64,000 nucleotides of DNA from Massalongia carnosa (taxonomy: Eukaryota): positions 248,001-312,000 of the forward strand of contig OZ287084.1 of NCBI GenBank assembly GCA_965645245.1, given 5' to 3'. The notes under the pieces were generated by a model that was not told the DNA's origin, did no database searches, and saw only the letters and a program-made list of their open reading frames with translations. The position numbers and the translations under genes were made by a program. Below, in pieces: positions 1 to 64,000 of this stretch. Numbering within the stretch: position 1 is the stretch's first letter; each line of letters begins with the position of its first letter.

Positions 1-528
1 TACCTTGATCCATACACTTTTGCTGATGTCAGTGGTCCCGTCAGATGGCAGCATGACGAATGCTGTGCCGGCCGTCTTCTCCGCAAAGGCCTGAGAGAAT
101 CGTGTCGCGAATTTGGGGTATCCGGAATACTGGTCATTTTTGTCGGTAAAGCCAGCTGGGTAGGCGTCACGAACGAGTTTAAGGCCCTTTTTATCAGCGA
201 AGTCTTGTGGTTTATCTTCGTGCTTCCCGACTTTGGAGTAAAATAATGATACGTCCGCTGCGACGCTGCATTTTGATCGGCACTCGTCGATTCCTGGATA
301 TTTATCCTCCAGAAACGAGATGCCATTGGAAATTAGGTCGATCTTGCCGCCGGCTATGTTGTCGTTCCATTCTGGATCATCGATAGAGCTGTCTGGTTGC
401 TCACCTTCCTGAGGAAATGGTACCGATGAGACAATGGTACCATGCAAAATCGCCAACAGTAAGGATGTTGTAATGAGGTAGGACAAGTGCTTGAGCAAAG
501 TTCCGGAACGATGTGTGGGTATTTTCAT
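1..528 (-). CDS. Secreted protein, putative ADP-ribosyl cyclase/CD38-like NAD+ glycohydrolase fold (3' end runs off the window)
   Basis: Not in the ORF track. Open frame from ATG at 528 to position 1 (176 codons): MKIPTHRSGTLLKHLSYLITTSLLLAILHGTIVSSVPFPQ (hydrophobic signal)...SLFYSKVG...DFADKKGLKLVRD...FATRFSQAFAEKTAGTAFVMLPSDGTTDISKSVWIKV. The ORF is solid; the fold call is by motif recognition. Confidence 0.7.
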   Translation of the reverse strand, partial: MKIPTHRSGTLLKHLSYLITTSLLLAILHGTIVSSVPFPQEGEQPDSSIDDPEWNDNIAGGKIDLISNGISFLEDKYPGIDECRSKCSVAADVSLFYSKVGKHEDKPQDFADKKGLKLVRDAYPAGFTDKNDQYSGYPKFATRFSQAFAEKTAGTAFVMLPSDGTTDISKSVWIKV

Positions 529-1766
529 GTTTGAGAGGATTCCAATATTGATAGGCAAGGTAGAATATAGACTGAGGCTTAGGTAAGGGTTATCTCGGTG
601 GATGTACTTAATGTATCTGTTGTGTCTTGATTCTTATCAAGTTTACGAGCCTGAATATATAGTCCATTCAAAAGGGTCCTCCATGGGCTCTGCCGTAGTA
701 AGTCCATGTCATAATACTCATATAGGAAGCTGTGTGCTTCTATTTATGTTAATGAGGCTGAGAAGTCATTGGCCCGCAATTTATCTGTTGTCAAACTCTG
801 CCAAGCATCGTCCGAGGCGTGGGTTCTATCCTGGGAAACGCCAATCCTTCTATTCCGGTTTCTACGGAATTTCAGGCCCGAGGCTTGAGGACTGAGATGC
901 AATGAGGGAGCTTGCTGATAACACATGTCAAATTTACAACTATTGTGCCTCATCTATAACAGCCAATGCATTCTCCAAGTGGATAATCTTGAAGCAAGAA
1001 CTCAAATTATTGGACTGCAGGATTTGGTGTGTGAAACAAGGAGCTACTCAGCCTGGTTGAATGTACAAACCGCTTCATGCCGTAGCACGGCGTAGTTGTG
1101 CCTTTGATTCATGAGTTATTCTAATATTTTTAGTAAACTCTCCTGATTACCGAAATAGTTCAAGCATGTTGGAAAAACCAACCAGGCATGCGGCAGCGGG
1201 ATGCAGGAGAAGAGGGTCTAGGGCTATCAAGGATAGGCAAAGAGAAGTGCTTGGCAAACGTGATACAGGTACTCCGTATTTCCAGTGAAGTTACTGCAAA
1301 TTTAGCTATCTGCTGAACTGAATTCTGAACGACTGAATAGCTAAATTACATGAGAAATCACCGCCACTTTATACTGCTTGAAGGCCTCCATCTCGGCCTA
1401 TATCAAATGCATGAACCTGCTTCCTTTGAACCTCTTCAGCTGGGCAAAATAGACCTTATTGCTGACTGGAGACATCGAGACACTCAGTGATCATGAACAG
1501 CTGAATTGCCTCCGAGCATTTTTGCTGCATACCTTTGCCTCCTCGTAGTTGCCGAAGTCGTGCTGATATCTGAAGCTTTTCGCATAGCATATGATTGCCT
1601 AATCTGGAAATTAGTAAGCAGGAGGCACAAGAACCTTGGTCGCAAAATATTCAGGTATCTCGGCAAATTCCAATAAAGCAATCATAGCGCATTATATTTG
1701 AGGAAGGACTGTTGAATATCTAATTGATATCATTTCTAGTCATCGCCAAATCTTTCGAAACGGGTA

Positions 1767-2620
1767 ATGTCTTCGCAATCTAAAGACAATTTATTGGCTG
1801 CATGCGCAGCGGGAGATCTTGAGCGAGTACGTGAGCTATACCACAACACCTTTTCGGATTCTGACGAAGATGCGTTACTCAATGCCATGACACTGAAGGC
1901 GGCTGAGAACGGTCACGCAGAAGTGGTGCGATTTTGCCTAGAGCGAGGCGCGAAACCGGAATTTACAGTTATCAATGAAGCAACCGAATACCCCGAAGTC
2001 TTCAAGATACTTGTAACTGCTGGGGGTCTAGATGTCAATTATGACCTGGAAACAGCAGGCGATATGCTGATCAATGCGGTTTGGGAACTCAAGGTTCGTA
2101 CCCATACTCGATCTAACAATGATCCTCTCAGAGTCTGATTCAACCTCATCAGCGTGAATTCGTCGAATGGCTTCTAGAGCATGGGGCAGATCCAAACTCC
2201 GGCCATCTAATGGCAGATTCTACTAGCGCAATCACCGCGGCAGCAGAACGGGGAAATCTCGCACTTGCCGAGCTCCTTGTCAAGCATGGTGCGAAAGTCT
2301 CTGGCTCGGGGGCACTGGCCGGCGCTGCGGAGAGAGGCAACCTGGATATGGTTCGATGGCTATTGGATCACGGTGCTGATCTGGACGAAGTAGGCGTGCA
2401 CGACTACGGCGATCGCCGCAAGAAGAAGTACGAGGGAACTGCTTTACACAAGGCTGCTGCCAAGGGCAACATTGAGATAGCGAGGCTTCTTGTTGATCGA
2501 GGCGCGAATTTGAAAATCGTTGATCCTATGGGTCGAACGCCTTGGACAAGAGCGAAGGAAGAGGATCAACGACAAGTTGTGGAGTTTTTGGAGTCAATAG
2601 AAGGAAAGACATCAAGTTAA
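1767..2620 (+). CDS. Ankyrin-repeat protein (~264 aa, 2 exons: 1767-2093, 2153-2620)
   Basis: ANK motifs AAENGHAEVVRFCLERGA, AAERGNLDMVRWLLDHGAD, TALHKAAAKGNIEIARLLVDRGA. A GT..AG intron at 2094-2152 joins the two track ORFs in frame. Confidence 0.9.
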
Positions 2621-3652
2621 GTCAAGAGTTAGTGCTTGAAATTAATTGATCACTTGATATACAATACTAAAATTGAGAGAATAGTTTATCTGTTTATTAT
2701 CTGCAGAGATTTTAGCAAAAGACGATGATCATGATGTATTCATACTCCGATATGTCACCGGCTGAAGGCCGGCCCATGCGGGCAAAGCTATTTAAGTTAT
2801 ATTACATGGAAACCCTTTTTCAGATTTAAAAATCATATTCCTTAACACTTGTTCGATGTGACATCGAATCGACGTCGAGCAGAAAACGCAGAACGAAAAT
2901 CAAGCGAGAATTGTAACGTCTTGTAAGATAAGAAGAATAAAATAAGTGAAATTGCTGATTGTACAATAATGTATATATCAATGAAAATTGAATCCAAAAA
3001 TTTCTTATCATTAGTCTAGCAGTTGGGAGGATTTCCAAAATGATCAACACATCCACACAAGACCGTGAGAGACGCAAGAAGGAGCAGGAGAAGACGATAA
3101 AGCTCTTGGGAGCAAAGATAGATGAGTATTTAAAGCCTGGCAACAGCTTAGGAGACCCGGTGGCGCACTCTCTGTTAAATGAGGTAAAAGCCACGTTGCA
3201 GACGCAGATCCATATAAACTCGGAAAACGAGGACTCCGGCATGGTGGCGGAATCCCTACGGGACATAAAGAACGCACTCAATCGCATGGAAGGCGTTAGA
3301 AAGAACAACGAGCCCACCACAAGCTACGCCACCGCGGCAACCCCATTGGCATCACGAGACCAAGTCGGGCCCAACCCAACATACAACCTAAGGCACCCAA
3401 GACCCCAAAAAACCAAAGAACCATCCCCTAGCGAGGCCAAAAGAGCCCGGGAGATCACACTACGACTCACCAACGAGGCCGACCGGGAAAGAGTGAGACA
3501 GCTGCCTACTCAGGAGCTGGTGGAATCGCTGCAGAAAAATGTCGGAGGGATAGTGGGAATATCTCGACTTACAAGCGGGGACATACGGATCCACGCAGAA
3601 TCAGCAGAGATCAAGAAGACCCTACACGAGAATACCAAGTGGATCACCGCGG

Positions 3653-3766
3653 TGTTAAATGAACAGTTGACGGCATTGAAATTACTACTGAGGTGACTGC
3701 TTATAGCAGTCATGGCAGCCTGCAGGGCTGAGCTAGAACTAATGGGGCTAAGCGAGTATTCCAACA
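3653..3766. mobile_element. 114-bp mini solo LTR-like insertion, copy 1
   Basis: TGTT...AACA termini; 5-bp TSD CGCGG (3648-3652 / 3767-3771); interrupts LINE ORF1. Confidence 0.9.
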
Positions 3767-3964
3767 CGCGGTTGCGGCGTCAGCCACGGTCCAACGCCGC
3801 TCCTATCGATGCCACCAATCAGAATCAAACCATACAGACAGCTAACGCACGATTGCACCCAGGCCTAAAAATCACGAGGATCACCTGGTCGTTCAGGGCT
3901 ATCAAAGAAAAGAAGGCATACTCATCGCTGCACGTAGAAGTAGAGACCCCCGTGATGGCCAACC

Positions 3965-4083
3965 TGTTAAATAAACAGTTGACGGCATAATGTTGAAATT
4001 ACTACGGAGGTGACTGCTTATAGCAGTCATGGCAGCCTGCAGGGCTGAGCTAGAACTAATGGGGCTAAGCGAGTATTCCAACA
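3965..4083. mobile_element. 119-bp mini solo LTR-like insertion, copy 2
   Basis: Near-identical to 3653-3766 (2 substitutions, one 5-bp indel); its own TSD CAACC (3960-3964 / 4084-4088). Removing it restores ORF1 as MANRLITEGFLVDHE. Confidence 0.9.
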
Positions 4084-6560
4084 CAACCGCCTTATCACCG
4101 AAGGCTTCCTGGTCGACCACGAGATAAAGAACTGCGAAAAATTCGCGAAGAGCTGCAAGCTTACGCAGTGCTTTAACTGCTACAAATACGGACATATAGG
4201 AAAACGTTGCCGCAATCCTACGGCGTGCGGCCACTGCGCCGGCGGGCACCCGACCAACGAATGCAACCCGGAAACAACCGGTAGACAGAAGAGATGCGCA
4301 TGCTGCGAGGAGAGAGGCCACGTAGCGTGGGCCCCCACATGCAAACTCAGGGTACAAGAAATGAGCAAGATAGAGAAGGCTAGGAAAAGCTCTTCGCAGC
4401 TTTTCGCCACGGGCGACCCGGTCGTAGCAGGATCATTCAACTTTTCGGCCCAGGCCCCAACTGACAAAGAAAGCAATGCAGCACTAGGAGAGGCAACGGA
4501 AGGCCCCGTCAATGATTCCTGGAAAGTTGTCAGCAGCAGCAAGAAAAGAAAAACCGCCCAGCCGGCTCCCACGAAGTATCGCCGGTAGGCCCAAGCCGCG
4601 CAACAGGAACGTCGTGGAAGGATACAGAGATCATGAAGCCCATGAACATGCAAAGAGCAATAGCAAAGCCCATTCTAGGCAGACCACCCAATACGTCAAC
4701 GACGACGGCGGCAACACCCGCCCTCACCCGCATCAATCCTGCCGCCCACCGGCCACAACCCTCCACCCCCTCCCCGCCGACCCCCGATACACCTCTCCCC
4801 CTCGACGACCAAGGACCAGTAACCCGCACCGCCACTGCAACAGACGTAATGGAAGAAGGATGTTTATGAAGGACACAAAATTCATTAACATACTACAGTA
4901 CAACGTCAGAAAGGACCGAGTAAGTACAATGATACCACTTTTGGCAGATTCAAACACGCAGGACTACGACGTTATAGCAATACAGGAACCATGGCGGAGC
5001 ACGCACGCCTCGACCACTCTTAGCTCTCACCAAAGCGGATTCCACCTTCTGTATCGCCCCGGCGGCGACACACGCGTATGCTTCTACGTCAACGAGAAAA
5101 TCGACCCGGAAAGCTGGGAAGTAGAATTCCCAACCGCAGACCTATGCACGTTGAAATTGAACGTGAGCACCGACGGTGTTACGAGAATGTTGCACATTCA
5201 TAGCGTGTACAACCCGTCCCCGTCTTCTTATTCATCCACAGACAGCCCTTCCACGCTCCCGGCCGTTCGCCAGCAACTCGCCGCAGATGCACAGCACGTC
5301 CTCCTCGGAGATTTCAACCTTCACAATCCCTTCTGGGACGGAGTCACAAGGCCAACGCAACACGCAGCCGCGGATCAACTACTGGATATAGTAGAAGAAT
5401 TCGATCTTTCATTGACACTGCCAAAAGGGACCGTTACATGGGAGGCCCGGAACTCTTTTAGCACCATAGATCTAGTATTCATGTCAGAGTTCCTGACGGA
5501 AAGACTAGAACACTGCATGTCGAGACCGGAAATGAATCAATCCTCTGATCACATCCCGATTTCCACCCGTATTCTCCTCGGTAGTGAACAGCTAACGAAA
5601 GTCAAGCGCAGAGCATGGAAACTGCTGAACATGGAGAAACTGAGAGAGGCAGAAAGCAACGCTCCGTCCGTTACCCACCCCCGCTCCGCCGAGGAAATTG
5701 ACCAGTACGCTCAGACAATCCAAGAGTATCTTCAGAAGATCATAGCCGCCTCCGTCCCCTGGGCCAGACCCAGCGAATACGCGAAACCTTTTTGGAACGA
5801 AGAATGCAATCGCGCCACCCGTGAGACTCGCAAATTACGCCATTCCTGGTCGTCATCGCGCCACCTGGACGACTGGAAAGCGTACATGAAGTCTAATGAC
5901 AAGAAGCAAAAGATAATTCAAAAGCAAAAACGCTCTCATTCCGCAAAGAGATTAGCGCAGCCACCGAGTCGCCGCTGGGCATATGGAAGCTGGCAAGATG
6001 GGCAAAAGATAAAAGCCAGAAGCCCCGCGAGATACCGAAAATGCCGCCACTGAGGCACGGAGGGCAGACGGCGGAGACATTCGAAGAAAAAGCGGAAATG
6101 CTGAAAGCCAAGTTCTTTCCCCTACCACCGCCGGCGGACCTGAGCGACATACCTGGGTCATTATACCCCGCTGCCGCGGATTGTCCTATGATGATCACAA
6201 AGGATGAAGTGAACGCAAACATGCAACGCCTCAAGTCCGACAAGGCCCCGGGTCCTGACGGGATCACCAACAGAATCCTCAAGGCATGCTCCACAAAGCT
6301 AGCAGAATTGCTAACCCCTTTATTTCAAGCGTGCGTCACACAAGCGTACCACCCCCGCGAGTTCAAAAGAGCGAACACGATAGCGCTCAAAAACCGGGAA
6401 AGAAAGACAACACCAGCCCAAAGGCATATCGACCCATAGCTCTCCTGAACACAATGGGTAAAGTATTAGAAGCGGTCATCGCAAAGAAAATCACCCACAT
6501 AGCGGAACAGCATGGGCTTTTGCCCGACACGAAAATGGGTGCTCGGCGAGGGCGATCGCA

Positions 6561-6696
6561 TCAACTTAGTAGCTTATCAAGCAAATGAAGCATTGCGCTT
6601 TCGTCTCTTGTCGTCATGACTTGTTTAGGACTAGCGTAGCAGTATATAGATAAGCTCAGCTCACTTCAAATCAAACATCCTTTTTACAACCCAACA
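6561..6696 (+). mobile_element. Probable 3' part of an LTR (truncated)
   Basis: Contains TATATA and ends in CCAACA immediately before the Tc1-like coding sequence begins. No 5' TG end or matching TSD is visible. Confidence 0.45.
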
Positions 6697-7622
6697 CACC
6701 TGGTCTTTAAATGATTGGAAAAAGGTACGATTTTCTGACGAGGTTCACTTCGGGCGAGGTCCACAACGAAAGCTTTAAATCATTCGAAAGCCTGGTCAAC
6801 GTACGTGTGAGGACTGCATTCAAGAACAACGTCAGCCAGAAGAGAAGGATAAAAAGCAGAAACGATATCATTGTTGGGCCGCGGTGGGCTGGAATTTCAA
6901 GTCGCAGTTGATATTTTATGAGGTTCCCAGCAATTCGAATGGAAAGATGAGTCAACGAGTGTATATTGACTTTATTCTGGAGCCGGTTATCAAATCATGG
7001 ATGGAAGAAGGTCATGAATTCGTATTGGAAGAGGATGGAGACTCCGGGCATGGTTCAGGAAAGGATAATATCGTACGACGATGGAAGGAGGCAAATAGGC
7101 TACGATATTACTTCAATTGTCCTCATTCTCCTGATCTTTCTCCCATCCAGAATTATTGGCAGGTTCCAAAACAAACAGTTGGACGTCAACCTCATTGGGA
7201 TGATGATACCATAATTGCTGCAATTAAGGAGGGTTAGGCCAAACTTTCTCAGGCAAAAATCAATCAATGGATCGATTCAATGCCCAAAAAGAATTGTTGA
7301 AATAGGTATATGACTATGGCTATATGGCTATGATAAAAATGGTATGTATGACCGTGATGTTAAGGATGAAGAGTGCTGTTCAGCAGTCTTTGTCCCATAA
7401 CTGGTCACCCTCTGCTAAGCGAGGTGATAAGATTATCTGAGCCGATCTTATCTAATATCAAGGCTAAGCCTAATACGGCATCTACGGTTTCTGTGTCCAT
7501 CTTGGGCAGTCGTAGGTGCTATGTTCATTGAACTGGTAGGTGTTCACTGTACTGGTAGGAGTTGAATATTCAACAGAATTGATGACTTGTTAGACATGCA
7601 GGTTAAGCTTACTGGATGGTAA
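6697..7622 (+). pseudogene. Tc1/mariner-superfamily transposase remnant (DD37E-type spacing), outermost DNA transposon
   Basis: WSLNDWKKVRFSDEVHFG...HCWAAVGWNFKS...VLEEDGDSGHG...SPDLSPIQNYW...WIDSMPK/IDDLLDMQVKLTGW*. Has internal stops; N-terminus missing. Confidence 0.85.
7295..7575. mobile_element. Solo LTR (281 bp) in the Tc1-like remnant
   Basis: TGTTGA...TCAACA termini; 4-bp TSD GAAT; transposase coding sequence resumes after it. Confidence 0.85.
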
Positions 7623-7654
7623 AATAGCTGTAGTTGTGGATGTAAATGTAAATC

Positions 7655-7724
7655 TGTTGAAATACGTATAGGACTTTGACTATATGGCTATGTAATAAAT
7701 GACAATGTGTATGACCCTGATGTA
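7655..7724. mobile_element. Left piece of a split solo LTR (continues at 33193-33359)
   Basis: Starts TGTTGAAATA, preceded by TSD AAATC (7650-7654); homologous to the start of the 7295 LTR; ends at the TA preceding the Tc1A TIR. Confidence 0.88.
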
Positions 7725-8238
7725 CAGAGGTTGACACCGAAAGTCCTGATAATACGCTAATGCGGGCAAAAAACGCCACGTAGATTTAGCGTTAAAAATG
7801 CTATATGGAGATCATTCAAAGTGGTAACAAGGTCGAAACTTCAGCTTTTGATATTTGTTTTATTATCATATTTTCTATTATATATTTTATATAATAATGG
7901 GTGGTTCACGAACAGTAAATCATACAATAGCTGGAAGATTACAGGCTCTTTCTTTGGTTGAACATGGAGTTGGAATATACGCAGCTGCTACAGCCTCCGG
8001 TATGACTTCTATAACCGTCAGACGTCTGAGAAAAAAAGCTAGAGAACGAGATTTTGATCCGGAGGTCTCTTCTGTTATGAAAGAAGAATATGTCAAAGAT
8101 GCACCTCGTTCAGGTCGTCCACCGAAGGTGACTTCGGAGGTTGAATCTGACATTTTGACAACAGTTCGAAAAGACGCAAATGGTCGAGAAAAACCAGCCG
8201 CAGTGCTTGCATATGAGCACAATGCCTCCAACAGCTAT

Positions 8239-8562
8239 TGTGATAGGGTGAATAGGGACAAGGGCAGGTGCTGAGGGGAAGGGGGGGGATTGGTGTGGAC
8301 GGAGCGGAGGGGAGGTTTTTCCGGGGCTGAGGCGCCCATTTTTCTATAGATAGGGGAAGTTTCACCCTCTAGACAGACAGGCAATCAACATTTTTCTTTC
8401 CTTCAGAGTCAGTATTCGTGTCCGAGTGACAGTGTCAGAATGGCCGAGTCGTCACCGTCAACGTTCTGTTTGTTGTTTTCACGTGTGTTCTTTGTTTGCT
8501 TTCTGCCGGTCTTCTCTCCTTGAGGTCATCACGTATGCACCACCCACGACTACCCCTCTTCA
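8239..8562. mobile_element. Solo LTR (324 bp) in the Tc1A transposase
   Basis: TG...CA termini; 4-bp TSD CTAT; transposase resumes as AILRVLKRN. Confidence 0.78.
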
Positions 8563-11500
8563 CTATTCTTCGAGTTCTAAAACGCAATCGTTTGCGATGG
8601 CGTAAAACAACTAAAAACCCGGTCTCACTCCTGCAATGATGGAGGCTCGATATCAGTTCGCCTTGCGACATGAACACTGGACGATCGAAGACTGGAAGAA
8701 GGTCATTTGGACCGACGGAACAAGCGTTTGTTTGGGCACTCGTCGAGCATGCATACGAGTATGGCGCGATTCAACCGAATCGTACAATAAAACTTGCGTT
8801 CGTCGACGATGGAAAGAATATTCGGAGTTCATGTTTTGGGGTTCTTTTAGTTATGATAAGAAAGGTCCTATGCACATTTGAAAAGACGAGACCGCTGCTG
8901 AAAAGAAGGATGCAATTGAGCATTTAAAAAGACTCAACGACATTTCAGAACCTGCAGCGAAAGAAGAATGGGAATTAACCAACGGAATAAGACGAATGGG
9001 ACTACGAAATCCTGGAGGTCGAAAGCCCACTTGGACATGGAACAAAGCTCACGGTAAAATGGAGCGAGATAGGAAAGGAAAAATTGACTGGTATCGCTAT
9101 CAAATTCATATATTAATTCCCAAATTGATTCCCTTCACTCTTCACTGCATGATAAATCGTCCGGACACTTTGATACAGGAAGACAAGGCTCCCAGTCATG
9201 CTTGTAAGCATCAGGATCAGATACTTATGACTGCAGGAGTTATGCGCTTGATTTGGCCCGGAAATTCTCCTGATCTCAATATGATCGAGACTTGTTGGGC
9301 CTGGATGAAGCGACAAACCACCCGAAGAGGCTGTCCGACGAACAGAATCATCATGGAAAAGGTTTGGACTTGGTACTGGAAAAAGACATTGACTCAGAAA
9401 CGTATTCAGCACTGGATTGAGCGCATACCTCGTCATATTCAGCAGGTTATAGCTTTAGAGGGTGGGAATCAGTTGTTAAATGGCAAGGTTACCATCGGTT
9501 AGATGGTCAGACTACCACTAACATAGGCATCCATCGTGAGCCTCGGGAGGTGCCTTGCAAAGTGCCAAAAAAAAAGCATATATGGGAGTCAAGGTCTGAT
9601 CGTCAGGGTGCCTAAACAAGCAAATATGGGGAGACAAGGTCTGACCGTTTAGGCTCCTAGATGTGACTGTTTTGTGACTGCTATATAAAGCAGACAAATA
9701 GCCCACATAGATAATCACCTTCAATGACAATCATGCTACTATACCTACAAAGTGAATTTATATTTCATAGGTTATGAGCCCGGCTTACTTCTGCTACGTC
9801 TGAAAAGCCTCCACATTGATTGTCAACCAACTTACCTCCATCCCTCCATCTACTCCATTCTATACTATATATATTCCCTACCTCCGTCCGCGCCAAAGTC
9901 AAAGCATCAGTCCATTCCACAGGGTCACTGCCCTATTCCTCATTTCGTCTTCCTTGTAGCATCATGGGTAAAGGGGAGAGTCTATACACGTTCTCCAAAC
10001 TGATGGGGAGCGGGAACTATAAGAAATGGTCCAGAGACATGGCCTTCGCCCTGCAGGAAGCGGAACTTTGGAGTTATGTTACTGGGGCCCGGAAAATACC
10101 TCGAGAGATTACCTTTCCATCAAAGAGTTCTGATGATGACGAAGTCTCTCTGGAAGAAACACCGGATTAGCTCGATAAGCGGGATCAACGGGACCTTGAA
10201 CGACTGTAGTTCGAGGAAAAGCAAAGAAGAGTAGTAGAAAGATAGGCAAGATGTGCACGGATGACGTGCAGCAAGAATTCTTGTCGATGAGGGACCTAGC
10301 CAACGGTGAGATCTGGAATCCCAAGGACCTCTGGGAGGGACCTCTGGGAGCATTTGAAGACCCGTTATACATTGAAGAACTGGAGTGCTAAGTGGAGCAC
10401 CTTCAACCGGCTAGAGGAGATCAATTATGAAAAGTGCAAGACCATTGAGGAGTACGGTAGCCTGGTCAGAGATATCAAGGCTGAGATCACCGACATTTCC
10501 CTCTCTGTCGAGCAAATAGTGGTGCTTAAGCTTCTCAACGGACTTGGTAGTTCATTCAGCACCTACCTGACCATCCTGAACGAACAGGCCCGGCGGGAGG
10601 ATAAATTCCCTGCGCTGGATGGACTACTGAAGAACCTGGAGGACGAAGAAGCTCGAATGCGCCAGAACCCTGTTGCCATAGCTAACATGCTGAAGGCAAA
10701 GAAGAATAAGAACCCCACTGAAGAGGGTAAGAGCAAATGTAAATATTGTGGTTATAGCCACTCCGGGAAATGCAGGCATAGCAACGCCACATGTAGGAAA
10801 TGTGGTAAGACCGGCCACCTGGAACGCGTTTGCGAAGACAAAGGAGGTAATGAAACCTCGAAACCCCAAATAGTTTGTACAATAAGGGAATGTTCCGGGA
10901 AAAGAACCCAGGAAACACCGCTTATTTGTATGGCAAATCTGTACCGAGGCCCAAAGAATGCCCACGATCTATTGATCGACTCCGGTGCCACCGCGCACAT
11001 TACATGCAATAAAGATCTCTTTCAAGAAGGGACCTTTCGGAGCGAAAATAGCTGTTTAGAAACAGGTTCCGGAGAGGTGTTATCGACAGAGGGTAAAGGC
11101 TCTCTACTCGTATCACTGGACAATGGAAATGGAGGTGTAACGGACCTCATTTTGACCAACGTCCTTTTCGCCCCCGACCTAAAATTCAACCTCATCAGCA
11201 CAATACAACTCGGCAAAAAGGGCATATCAACGTACCTGATGGCGGATGACAAGCCCGCTCAACTGGTGCATAAAGGAAAGGTGGTTGGACTGGCCAAAAC
11301 AATAAATAATCAGTATGTTTTGCAGACAACCACTATTAGACCTACCGAAGCACGGGCCCTCACCACCACAAACGGTACAAAGGCCCCTATCCAAACATGG
11401 CACGAACGACTCGGCCATCTCAGCTACCAAACCTCCTAAAAATAAATCATTTAGCCAATGGAGTCACCATCGAAGGACCAATACCAGAAGAAGTATGCGG

Positions 11501-12494
11501 CTCATGCATGATGGGAAGACAACAGCGGAAAATAAATCGCACTCCACGAACCCGAGCAACAGAATTTCTCGGAATAGTGCATAGCGACTTAGGGGGACCA
11601 TTTACACTGACAAGGTTCGGTGAACGTTTTTATGCTACGATGAAAGACGACTTCTCCGGGGTAGTGTGGATCTACCTGCTGAGAACAAAGGGTCAAACCT
11701 TCGAATGTTTTAAGCAGTTCAAGACATGGATAGAAAATCAATCGGGAAAGAAAATAAAGAGACTCCGAGCTGATGGAGGAGGGGAGTACACCAGCGGTGA
11801 CTTCCAGGAATTCCTAAAGAGTGAAGGCATCCAGTGGGAGGCCCGGGCACCAAATGTGCCAGAACAGAATGGGAAGGCCGAAAGGCAAAATTATACCCTC
11901 ATGGTCCCCACTCGGTCCATGATGAAGGCTAAAAAGCTCCCAAAGTCCCTTTGGGGGGAGGTCCTGAAGACGGCCGGGTACATCAAGAATAGAAGTCCCG
12001 GGGTTGACGAGGTCACTCCATATGAACGCATGAATAATGCGAAACCCTTCCTCGGCCACATGAGAACGGTCGGGGCTAGGACGTGGGTACATATCCCAAA
12101 AGAGAAGCGCAAGAAGCTGGACAATAGGTCCTGGCAGGGGATATTTGTTGGGTATGAAGGAAACAATCAGTATCGAATTTACGATCCTCTCACTGGAAAA
12201 GTCCATGTTTGTCGCGATATCACCGTCGACGAAGGCAATATATATGATTCCAAGGACAAAAAGGCCTGGGACCTGGCCGACATTCCATGGGAGGGAGACG
12301 ATGATGCTTTGTTTGATGACCCAGATGATTTTGTTGATGAAAACAAAAGTTATAATCCGCCATCTTCGTTGTCTCTAAAAACTCCGAGCTCTGAAATATC
12401 GAGAAGTTCGGAAGTTCAAAATGAAATGGCCCCACCAGCACCACGGATAGTGCTACATCCAATGGGAGTAAATGGTTCGGGGGGAGGCCGAGAA

Positions 12495-12768
12495 GAGGAG
12501 AATGGGGGGGAGAGTGACTCCGATGAAGTGGAGGACATTCCTCGCCAGCCCATCGAACCTCGAAGATCTGGACGAATAAGGGTCCCCAGTCAAAGAACAC
12601 TGGAGAACATCCGTCCCAGCATCAACACCGACGAGGAGAATGGGGGGGAGAGTGACTCCGATGAAGTGGAGGACATTCCTCGCCAGCCCATCGAACCTCG
12701 AAGATCTGGACGAATAAGGGTCCCCAGTCAAAGAGCACTGGAGAACATTCGTCCCAGCATCAACACCG
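12495..12768 (+). repeat. 138-bp in-frame tandem duplication (46 aa x2) in the Copia A integrase C-terminal region
   Basis: EENGGESDSDEVEDIPRQPIEPRRSGRIRVPSQR(T/A)LENIRPSINT occurs twice, starting at 12495 and 12633. Confidence 0.95.
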
Positions 12769-13645
12769 TATTCAGTTCAAACCAGGTCCCGAAATCCCAT
12801 GAGCACATGGTGCGGGTGCTAGCAACCCTGGCAGGAGGCGAGGACAATGAGGGCCTCGCTGATCCTTTGACACTGAAAGAGGCTATGTCCTCACACCACT
12901 GGGATCAATGGAGAAAGGCCATGGAGACCGAGTATCAATCGCTAGTGGAGAATGAAACTTGGACACTAGAAAGGGCACCGACTGATCGAATGGTGATCAC
13001 CGGTCGCTGGGTGTTCAAAATAAAGAACCAAAGAGATGGTGGCAGATGGGCTTACGAAGCTACTGGCCGCTAAACCCTTTGCAATGCTTGGCATGAGCTA
13101 AGCTTAAAGAGGAAATTAATTCCCGAATAGCCTCAAAGATGGCTGAATGGGAGTGTTAAATGGCAAGGTTACCATCGGTTAGATGGTCAGACTACCGCTA
13201 ACATAGGCATCCATCGTGAGCCTCGGGAGGTGCCTTGCAAAGTGCCAAAAAAAAAAGCAGATATGGGAGTCAAGGTCTGATCGTCAGGGTGCTTAAACAA
13301 GCAAATATGGGGAGACAAGGTCTGACCGTTTAGGCTCCTAGATGTGACTGTTTTGTGACTGCTATATAAAGCAGACAAATAGCCCACATTGTTGAATGGC
13401 GGTTGCGATTATGGTTATAATGGCTTGTTGGGCTCACTGCGTGGATAGCGGGTAGTCTAATCTTCTCTAGGAAGGTTTTAGGTTTAGCGTGCTTTGCCCT
13501 TTGGTGAAAAGTCTGCTCTTTTCCTTTCAGATAGCTATATAGTCAATGCGATTACCTGCAACCAGAGTCTCCTTTTAACTGGTTATGAGCACGGTCAGCA
13601 ACAAGCTTCCGAACATCAGAAAAGGATATAGCTCTTCGCAAATCG

Positions 13646-13835
13646 CTATCTCGGCAGCTCGACTACGATTCCTTTAGGTAGGAAGAATCAGCACCTCGGC
13701 AGCTCCTTACGATTCCTATGGTAGGATAAACCAGCACCTCGGCAGCTCCTTACGATTCCTATGGTAGGATAAACCAGCACCTCGGCAGCTCCTTACGATT
13801 CCTGTGGCAGGATAAACCAGCACTCACGGCAGCTT
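13646..13835 (+). repeat. 43-bp tandem repeat array (~4 copies) in the Copia B 5' leader
   Basis: Unit CAGCACCTCGGCAGCTCCTTACGATTCCTATGGTAGGATAAAC at 13689, 13732 and 13775, with degenerate or partial copies on both sides. Confidence 0.92.
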
Positions 13836-13873
13836 GATACGACGGATCCAACAAGCACAATCAAATATCAAAA

Positions 13874-16800
13874 ATGACAACAATCGCAGACGATCTAGCG
13901 AAAAGAAGACCCTTGCCCGTTCTGACAAGGGAGAACTATCAAAGATGGTTCGAGCTGGCCGAAATGCATTTCGAAGCGGAAGGCATCTTTCATACAATAA
14001 GCGAGCCACAGCCCAATTCCTCGTACCTTCAGCAGCGAATGGACAAATTAAGCCTTGATGGAAAAGGAATAGATAAATCAGACACACCCCTCACCCGGGA
14101 AACCCCAATTATCGATTCGGAAAGATGGAGAAAGGACAACGCTAAAGCATGCTATCTTATAACCATCTGCTTAAGCCAATTCGATCAAGAACGCGTAAGA
14201 GTGATGAAGACAGCGGCGGAAAAGTGGACCTCGCTGTTAAGCAAGTACAACAGCATCCTTCCCACTTCAGGAAGACATTACCTTCAAGAGCTGGTGTCAT
14301 ATAAAATGAAAGAGAACACCACCGTTCAGGAAGCATGGGGGGAACTTTTGTTGTTGAGAGACAAGGTCGTCATGGCCACACCCACACTTCGAGACGCATT
14401 TCCCACTCGGCAACTATTCCAATTACTCTTACAATCTCTCCCAGCCGAGTACGCGGTCATTAGGGACGGAATTGATGCAATTGGGGGAGTAGATGCCGAA
14501 ATTGGCATAAAAAGGTTGGAAGACAAAGAAATTCAGCTAACACAGGCGAAAGCAGATTTAGCCTTGCTCGCAAAGCAGAAAGAACAGCGAAGAGAGCAGC
14601 GACGGCCTCTCAACCCATCCAGAAGTCAAAGCACATTCAACAACTCCAGGCAGGAGCGATCCAGACGGCACGAAAGGTCCTCAAGTGCAAAGAGAGAAAC
14701 GAAAATCAAGGACAACTCGCAAAAGGGATGCTTAATCTGTGGAGAAGTCGGCCACTGGACCAAAGAGTGCGAATTCTTGGAAAGCACTCGCAGCCACGTC
14801 AGGAGCCTCGCGAAGAAGAAGAAAGAGGTCAATAAAGGCAAATCATCCGTCAAGCGCCATCGGAGCTATCTCGCTGGCGAGTCAGAAGAAGAGGACGAGA
14901 ACGATAGCTTCTCATCAGGCGACAATGACGATGATCTAGATGATCTCGAGGAAACTGCGGCCCTCTCCAGAGAAGCAGTCTGTAAGATTCCCAGATCAAA
15001 ATGGGTAGCTGACTCTGGCGCATCATCCCACATGACTGACAAGCTTCAGCTCTTTAGCGGACCTCTGACAAAGATTAGAGAAAGAAGAATAAAGGTCGGC
15101 GGGGGAGAATTGAGAGCATGTCATCGCGGTACGTGCGTGATCAAGGATGGGCACGGAAATCAGGGATTTCTTTCTTCTGTCCTTTATGTCCCCAAGCTAG
15201 GGGTTAATCTCTTGTCTGGAAGGCGGATGTGCGAGAAGGGCCTCATCGGAAGTTTCGATCAGCACGGGCTGAAGATGCATGACAAGCAAGGCAAGGAGAT
15301 CATGGAGGCACGGCAGCGAGGGGGAGTATATATCGTCGAGAAAATAGCAAAGGATCTCGATGAATTCGCATTAACCGCGTCCATGCATCATGACATTGCC
15401 TTTCCAAGCAAAGTTGATATTGCATCACTCTCGTCTTCATCAGAGGCGTTAAAGCCGCGCGGCGCGGGTTTAACATGTCCAACAACACATAACAATATGG
15501 AAATCGAGATTGAGTCAACACCCGCACTTAACCCAACCAAGACGGACAAACACTCTGAAACGTACAGGCTATGGCATCGAAGATTCGCTCACCTAGGCCG
15601 AGAAAAGCTTCGTAACCTGCATAAGGTCACCACCCTAGAAAAGCCTATTCCGGTCAGCAAAGAAGAGGATCACATTTGCGAGGTATGCGCGCTCACTAAG
15701 CTCACCAATAAAAGAGGCAAAGCGACCGAGCGAAAAACCTCACTTCTGGCTCTGGTCTCCATCGATATTTGCGGTCCTTTGCCTGCCTCTCGAGAAGGAT
15801 ACACATACTTTTTGGAAATTGTGGACAACTATTCTAGAAAGATATGGTCCATTCCACTCAAAAGGCGAGACGAAGCACCAGGTGAATTGCGAAAATGGAG
15901 AATAAAAGTCGAATTACAAAGTGCACAAAGACTATTGGCTGTACGGAGTGACAATGCCACCGAGCTGAAGGCTACTCTTGATGAATGGTGCTCCTCAATC
16001 GGTATTATTCCGCAATACACCGTTCCTCATATGTCTATTCAGAACGGAGTCGCCGAGCGAGCAATTCGTACCACCGAGAACTCGGTGCGAGCCATGATAA
16101 AGGATGCAGAACTCCCAATCGAATTCTGGAAGGAAGCCATGGAAACTGATGCATATCTTCGGAATCGCACGGGATGCGGACCGATCATCGACGGCTATGC
16201 TAGCACACCGGAAGAAGCCTTCACGGGCGTCAAGCCATCCATTGATCACATTAGGGTATGGGGATGCAAATGCTATTCGTACGTCGATCCCAAATCGCTA
16301 CCCGCGGGGGATAGAAGGGATAAGTTCATGGATAGAGGCAGAATCGGAGTCTTTATGGGATATGTAGAAGAGACCACTAAACAGTATCGTCTCTGGGCAC
16401 CCGACATGGGAAAAATCATCAGAAGCCATGTCGTAAAATTTGATGAAAATTTAAAAGGTGGCAGCGTTGATTTAAACTTGCGGAAGCAGACACCCAACGT
16501 GCTACCAGAAAGACGGCCAGTAGGAAGACCACAAAAGACAAAAGAAACGAAAATCAGCGAACCCGCCAAATTAGTAGAAAGATTTTCGCATGTGGAGGTT
16601 TCTAGTCAACAGAATCAAACTCATGACCAACCAAACCCGAAAGATGATGTCACTCAAAACGTACCACCAATCCCAACTTCCGAAGAGTCGCCCATAGCGA
16701 ATGATTCAATCCCAGCCGCAGCTGTGCCTAAGGCTAGCACTAGCATATTCTCTCATGTTTCAATCCCGAAGCGAAAGCGATCTGATGAAGACTCAGTTCC

Positions 16801-18547
16801 CGAAGAACCGGCTTTCAAAATACCGCGCGCTTTTCTAGCGCTGTTCGCCGACGATAATAACGAGGATGAAGATGGCTATCTCAAATTCGAATCTGCCCTA
16901 TCGGCTGATGCTTCTTCATTTGAAAGAAACATACCCGAGCCTAAGTCTTACAAGGAAGCAGTAAATGATCCGGTGTGGGGGGAACTATGGAAAGAAGCAG
17001 TGAACACCGAGATCAAGGCGCTCATCGGTAATAAGACTTGGAAAGAAGTTGTTCCACCTCCCAAAACGAACATCGTCACCTGCAAATGGGTGTTTAAAGT
17101 AAAAACCAACCTCGATGGCTCATTGGAGAAGTTTAAAGCAAGATTAGTCGCCCGTGGGTTTACTCAAAAATACGGCATCGACTATGAGGACACTTTCGCC
17201 CCCACGGTAAGATCAGATACCCTACGTGCAGTGCTTGCCATAGTAGCGATGGAAAACCTGGAATGTCATCAAGTGGACGTGAATAACGCATTTACCCAAT
17301 CAACCTTGAAAGATGTCATTTACATGACCGCACCGGAAGGAGTAAACGTTGCCCCTGGTAGAGTTCTTCAGATTCTGCAAAGTCTATACGGTTTAAAGCA
17401 GTCCGCCAGAGAATGGAATAGCCGCTGTACAAATGAGCTGACCAAACTAGGCTTCATTCAATGCTCATCTGACCCATGCCTATTCACTCATCCTAAAAAG
17501 GGAATCATCATATTCATGCACGTAGATGACCTGGTGATCGCCTCCAAAATGATGAAAGAGATCGATTGGTTCAAGAAAGAGTTCAATGCTGCCGTTAGCA
17601 TCAAGGACCTAGGAGAAGTGTCGAAGGTTCTGGGCATACGAGTAACCAGAGATCGGAAAAATCGAACTCTTCGAATGGACCAGACGCATTATCTCAAAGA
17701 TGTGATGGAGAGAACACATATGAGCGCTGACAAACATAGGCCTACCGAAATTCCAATGAACGGCTATGATTCATTGCGACCGGCTGGAAAAGATGATAAG
17801 CGCATAGATCAAAGAGAATATCAGCAAATTGTTGGAAGCCTGATGTACGCGGCAATTCATACGCGGCCAGATATAGCTTTTGCTCTTGGAAGGCTAAGCC
17901 AATATCTCAGTGATCCAGCTGCTCATCACGGTCATGCACTAAAGACGCTGCTTAGATACGTTCGGTCCACCATTGACATCGGTATACTGTATGGGGCTGG
18001 GGGGAATCATGGCCAAGGCCTCATTGGGTATTCCGACTCAGACTACGCAGCTGATAGGCTCGAAAGAAAATCGATCTTGGGATACGTGTACATGCTAGGG
18101 GGAGGGCCTATATCGTGGATGAGCAGAAAGCAAAAGTCGGTTGCTACGTCTACAACGGAGGCAGAATACATGGCCTTATCAACTTGTGCTAAGGAGGGTT
18201 TATGGCTCGTTCAGCTGATGAAAGACATAGGCTTCGAGAAATATTTCAGTCATAACGTCAATATTCGTGAGAACTTGACGCATCAAGCTGACTCCCCGAT
18301 GCGGTTAAAAGGAGATAATCAAGCCGCTATACAACTGGCAAAAGATGCTCACATTCATGATAGATCTAAGCATATCGACGTTGCCTATCATCACATTCGG
18401 GACCTGCACAAGCGAAATCGAATTCAGGTCGAGTACATACCCAGCGGAGAGATGATTGCCGACGGCCTAACCAAGCCTCTAAATAAGCCCATCTTCAATC
18501 GGTTCATTAGTCAATTGGGACTGCAAAAAATGGAAAGAGTAAGGTAG
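13874..18547 (+). CDS. Copia Gag-Pol polyprotein (Gag-PR-IN-RT-RNaseH), 1557 aa
   Basis: CLICGEVGHWTKEC, WVADSGASSHM, LWHRRFAH, IDICGP, VRSDNATE, QNGVAER, FKARLVARGF, LYGLKQ, HVDD, YSDSDYA, ADGLTKPL. Confidence 0.97.
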   Translation: MTTIADDLAKRRPLPVLTRENYQRWFELAEMHFEAEGIFHTISEPQPNSSYLQQRMDKLSLDGKGIDKSDTPLTRETPIIDSERWRKDNAKACYLITICLSQFDQERVRVMKTAAEKWTSLLSKYNSILPTSGRHYLQELVSYKMKENTTVQEAWGELLLLRDKVVMATPTLRDAFPTRQLFQLLLQSLPAEYAVIRDGIDAIGGVDAEIGIKRLEDKEIQLTQAKADLALLAKQKEQRREQRRPLNPSRSQSTFNNSRQERSRRHERSSSAKRETKIKDNSQKGCLICGEVGHWTKECEFLESTRSHVRSLAKKKKEVNKGKSSVKRHRSYLAGESEEEDENDSFSSGDNDDDLDDLEETAALSREAVCKIPRSKWVADSGASSHMTDKLQLFSGPLTKIRERRIKVGGGELRACHRGTCVIKDGHGNQGFLSSVLYVPKLGVNLLSGRRMCEKGLIGSFDQHGLKMHDKQGKEIMEARQRGGVYIVEKIAKDLDEFALTASMHHDIAFPSKVDIASLSSSSEALKPRGAGLTCPTTHNNMEIEIESTPALNPTKTDKHSETYRLWHRRFAHLGREKLRNLHKVTTLEKPIPVSKEEDHICEVCALTKLTNKRGKATERKTSLLALVSIDICGPLPASREGYTYFLEIVDNYSRKIWSIPLKRRDEAPGELRKWRIKVELQSAQRLLAVRSDNATELKATLDEWCSSIGIIPQYTVPHMSIQNGVAERAIRTTENSVRAMIKDAELPIEFWKEAMETDAYLRNRTGCGPIIDGYASTPEEAFTGVKPSIDHIRVWGCKCYSYVDPKSLPAGDRRDKFMDRGRIGVFMGYVEETTKQYRLWAPDMGKIIRSHVVKFDENLKGGSVDLNLRKQTPNVLPERRPVGRPQKTKETKISEPAKLVERFSHVEVSSQQNQTHDQPNPKDDVTQNVPPIPTSEESPIANDSIPAAAVPKASTSIFSHVSIPKRKRSDEDSVPEEPAFKIPRAFLALFADDNNEDEDGYLKFESALSADASSFERNIPEPKSYKEAVNDPVWGELWKEAVNTEIKALIGNKTWKEVVPPPKTNIVTCKWVFKVKTNLDGSLEKFKARLVARGFTQKYGIDYEDTFAPTVRSDTLRAVLAIVAMENLECHQVDVNNAFTQSTLKDVIYMTAPEGVNVAPGRVLQILQSLYGLKQSAREWNSRCTNELTKLGFIQCSSDPCLFTHPKKGIIIFMHVDDLVIASKMMKEIDWFKKEFNAAVSIKDLGEVSKVLGIRVTRDRKNRTLRMDQTHYLKDVMERTHMSADKHRPTEIPMNGYDSLRPAGKDDKRIDQREYQQIVGSLMYAAIHTRPDIAFALGRLSQYLSDPAAHHGHALKTLLRYVRSTIDIGILYGAGGNHGQGLIGYSDSDYAADRLERKSILGYVYMLGGGPISWMSRKQKSVATSTTEAEYMALSTCAKEGLWLVQLMKDIGFEKYFSHNVNIRENLTHQADSPMRLKGDNQAAIQLAKDAHIHDRSKHIDVAYHHIRDLHKRNRIQVEYIPSGEMIADGLTKPLNKPIFNRFISQLGLQKMERVR

Positions 18548-19761
18548 TATCGCACCGCAGGGGGACTGTTGAATGGCGGTTGCGATTATGGTTATAATGG
18601 CTTGTTGGGCTCACTGCGTGGATAGCGGGTAGTCTAATCTTCTCTAGGAAGGTTTTAGGTTTAGCGTGCTTTGCCCTTTGGTGAAAAGTCTGCTCTTTTC
18701 CTTTCAGATAGCTATATAGTCAATGCGATTACCTGCAACCAGAGTCTCCTTTTAACTCACATAGATAATCACCTTCAATGACAATCATGCTACTATACCT
18801 ACAAAGTGAATTTATATTTCATATCAGTATCGCGAAGGTTCCACCGAAGCAGAAAGCGGAGTTCGTCTTTATATCAGTGAAGAACGAAAAGAACGATATA
18901 ATCGAGGTCGACGAGGCCTTCGAGCTGGTGATAATAGTAATAATACTAGCGATGACGAGGTTGATGACTAGAAATTCCAGAATTCGGCACTATAACCTGC
19001 CAAGACACTAGTATTAGCTTTACATTAGCGTATTATTAGGACTCTCGGTGTCAACCTCTGTACGGCAAAGTCCTTGGTATTAGTGCATTTTTAGCGTCGT
19101 ACAGAAAGGACGCTAAAAATTAAATAGGGGTTTTTATAGATATTGTACATTTTAACCTGTGCAGCATCTGTTATTTATCAAATATCATAAGGTAAAATTT
19201 TATTTGCTTCATATCATGACATCACGAACTCAGAACAATAGTCTGACCATTGGTCAAATGTTACAAGCATGATCCTTGATTGAACACGGCATAACAGCCA
19301 AAGTCGTTCAAGCAGTCATCGGAGTCTCTACTCAGTCTATCAGCTATCTCAAACGCAAGGCACGAGATCGAGGATATGATCCCACTGTTTCGCGAATATT
19401 GAATGTTATGATCTACCTAGAGACAAGTCATAGGGATACTAGAAACGAATACAATCAAGATGAAGAAGAAAAGAACAATTGAAACACAAATCTCGCCCCT
19501 AGCCCTCAATCGACTCGTGGAAGGATCTAGAAGGTTCGAGCATTGACCAGCTATGGAAACCGTGAATGCCTCGATGAGTCTAGCGCGCACACGCGATCCC
19601 GTGACTTCGGCTTGTGGCTTGTTCCGCTCCGGTCTACCGAAGTAGTGCCGAGTAGAACCGTGACACTACCCCCCGCTTTAGATCGCGAGTCACCTGACCG
19701 CGATAATGTCCGCGTTATCTCCGCTTAATCTGAGACTAAGTGACCGATGCGATTAGTGCGA

Positions 19762-22700
19762 TCATCGCGGTTTATTTGGGTTTCGTTGATGGAAGTCCTC
19801 CACCACTTCTTTTGCATTTTCGAAACCTTCGGCATCATACCATGTCAGGTCCTCGTCAATTCCCTTCCATTTAACCTTGTATTGCACCTTTCGGTACCGC
19901 TTTCGTGAATCCAGAATGTCATCAAGTTCCCATTCTTCGCTACCTTCTACGACTATGGGTGGCGGTGGCTCGTTTATCTGACCTGGGAGTGGGTCGTCTG
20001 AGGCCTTTCGAAGCAAGCTGGCATGGAAAACATCGTGAATTTTCATTGATGGTGGCAATTCTAGTTGACAGGATGACCCTACTAACTTCTTGACTCGATA
20101 GGGTCCAATCATCTTATGGTCCAATTTCTTGGACGTTCGTTCTGTCTTGATATTTCGAGTAGATAACCATACCATGTCGCCTACTTCATATGAGACGTCT
20201 CTTCGGTGTCGGTCAGCTGCTGTTATTTGCCTTTCTTGGGCCTTTCCCATATTTTGTTTGACGAAATCCCAGATTTTCTTCATGTCCTCGGTAATCGCTC
20301 GGGCTTTTCCATTGGCTAGCCTTTCCCTTGTTGATTCTGACGACAGTTCGATTGGGTCGAAACTCATCCTTGCTTCATAACCTTTCGTGGCCATGAATGG
20401 TGACAGTCCGGTAGTGGCCGATGGTGCGCTGTTTGCGGCAAATTCCGCCATTGGAAGAAGGTCCGCCCAGTCGTCCTGATTATAGTTCACGAAACTCCGA
20501 AGGTGACGTTCCATTTCCTGATTCGCGATTTCACTTTGTCCATCTGTTTCTGGATGATAGGCTGTGGACAATTTCGCTGTGATTCCAAGGATTTTACACC
20601 AGGCTTTCCAAACTGTTGATGTGAATTGGGGGCCCCGGTCCGATACTATGCTGCTTGGGAGTCCATGATAGCGCCATACGTTGTCCACTAGGAGTTTGGC
20701 TGTGGCCTCGGACGTAGTTCCTTCTTCATCACATGTGCATGGGATATAGTGTCTCTCTTTGGACAGTCGGTCTACTACCATCAGGATGGCGTCATTTCCA
20801 TTGCTCTTCGGGAGGCCGGTAACGTAGTCTAGGGTAATGTCCATCCATGGTCTTTCTGGTATGGGTAGCGGTTTCAGCAGTCCATTATACTTGTCCCTTG
20901 GGGCCTTGGCTCGTCGACACACATGGCAATTTCGCACATAGCGGCCTATGTCCTTGTTCATGCCTGGCCAATAGTAGTTCCGGCCGATTACATTCACCGT
21001 TCTAGCCATTCCGGGGTGCCCTACCGCCACTTGGTCGTGTAGTTGCCGAATAACCTCTAGGATGGTCTCTTTCTTGTCCGGCACCCATAAGCCCTTTCGT
21101 TTGTATAGCAGTCCGTTCTTCTCAGTGCAGTTCTTTATGTCCGGTAGAGAGTCGTCATCAGTGTTTCCTTCCTTTATCGCGTTTCGTATTCGGGTGCAGA
21201 GTTCATCTTCGAGGTTTTCCTGTTTGATTCTTTCGTCGAGGGTCGGGAGTTCGGGGTCGGGTTCATCGTTCCGTGTCGTTTCTTCTGGTTCCGTCGCTTC
21301 TTCAATGGGCTGAAGTTCCAATCTTTCCGGGGGCAGTAGCGTCTGCAATTGGTGCTGCTGCCTTTCATCATCATCGTCGTGGGGCTTATCGTTTGGCCTT
21401 CGGGTTAGCGCGTCTGCTTTTTCATTTTTCTTTCCAGGCCGGTAGGTGATGACGAAATTGAACTCCGAAAGGAACTCCGCCCATCGGGCTTGCCGTCTAG
21501 TTAGTTTCTTCGTGGTCATAAAATACTCCAGGCTACGATGGTCGGTGAAGATTTTCACTGGTATCTCCGTGCTTTCGAGTTCCGGCTTCCATTGTTCAAA
21601 GCATCGAATGATTGCTAGCAGTTCCTTGTCATAGATTTCGTAGTTGCATTCCGCTGGGCTCATGTTCTTTGAAAAGAAGGCTACCGGGTGAAGTTCTCCG
21701 TCGTCTCCTATCTGGGACAACACACCTCCATTGACATGGTCCGAAGAGTCCGTTTCCAAGTAGCACTGCTTGTTCCGGTCGAAATGTATGAGGATTGGGG
21801 CTTCACCGATCCGTTTCTGTAACGTCCCGAAAGCCTTTTCACATGCTGGGTCCACTCGAATATCCGTTCTTTCTTTGTAAGGGCGTTCAATGGTTTGGCA
21901 ATTTTTGAAAAACCCCTGATGAACCGACGATAGAAATTGCAAAAATCAATGAACGACCGAACTTCACGTAGGCAGGTGGGGGTTTCCCATTCCTGAATAG
22001 CTTTGATTTTGGCCGGGTCCATGCGAATGCCATCAACTCCTATGATCAGTCCCAGATATTTCGTTTCCGTCACATGGAATTCACATTTGTCTACGTCAGC
22101 CTGAAGTCCGGCCTCTCGAAGCTTTGTCAAAACGGCCCGCACATGTTCCCGATGCTCTTTCAGGTTCTTGCTATAAATCAGAATGTCATCCAGGTAGGCC
22201 GTACAGAATTTGTCCAGATAATCGAACAACACATCATTGATGAAGTGCTGCCAGGTCGACGGTCCTCCGGAAAGTCCAAACGGTAATACCTTGTATTTAT
22301 AAGCGCCAAAACGGGAGTTGAACGTGGTCAGGTCTTCAGATTCCATGGCCATTCGGAGCTTGTGGAACGCCTGTCGGATGTCGATTTTTGAAAAGATCTT
22401 AGCTTCCTTCAGCTGGGCCAGTGTTTCCTCGATCAGCGGGATTGGATAGCGGTCTTTCTTTGACAGCTGGTTCAGCCTTCTATAGTCGACACAAAAGCGA
22501 AGTCCTCCATTGGGCTTTCTGGCCAAAAGAATTGGGGACGAACAAGCTGCGTGGCTAGCCTCAATGAACCCTTTTCGGAGGTTCTCTTCCAGGTATTTCT
22601 TGACGAATTCCAGCTCTTTTTGGGACATGCTTCTGAGAGGGCTATGTCCGTGATCTTTTCCGCCTTCCAGAATGATTCGATGATCATAGGGGCGGTGAGG

Positions 22701-23591
22701 TGCCAGCGTGTCGGATGCAGCCTTTGAAAAGACATCCAGGAATTCATGGTAATCTGGGGGAACTACGGTCTTCGGGTCCGTAGGGGGACGGTCTTCTTTA
22801 TTCAGCTGGTACTCGATGTCTTTCAATGAGATGGAAAATAATTCAACGTCCTTTTGTTTGGACAATAATCGGTACGCAGCGGCCCCTATCATCGCCATCT
22901 CTAGCGGCTTTTCCTCGGTAGTCGGTTTAACCTTGATTCCGGAGTCTGATAGTCCTTCTGATAGTCCCTTGTTCGACGTCGTCTTGGTTGAAATTGCCGG
23001 TTCTGGCCTGGTTTTTCCAGGTTCGTTTTGATTCGTTCTGGTCAGGATTTTCATGACCTTCTTCGGTTCAGCGGGTTCTTTTGTCGTCTTCGTTATCTTC
23101 TTTTCTGATGGTGGCTTCGATATACCCGAATGCGTGCAGTGTCCGGGCCAAAAGATTATCTGGTCGGTGGCCATGTCTATGATCACCCCGTGCTTCCTCA
23201 TCCATGGTTTTCCGAGAATCATCTTGTGTTGTCCGAGTTTGGTGATCAACAGGGGGGCGACCGTTTCCATATGGTCTTGCACGGTAAGAGTAGGATAGAT
23301 GGCATGAGTAATGTCTTTACCTCTTTTACCATCGAACCCTTTCACCGGTTTCGGTCGTGTTAGTCTCTGAGGGGAAATCTGAAGCTTTTCGCAAACTTCA
23401 TGCGCAGTCGTTTCATCAATGAATGCGTGTCCTGTTGCACCCGTGTCCAACAGTCCCATTACTTTTATTTCTTCGCTGTTACCTAGCCTACATTGTATGA
23501 CTAGAGGTTCATCCGTAAAAAAATCGCCTGGTAAACAGCTAGATGAAATCAACAAAGGTTCACCTCCATCCGCGCCTTCGGTGGAGGTCAT
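19762..23591 (-). pseudogene. Gypsy Pol (PR-RT-RNaseH-IN-chromodomain), one frameshift near 21860
   Basis: LLDTGA, RFCVDYR, YLDDILIYS, ETDSS, YEIYDKELLAI, IVSDRGPQF, HPETDGQSE, GPY, chromodomain EEWELDDILDS...YKVKWKG. Split into two track ORFs. Confidence 0.93.
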
Positions 23592-24841
23592 TCTTTTCCC
23601 GAATCGGCTTCCTCAGCGATCTCCTGTATTCTCGCTGGCCGATTCTTCTTCTTTTCGCAGTCCCTAGATAAATGTCCCGTTTCCTTGCAAAAGAAAAAAC
23701 GACCTTCCCTTGTCAGTCGCTCCTTTTCCTCGTCTGACATGTAGTAAGTGGTCCTTGGTGTAGATGGGTTGGAGGTCGGGCGGGGCGGCACGTAGGTCTT
23801 GGTGGTGGCCGTCGTGGTTGTCCTTGTAGCGGAGGTGCTCGGGGTGCTCGGGGTGCTCTGAGCCATGCTAGCACGTTTCTCGGCGAACCGTTCCATGCTG
23901 GCCTTACTTCGGTCCGACTCCTTGAGGCTCTGGTAAAGGCGTTGACACTTCTGCGCGAATTCGTATAGGTCTGTCGGTTCCAGGTCGCCGGTGGCCAATT
24001 GTCTGCTCATTTCCCAAGAGAGCTTATACTTCAATTCACCGATTAGCGTTTCCTCGTTATGGTCCAACTCAGCTGCTAGACGTTGGAACTCGGCCCAAAA
24101 GGTGTTGAAGTCCTTGCTTCCTTGTTTGAGCGATCGGAAATTGTTCATGGCGGTCCGCTTGCGGTTAGGGTCGCCGTATATGCGTTCTAATTGGTCGAAC
24201 ATTTCCTCGGCCGTCGTAAAGGGTCTGATGGCACCTTTCCGAAGTCGAGGTTCAAGGTGACCCATAGCTTCGCCACCGACCCGGTTCTCCACGTATGCCT
24301 TCTTTAGGACTTCTGTCGGCATGTGGTCATCATTGGCCGCTAGTTTGCTCCGCATCTTCGTCAGCCAATGGTCAATGGAAATCTCTTTTCCATCGTTAAA
24401 GATGGGTGGGTCAGGGAGTTTCATGGACTTCTTCTTGTCCGTTCCATCGGTCACCTGGGTGCTGGGTGTGTGAGAAGGAGAGCGAGGGCGTGATGGTTCT
24501 CGGGTTGGTTCCTTGGTGGCCTGACGCCGTGCCTCCCTGAGTTCCTCCTTCTGGTACTCCACAATTCCCTCTAGCTGGTTTATCCTATCTCGAAAACATT
24601 CCATCTTTCCGACCGCGTTACCATGGCGGATGAGATTGTCGAGGTAGGTGGCCTTCAGATCCTGGAACATGTCGGATACCGCTTGTGGGTCATGCTCCAT
24701 CCATGCCTTCAATTGTCGCACGTTCTCCACCATCATAGGTTCAGCTACTTCTAGTTCGTCGTCAGTTTCTCGGGTTTCTGGAATGATTGACTCCCGTCTA
24801 GTTGGGAGGTCATCTTCGATTATCATGGGTCGCGCCATCAC
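23588..24841 (-). CDS. Gypsy Gag (417 aa)
   Basis: LPDPPIF, LKQGSKDF, degenerate knuckle (F)FFCKETGHLSRDC; lies between the 5' LTR and pol. Confidence 0.9.
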   Translation of the reverse strand: MMARPMIIEDDLPTRRESIIPETRETDDELEVAEPMMVENVRQLKAWMEHDPQAVSDMFQDLKATYLDNLIRHGNAVGKMECFRDRINQLEGIVEYQKEELREARRQATKEPTREPSRPRSPSHTPSTQVTDGTDKKKSMKLPDPPIFNDGKEISIDHWLTKMRSKLAANDDHMPTEVLKKAYVENRVGGEAMGHLEPRLRKGAIRPFTTAEEMFDQLERIYGDPNRKRTAMNNFRSLKQGSKDFNTFWAEFQRLAAELDHNEETLIGELKYKLSWEMSRQLATGDLEPTDLYEFAQKCQRLYQSLKESDRSKASMERFAEKRASMAQSTPSTPSTSATRTTTTATTKTYVPPRPTSNPSTPRTTYYMSDEEKERLTREGRFFFCKETGHLSRDCEKKKNRPARIQEIAEEADSGKE

Positions 24842-25388
24842 TGTAGGGGAGGCTTCCTCCGGTTCTTCTAGGTTCGTTTTCTGGGTTTTGTTCGGTTCGG
24901 TTCGGTTCGGTTCGGTGCCAACGCAGTGGCGGTCTCTGGTTCTTCTGGTTTCGTTTCGGTTCGTCGTTTTGGTTCTGGTTCGGTTTCTTTTCAGGGTCTT
25001 CGTGGTTCAGGTGAGTTCTTTTATATCCCTCACGTAGGATAGCGAAGGTAAATGATCTTGATTGTAATGTTATGATCTACCTAGAGACAAGTCATAGGGA
25101 TACTAGAAACGAATACAATCAAGATGAAGAAGAAAAGAACAATTGAAACACAAATCTCGCCCCTATATAGTCCAGCGGCCCCTAGCCCTCAATCGACTCG
25201 TGGAAGGATCTAGAAGGTTCGAGCATTGACCAGCTATGGAAACCGTGAATGCCTCGATGAGTCCAGCGCGCACACGCGATCCCGTGACTTCGACTTGTGG
25301 CTTGTTCCGCTCCGGTCTACCGAAGTAGTGCCGAGTAGAACCGTGACATTGAAGGTAGAATACGTAGAAGATGCATGTCGTTCAGGAC

Positions 25389-25804
25389 TGTTGCGGAGGC
25401 TACGGATTATAGGGGTGGAAGTAGGAAACAACAGCAAAAAGTACGTGCGATGATCAAGCTGATCCAATGGCAGGCTACTAATGATTGATTGAAAATGACT
25501 GAGGCTATCTATGGGGGCATATAGCCCATTATATACCGCTGCCTGCCTTGAGCACGATTCTCCCACTTTCTATGTGATCGGTCAGTCAAATGCTGATATG
25601 TAAGCTCGTCTTTGTCGGAGTTCCAAAGCTGACATATTTGCCTCATTATCAATCCACTGTAGAATGTTCGAATGTCTCCTAGAATATCAGACGCGGGATG
25701 TTGATGATAAATCCCAAGGTGGCCAATCCAAATACTTCCAATAGCTAGTGCGCATTGGGGTTAGTGCCATTTTCTATAAGCAGACATCTCGGCTATCCTC
25801 AACA
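25389..25804. mobile_element. Solo LTR (416 bp) in Tc1B
   Basis: TGTTG...CAACA termini; TSD AGGAC; removal restores RSGRPPKV. Confidence 0.9.
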
Positions 25805-26697
25805 AGGACGTCCTCCTAAAGTGACGTCTGAGGTAGAACAGGCCGTTTTAGACAACGTTCGTCATGATCGAAATTGTAGAGAAAAATCCTCAGCCGTTTT
25901 GGGATATGAGCACGGAGTCTCATCTACAACTATTCTCAATGTTCTTCGACGCAATAACTTTCGTCCCTGCAAATCTACCATGAAACCAGGCCTTGATTCA
26001 GCAATAAAAGAGGCTCGATTGCAATTCTGTTTGCGTTATCGTCATTGGACTCTCGATGACTGGAAGAATGTCATATGGAGCGATAAAACTAGTGTTGTGT
26101 TAGGCTCTCGAAGAGGACGAAGACTTCAGTGGCGAACTCCAAAAGAAAAATATGCTCAAACATGCATTCGACGTAGATGGAAAGGATGTTCCGAATTCAT
26201 GTTTTGGGGTTGTTTTTCGTATGAAAAGAAAGGTCCTTTTCATATATGGAAGCCGGAGACAGCGGCAGAAAAACGTGCCGCTCAAGGAGAAATCGACAAA
26301 ATCAATGAGGCATTGGAGCCTCTAGCGAAAGAAAATTGGGAATTGGAAATAGGCATGAAACGAATGGGACTGCGTACCAAAGGAGATCGAAAACCGGTCT
26401 GGAAATGGGATGAAAAGCATGGAAAAGTGGCTCGAAAAGGCAAAGGGGGCATCGACTGGTATCGTTATCAAAAAACTATTCTTCTTCCTTAACTTCTTCC
26501 GTTTGCAAAAGAACGTATAAAAGATCGTCCCGATACTGTTGTGCAGGAGAACAGGGCCTCTAGTCATGCTTCCAAACATCAAGACCTCGTCTTTATGGAT
26601 GCAGAAGTCTTGCGTTTATTGTGGCCGGGTAATTCTCCTGACTTGAACATGATCGAGCAATGTTGGCCTTGGATGAAAAGGCAAACCACACGAAAGG

Positions 26698-26901
26698 TGT
26701 AAAGGTAATCATCATAATAAGGGTGTGTAAAAGGATGTCCATTGAGATATGCGAGCAAGCTCGTCTATATACAGCTAATCTAGACTAGTCCCAATCTGGA
26801 CCTGCTCCTATCATGGAAGGACCAAAGAGTTAAGCCGGGCTTATCACGGTGATAAGCAAGTGTTAGAGTACGAAAGCATGCTATGTTATATTATCGTGAC
26901 A
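26698..26901. mobile_element. Solo LTR (204 bp) in Tc1B
   Basis: TGT...ACA termini; TSD AAAGG; removal restores TTRKGAPRNR. Confidence 0.88.
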
Positions 26902-26967
26902 AAAGGAGCACCTCGAAATCGCATTACGGCTATCAAAGCATGGACTCGGTGCTGGACAAAAACTCTG

Positions 26968-29900
26968 TGTTAGTAGCACTAGTAGATAGAACGGGCTGTG
27001 GGCACGACTAGAGGCTATTAAGGCCTTCGTCACTGTTAGGCACGGGACGCCTAGCCAGCCACGTGACCCCGAAAAGGGGCACACGCCTATAGCCCACGCT
27101 CGCTACTAGCTAATAGAACAACTTTACCATCCAACTCAAGCACTGACGTAGTCATACGTCTGGTGCCACGAGTTGGGGTAAACCCACACTGATCAGTTTA
27201 GCTATTCAGATCAGAATACCCCAATCATTAAAACCTGAAAACCTCGCTATCGCTGACGATGGCAGGTTCTCCGAGCGTTGCTCCGAGCGCCGAAAACGCG
27301 ATCGAGTCAACCGAGTCAACAAATCCCTTTCCCAACGGCATCGATCCGGAGACGGCCGATGCCGAGACAATCAAGAAATATGTTAAATATCACTTCCAAA
27401 GATACGCAGACAATGACTACGAGGACTACTATCTATGGAATATCGTCCAGGGAAACTTCGAGCACTTCAAAGAGGAGCATTTCAACAAATTCGATCGAGA
27501 CACCTGGGAACTCGTAAAGGCCTACTGCTATCAACACGGCATTTGGATCGATCACAACTACGGGCCCGGCAGGACTCGCGCATCCTTCATGAGAAAGGCT
27601 ATCAACACGGAATGGGAACTGGACTGGACTCTCGAACAAATTAAATGGGTTCAAGGACGATATAAACATCTATCCGAGAAAACCCTCGACCGAAAGCGAG
27701 AACTCATGAGCATCATCGAGTCAGATAACCTAAATCTCATCGCTGCAAACTCGCGAGGTCTATCTGCGGATCCGAGAACAAAATCGTACCAGGATACCAG
27801 ACTCCAGACCCCATTGCATCAGTCTGCATCACCAAATCCGTACATACCTCAGGCACCCCTCGCGTCGCAGTCCCCACAATTTACTCAGCAGATCTCGCAA
27901 CAACTACCTCCGAGTCAATCATCGCATCAAACGCCTCATCATCAATTTCAGGAGAACTCGACCAATCAATACGCCAAGGAATTGACTCTGCTAGAGAAAA
28001 TCTACAAGGATAACGACAAGTTTAGTGGCACGGGTGACAACTTCGGTTTCAAACTCACCATATTCCTCGACAAATGCAGGCGAGTCGGACTACCTCATAT
28101 CGCGTTCATTCATGGAGCCTCGATTATGCTTTCTGGTCAGGCATTGACTCATTACTATGCAAATCGAGGTTCCGCCGCGTCGTTTGATGATTTCTGTCAA
28201 AACATGAGGACATTCTTTGAAGGGCCCGAGTGGGAACGCTACAATCTGGCAAAGTGGCAAACCATCTCCCTGAACGATGTTATCTCGGCCAACCCCTCGC
28301 TGTCGACAACCGAGTGTCTCAGAAAGCTATGCACCGAGCTGGACACAATACAACGAGGCATCAACACGGCATATCACGGGTCAATTCATCTGCGAGAAAA
28401 CATCATTCGGGCCTGTAGGGGTCACCCAGCACTCGCGGCCGGTTTAATAAATCCACCACAGGACACACCAGGATTGGTCAATAACCTCTATGCCTCAATC
28501 GTCAATTATGAAGCGGTGCATAAGTCCGCGCAGGGGAGCTATCTAGGCGAGAATGAGGACGATGAGGAGTCTTTCTTCACCGATCGGCAGTATCGCCGAG
28601 GCGGTTTCAACCCTCGCTCTCGCGGCGGACAACGTTTCAACCGATCAAGTTATTCATCTCGAAACCAGTCTCGAAACCCGTCTCGTGGCCCAATGCGTCA
28701 AAAACGCTGCTTCGTATGCGATGAAGAAGGATGCTGGTCAACGAACCACTCATCGAAAGAACAGGAGGACTCCAAGAAGCGCTGGGGAGATAGGCATCCC
28801 AAGTACAAAAATCGCTCAGGCTATGAACGCAATCTTCGTCAATACATCGCTAATTATGAGGGCGATGATGAAGATGAAGACGAAATAGCTCACTTTTTCG
28901 GAGACCTGTCCATCGAGGCAAAAGACCCTTCTCTTGATGCAGAGGTCGCTACCGAGATGTTTCATACCTCGATTGGCACCCTTCATGCAGTTGAGTCTAT
29001 TAATGCGATCAACATGCTGACCAATAAGGCCTTCGAACATCGCATAACTTGGTCAGACAATACCATCGCCCCCGTCTCAGTGCCCTACAGTTTTATCACG
29101 TAAACCGACACTCGCTACGACGAGTCCGAGTTTAAAGGGCTACTGATCGATTCCGGTGCTGCAACTCGGTCAACCGGTGGCATTGGGCAGCTAAAGGCCT
29201 TGCAGAAGATCATCTCGATAAAACTCGACGAGACAACGGCTGGGTCAGCAAATTTCGTCTTTGGCATCGGTAGTACGTCTTCAATCGGCACGGTCAACCT
29301 GAATACCCCCATAGGAAGAATCGTCTTTCATATCGTACGAGTCAATACGCCGTTTCTCCTCTGCCTCGCCGACATGGACAAGCTAGGTGCCTTCTTCAAT
29401 AACCTAACCAATCAAGTTGTTCAGGCCCAACATACTCATCCTGTGATTCGCCGGTATGGTCATGCGTTTCTTTTATGGTGCACATCCGCATATGCCCTCG
29501 CGATTGAATCATTCTCGGAAAATCCATGCTTCTTAACTACCACCGAGCTCCGCCGACTACATCGTCGCTTCGGGCACCCATCAGTCTCGCGCCTACATCG
29601 GATTCTCGAGCGATCAGGTCATGATGTCGACCTTCGAGCCCTAGAATACCTCGTTAAATATTGCCACCATTGTCAGAAGCACGGAAAGTCGCCAGGCAGG
29701 TTCGGTTTTACCATAAAAGATGACGTCGAGTTTAATTACCACATTGTCGTCGATATTCTTTACATAGAAGGCAAGGCGGTGCTGCAGTTAGTCGACGAGG
29801 CAACTCGATTTCAAGCAGGACGGTGGCCGAAGGACATTTCGGCCAGACATGTATGGGATCAGCTACGGGCATGTTGGATCGATACCTATCTCGGCCCCCC

Positions 29901-32838
29901 CGACCTCATCTCGGCCGATGCAGGCAAACAGTTCATGGCCAGGGAATTCCGACAATATGCTGCAAACATGGGAATCATTGTCAAAAACGTCCCCGTCGAA
30001 GCGCATCACTCCATCGGTCTAGTTGAACGCTATCATGGACCACTTCGTCGAGCATATAGCATCATAACTGCCGAAATTCCCGGAATCAAGCCCGAGTTGG
30101 CCCTACAAATGGCATTCAAGGCACTCAACGACTCGGTAGGACCGAATGGTCTAGTTCCGACGTTGCTTGTGTTCAGTGCCTACCCGAGAATGACTGAAAT
30201 GGATGCTCCCTCGCCTACAATCACCCAACGCACGATAGCCATGAGAAAGGCTATGGAGGAGGTACGCAAGCTGCATGCATCTCGTCAGGTTAATGATGCA
30301 TTGAACACTCGAAACGGCCCGTCCACCACCTTGATTCACGACTTGCCCATCAATTCGCCGGTGCTAGTATTCCGAGAAGGCAATGCAGGTCGATCAGGGA
30401 CGTGGAAGGGACCATACAAACTTCTCAGCCTACAAGGCGAGTCGGCTATCATCGAGCTGTCGAGCGGACCCACCAAATTCCGTTCCACCTCGTTGAAACC
30501 GTACTACGACCTTGCTGCTGATGGCATGAAGGATACAAATAAAGATGAAAAAGATGACGAAAGCGCAGGAGACGCCGACGTTGGTGCAGGACGTATAGAT
30601 GATGGTACAGGAGATGCCTCATGTATTAACCCTCGCACCTCGGGACATGTTCCCTCGATCGATGCAAGAGACACCCCTCCTACGAATCCCCTCGTCTCGG
30701 GAATCATTGCCCCGACTGCCTCACCGTCATCAGCACCATCAGCACCAGTCAAACGTGGCCGTGGAAGACCCAGAAAGCATCCCGAACATGTCAATTTCAC
30801 TACGCCTTCCAACATCTGCTTCGTCATCGATACTCCTGAAGATAATGATGACGACATCTCGAAATTACCCCAATTCACCTCATCGAGGCAAAAGGAAGTC
30901 GCCGGACTTCTAGAAAAAGGTGTATTCAAACTCGTAAATTCTGAAGACGTTCCAGATGACGCACGCGTTTTCAACTCGAGGTTTGTTGACGAAATAAAGA
31001 ATCCTGGCACCGATAAGGCTTTCGAGAAATCACGTCTGGTCGTACAGGCCTACAATGACCTCAATAAAGACCTCGTTCTGACACAGTCACCGACAATTCA
31101 ACGAGTCAGTCAACGTCTTATCATCTGCCTCACAGCAACATTTCAAAACGAGTCAACAAAGCTATACCTTCGCGACGTCACTCAGGCATACGTTCAATCA
31201 AATTCCGAGTTGAATCGTGACTTTTACATCCGCCCGCCTCATGAACTCACCGCGATGATGGGAGCTCCATCCAACTGCATCCTGAAAGTCATAAAACCTC
31301 TCTATGGCGTCCCGGAAGCAAGCAATCATTGGTTCGCCACGTATCATGCCCATCATACTAGAAAACTCAGCATGACCGAGTCAACCTACGATCCATGCCT
31401 ACTCTACAAATCCGAGCCTTTTGGCATCGTTGGCCTACAAACTGACGACACCCTTATGCTAGCAAGCGACACCTTTTCGGCCGAAGAAGAAGATGCTATC
31501 AAGAAGGCTAAGATCATGACTAAAGAGCGCACTCATCTCATCCTCGAAACCCCAATCAAGTTCAATGGCACCATGATCCGACTCGCCCCGAGCAGAGACA
31601 TCATGTTGAGCCAGGAAACTCGTGTTGGAGGCATCTCGCTGGTTAAGAATCATGACGCCTCGACAACTAGCTCGCGAGGCATCGTTCGAGAAAAGTTGTC
31701 TTCGAGAGAGCAATATGTGGCCCAACGAGCTAGAGGTGCATACACAGCTTCCATCTATCAGCCCGAGGCCTCTTTCGATCTATCTTATGCCGCTCAGTCA
31801 ACAAAGTTCTCCTCAGATGATATCAATGCCCTAAACAAGCGACTTAAGTGGCAAATAGACAATCAATCCCGAGGGCTGAAATACGTCAAACTCGATCGAA
31901 ACAGCCTTCAGTTGGTCGTTTTCACCGATTCATCCTTTGCCAACAACCGAGACCTCTCATCACAAATCGGTTATGTCATATGCCTTGCTGACTCGACTGA
32001 CAAAGCCAACGTCATTCATTGGTCATCAATTAAGTGTAAAAGGGTGACGCGGAGTGTCTTGGCCGCCGAGCTATATGGCATGGCACATGGGTTCGATATC
32101 GGGGCCGTCATAAAGGCAACCCTTAGCAAACTTCTCGGAACCGACATTCCACTGATTCTCTGCACGGATTCAAAATCGCTATATGACTGCTTAGTAAAAC
32201 TCGGGACGACCCAAGAGAAACGCTTAATGATTGATGTCATGAGTCTCCGTCAGTCATACGAGAGACGTGAGGTGACCGAGGTGAAATGGATTCATGGCCA
32301 CAACAACCCCGCCGACTCCATGACCAAGACAAAGGCATCCTCGGCCCTCAAAACGGTGATTGATACTAATCGCATCAACCTAGATACGACCGAGTGGATA
32401 GAACGAGCATCAGGCTGTAGGGCGGCGATAAAATGGCAGGGTGATGATGTTCAATGAACCTGAGGCCGCGCTATGTCAGTTGCGAGTTGGGTTGAGTGAG
32501 ACGCTACACGAGGCCTCACACAGGCAAGCAAAGCCGGGCGTAGGGGGACAGCAGGCATAGATGCAACCCGGCATCGAGGCATAGAGGGGGTTTATTTCGT
32601 TTTTCTAAGTGGTTCCAGTGTTAGTAGCACTAGTAGATAGAACGGGCTGTGGGCACGACTAGAGGCTATTAAGGCCTTCGTCACTGTTAGGCACGAGACG
32701 CCTAGCCAGCCACGTGACCCCGAAAAGGGGCACACGCCTATAGCCCACGCTCGCTACTAGCTAATAGAACAACTTTACCATCCAACTCAAGCACTGACGT
32801 AGTCATACGTCTGGTGCCACGAGTTGGGGTAACCCACA
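26968..32838 (+). mobile_element. GalEa-clade Ty1/Copia retrotransposon, near-intact
   Basis: LTRs 26968-27188 and 32619-32838 (1 substitution, 1 indel); TSD CTCTG; palindrome ACTGATCAGT instead of a PBS; RT signatures KSRLVVQ and QTDD. Confidence 0.93.
27259..32457 (+). CDS. GalEa Gag-Pol with a single in-frame TAA at 29101-29103
   Basis: Gag with [14 protein letters not shown]. The frame continues past the stop into [11 protein letters not shown] (PR), [23 protein letters not shown] (IN), RT, and RNaseH ([16 protein letters not shown]). Confidence 0.88.
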
Positions 32839-33192
32839 CTCTGAAACAAAAATAAATTCAGCAATGGATAGAACGAATTCCACGACATATAGAAGAAGTC
32901 ATCGCTTTGAATGGAGGAAACGAGTATCGAGAGGGTCGAGACAATGGTGTGATTCGGCAATATAATTCCGAAGATCGTCGTATTCGCTATCGCAAAGACA
33001 TTATATCTGATAGCAGTGATGTAGACTGATCATGTCATAAGTCTGCATATAGACCTGATTTTTAATGCATTATGTCGTTTGAAAATGAGGTTGATGTGAA
33101 AAATAAAGATGATAAATCAAATATGGAAAAGGGGCATTGATGCAGCGCTAAATCCTTAGCGCATCCAAGGACTTTTTGTGTCATCCTCCGTA

Positions 33193-33359
33193 TAAGATGA
33201 AGAGTTGCTATGAAGCAGTCTTCTCCTTTTAATTGGTCACCCTCTACTAAGCGAAGTGATAATAGTTTATCCGAGCCTAGGTTGCTTAAGACACCGCTAA
33301 AGGTCTTAAGTTTAACCGATACGGTTAGACTGGAACTGATCTAATCTAATCTGTCAACA
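33193..33359. mobile_element. Right piece of the split solo LTR begun at 7655
   Basis: Continues homology to the 7295 LTR (GATGAAGAGT..., TGGTCACCCTCT.CTAAGCGA.GTGATAA); ends TCAACA, followed by TSD AAATC (33360-33364). Confidence 0.9.
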
Positions 33360-33779
33360 AAATCCAACCAATCGCTAAATTTTGGTGTTCGGCCATTTTT
33401 GTCACGCGCGTGCGGGGTTACAATCGAAATCACGCTAAACTTAGTGTGATCAGAACATCGCAAGAGTAATTTGTCCGCGGTAATGTAGTTTGCCCATTCC
33501 GGGAGCAGCTAGCCTAATGAGGCTAATGTCCAGACCCCATGTAGAATCCATACGAATAGCTATAAATTTCTACTTCATTTCTCTTGTGATATCTCGTATG
33601 TCTGATGTTGATCTTACAACATATCTTGTTAATGCCCTGGACTCTGTGATTGTGCTAAGACGGGAGCGGTGGTGAACGCAATTTTTAAATCTCTAATATC
33701 TAAGACTAACTCGGTTGTATAAATAACATAGCAGCGTTCACAACACATTGTCTTTAAGGGTGGTAAATGTAACGCAGTC

Positions 33780-36700
33780 ATGTATTCAATCGCTCAGATC
33801 GCAAGAACGAAGGTTCTTGCTCATCGACATCTGAGTTTGTCGAAGCGCAGGAGGTGGCTCTGGGATGAGGCCCTGGAACGCTTAGAAGCCAAAGATCCCT
33901 CAAAAAAAGTGTTGCTTACAATAGGGGATAAAGTCAATATCTGTGAAGTGCATGCAGCGGTTAAACAACGACTGGATGAATGCCTAGCCAAGCAGTGGGA
34001 GTTCATCAAGAAAAACGGCGAGAGGATCAAGGTCCGCCATTACCTACAGATGATCGCTCATTGGATTGAAAAATTCATATCTACAGGCGACATCGCTGTG
34101 CAGTACGATCCTGCTCACGCAGCACTGCCTTGGGCTGCCGTTCGCTTCCTGCTCCAAGCCGCAGTGAATAGCGTCGAATCTTTCGATGCTATGCTTCGCG
34201 GTATTGAGATAAGTACAGAAATCATTGCGACATATGCCGAGCAAGAAAAGAAGCTGCTTCGTGGAGAATCCAAGAGTAAGAAACAGCTTGCAGATTCACT
34301 TGTAAAGCTGTATGAAGCCGTTTTGCGTTATCTTGGAAGAGCTGGTGCATATTTTCAACAAACCACATTCAAAAGGGTGTTGAAGGATTCGTTTCAACCC
34401 ACTCAAATGAGTGTAAATGCGCTACTTGATAGCATCCGGGATGCAGAGAATCACGTCCTCAAATTCGTTCGCTTCGTAGAGCACGAAGGTAATTGCCATC
34501 TCAATTGATTTAGAGAACAAGTTAACCCTAACAGATCAATTGAATCAAATCTCCGGTATCAGTAAAAATATATTCAATCTTGACTCACGTATGCGCGAGG
34601 TCGCAAATGCCTTGAATGATGCTAAGCTATCAGCTCAAGAGAAAAGAAGTCAAGTACATGAATGGCTTGAGGCTGTATCAACAGCCGACACGCTTCAGAA
34701 CGCTCAAGCTGCTCGTCATAAGGATACTTGTGACTGGATCCTACATCGACACGCTTTCCAAGAATGGACATTTCCCGTCAACGGAGATGGAAAGCCTAAA
34801 TTTCTCTGGATTCATGGCGGGCCCGGTTTTGGTAAAACAATACTCAGCGCAAGACTGGTGGGGTATCTCACGACTCACATGTCGATTCCTGTAGTTTATT
34901 TCTTTTGCGTCGCCGAGGAGGAAAGTAAGCGCGAGCCGTACGCAATACTGAAGTCCTGGATCGACCAGCTTGTTCAGTGCAACGAAATTGCATTAGAATT
35001 GACTTACGTAGAATACAGTTCAATCAAGACGCGTGCTCCAACATCGATAGAACTATGGAGGATCTTTAGGATGATTGCGCAGAGCATACAATGTGTCATC
35101 GTTGTAGATGGCTTCGACGAGTGTGTTGCAATCAATAAATCATCGCGACTTCACATGAGAAGTGACAGATCGCAGTTCTTGCAGTCACTGACAAAGGAAG
35201 CAGAATCAACCAAAGCACAAGTACTTCTCGTCAGCCGTGACAATGAGGACATCAGAGGGTCACTTATCAGATTGTCTTACGATAAACGGTTTGTCTTTTT
35301 TGAGCTTGCAATAACCTCAAGTGATACAAAGGACGATGTCTATTCATGTTCCATGCAGCGAGTACACGATAAACTAGCCAAAAAGTCTCAGAGTTTGAAA
35401 AATGAGCTTGCGATCAACGCAGCCCGCAGGTCGGATGGTATGTTTCTGTGGCTTGACCGCGTCGTCGAAGATTTGGATCCCGGAGAAAATGCGAAGACGC
35501 TGCGTGGGATAATTGAGGAGATGCCCTCTAAGATAAACGAGATATACAAGAAAGAGCTGGAGAAATTAACTACGCTAAAAGTTGATCAGAAGAAACGTGC
35601 GGTTGCCATATTGAGATGGATATCCTTTGCTATTCGCCCACTCACTGTCAAAGAGCTTGCTGAAGTGATTGCTGTCGGCGGTGACGAAGTCAACGACGAA
35701 TATCCTGAGGATGACTTGCCCGACTCATGGAAGGATGGGTTCGTCGATGAGGACTACGTAAATACTTTCATTCGGCGGTCTTGTGGATCACTCGTCAAGC
35801 TCCGAAGGCAAAGAGCTGATCAGCCTATTGCCTCTCACACAGTGCATTTCGTGCATTTTTCTGTCAAGGAATTTCTCCTTGGATTAAATGAATCTAACCA
35901 TGACCAATCAAGTCTTGAAGCGGTTATGTTCCCAGCTCGCGCCATCGAGCACGATCTTCTTGCTCAGCTTTGTCTTCGTTACCTGTGTTACGATGTATTT
36001 GACACAAATACTGAGCATAGCAAGCAAGATGATTATGGTCGGTATCCGTTCCTCCTCTATGCCGCACAGGAATGGCGCTTTCATGCTGTGTTTAGTCACT
36101 GGCATCTATATGGTAAGGATAAACAAGACATTTCTTTCTCAGAAGGCCTCATAAGGTATGCGAAAAGACTATTTGATCCCATGAGATCGAATTGGATCGT
36201 TTGGGCGAAGGTCTTTGAAGGTGAACAGAATCTTAACGAGCATCAGGGTAGTATAGCTGAAAGCGACGTAACCCACGTGAATGTCACACGGTTCGACTCT
36301 AATTCTGAACGTCTTGCCGATGAAGGGGACAAGGAGAGCAATCAAGAAGATGAAGAAGGCGAGTCTGAGTGTAGGATCGCAGCTACGAATCCAATGTATT
36401 ACGCAGCTCTACTTGGTTTGACAGACGTCGTCAAAGCGCTACAATCCCAAGGCTTCAAATGCGATGAACCGGGAGGATACTTTGGGTACCCGCTACAAGC
36501 TGCCGTTGTTAAGGGTCGTGAGCAGACAGCCAAGTATCTTATTCAACAGGGCGCGGATATGTTGCAGGAGGGAGGAATTTTCAACTCTGCACTCGAAGCC
36601 GCAGCAGCAATAGGTTCACGAACCATGTTCAGTATGTTACTACACCACGGAGTCAACGGGAGAGACCCACGCATGTTCAATCGAGTTGCACTGAATTACG

Positions 36701-38316
36701 TTTGCACCCATGGGTCTATCGATCTTGCCAAATTGGTAATGAATGAACCTTCGGACCTGATGGAAGAACTCGAATGTGGTGGCTGTCCCTTCTTCACTGC
36801 AGTTCGTTTCGGAAAGGTCGGACTCGTCTCCTTCCTGCTTGATCAAGGAGCTGATCCGAACACTAAAGGTCCCGGGGGGGAGAGTGTCTTGTATCGGGCT
36901 GTTAGGATTGGATCAAAGGAAATTGCCAAAATGCTTTTACAACATAAAGCCGCCCTAGATGCTTCAGACGAGACAGGTCATATGATCCTCCACGCAGCCG
37001 CGAGGAGAGATGATGCGGATATGATGCGGTTTGTTCTAAATCTTGGTGTGGATGTCAACATATCGACGGATGTAGTCGAATATTTCGAGGGATGGACCGC
37101 ATTACATATTACATCATCGGAAATGGGGTGTGCAGCTAGTGCGAGACTATTGCTCGAACACGGAGCTGATGTTCATGCCTCAAGTAATTGTGGCTTTACT
37201 GCGTTGCATATCGCTGCGGCGAATGGAAATAAGGAGGTCTTAGATCTCTTGTTGACGCACGGGGCAGATGTAGATGCGGAAACTAGCAACTATTGCACAA
37301 GCCTTATGTTATCTGTCAGTGAGGGCCATCTAGCTGTTTCACAGATTCTACTTAAACATGGCGCTAGTATTTTCAAGACCAGCATCGACGGTTCCACAGT
37401 ATTAGACGCTTCTCCAGATACAGGAGATGAAATAATTGAATTGCTACTCGGTGAACAAGTCCTATCCAAGATCGCAACATCCAGCAATGCTATTTCAAAC
37501 CGAAGCAGCGGAGACCCTTGCCAAAGGAGGAGCTGTATGGTCCAACAGTGTGTCTTTCGTGGCGATGAAGATCAGGCATTGAAACTCATAGACGAAAGCG
37601 AGGAGCCTGAAACACAATGTCTCCTCGATAACGCCCTCCTTGCCGCGGCAGCGTTTGGTTCAACACCAATTGTGGATACCGTTCTAGACAAGGGCGCCGA
37701 TATAGAAACCGTGACCTTTAACTTGCGGACATCCCTGCATCTGGCAGCGGCGCGAGGGCACCTGTCTATCGTTTCAAGGCTTATAACTCACGGTGCCAGC
37801 ATTCAAGCAAAGGAAGCAAGGGGCTCCGAACCCCTCGACTTAGCGGTGTCCTACGGTTTGTCGAGACTAGAAATCACGAAATTTCTTTTGCAACAGAGTA
37901 CCCCCGATGAAGACCATAGTCTTGTAATAAAAAACAAGCTACAGGCTGCCTTTGAGGGCGTCTGGTCCGGAAAATTCACGTCCTCATCCTCGCAGCAAGG
38001 TCAGATAGGCTGGACTAAGCTGACTGTCCAATTCGACTCGGAGAATGCATCAGAGCGGGTGACACTCTGGACTTCCGATGCCGCGGACGAAGATGGGCAG
38101 TTCCATGTTTGTGGACGTCTCCTACCGAATGGACAAGTCAAATTTGCGAGGCTCTACGAAGAATGTGGATGGCTTTGTCTTGGTCAATTCGACTCTGAAA
38201 CGCAGACTATTCAAGGAACATGGGGGATAAACGAGACTTTAAGAAACGGCCAATTCACCTTGCAGAAAGGCGAAGTAATAGAGGCAAATGGTTCGAAAGC
38301 TCCTCCAACCGAATAA
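33780..38316 (+). CDS. Fungal NLR: helical N-terminal domain - NACHT - ankyrin repeats - C-terminal beta-rich domain (exons 33780-34488, 34535-38316)
   Basis: N-terminal GDIAVQYDPAHAALPWAAVRFLL; Walker A GGPGFGKT; Walker B VVDGFDEC; GMFLW; RPLTVKELAE; multiple ANK repeats. A 46-bp intron with a CTAAC branch point joins the ORFs in frame. The true start is uncertain. Confidence 0.92.
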
Positions 38317-38522
38317 CCAAACGATGCTACTGTTAATTGCTATCATAAAATTGTAGGAACACCGACCTGGACAGCGCAGATGTAAGATCTGATACTCTCT
38401 TTCTTTCCGCCGTTTGCCATCATTACAGAGTGTCTCAGGATCGGAATGCGTATATGACTAATATGGTTAACAGCTGTGAGGCACATCAGCGCCTTGAACT
38501 TCAGCGAGGCAGAGAGGCATTA

Positions 38523-40425
38523 TCCGTGCCACCCACATCGCTCGGGTCGCCTCGCTTAGTGCTAGCCAGCCATACAACCCAACTCAGCCATACAACCCAA
38601 ATCGTCAAATTTCAAGCATTTACCTTTCAACAATTTATCATCCATCACCACCATGCCTGAATCATATACCGAAATCGAAAGTCGTATTACGAAGGCTATT
38701 GACGCCTTAAACACGCGGAAAAACGCGAAACTTCGAGCAATTGCACGAGAATTTGAAGTGCCTAGAGAAAGACTTCGTTCTCGATATCATGGGGCCCCAT
38801 CTAAATCAGAGATACGAGGACTGCATACTAGACGTCTGAAACCGGATCAAGAGTCGGCCCTATATATATGTATATCAAGAAACTGGACTCTTTGAACATA
38901 CCTGCCCGATTGCACATGGTGGAAATCGCAGCAAATTCTATTCTTCGTCAAACAGCTCCTGTTTCGGAACCGCCTCCTTTGATCGGGTCGCATTGGACCA
39001 AGAGATGGTTAAATCGTCAGCCCGATTTATTCAAAGTTCGACGAAAACCTCTAGCTGTTGAGCGAAAAAATGCGCATGATTTAGAGTTGCTAATGGCTCA
39101 CTTTACATAATACAGAGAGGTGATTGATGAGTATGGCTTAGATCCTCAAGATCAGTGGAATTTTGATAAAACCGGGTATCGCATTGGCATGGCACGTAAT
39201 GATTGGATAGTCAGTGCATCAAAAGACCGAAGGATCTATAATAACTATCCATCAAACAGAGAATCACTGACCGGAGTGGAATGTATCAATGGGACTGGAC
39301 GAGACATTCCCCCTATGCTGATTTTGACTGGTATCAGCATTCTCGCTCCCTTTTTCCTCAACGATCTTAGCGATGATGTTCTTATTACTACTGCTGAATC
39401 AGGGTATTCAAATGACTGGCTGGCCTTGCAATGGATTAAACACTTCGATAAACACTCTCGAAACATTCGAAAGGGGGCATGGAGACTGTTGATTATGGAT
39501 GGACATGGATCTCATCATACTCGTGAGTTTTTAGAGTATTGTGACGCTCATAACATCATTCCATTTGGATTACCATCACATACCACTCACTTATTGCAAC
39601 CGCTTGATGTATGTGTGTTTCAGCCTTTAAAGCATTGGCATTCCGAGGCTGTCAATGAGGCCATTTAGAACGGTGATGAAACGTTCTCGAAAGTGGAATT
39701 TCTAGTTGCATTCAACACCTTTCGGGCAAAGGCCTTCAAATCAACAACGATTACGTCTGCATGGAGAAAAACCGGCCTAATTCCATATAATCCAGAGGTG
39801 GTTCTTCAAAAGGTCAGAGAGAGTTTACCACCCCCCCGCGAGACTACCCCACCCTCGTCGATTCAATCAATACAAGTGACCCCTAGGACTGTCAGACAAT
39901 TGAGTACAGTAGCCGCAGACATTATGATGCATTCCCGTTGTTCGGATGAACTTACACAAATGATAGCAAAATTTGTAAAGGGGGCTGTTTTGGAAGTCCG
40001 AAAAGGAGAACTTCTCGAACAACGATGGGATCAACAAACAAAGGCCGAAAAAGTTCGAAAAGCACGCAAACGAGAGAGCAATAAGGTACTTCAGATTGGG
40101 GGCAAACTTACTGCACGAAAGGCTCGATCAATGATTCGTGATAGACAGAATCAGGAGGCTCAGAGGGAGAAGGATCGAATGATCGCATGGGAAAAGCGAT
40201 ATTCTTTGGCACTGGGCAAGGTGGCTAGACAAACCAAAGCTCATCGAAAGTTGAAGATGACCAAAAGTATGAATAGCATCAAAAGATGGGAGGAAGTACT
40301 GAAGGAATTGTTGAAAAAAACCCCGATGTATGTAGAGGAGTAGCATTTTGGGTTGTATGGCTGAGTTGGGTTGTATGGCTGGCTAGCACTAAGCGAGGCG
40401 ACCCGAGCGATGTGGGTGGCACGGA
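38523..40425 (+). mobile_element. pogo/Fot1-like DNA transposon 1 (degenerate transposase 38653-40343)
   Basis: 79-bp perfect TIRs (38523-38601 / 40347-40425) with an internal AGCCATACAACCCAA repeat; TA flanks; WNFDKTG, LLIMDGHGSH, LLQPLDVCVFQPLK; one frameshift and two stops. Confidence 0.95.
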
Positions 40426-40427
40426 TA

Positions 40428-40778
40428 GATCATATTCCCATCAGACTCGCTGCTCTCGGCTTCGTGCAGAGCAGCGCCAGCGCCATCTTTGTTTCGGTTG
40501 GAAATAATATTCTTCAAAATGGGTTGTTCAGCGCTGGGGATCAACGAACTGGTATTGATATCAAATCCGAAATTGCCGCAAGAGCTACTCATTTTCGATC
40601 GATCATCTTCAATGATGAGTTATTGCCATTAATAACTATTTATAATAGTGCCTTGCGAAAGGATCTTCTCATGATCGTCCCGCTGCTAGGTTTCGCATTA
40701 TTTTCTTCCCTTAAATTTGAATGGAAAAGCGTCAGGGGAAAGAAAGTTAATATACAGACTGTTCGAGGACTAGAGTAG
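40428..40778 (+). pseudogene. C-terminal remnant of a DHA2-type MFS efflux transporter
   Basis: FVQSSASAIFVSVGNNILQN...YNSALRK...EWKSVRGKK is typical of 14-TMS fungal efflux pump C-termini; no upstream part is recognisable. Confidence 0.65.
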
Positions 40779-42699
40779 GTTTCGAACTAGGTTAAAATGA
40801 AGTGTTGATGTTATGTTAAAATGTCAGCTTAGCAAACAAGATCAGACAATTTTTAACGGCTTGATCAAAATAGACCTAGCGTAGTTTAAACATTCACAAA
40901 TAAACAATAAGTAAAATTATTCTCTTCGAAATATATGACTGCAGGTCATTCCCAATATGTGCCCCGCAGTTATCTCGAATCAAGTACAGTGCAGTGCGCC
41001 TGAGCTGTCTGACTTTCGATGTTCGTACATGCGCACGGACATTTAAGTACACTTCATCAGATCGCGTATCTTTCAACGTACGCTCGATAGTCGACACAAT
41101 GTTGTTATGATTATCTAATCGCACGCGACGTGCACGCCTGCATGCTTGAATGCAGACATAAAGTTATGCAGTCATCTCCCGCAAAGAGGTTTAGGGAGGT
41201 TAAGGCTAGTCTTGCACGGTTTGGTATCGAGGATTGATCAGACCGGTTTCTGAAAGTTATCCAAGAACACCGGGAAGCTCGCGAAGTAAGTTATGTCTAT
41301 GAACCGGAACATGTGTAACTCCTTTGGTCTAAAGCTCACCAGAAATAACTCTCTCTAGGATGCAGATTACCCAATGCTATTTCTTTGCCTCAGTACCCGG
41401 GTTAAGCAGGTCCGTAGCGAATGGAACCACTACCATAGCGGATCTGCCTTACATTGATTTTAGGCATTGACCAAAATCGCAATGGATGGCAAGACGAGCC
41501 TTGCCACCTTTTGTGTTGGGGTGATCTTTTTGGTAAGAGCTTGAGCTTTTGCTCTGATATCATAACTCATTTGTAACTTAGTTACTCCAAACCATTGCTG
41601 GAGTGTACTTTCAGAAGGCGCAAACCCATTTAGGATTGAAGTGGGAGATTTCAATACGTTTACTCCGTACGGCAGGACTTTACGCTAGAGAACCCAAACT
41701 TGAAACAATTGAATGGTAGTTTCACTGATGCTGCAACTGGAGTTTCATTATACAGCTACACTGAGACTCGAGAGACGGAACTGAATGTGCTGGCTACAAG
41801 TGACGCAGGAGACGAGAATTTGACATCGGTCTTGCTGCTTGTAGTTGATGGTGAATCAGCGACTTTGGGTACCACTGACCTACCTGTGGGAGACGAAGTC
41901 AAGCCGAATACTACCCATGTGTCAACTCCCAAATTTTTGGACGAGAAAATGTTCTACGATTTCATCGGTCATTTGGATATACTGATAAAAGACTCCAGTC
42001 CTAAATAGCGCGCTACTCATCAGGCTCTTAGGTCTAGCATTACATCAATTCTATCAGACTAGAACCGAAGGGAAACAAGCGTCAATAAAAGTATGGTCTG
42101 AGTCTCCATCCTTACAGGTCTTTCTCAACCTTGATCCAACAAAATTCCTAAACAGAGGGCATAAAAAGCCTATACATGATCAGAACATGTTACCTAATGG
42201 TGAATCTCAGCCAAGAATAGAGATAGAGCCGCCCACCCTTAAAATACTGGTTGTTCATGCACCTTCCACTGAAAACGATGCATCTCCAACGGAAAATAAC
42301 CTTAGAAACTCTGCCTGCCTCGTTAGGCGATACCTCTAATACTGCTCATGGTCGACGCCTATCCTTGACCACCGATTCGCTATCCTAAGCAGCCAGGCCA
42401 CTCGGCGCCTGGAAAACCTAAGAGTGTCCAACTCGACGTTGAGTTACATGATGAGTGAAGGAAAGAACATCCTCCCACTATTAAGCTGCCCAGTAAATCT
42501 TCAAGTCGATTCAAATAGATCCATATACCATGTACACATTGCGCATGGGTGCCGGTAAGCGATTACCAGTTAAAAATACCTTTATTGCTTCCTTACGATT
42601 CTTTTAGGATGTTCTCTCAACTATTTCTCGAGAAAAGGCCCCATTAAATCTACACGATAAGATGCTATTAGATCATAATTGGAAATCGCAGCATAACAG

Positions 42700-44518
42700 A
42701 TCAAGGCATGCCTCATCTCATGCTCGATTTGTCAGGTCGTCTGTAAAGTGTCTATTCCCAAAAGGTACAATCGCTCCCAGTCTTTGATCTAATACTTATT
42801 TATAGCCAGGGCAATCGGTCCAACAAGTTTAACAGGGAAGACCAACGAACCAGTAGAACTCGCGAAGACGCCCTTCAGCACTCTTAACGAAGCTCAGCTA
42901 GTGATATATGTGAGTCATGTTTGGGCTAGAGAATAGCTATTACGCAGCTTATCGACTCCACAGCTGCCATATCTACACTGGGATAGCTACAAGAGCCTCA
43001 AAACACGAGCCGCTATCATTGAGAAGCGTAGAAATCAGGGCCAGGCTGGACGTATTGATCGCAGCATTGCTGGAGGCAAATCAATGGAGAGTAAGCTTAT
43101 ATGGCAGGGTCTTGATTCGGATCCGCCCTATCATTGTCGAAGGACGCTAGATCAATAGGGATACCCTACCTTGCGGACACCGATCTTCGAGATACAGACC
43201 AAATTTTGTACAAAAGGACAAACCTAGACAAAAACGTTCCAACTCTCAGAGAGCCCACGAAGAGGCATCTGAGGCACAGCAGCCGAGTTTTAGAAGATGC
43301 TTCTGCCAAAGTTCTGATGGTTGACCAGTTTTGGCTTTGGGTCTTGGATGGGGGTGAGCAGCTTCACTTGTTTTATCACAGTTTCCAATGGTTTGAAAAC
43401 TCGTGTATTTCTTCGTACCCCCTTTTCACATACTGAGATTATCATTAGAGACAATGGTTACCTTTGCAGCTTCAAAGGAAGAAGAGGATGATGATGGTGG
43501 CGCTTCGATGAGGGTGACGGTCGGAACATTATTCATCGAGACATCAATGGCGATTATGCAAAAAAATGCTTGGATCCTTTCGACTTCGTCGCTCTTGCAG
43601 TCTTGGTAAGTTTCTTGCAGTGATGATATGATGCCTCCCGCATTAACGATTAAACGATAGCATAATGTTAAAGAGTTGTCAGACAATACGAGCGATCTCA
43701 ACCTACAGGTGTTTTGTAATTGAGTAAACTCCTTTCCCACTGGAGTTTTGATGACCAAAAGGCTAATTATCCGTAAGGGAATATATTAGCGTCTTAGTGA
43801 GCAGCTTACTATCCTTACCCCAAATTCTAAATCGTTTTCGTTGACCATGTAGCCAGACGGAGCGCCAAACACTCAGCTTTAAGGAATTCCGTAATAATCA
43901 TACATTCAAAGACCCGAAAGATCTCGACGTCAAACGCCTCCCAAGATACGTCGACAACCGTGCGGGCCTTGACGCTCTTCTCGAACTTCGCGATATTGAA
44001 GACGAACTCAATACAATGGACAAACTGTTCAAATAGCAAAGCAAGGGCGCTAAAGACATGCTCGTTCAGTATAAGGTCTTGACTTTACACTACGGAAAAG
44101 GCCACAACGGTATCCCTCTGCTAAAAGACGTCTTGCAATGTTTGTCGGGATACATGGAGCAAATCGCAAGCATGTTAAAAGGCGCGCAGGCGGCGCAGCG
44201 GGCCTTCAAGGAGCTGCTGGACATGAAGCAGAAGCAGGCCAACATCATCGAGGCGCACCTGGCACGCAAGCAGACGAGGTGGCGGCTGACCAAAGCCGCT
44301 CCGTGATGATTTTTACTATTTTTATAATCATCTTCCTACCGCTATTATTTTTCGCATCCGTGTTCGGCATCAACGCGCGCGAGTGGGGCGGCACTCAAAC
44401 CAACCCGAGCTTACATGATATCTCTCTTTACATGGGCATCATCTCAGTGACCGTCATTTTAGTCGCTCTACTCGTGGCATTTAACCGCCCAATCAGGCGG
44501 CTAGCCCGTGAAGTTTGA
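42700..44518 (+). pseudogene. Fungal CorA-like (MIT-domain) protein pseudogene
   Basis: Fragments HARFVR, LPYLHWD, VLMVDQFWLWVLDG, DIEDELNT, LLDMKQKQANIIEA and QSRSVMIFTIFIIIFLPLLFFASVFGINA, spread across frameshifts and stops. Confidence 0.8.
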
Positions 44519-45899
44519 AAGCAGTCGGCGCGGCGGGTGCTATAGATGCTGAAGGTCCTCATACGGCGGAACGTGACACTTCGAAATGCAGGGTAAGGAC
44601 ACTGACGCCGAACCTGCTGCTAGCCTTTGTATCTTCTCAAATGAGGCATTCGAGTAAGAGCTCCAAGGAGAAGAGCGGGGAAAAGATTACCTGAAGTAAC
44701 TGAACAGCACTATCAATTGTAGAGTGATGGGTCACAATACAAATAACAGAAGACAAGATATTTGTAAGATTTAGATGAATAACTTTCATGGACTGACCAG
44801 CTCAGAAGACGTATAAGAAGTCTTCTTCGAAGTTGAATAAGTGAAGGAACGGCTACTCCTTTAAAAATAGAGGCTGATCATCAGATAATGCTTCTGGACA
44901 AAGATATCTCAATCTCAGTTTCAAATTCAGAAGTGCTTAAATGGATTGCGACTTTGCGTATTTGCTCTCTGAAGCGTAGCTGCTGATCTCTTTACAGAAA
45001 TATGATTATGGTATTGTTGTTGAATGAAACAATGATATCTACTAACGGCCGTGATTCAGCGTCGAAGCAGTCTTTCCTTTGCGTCATCCGTTATTGCTCC
45101 ATATTCATCTCAAGATCCCCGAATAACTTCTAGACTACCTCTTCTACAGTACCCTCCTCAATTAGCATGTCGGCCTGAGACCAAACACGATGCAAATCCT
45201 TGTTTGCGGTTCCTTAAGAGTACTTTCATTTGCGCCTTTATTGATCTGGAATTTGTAACGGCTGTATTCTTTTCCGTCTTTTAAAATCTTATCACTACTG
45301 TCCAAACTTGAGCCGATAGTCTTGTCGTTCATGCTAGTTTGTGTAGGCGCCGCCCTCGTTCCTAGTGAGTCCTACTCTACACCTATTGTTTCCACTCATA
45401 ATGTACTCTGGGTCTTTGAAAGCTCGACCCATCTCACCTACGCCCTGTTCATTCATTCGGGAAGAACAGTTCAACATGGTTTATCAATCGGGGAAGTATA
45501 ACGACACAACTCATATATCAAAGGGGTTTTGGAAGAAGCAATAAATTCAAACCAACACGACTACTGCTTAGTGGATGTAATGCTGAAAGGTGCATGGATT
45601 CCTTAAAAATTAATAATTGTGTTAGGAAATCTGTTGCTGATCGAATAACTTAGTTACCTAGAGGCCAACCTAATTGAGATGCTGAAGAATCATTGCTTTT
45701 TGTTAATATTTAAAGGATGATCATCAGTCATGGTTTAAATTTACTTAACAAATCCTCTGCGTTGCTACGCATGATGTTTAATAGATGCTCTGCCACAACA
45801 TGGATAATTTCCACCTAGCAGGCATCATTTACTAAAAGTTCAAGTTAGTTCAATTCTAATCCACCAAATCAATTTTCCTGCTTATATCGATCAGACACG

Positions 45900-47588
45900 C
45901 ATCATAATGATGATTTCCTTCGTTTCACGCAAGGGCGCTTGGCGGATGAAGTGCATGAGATGTCTCAACGATATACTCGTTTCAATGTCAATGAGGTGGC
46001 CATCCTTGCCACAAAAGCTGAGGGCTCAAGTTCTTGCGTTCGCATTGAAAATAAAATTATCCGAACGGCATGTACAATAAAACTTTATCTCTGACCATGA
46101 ATGTTGGCATACATGTTATGGCTAAAGTTCCCAATCCCAATGCTGGAAGGCCTCACTTTAACAGCAGGCGAAGTGGCAACAATGGACTTCGTATGTATTA
46201 CACCTCTCTTTCAGAATGATTCTGTTGAAACTCTACAGGCGCGTATTGTATTAGAAACTCCGATTCCAAAAGTCTATGCTTGGAACTCAATAGCCTAGGA
46301 GGGTGCGGTAGGTGCTGAGTATTATCATCCTGGAGAAGCTCCCAGGTGTCTAACTAGTCGTTGTATGGGCAGGTATGGAAATCGTTGATCGCTTTGCACT
46401 TGTCAAGACCATCGCTCAATATCAGAAAGACTGGACTTCGGTCTCCTTCAAAAATTTCAGGAGTCTTTATTACGCTGGTGATATAAATGCGGATACCCAG
46501 AGCCCCTTATACATCAATTGACTTGGGGATACAGTTACGGATTCAAGATTGGTTGTTGGCTCATCAACAGTTCGAAAATTCTTTGACGATGGAAGAGCGG
46601 CCGTTGTATTTGATCGTGGTCCATGTAATATTTTCCAATCAAACCTTGTGTCCAAATAGCGAATGCTTACAGTCGAGGGGACTGCGTGGAAGGGTACCTT
46701 TCAGCTGTTGGTTATCGAGAAATTGCCTGAGTGAAAAGCGTTCCTCAGCTCCCAAAATCATCAATTACGCTCTGCAGTCCAAGAGTATTTCAATCCACTC
46801 GAGCAAAGAAGCTTCAGGCCTTGCAGTACTACCTCGACATGATGAAGTATCTCATACCAACCAACTCCTCTATTACATCGTCATGCCTATGGCATAGTGA
46901 TCTTCATGTTGAGAACATATTTGTGGATCCTGAAAATCCAACCAAGGTGGTCGGAATCATAGTCTGGAATTCAACCGAGCTCATCCCTCTATTCAGCCAA
47001 GCACGCTAAGCCGTATTTTTTGGACGGCGATGGCCCTCCCCCTCCTGGGCTTGAGCGTCTTCTTCTGCCAGCGAACTTTTCAAAGCTCTCCCTAGAAGCC
47101 CAAAAGCAAGCGAAGACTATTTACTTGAACAGCTTACAGATTTCTCGTCTCCAAGTAGAATCCCACTTTATATCGTGCACTGAAGTTTTAGGAACTCCCG
47201 AGTTTTGACCTCATGCTTATTGCCCGAAATCTGCTAATTGATGGTGAAGCCATATATCTAGCTCATATCGTCGAACTGGAGAAAACATGGTCGTATCTTC
47301 CTGGTGTTCGCGCTCACGGCGGGCCGCCATTCCCCATTTAAGTTTTCTGGTGAGGAAAAAGAACAAATAGAACTCGACGTCAAAGGTTCGTTGCGTAGCA
47401 TGGAAGCAATGCGTGGGATCGAAGAGAGTCTAGGCGAATTGTTCCTAGACCGGGGTATTGTGCGAACGGAACAGTATGAAGAAACTATGGATGCACTACG
47501 GCAGATCAAAGAGCAGGTCATTCATACGTTTGCACATAATGTGCGCGAAAGGAGCCTGTGGCAGGATATGTGGCCCTTTGATGATTAA
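45900..47588 (+). pseudogene. Aminoglycoside-phosphotransferase (APH)/Aim9-like kinase pseudogene
   Basis: Fragments GMYNK, MAKVPNPNAGRPH, GEVATMDF, LWHSDLHVENIFVDP and C-terminal WPFDD; several frameshifts and stops. Confidence 0.82.
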
Positions 47589-49814
47589 AGATGGAAGGTA
47601 ATCTAGGTTAATTCCATGACCGGTAGCTATGGAAGACGAATCTCTTTCATCATAGGGCCTTGAGACAAGGCCTAGGACACCATTTCTTCGAGAATGTGCT
47701 GATGGTTAGCGGCAAGGAGTAATTATTACATTACGGCAACAAATACAGAAAACAAGGCAGCGGAAGAAGAGCCTGATGCAGCTGCAAAACATGGCTGGCT
47801 AACTCACACTGCGAGGCAGAACCACGTCTGCTTAGCATGAGCTACACACCTACCTACCCTTAAGGCTACAAGGCAGAAGGTGAAGGCATGACTTACAAGG
47901 TGGCACTCTATGGAGTCGCTGACCCAGAATCTTGCTATCTTTCGAGAAGATCGGGCAATTTAATGGTATTCGTCTGCTACATTCAAGAAAGCGAACTAAA
48001 CACCAAACCAAGAGAGGTCAGCTCCTGTTGCCCTTTTTCCTCTACAATATTAACACTTCAAAGACTTCTCATTATATTCAAATCTACAAGTTCCACAGAA
48101 AACTTTATGAATTTTCTCTACACCTTACTTCTCAGACAGCTTCCTCTTTTATCAAATACACGGCTTGGGATCGGTAGGACCGTTGCTTCAACATCAACGC
48201 AGATTTCGTCCCTACAAAATTTCGCATTTTAAGCATTTAATATGCAACCCTATGGCCTTTTGGTAGAGCTGATTAACCTAGAAAGATATCTTCGAAGCCT
48301 TTCCATAATTAAGTTTTACTCCGTTGTTTTACTCTTATTTCTCCTCTGTGCCTTGTTGGCTATTATAGGGTTATCGGTGGGCTTGCCTTTGATGGTAATG
48401 CTAGCTACGCCAGTGTATGGAGTATATCACCCATCCTTGCTGCGAGTTGCCTGGCTAGAATTCGCCAAGGGCGTTTTTCCAGTTAGTCCTATCATATAAG
48501 GGACAGTAAAGTTTTGCATTTTTCTCTCTCTCTAGTCCAAATCCACCCGTCTAGAGTGCTCGTCAAGTACAGCATCAAGGGTCGTTCCTCCAGGTCCCTA
48601 GTACACCAAGTAACCTTTTACGTGATGAAATTTCCTACTTTAAGGCCCCCAACTACTGTTTCTCGTTCATTGAAAGCACTCGAACACACCAAAGGGAGGT
48701 CTCCGCATAAAGGGTAGAGTGTAGACAGCAAAAAGGCCCACTTATATTACTCTAGAAGATAGTAGCCATCCAGATCAAGTCAATATCCTACTCCAACAAG
48801 GGCGAGCACGACATACATACATACATACTGGCGAGTACAGCACAAGCACTCACTCGCCTCCTCTCTTCCGAATACACACCCCGTGTCGTTTTAGGAAATT
48901 GTTGAGACTTATCGCCAAATGTACTCCTGTCAGAGCGTACATACGGCCTAGCTGTCGAAAAGCCGCGGTCCAGTTTCGCGTTCATCATCTATGTTTCTGG
49001 TACCATTCGTGACTCTGGGTTCTTTGTCAGAGATAACGGAGTCCAGGTTGGGCGGTCCAGTATCGCCTTGGAAGCAGAGGTGACGCGGGGGATGACTGGT
49101 GCTCCCGAGAGACTATTAAAGGTTGGATGCGGGGAGAGGGTTTAGTCTCGTGAAGATCGGCTTTCAGGGCAACCAGGTGTGAAATAGCTATATGTTCTAA
49201 TCCATACATCAGGTCGTTGCCGCTGACTGCAGGTTCTTTTGGCAGGTGTTCTGAAACGGAACGCTGATTGTTATTTTCCTTAGGCCTGAACTTAAAGCGC
49301 GTTTAGGAGCATACAATGTTTCTTGTTGAGTGTGGAAGGTTCGTATCTTGCTAGTCACAACTTCGCCTACGGAACGAGCTTCCTGCAGGCAATAAATCAA
49401 GTTGATTATCTAAAAGCAATAAAAATCCCTATGATAAGAAATCTCCAAAGCACACAGGAGAATAAACACAGTGATCGCTCTATTCACCGGGATAGGTCCA
49501 TGGTTTGTAGCGTTACAGAACGTTGATCATTCTCACGATCGAACTTTGGAGCTAGTTATATCCTTACCTCTTTTGCTTCATACTACGCTCTCCTTTGAAA
49601 CCATCTTGATGAGTTGTCATCCAGGCCGGATCTGCTGTTTGTCGCCCAGGATATCATGGATTCAACATCATGCTCGTATAAGCTAGACACGGACTTTTCG
49701 TCAATCTTGCTCCGAAGCTGTTGGTAAAGAGTGAGTATGACGGGGACATACCTATCTGCAAAGAAACCGCACGTAGCTTACCGGATTGTGCATGCTTCCG
49801 GTTCCAGCATCTCT

Positions 49815-50459
49815 TCAAATCTCCTCGTTTCTCGACCTTTCCTCCCATTCTCCCCACACCGCCAGAACGTCTTCCTCGTCTTCGATTTGCGACCTTTCCT
49901 CCCACTCTTTCCACAATGCCATGGTGTTGCTTGTGTCTATCTGGGCCTTCCCATCCTCCACAATCTTCTTCGTGATTCCCATGGTGCGGGCCCCTATCAC
50001 TTCGGTCGACTTCGAGTCGAGGAAATTGGCCTCGTCTGGCTTGATGACGTTGAGATAATAAGGATCGGAGAAGGCAGCGGTAAACTTTCCGAGGTTATCT
50101 ACCTCAAAATCTGCCATGGCCTCATAGTCTAGAGTTCCGTGGAATGGCGGGCCCGCTGCTGCAGCGATCTGCTCACGCATCTTATGAGGTGCTTGAAACT
50201 AGGCATTCGGAGAACAAGGATGTTAGCCAAGATAGACCGCGGTGTTTTGAGTTGACGACCTGGTGGGACCTAGGTTCCTCAACAGATCTCTCATACACGG
50301 GAGAAATACCAGAGTATAGCCTTTGAACCCATGCTTTATGGCCCATGGAGTTACCAAGGGTGCATGGACATTCTCCCAATAGTGGAAGAACTGCTCTTCG
50401 GTGATATCATGGCGCTTTCGGAAGAAGACGAGCACGTGGAGGGAACTTTTGGGCAACAT
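49815..50459 (-). CDS. EthD-domain (dimeric alpha+beta barrel) protein (exons 50459-50310, 50198-49815; ~177 aa)
   Basis: FFRKRHDITEEQFFHYWENVHAPL...DYEAMADF...DPYYLNVIKPDEANFLD; GT..AG intron 50309-50199 with GCTAAC branch point. Confidence 0.88.
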
Positions 50460-50628
50460 GTCAGACGACGACGATGTAGCGAGAGGCGGGGGACAATCTG
50501 ATGCGTAACACGTTTGGGAGTTACGGGGGTGCGGGGGTGGCTGAAGTGGCTGAAGGGGCTAAGTGTGGCTCATGGAAGCCTGGTATGGAGTATCAGAAGT
50601 ACTCTCTAGAACTAATCGTGCTAAGTTA

Positions 50629-52691
50629 GACCACTTTCGGAATGCAGAGAGCACCCCTCAGTGCTTACCGGCTCAAAGACGCATTTTCAACATTTTACCC
50701 CTCAACTTCGACACGTCAACAATCAACAACATAATGGTCAATTCATATTCAGCTATCGAGGATCGAATTGACAGTGCAATTGACGCGTTACACGATGGTT
50801 TGTATACTAATTGTCGAGCTGCAGCCTAGCTTTTGACGTTGCCCCCTCGTACGGTTCAAAAACGATGGAATAGAGGCAACTCCAAAAGCAGTCGACCTAG
50901 TACCAACAAAATTCTGACGGATGAGCAAGAACAAGCTGTTCGTGACTCATCGAGCGATTGGACAAGGCCAACATGTGTGCGCGACCCAAATTTATCGTGG
51001 GGGCTGCAAATTATCTGATTCGTTTTGAGAATCGTACTCTTGGTCATCAGTGGCTGAAGCGATTTCTTGATCGAAATCCCGATTTTCATGTACGAAAACA
51101 GAAGCCTCTGCCAGTCGATCGAAAAAATAGTCACGACGTTAACGATATGGTTGAATATTTCAGCAAATTAGAAAGGGTGATGAGGGAAAAGGGAATAACG
51201 GAGCTGGATGTGACGAAGCGAGAGAGTGAATAGATTTCTACCATTGCGCCACCTGTCCTTCCCGACCAAAAGGCACAATACTTAGTCCGCAGACCAAGCT
51301 CTACTACTATAACTGGGACTCCTGCTATGTTCGCTGTAGGTCCTGCCGTCCGCACCACGCATGGTCGAACCGTTACACTGGATGTATGGAATATGGACGA
51401 AACAGGCTTTCGAATTGGATGCGGACGAGCTCAAATAGTAATCACCTTGGACCCACGAAAGCCTCTTCGTATGGCTGATCCGGATAATCGTGACTACATT
51501 ACTTCTGTAGAGTGTATCAGCTCGGCCGGTGACGTTATTCAACCATTACTTATTCTTTCGGGTATTCATATTCTTCATAAATGGTGTCAACACAACGATC
51601 TCGACGGAGAGACGTTGATTGGGACCAGCGAGGCCGGCTATTCAAATGACGATTTAGCCATGGATTGGCTTCGTCATTTCATCGAGCATACACGGACTAA
51701 AAGACGTGGAGCTTGGCTACTTCTGGTCATCGACGTGTTTGGGTCTCATTCAACCATACCGTTTTTGAAGCTGGCCGCTGAATATCAGATCGTCCTATTT
51801 CGTCTTCCAGCACATTCTACTCATTTGACTCAGCCATTAGATGCAGCTGTTTTTCAGCCGTACAAACACTATCATGCTGAGGCCATTGATCATGCGATAC
51901 GAATGGGAGACACGGAATTTGGAATTTTGGAATTTTTAGCCGCATTCCAGGAATTTCGCAACAAGGCATTCAAATCATCTACTATTCGTCATACATTCAG
52001 GACCACCGGCATCGTCCCATTCAATCCGGACATGGTACTCGACGTCATTCGTCAGAAGCAAGCTGCAGCCTTGGAAATTATGAATGAACCCCGCACCCCG
52101 AGCCCCCCACCTCTTCAATTTCATGAGCGCACCCCTCGAGGCCCCGAATCAATCGGAAAATTCGGTCACAAATTGCAAAGGGCATTGACCGCGGCCGGGC
52201 CGATCGGTGGATGGATGAATAAAAAAACAGTGGACGGTTTTCAGAAATTTATTAGGGCCTCTATTACCTCCACCAACACCCTAGATTTAACTACGCGGGA
52301 CCTTCAGCAAGTGCAAAAAGCCACCACATCGCGTAAAAGTCGGGCCGCTCTCGGGGGTCAGGTAGCTGCAAAGGGTGGAGTCATAAAAGTCAGTCAATGT
52401 AGAGAATTATATTCAATTCGTCAAAAAAAAGAAGACAAAAAGGCTAGACGAAAGGAACAGAGGGGGGCTAATAAGGGGAAAAAGGCCTTATCAACCCAGT
52501 TAGACAACGTCCGATTTTTACTAGGGCAGGGCCCGTTAGTAGAATAGACTAAGCTACAGATTTTGAACCCGAAATGAAGCTATTTGGATGACTTTTCATA
52601 AAGATCTGATTTTTTTAATGTTGAGGTGTTGAAAAATGCGTCTTTGAGCCGGTAAGCACTGAGGGGTGCTCTCTGCATTCCGAAAGTGGTC
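50629..52691 (+). mobile_element. pogo/Fot1-like DNA transposon 2 (degenerate, carries a solo LTR)
   Basis: TIRs GACCACTTTCGGAATGCAGAGAGCACCCCTCAGTGCTTACCGGCTCAAAGACGCATTTT; TA flanks; WNMDETGF, LVIDVFGSH, HLTQPLD. Confidence 0.95.
51209..51377. mobile_element. Solo LTR (169 bp) in the pogo 2 transposase
   Basis: TGTGACG...CGTTACA termini; TSD CTGGA; removal restores ITELDVWNMDETG. Confidence 0.9.
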
Positions 52692-54898
52692 TAGCACGAT
52701 TAGGCTTTACTTCGGACGTTCTTGATTCGAATCGAGCCGAGTCCAGATCGACTAACGTTAACTACTTGTCAACGCTCTCACAGGCTCCGAATGGCGTTAT
52801 CGACTCCATTGTCTGCGGCTGCAGGTCCCCCGGTGCGATGGTGTGGTACTCCTCCATTTGATTGTTTAGTTCACCCTTACAGGGCTTCGCAGGTTCCTTT
52901 TTCTCGGTCTCTACAACTTGAACCGAAGCAACTTTAGATAACCTGATCCGGAGACCAGAAGACCTCATCGTCAGTCGTGCGCAACTGTACCAATATTATC
53001 GATTGGTGATCTTCAGTCGTCTCACGTTAACGGGCAATTCTCTGTCTCAAGTTTCGTGACGTCAACCAAGGTTCCAACTGCCATTGTTCCGTTCTTGTGG
53101 GTGAGCCATCTCTAGTCTTGTGAAGACGACCGCTGCAGGGCGTTCCGTCCAGTCTAGACAAGCCATCCATCCATCTCCCCCAATCAAAGTGAATCGAAAG
53201 AACACGCAAGCACTGGCTATTCGACGTCTTTCTCGCTCCAGAGATAACTCCCCGGGAACCTCAAGATTGCATCGAAGTTGGTGGGAAAGCGATCTTGCAT
53301 CATCTCATCCTTGGACGTGGCCTTGAACTGCACACTGGGCTCTGACCCCACTGTGATAACCCAATAGGCAGGTACTCTATAATCTATTCACTCACCCGGA
53401 GGAAAGACCTTCCTCACCCCCCTTCCTTAGATCAATGGTCACTAGTTAAGACGCGGAAACCTGCCCGTCTTGTACATAACTTGCATGGGCGGTATTTGTG
53501 CACACCTTCTCTTAAGGAAACCAAAGATGAAAGACTCTGCACTTTTTTGTCGTGTGTGGCACTTTAAAGGTTGTCGAATTTAACTCGACAAAATTCTTGA
53601 TGGCTGCCAGCTACACTTGAAGAATCTGGACGATACTATCGATGCAGTTGTTTTTCGCGGTACATACAAGAGTGATGCATGTGGGGTTGGGACCTTTTCG
53701 GTGAGCGGATGTCCACTCACATCAAACATAACGTCAGTATTTGTGGTTCTCGTCCTCTTCACAGCGTGCTGTCAACGTAATCACGACCTGGCACGCTGAG
53801 TGCCTTGGTGTTATCACAATCATAATGTTTTTTCGGAGTTTTGCTCAAATCACTCTGTATGGGATCTTGCGACGTGTTGCCAGCACGACTGTACGGGGTT
53901 TGACCGCCAATGACAGTGACGGTTTCACGATGCACATCATAAGGGCGTTGGCTCTCATCCAGCGGTGTCAAGTAATTGATTCTACCCACAATCCCCGCTC
54001 ACTTCCACCAAGCATAACTAAGTGGTAAAGTCTCTTACACATCATGTACGCATCTCATTAGTTCATCGGTGATTTTTCCTCTCATCCATTGATATTGGTA
54101 AGCCGACCGAATCTTATCTCGACCACACAACCCTGAAGCAAAAAAAGGAAAGAGAGGAAGAGAGCGCGAACGTATGTAATCCTGTCGCAATCTCACGTGC
54201 TTTGGCCCTAGACGCAAAGGTCAGCCCTCTCCTGCACAAGGCCCGGAATCAGGTACAAGCGTACGGGGAAAAAGGCACCGAACCCAAAGAAATCGGGCCC
54301 AGAGCAACATTCTCATTCGGCGCCGGTAAATACGTCCGTCCCTTGGTCAGGGTGAGTGTTGGTCTTGCATTGTTCGTTGGGCGCATCCGCCAAGTGGCTT
54401 TGTGTTCCATCTTCTACGGGTTTCACCATGCAGAATTCCTGTCCATTGACTAACCCCGTGGTGAATGGAGGAGGTGTGCTTTTTCCCATCATGTCATGGT
54501 GAGTTGTTGTCCCCCCTCCCCTAGATTGCCTTTGTGGGCGCCCTCTAGAGGCTTGTGGTGCTGCTTTGTCTAATGCGCGCTTCCCTTCCCCCGCCAGCGC
54601 TCATTGTTGCCCGAGCATGTTCCAAGTCGTGCCTTTTTCTTGCTTGAAACAAAGGCCTGGTCTACTCTATCCTATATAAGATCGCTCTTCCCACTTGGGA
54701 TTCCGGTTTCTCAAGCAAATCTCGAGCTTCGTACGCACTCATTATCACTTGCAAACCAAAATTTACCACTCATTTAAGCAATTCAATTCAATTCCTCTCT
54801 GATTGAGAAACCTTCGTACCGGTCATCACCTTGATATCACTACAAACCTTGCTCCTCCGCCTTCACGAATCCCCAAACCCGAACTTTCAAGACGAGCC

Positions 54899-55285
54899 AT
54901 GGCTGGCCTGTCGCTCACACTCGCTCTCTTCCTCTCCTTCCTCATCGCGTCCGTTACCCAGGCATACAGCGGCGACATGACGTATTACACCCCTGGCTTG
55001 GGCTCCTGCGGGATTATCAGCAGCGAAAGCGACGCCGTGGTCGCACTGAGCGTGTCCATGATGGCGAACGGAGCAAACCCGAACGCAAACCCAAAATGCG
55101 GGTCCTGGATCACTATCTGGAACCCGACCACACGCCAGTCAAATCAAGCCCAGGTCGTCGACACATGCCAGGCGTGCAAGTGGCAGGATATCGACGTATC
55201 GCCGAGCACGTTCAAGACCGTCGCCCCGGACGGAGATGGACGAGTGCCAGGGATTATGTGGGGTGGGAGCATGGTTGGGGGTTAG
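54899..55285 (+). CDS. Secreted RlpA-like double-psi beta-barrel (expansin/loosenin-like) protein, 128 aa
   Basis: Signal peptide MAGLSLTLALFLSFLIASVTQA; GDMTYYTPGLGSCG, VVALS, NPKCG, VVDTCQAC, DIDVSPSTF; TATATAA near 54673. Confidence 0.9.
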   Translation: MAGLSLTLALFLSFLIASVTQAYSGDMTYYTPGLGSCGIISSESDAVVALSVSMMANGANPNANPKCGSWITIWNPTTRQSNQAQVVDTCQACKWQDIDVSPSTFKTVAPDGDGRVPGIMWGGSMVGG

Positions 55286-57042
55286 AAAGGATCATGGTGG
55301 GGATGACCCGACTAGGGTTTCTGGTTGCGATACCCTTTGGGATACCCTGGGGGATATCTCATCATCAGAGATGGATTCTGTCTGGAGTACAGATCTGATC
55401 GTTCAGGGTTTCATGCAGGCATGGTCTTCGCTGCGGTTTTCTTCTTATTCAGTCCTTACCTCTGGAAAGTACATGATAGTTGCTTTGTTAGACACAAACC
55501 AAGCCGTTCTCCACGTCATCCCAACAGCTCATCAAAGATTGCAAATTTCCCTGCGCATGACTTCCTAAACTCGCGAAACTTGAATCCGTGTATTTCCTCT
55601 CATATCATCGTCTGTAAATCCACTAAAGTGGCTTTTGTAAAGCAACCAAGGAGCTGAGGCTTGCGCCTCACTCAGTCCTTCGTTACTCTTGTAAGTGGAA
55701 CGCACTGATCCTGATCTCGGTTTAGGGAAGTACCCTGACAACTACAATCAATTACCGATAGGCGCATCGCACAAACAACTAGTCTCAAGCAGGTGGAAAA
55801 CCGGGAGCGGTGTAGAAAGAAGGTGAGTTTTTTTGGAGTGGTGACGACGCCTCGGGTATGGTATGTACTCGACACTCAGTCCGTAAGATTAGGGAGAGAC
55901 AGACGGACAGACACAAAAAGCCTTGTCAGGTTTCGAGAGCGCACGAATTAAAAAATGGCCGCCCTCCCCCGGGGGGGGGGGACCGACCTAAAGCTGCGCC
56001 TTTGGTTAGGGGCAGCCTTGCTTGCTTTTGTGGACGAGAGCTTTTGTGGACGAGAGAGATTCGATCTGAGAAGAAGGGACTGGGAGGATGCAACTGGAGC
56101 CAAGGAGGGAGATTGCATCTTTGGACAAACAACCCCTGGCCCTTTACCTAAAGATGAGCAAAGCATTTTTAAGGTAGAGTAACTAGTTAGGTACGTACGT
56201 GGGTGTATGTACAACGATTTTTCTTTTTCTTTTTCCTTTTTTTTTTCTCTGGGACGAAACCCACACCAGAATGACCGGGGTCGCAATTAAAAAAATCCCG
56301 CCAGTCATCGCTCTGGGACCAAGTCTATATGCCCATGTTTCGAAACGGGTACGGAGTACTTCGTAGCTTGTACCTCAAGCCACTCGGATGTGTTATTGGA
56401 CGAAAGCACATAGTTATGAACCTTAAATCGTGTCACCCACTTTGGGAAAGACCATGGGCCATAAGGAAGCGGTTGTAGTTACAGAGTACTTGGTACTCGT
56501 ACTCTGTAGCACGATTCTATCACCCCACCAATGCAACCAAGATCGAAACGCTATGACCGACTTGTTGAAACCAAAGATTTCGCGTATCGGCGTTGATGTT
56601 AGGAGTCCGGATCATCACCCTGTCAAGAGATACGATGATAAATATGAGCTGGAAGATGTGTGTTTTATCATACCCCTAATGCACCATCTGTGAGCAATTC
56701 CAAGCTTTTTCAACCATCTACTACTTGTCGTGGAAAACATGTTTCTTTCTTTTCGGAGGGCGCATGCTTTTTGATACCAAAAGTCGCAATTTCTTCGAGG
56801 AATGCGCCAGCTGCTAGATACCGCGATGCTAACGGAGGGTTTTCAAGAGATGAACTCCATACGCGTGATCATGTATATTGCAAAGATTTCACATTCCTTG
56901 GGAAATAAACAAATTTCACAAGTATGAAAACAGCCTGCTTCTCCTAGCTCTTCAACGTGTAGTCTTTCTCTTACAGCTTATATCAGCCATTAGTGAATCC
57001 TTCAATTTCTTCTTACCCAAGTCGCTCATTTAAGAATTAAAT

Positions 57043-58101
57043 ATGAAAATTATCACCGCTTTCGTTGCAGCCATTGCGACCTTGTGCCTTGCCGCACCGA
57101 CTGTTGTGAAGAGAGCTTATAACCTCACGGATGGTATACAGCTCTTAACTGAAAAATCTTTCGGAAAACTGATGTTTGAGAAGGCGCTATTCTCAATTAT
57201 GCATTGACCTTGGAGCACCTGGAGGATAAGTTCTATCGCGAAGGTTTGGCCAACTACTCACAGGAGCAATTTATCGATGCTGGCTTTCCCGACCCATTTT
57301 ACGCGAACCTAAAGGAGATCTCTAGCGATGAAACAACACACGTCACCTTCTTGACTCAGGCACTTCAGGCAGCTAGGATTTTCCCGGTAGCTGAGTGTGT
57401 GTATCGCTTCCCATCGACAGACCCAAAATCATTTGTTGCTCTTTCTGCGGTGTTAGAAGGTTAGCTACCGCTCAGCGGGTATTTTTATTGTGGACTGTGC
57501 TAAGCAGAGTTCAGGGGTTGGAGTCTCCGCCTATCTCGGCGCGGCAGCCGATATCCTCAGTCCTGACTATCTTACTGCGGCGGGCTCCATCCTCACAGTT
57601 GAGGCGCGCCACAGCGCATATATCCGGTCAGCTCTCCAAAAAGTACCATTTCCTGCACCGTTCGACGCTCCGCTTGATCTAAACGAGGTGTACACGCTTG
57701 CCTCACCCTTTATTATTTCTTGTCCACCAGAGAACCCTGAACTCCCGGTCAAGGCGTTCCCGTCATTAACATTAGGCACTGCTGGAAACATTACCGTGGG
57801 CTCAAATATAACGCTCAACACTCCAGGCTATGTTCTTAAACCAAAGAATCCGAGTGCGAGCCTGCATGCTGCTTTCATTTCCATCACTGGACCCATTTTG
57901 GTGGATGTTACCCCGGTGAACGGTGGATTCAGCGTCCAAGTGCCAGCTGGGGTTACAGGCCAGAGTTACGTGGTCTTGGCGAATTGCGGCGAGGTAGTGA
58001 CAGATGATACTGTTGCTGCTGGGCCAGCCATCATTGAGGTGAGTATCTCAACATGAACATAGATGGAAAGACTCTAATCGGTCTTTCAGGTTACGGGCTG
58101 A
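57043..58101 (+). CDS. Secreted Rds1-like ferritin-like domain protein (4 exons; introns 57134-57183, 57460-57514, 58039-58089)
   Basis: Signal peptide; [42 protein letters not shown]; introns splice in frame. Confidence 0.9.
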
Positions 58102-58410
58102 CAGGACGAAATCTGGAGAGCTCTAAAAGGCGTGCTACTGTCATTCTTTATGAATTTTCAGTGCATACATCATAGAATTAAAAATTGGAGGTAGATGGCA
58201 AGCTATCATGTATGGCTTAATTCAGAGGTTGAGTCTTCATGTTGATGCAAAAGGTGTTCGAGATTATTGAGCAACAAGTATGGTATTATTTGCTTATCAT
58301 TCTTTATAATATGTGGCTTAATTGGCTTTTCTTAGTGCCGTATCATACCGATATGAAATTCATATTTGCGTATATCATCATTCTTTCTTTCTTTCGGTTT
58401 TCCTTCTAAC

Positions 58411-59520
58411 TTACGTGGAGGAATTCTCTGCCACTACTTGAAGGAGCCTTAAGTGAGCATTCATGGCTTTCATTGCGAAACCATTCAGGTCGCTCCAATC
58501 TTTTCCTTCCCCGCGAGGCCCGCCATCAAATATCTCGGTAGAAAACCATCCACGAAAACCTGTCTGTAGTACAGCCTGCGCCACACAAACGACCGGAAGG
58601 TAGCCTCCATCAAAGGGTAATGGCCGGAGGCTTGCGCTCCACCTACCTCTCGGCCGAAGACCACTTTGGTCTGGACTCGGATCAAGCGGGGTCTCTGGTT
58701 TATATGCATCAGATATCTGTAATATGTAAATTTTCTGGGCTGGAATGGTCGCCTGAAGCTCGGCCAAACTGGAGTGGAACTTCTGCTCAAGTACTTCCCG
58801 ACCTCCCTCTCCTTCAATGAATCCTGTCTTGGTCGTTGGGTCCGCCCATTCCCCTCCAGCGGTCTGAAAGGTGTCAAGGCAGAGACCAACGTTGTTTCTG
58901 TCAACCTTCTGTACTATCTGCCAGACCTCTTTCCAAGTGGGAGCATACGTTGCCCAACACCAATTCTCATAGGCTAAGCGATAGCCTTTCGATGCGAGAA
59001 GATCAGCCAACTCTCTCAGGTCAGCGGCTAACACATCTTGCGATGAAGAGACATTTGGGGAGTCGGTAGAGCCGACCTTCATTGATTGAGATACAGTTAG
59101 CAGCACCCGCAAGAGTGTCCTCCATTCCCATACCTGAAGCATGTCAGTACCAACGGCTTCCATGATCCTGATCCAACCCTTGGCTCGCCTGAACGCATCC
59201 TGTCGTTCCTCAGAGTGTGGCTCCCAACCTTCAAAGTTTGCAAATGGCTGCAGCATGACAACCTTTAGGTCTAATTTTTCACATAACGCTTTTACGTCCT
59301 TGCCAGCAGCACAAAGATCATTAAAGTCCTGTGCCTGAACATCTCTGTGGTACATATTTGACGCGAAAGAGAGCAAATCTGGAAACCCCAACTCAACTCC
59401 CTTGAAACCAGCGGCCGCAATTGCTTCAAGCTTGTTCCCTAAAGGATCTTTGCTAGTTCCAATAGAGACGGTGGCGTAGCAGGTAGGAACCGCGAAGGGG
59501 GGTCGCAACAGAGACGCCAT
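58411..59520 (-). CDS. Xylose-isomerase-like TIM barrel, 3-dehydroshikimate dehydratase (QutC/Qa-4)-like; 57-nt intron 59133-59077
   Basis: KLEAIAAAGFKGVEL, MLQPFANFEG, LAYENWCW, VGLCLDTFQ, LQISDA, GFRGWFSTEIF. Confidence 0.82.
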   Translation of the reverse strand: MASLLRPPFAVPTCYATVSIGTSKDPLGNKLEAIAAAGFKGVELGFPDLLSFASNMYHRDVQAQDFNDLCAAGKDVKALCEKLDLKVVMLQPFANFEGWEPHSEERQDAFRRAKGWIRIMEAVGTDMLQVWEWRTLLRVLLTVSQSMKVGSTDSPNVSSSQDVLAADLRELADLLASKGYRLAYENWCWATYAPTWKEVWQIVQKVDRNNVGLCLDTFQTAGGEWADPTTKTGFIEGEGGREVLEQKFHSSLAELQATIPAQKIYILQISDAYKPETPLDPSPDQSGLRPRGRWSASLRPLPFDGGYLPVVCVAQAVLQTGFRGWFSTEIFDGGPRGEGKDWSDLNGFAMKAMNAHLRLLQVVAENSST

Positions 59521-61009
59521 GCTGGTTTACAGCGTTGAAACCAAGGCTGTCTGCAAACGCTGTAATAAGGATTTGGGCAAATGAATTGAATTATTTTGTA
59601 GATATTCTCAAGCTGGAAAAGACCTCTCACAACAGGTATGAGTAGGACCTAGGTCTATCCATATCCTTCAAGGAATTGACATCAGCTTTTGTCAACTAAT
59701 GTCATCGCTCCAAATGAACGAGTCATTACGTTTGATAACGTTGGACATTACATGTTACATCATAAAATACCGTTCTGTGCTTGTAATCTATTTCAACGGG
59801 ACCAAGTCGCGCTAATCCCATGATCCGAACGTCCCTAGCGAAGTCTTAGAAGGAATAGAAGCATATTGTCCATTAGGTTGTCTTCTATTTTCAATGATAC
59901 CTTCATGATGGAACAACTGAATGCGAGCCATAATCTCAATTTCTGCAGGAGCTCAAGGCTCCAGAGATCCAAACCGACTCCGTCAAGGAACAGCTTTCCT
60001 TGTGTCTGGGCGGTCCAGTTTAGATAGTTTAGCTCACCGTTCTCGTAGACAGAAGTGCTTCCTGTTGATCAAACAAAAGAATCTCCTATGTCACAAAGCT
60101 TTTCCTGTCTGCCATGGAGTTTCTTACCACTGGTTTTATCAGTGGGCTTACTTTTCAACGTCTTAAAGTCCTCCCTCGACGCGTCCCCTTGCCTAATCTT
60201 TATCACCTCCCTTTCTCGCAGCTTCAAGCTCGACACACATTCTTGGACCGCAGTGCTGAATGATGGTCAAAAAAGTTGCGTTCACTCTCGAATGAAATAT
60301 CATATCATTTAATCACTCTTCGAATAACAGTTATTGTAAACTACTGTCTGTGCAACTTCTTTTTTTTTTTTTTCCAGCAGTTTCATATCAATGGCAGCAA
60401 AAGCGAACATCCAGCTCGAAATGGTCGGCCTGTCGATTTTGACCATCACCGACCACCAATTCATGATTAGCCTTGAAATTGCCGAGGGTCCTATCAAAGT
60501 GAACCATGCTACTAAAATCTCTGAATATGCTCTTGGTGACTTCCCAATCACCCTGAGGTCTCCAGAGGGAAAATCTAGGTTGGATATCTAGGACCTTACA
60601 GACCGCTTAATCTACTCAATACGTTCGGTCAATATCAGACGGCGTACTCCTCCGAAAATTGTGGAGACATTACCTGGGGCAGAATCGTCCCCTCAAACTA
60701 AAACTAACTCTGGATATCCACCCCTCATTACTGAGATTAAAGTCCCTAGTCTTGGGAAGCTTCTGGAGTCTTCAGACACTAGGGAACAAGGCTTGGCTAT
60801 TTCACCCGTGTCACTCACGGTACTAGCTAATTTTCCATGTACAGCAGATCGTCTTAAGCAATTCCTGGGGAAATCGCTAACTTTTTCGTGCAGCGCCTGA
60901 ATCTCTTCTACTCGATCATGAAGGGAGTTCTATAGAAGAAGAACCCATTCGAAAACCTAAGCGCTCAAGCTATGCCGTCCATCGATCAAAGGCAATTGAA
61001 GATCCCACT

Positions 61010-61426
61010 GTGACCAACGTCGAAGATGCTGCACAAGAGCAACCCGAATTTTCCCAAGCCTTGGACCCCAAACAGATAGCCTTTCTTCTTAAACTCCATG
61101 GAAGGATGGCAGAAAGGGTTTATGCACAACAGTATGTGGATTTGAGCCGGTTCTCTAGGCATTCCGATACCGAGGAATATACTATGGATCTCCAGACAAT
61201 CAAAAGTAACTTGATACAAGGTGTTTATCTTTCCTTTGATGTGTTCATGTCCGATCTGGATTTGATCGTTCAGAATTCAGTCGAAGTCAACGGTGCAAGT
61301 CACTATAGAACCAAAAACACCCAAAGAATAAAGGCTTACTTTGCAGAAAGAATTGATCACTTTCTCACTTTGGACGTGCCCGGGCCAAACCCTAATAAAG
61401 GTCAAGGAGATGCAACATCGAGTTAG
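61010..61426 (+). pseudogene. Divergent bromodomain-like fragment
   Basis: MDLQTIKSNLIQGVYLSFDVFMSDLDLIVQNSVEVNGASH matches bromodomain helices A-B; upstream frames are broken. Confidence 0.6.
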
Positions 61427-62729
61427 GGGTTGGGTAAGGTTCGGGAGCCATGATGCCAATAGATATGGCAGTACCTTTATCCGGCAAAGAGGATAATTCG
61501 CTTGCTACGGTTAGTCCCTGTTTGCTGGGAATCCAAGAGTCGAGATCGAATGTTTTTTTCCTTAAAGAATACTAAAGCCTTGCGTCCCCTACTCTTTCCC
61601 CAACAGCGAGGAAAGCAAATATTTCGCCCCAATCCGCTCACATTTCCTACTCCAAAAGTTTCAGTTCCACTTACCCATGCGCCCAATCAGCTGAATCTTA
61701 GCCTTGAAGCAGCGCTGTACATCATTAACTCCGCATAGCTTTCTCATGAAAAAAAAAAGGCTTGGAAACCATAGATTTTCGACATTCTTGTCTGCTTCTC
61801 TCATGTTTCCAAGATTATGCCGCTATGGCACATGTTCCCTAGCCAGCGCTCATTTGTTTGGCGGCCTATATGTCAATGGCGATTGAAGGTGCCCTTTTGC
61901 AGAATCCCTTAAGCGTTAGAACTCTTCGCTCACTAGTGCCGCCCATATCCCTCCAAATCCACCGCTACTTCATCAGCAGCTATATATATCATAACGCTAG
62001 TTCGCATATTACACTACTATCTGCAACACGCATATTTTTTTGGATTTCCATTTTCTGCATATTTCACACAGCCTGAGACGATCCTCTTCCGAGGATTGTT
62101 CTTCTTCAACAACCAGCATCAAGGACCGAGATCCCTACCTATCCATCCATATACAGAAAACGAAGGACATAAAGCCTACAATCGGCCCATCTAAATAATC
62201 CCCTAGTTAGCATACAAGCCATAGGATTTCCCCCTTCTCGCAAGTTTGACGATCTAGCCGCCACAGCTCCATCTTCGCCTCGCCTCGGTGTTATATAAAC
62301 CCCCCTCTTTCATTACGTTTGACCCCTATTACAGAGTAGTTATCCCTTGCTCGCTCACTTCAGTGGAAGTAGGCTACTCTGCACATGCCTCGCCCCGAGG
62401 AGATCACGCAGTTGGGGAATTCTCCAGCAAGTCCAGTTTCACTAAGTATGTACCGAGTAATATCAACCCACCGGTAAAACCGACTACTTATCATTGTATA
62501 TAGTCAGTTATGGGATTCCCCTGGTGCATTTAAGGAATCGCAGTTTCGAAACCTCCAGAGTCCCTGAATTGAGGGTTCGTTACATGTAAACCAAATCGCT
62601 CAAAAACTGAAATTTAACACTTAACATAGTCCTCTAAATAAAAACGGCTAACAAGTACGCTTGAATGCCTTAACATAAATTTTCCCTAATTACAGCCTTC
62701 ATTAGAGGTTATATACTGCGTCATGTTTA

Positions 62730-64000
62730 TCATCCAGCTGATTCCCTGTTCGGATCTTTTCCGGGCACAGGTGGTTTTCTCATGAATCTTGACATTCCCG
62801 ACCCCCTGAGTGTGTTCGACGTCATCCTTGACGAGTTATCCGGACTAGACAGTTCGGCCGCTCTTGGCCGGCCCTCATCCGCTTCAGCAACATAGTATGG
62901 CGCCCCTAGCTCATGAGAGGCTGGTTTATAGTCCTGCTGATGCGCTGGTGGACCGTGGCGTGCATGGTATTCCGCTTCCCATCTGGCGCGGGCCGCTTCC
63001 TCTGAATGCACACGGTTTCGTTTTGAGCGGCGCCGCCAGAGGATGATGGAAGCGACGGCTACTATGGCTGCGACGCCACCGACGCCAATGCCCACACCAA
63101 CCCCTAGTCGGACGTTTTTATCATGTGTGGCCTGGGCTGCATTTGCCGCAATAACGGATGCCGCAGCGGCTGCAGAGACAGAGGAGACCGAAGCTGCGGA
63201 TGCGGCTGATGCGGCTGGTGACGAAGGAGGCGGGTATAGAGGATTCGCTGTTACCGTGATTACTCCTGCCGTTACTGTGGGCGAGCTCGACGTCGAAACT
63301 GGGGGGAAGAGGTCAAAGTCTAGCTTTAACAGTTCGCCAGGACTTGGCTTTTGATTGCAAGCAATATTCAAAGCATTCACATCTAATTCAAACTCAATCA
63401 GTACCCAGCAGAGAAGGCTGTTTCACAAGGTCATACATACAGTTTACCAACGCTTTCGAGTTCGGTACCTTCTCCAAACACTTCGCACACTCATCCGCGA
63501 CTTTCGAAAAGGCCCCATTTCCATCCACGCAGTACTGATATTGAATGGTGGCATTTGTTTGCAGCAACCGATCTGTTAAGGCCGATTGCGCGATATTATT
63601 GGGACCGCTACAAATATCGCCACATTGAGCGCTCGCAGCGGTGACGTTGTTGTTCGGATATGCAAACACACACCAATCGAAGGTAAATTTCATATTAACT
63701 ATACGCCCGCATCAGCAATTGCCCGATTTCTCCACTCAGAGTCAGTTGATCCAAACGCACACAAAACCCAGTAGACCTCATTTTCGTTTGATTTCGAGTC
63801 TATCGCGGTACTTTGGAGTTCACAGGTCATGCAGTCCTTGAATTTGCGACCTCGGACAGTCGAATTTGGACCGTCAAACTCATAATCGCTACAAACAGCG
63901 TCCTTTGTTTGCGTGGAGGAGTTTAACTTATCCCCAGGGTCACTAGTGTTGTCAATATTATCATCGCACAGCGAGCTGCATTCTGAATTAGGAGTAACCT
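62730..64000 (-). CDS. Single-pass membrane protein with Cys-rich ectodomain and Ser/Ala-rich stalk (5' end beyond window; at least 2 introns)
   Basis: Exon VTPNSECSSLCDD...KFKDCMTCE...YWVL, exon MKFTFDWCVF...CAKCLE, exon with TM GVGVGIGVGGVAAIVAVASIILW followed by RRRSKR. Confidence 0.8.

Follow-up and report, generated by a model that had tools for sequence, protein, structure and literature searches.

A putative secreted ARC/CD38-fold enzyme of Massalongia carnosa with a variant active site and a mobile C-terminal module

The genome of Massalongia carnosa codes for P0002, a 346-residue protein from a real and intact gene that, as judged from its sequence and model, has the fold of the ADP-ribosyl cyclase (ARC) family and is probably catalytic. 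A fungal ARC branch is already known by prediction, from 2012, and the new elements appear to be the variant active site and a nameless, mobile tail behind the ARC domain. The reading that we favor, and consider reasonably probable by analogy with characterized relatives, is that P0002 has the ARC/CD38 fold, is secreted, and cleaves NAD(P)+ with weakened hydrolysis and possibly a cyclic product.

An intact gene at the edge of the window

The DNA analyzed (the window) is a stretch of 64,000 nucleotides, G000:C18:248001-312000, of a 52-Mb genome assembled in 25 contigs, and the 5' half of the ARC gene (aa 1-176) lies at its left end on the minus strand (positions 1..528), with the frame open from the ATG to SVWIKV and zero stops. 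The remainder is outside the window, to G000:C18:247488, and neighboring DNA of the same genome carries the frame on to a TAA at L001:988-990, giving a single-exon gene (L001:988-2028) for which an intron is unnecessary. A first-pass annotation of the window had reported an open reading frame overlooked by the open reading frame track, and this is a genuine gene, missed probably because it runs off the window; about half of the protein, including its C-terminal module, lay outside the sequence on which that annotation was based. The motifs that it quoted are all present (LFYS at residues 95-98, DFADKKGLKLVRD at 109-121, FATRFSQAFAEKTAGTAFVML at 140-160, and KSVWIKV at 170-176), and its forecast of a catalytic glutamate at the codon past position 1 is correct, with the first codon outside the window being GAG (C18:247998-248000, minus strand), coding for Glu177. 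The E-x-P-x-L sequence that it expected there is E-K-G-I-L, with Glu and Leu present and Pro replaced by Gly, at a site that is Pro in 146 of 183 relatives and Gly in 11.

Three of four public runs span the whole reading frame with 0 differing letters and the fourth spans part of it, although one of the four may be the assembly's own source. A window or assembly artifact is ruled out by the identity of the three whole-span runs, an intron-split gene by the continuous frame, and bacterial contamination by the 1.88-Mb contig with its fungal-type transposons and NACHT-ankyrin gene, together with named relatives that are all fungal.

Protein architecture

P0002 begins with a predicted signal peptide (aa 1-35; window 424..528, minus strand), indicated by hydropathy and a model helix at residues 10-30, with cleavage likely at VSS-VP. 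The best 19-residue Kyte-Doolittle mean is 1.82, at residue 18, and values past residue 40 are 1.09 or lower; a hydrophobic N-terminal stretch and a Pro at 37 are common to the homologues, and 16 of 33 have KR or RR within aa 16-75. We infer from these sequence features that P0002 is secreted, with the signal peptide lost after export. An acidic disordered linker or propeptide follows (aa 36-74; 307..423, minus strand), with a pI of 4.05 and a model pLDDT below 50 for residues 32-72, and then the alpha/beta ARC-fold domain recognized by structure and profile matches, of which aa 75-176 are in the window (1..306, minus strand) and which ends near aa 208. Outside the window, the gene translation continues with a Cys/Pro linker (about aa 209-234) and a C-terminal module (aa 235-346) that is all-beta in the model and has four Cys residues. 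No delivery domain was recognized with Pfam. The AlphaFold2 model, made from a 33-sequence alignment, has a mean pLDDT of 83.4 and a pTM of 0.54, with pLDDT about 90 or more across most of aa 81-210.

Evidence for the ARC fold

The model makes it almost certain that residues 75-208 adopt the two-lobed core of the ARC/CD38 fold. The first-pass annotation had named a structure search as a check on this assignment, and the AlphaFold2 model does superpose on the ARC family in both Foldseek and VIA. The closest structures are Pantoea ARCtox (PDB 9RO8; Z 15.3, rmsd 2.0 Å, 122 residues aligned) and Tac1 (PDB 9OUF; Z 14.8, rmsd 3.0 Å, 128 residues), with CD38, CD157, and Aplysia cyclase at Z of about 7.7 to 8.8. 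In Foldseek, ARCtox leads with E 1e-6 (TM 0.81, by target), followed by Tac1 (E 9e-6) and next by Aplysia cyclase and CD38, and all matches listed are ARC-family structures. VIA, run on 48,161 chains, puts ARC-family structures in its first four places (Z 13.8, 8.5, 7.9, and 7.6), and no unrelated fold scores above 6.9.

As a single sequence, P0002 has no significant match in Pfam or PDB. A profile of 16 fungal domain sequences, however, searched against 177,635 PDB sequences, finds Tac1 (E 3.4e-7), ARCtox (4.9e-6), and CD157 (9.3e-4), the last being the top animal match, with Aplysia cyclase at 0.017; because these three are found among PDB sequences, the ARC likeness is not due to chance. 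The Pfam family PF02267 (Rib_hydrolayse; curated cut-off, 25 bits) is matched by 21 of 33 aligned members at E ≤1, the best at 6.2e-6, but P0002 itself falls below the curated cut-off, with no match. ESM Atlas matches, which serve as leads only, are all below 0.9, with an ARC cluster at 0.84 and rank 10. The separation from TNT-family fungal NADases drawn by the first-pass annotation is borne out, in that P0002 has no Pfam match to the TNT domain PF14021 and the model matches ARC instead. A TNT search across the same genome also gave no match, with control genomes equally silent, and is uninformative. The accompanying suggestion of a distinct candidate thus holds against the TNT enzymes but not against the 2012 prediction, as passages of PMC3482391 already place Tox-ARC in Ascomycota and Basidiomycota.

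Active site and residue conservation

HMMER alignments place ARCtox W273/E299/W323/E356 at Tyr97/Arg120/Phe140/Glu177 of P0002, and Tac1 E516/W540/E573 at Arg120/Phe140/Glu177, with only the catalytic glutamate identical, a site unlike that of any characterized member; this register is derived from the alignments and secondary structure rather than from residue-level superposition. The CD38-like motif order previously read from the sequence is present but is weaker than claimed, with TLED replaced by LVRD and the stacking Trp by Tyr or Phe.

Conservation was scored across 183 near-complete domains, drawn from a set of 210 proteins of which 199 had a match, and gathered with a profile from P0002's own clade, a bias toward its own residues that extends to Phe140. 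Within this set the catalytic Glu177 (CD38 E226, Tac1 E573, ARCtox E356) persists in 177, and Phe140 (109..111, minus strand), at the site of Tac1 W540 and ARCtox W323, is Phe in 172 and Trp in 1. Tyr97 (238..240, minus strand) aligns with ARCtox W273, at a site that we take to be that of CD38 W125, and is Tyr in 123, Phe in 40, and Trp in 18. The paired cleft Trp residues of Tac1, ARCtox, and CD38 are thus lacking, with aromatic character retained as Tyr97 and Phe140. Ser145 (94..96, minus strand), the conserved ARC-motif Ser in the helix after the second aromatic, is Ser in 171, and Trp173 (10..12, minus strand) of the W-x-x-x-E ahead of the catalytic Glu is Trp in 162 and Phe in 18; Glu177, Ser145, Gly154, and Trp173 are all strongly conserved.

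Arg120 (169..171, minus strand) aligns with the hydrolysis-promoting second glutamate (Tac1 E516, ARCtox E299, CD38 E146). Its register in the HMMER alignments is backed by P0098, nearly a copy of the same genome's paralogue, whose Glu aligns here without gaps, and by the start of a model helix at residue 119. In place of the second-Glu motif, [ST][DE] or [ST]-x-[DE], P0002 has L118-V119-R120-D121, in which a one-residue shift could still bring D121 to this site. Position 120 is variable (Arg in 69, Ser in 22, Glu in 22, and Gly in 15 of the 183), and after removal of close relatives (n = 123) it is Arg in 26, Glu in 21, and Ser in 18, with Glu177 kept in 119 and Phe140 in 114. A quick tree of these 123 domains, which has 58 of 120 inner branches open and no bacterial or animal outgroup and is read for the small clade of P0002 only, places the protein in a five-row group (SH-aLRT 99), all Y/R/F/E at the four sites.

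Retention of Glu177 while most columns vary is the pattern of a working enzyme, and P0002 is very probably a Glu177-dependent glycosidase. The predicted Arg120, together with Tyr and Phe instead of Trp, argues against a fast, Tac1-like NADase.

The C-terminal module

The 112-residue module (aa 235-346) belongs to no Pfam family but recurs in the genome, where a profile search matches at least nine places at seven or more loci. One copy lies behind the ARC domain of the second paralogue. Another follows a GDSL lipase that matches PF00657 (E 8.9e-6), and at two similar loci, one of them scanned, the module follows an M35-like peptidase exon whose PF14521 match (E 3.6e-6) is below the curated cut-off. 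The loci L006, L007, L008, L009, and L011 carry the module with GDSL lipase, M35-like peptidase, and unannotated domains, and it is worth defining as a family. Of 199 ARC-bearing proteins, 49 carry the module, a figure that falls to 19 among the 144 taken from an unbiased representative search; many of the records counted end at introns or contig edges.

Five relatives share 71 to 79% identity with P0002 in the module and 32 to 37% in the ARC domain, a mismatch indicating that the parts have recombined, whereas thirteen close relatives are at 60 to 83% and 53 to 83%, respectively. Structure matches of the module, from the whole-protein model, are within noise (SlaA, Z 6.9; Alt a 1, Z 5.6, rmsd 4.2, 99 aligned; PevD1, Z 5.2), which does not in itself point to a new fold, the ESM Atlas has hypothetical clusters only, and a metagenome scan with the single protein gave one locus from 48 candidates, with the C-terminal module only. 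By analogy, this disulfide-capable tail would most likely hold the enzyme on a surface, either cell wall or matrix, a role proposed because other secreted hydrolases carry it as well. The module is a nameless domain that has been shuffled onto several secreted enzymes of fungi.

Distribution among fungi

Whole-sequence comparison yields 66 matching proteins among 1,440 candidates, including full-length relatives of P0002 at 69 to 77% identity. The closest named relatives come from Sticta, at 77% identity over 88%, and from Pseudocyphellaria, at 72%, ahead of further lichen genera; we take Sticta, Pseudocyphellaria, and the further closest genera to be lichens. The ARC domain profile reaches 927 50%-clusters at E ≤0.001 and 252 at 1e-10, and the best 150 of the 927 were examined. 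In one look-up of 20, the 7 that are named are all fungal (Peltigera, Peltula, Hypsizygus, and Tricholoma among them), as are the 12 named in a look-up of 43 (Onygenales, Xylariales, Termitomyces, Agrocybe, and lichens). By sequence, the named relatives are all fungi and mostly lichens, with other Ascomycota and agarics also represented, and they suggest a lichen-forming host.

Genomic surroundings and paralogues

The ARC gene sits in a transposon-rich region, with 10 of 19 scanned window reading frames matching transposon families. A dense nest of LINE-like endonuclease, copia, chromodomain gypsy, Tc1-like, and DDE_1 elements occupies window positions 2992-6053, 10300-32457, and 51234-52547, and flanking reading frames (L002-L003) presumably belong with mariner, gypsy, piggyBac, and copia elements, which they resemble. 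A copia-like LTR of 334 bp with TG...CA ends (L001:614-947; G000:C18:247114-247447) ends 40 bp past the ARC stop codon, where it could disturb the ARC transcript. It is a high-copy element, and the depth summed over it is very high in three of the runs. The 84 kb searched contain no second copy, so its partner LTR has apparently been lost.

On the other side, 1.2 kb upstream and divergent from the ARC gene, is a small ankyrin-repeat gene, probably of two exons (window 1767-2620, plus strand), which is a possible candidate for an immunity-type partner. The window also contains a fungal NLR-like gene with NACHT and ankyrin domains and a NACHT_N/DUF7708 part (33732-38316, plus strand), and an intronless reading frame for a xylose-isomerase-like TIM barrel (58411-59526, minus strand; PF01261, E 1.3e-36). 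A genome search shows a second paralogue with both ARC domain and C-terminal module (L010:1492-2877, minus strand; G000:C13 near 1608600; C13:1608597), which carries a long extension at its N terminus and has Glu-Asp at the Arg-Asp site of P0002, and a degraded ARC fragment with stops, from a divergent subfamily (L021; G000:C9 near 1977739).

Proposed function and alternatives

In the favored reading, a two-domain enzyme would be exported with removal of its signal peptide, and the ARC domain would bind NAD(P)+ in a cleft of Tyr97, Phe140, Ser145, and Trp173. By extension from CD38, Tac1, and ARCtox, Glu177 would stabilize the ribosyl intermediate as nicotinamide departs, and because the second Glu is replaced by Arg120, attack by water is expected to be weaker than in Tac1. 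The products would probably be mixed, with both ADP-ribose and an isomer of cyclic ADP-ribose formed at a modest rate as for Nac1. Provided that P0002 is active, we would put such a mixture at about even chances, and a cyclic product overall is rather doubtful; the altered active site may favor cyclic ADP-ribose messengers over plain NAD destruction. The C-terminal module would anchor the enzyme at the cell wall or matrix, and the likely job would be to use extracellular NAD from partners, competitors, or damaged thallus cells. Counting against this proposal, three of the four residues tested in ARCtox differ, with Phe and Tyr being apparently milder changes than Ala, and Arg120 is a charge reversal, unlike the Ala of Nac1, whose behavior does not predict its effect.

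One alternative, in line with the effector or antimicrobial role suggested in the first-pass annotation, is a fast, purely hydrolytic NADase toxin like Tac1 and ARCtox that the C-terminal module carries to or into target cells; we consider this unlikely. The two bacterial toxins are the closest structures, the gene lies among transposons, and relatives combine their ARC and C-terminal parts in different ways, as polymorphic toxins do; further, passages in PMC12605009 and PMC12356396 describe ARCtox E299A as still degrading NAD in vivo and weak Tac1 variants as still toxic. However, P0002 is missing the second Glu and has no recognized delivery domain or demonstrably linked partner gene, and Nac1, a standalone ARC protein with a signal peptide, is harmless in the E. 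coli cytoplasm (PMC12356396, in part).

A second alternative, which seems improbable, is that P0002 keeps this fold but works as an N-glycosidase or transglycosidase on a substrate other than NAD(P)+, such as NMN, nicotinamide riboside, or another nucleotide, in a pocket reshaped by Phe140 and Arg120. Consistent with this, Phe140 is near-invariant where the characterized enzymes carry Trp, position 120 varies freely, and the best animal sequence match is CD157, which prefers nicotinamide riboside; nucleoside deoxyribosyltransferases also appear in VIA at Z 5.2 to 5.5, within noise. The structural likeness is nonetheless far stronger to NAD(P)+ cleavers (Z 15 versus 5.5 to nucleoside enzymes), and the characterized close structural relatives all cleave NAD(P)+, according to passages of PMC12356396 and PMC12605009. 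That P0002 binds a ligand without catalysis, or that its gene is silent amid a transposon graveyard, is very improbable given 346 intact codons identical in three runs, full-length relatives 69 to 77% identical, and high conservation of Glu177, Ser145, Gly154, and Trp173, even with three ARCtox residues changed, the LTR 40 bp from the stop, and the degraded ARC copy at C9:1977739.

The favored reading can be extended to make P0002 the type member of a large clade of fungal secreted ARC proteins with a Y/R/F/E site and a swappable, surface-binding tail, synthesizing an extracellular cyclic ADP-ribose isomer for lichen signaling, with the Arg and Glu paralogues as cyclase and hydrolase; this is speculative and, taken as a whole, unlikely. 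If true, a cADPR-type messenger synthase would give lichen fungi a means of signaling to their photobionts and to bacteria of the thallus, or of manipulating them. The class in any case offers a route to ask whether fungi produce such messengers or turn ARC enzymes on microbes, and P0002 with Arg120 and the Glu paralogue (C13:1608597) form a natural pair for the role of the second acidic position.

Comparison with characterized ARC and TNT enzymes

The literature listings and open main texts searched yielded no study of a fungal ARC enzyme. The texts of PMC12356396 and PMC12605009 do not mention fungi, and the terms cyclase, NAD, ADP-ribos, and CD38 are absent from the main texts of two 2026 lichen preprints and PMC13127573. 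Fungal Tox-ARC domains were described by Zhang et al. in 2012 (PMC3482391, in passages on Tox-ARC) from Ascomycota and Basidiomycota, as acquired from bacteria independently of animals; those passages give no fungal architecture, C-terminal module, or experiment. P0002 shares with these the ARC fold, the Ser, and the catalytic Glu but has L118-V119-R120 instead of the [ST][DE] motif (PMC3482391, same passages).

The characterized extracellular NADases of fungi are TNT enzymes of Aspergillus and Neurospora, which are secreted or surface located, use a Gln mechanism, have no cyclase or base exchange activity, and make no cADPR (PMC7955114, in part). P0002 would likewise be a secreted NAD cleaver, but with another fold and mechanism, and would represent a second, CD38-like class with the catalytic Glu intact. 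With CD38, CD157, and Aplysia cyclase (PF02267) it shares the core fold, the catalytic Glu, and a presumed extracellular location, but it lacks their larger helical lobe, is 13 to 19% identical, and has no PF02267 match.

HopBY, likened here by description and not by sequence, has an ARC/TIR-like fold with W-x-x-x-E as in P0002 and invariant W301/E305, makes 2'cADPR, and, unlike P0002, is a Type III effector (PMC9963460, in part). ARCtox makes ADPR, and Ala at either Trp removed its toxicity (passages of PMC12605009); with ADPR from ARCtox, cADPR from Nac1, and 2'cADPR from HopBY, the ARC fold does not fix the product. Like Tac1 and ARCtox, which are bacterial NAD(P)+-depleting toxins, P0002 has a minimal ARC core and a W-x-x-x-E motif, but it is 16% identical to them, has Y/R/F/E in place of their W/E/W/E site, has a predicted signal peptide in place of a T6SS or T7SS carrier, and is organized with the ARC domain N-terminal and the module behind it. 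Tac1 lost its activity completely only when E573 was changed, and its E516A variant released cADPR (PMC12356396, in part).

The best functional analogue is Nac1 of Actinophytocola oryzae, which has Ala at the second-Glu site and makes cADPR and ADPR in about equal amounts, and which is a standalone signal-peptide ARC protein purified from E. coli without an immunity protein (PMC12356396, passages on Nac1). The same passages make it, like P0002, a standalone ARC protein with a signal peptide (predicted in P0002), no second Glu, and no immunity gene seen, although Nac1 is bacterial, has Ala where P0002 has Arg, and is likened by description and not by sequence. By this analogy, the design of P0002 resembles Nac1 more than Tac1.
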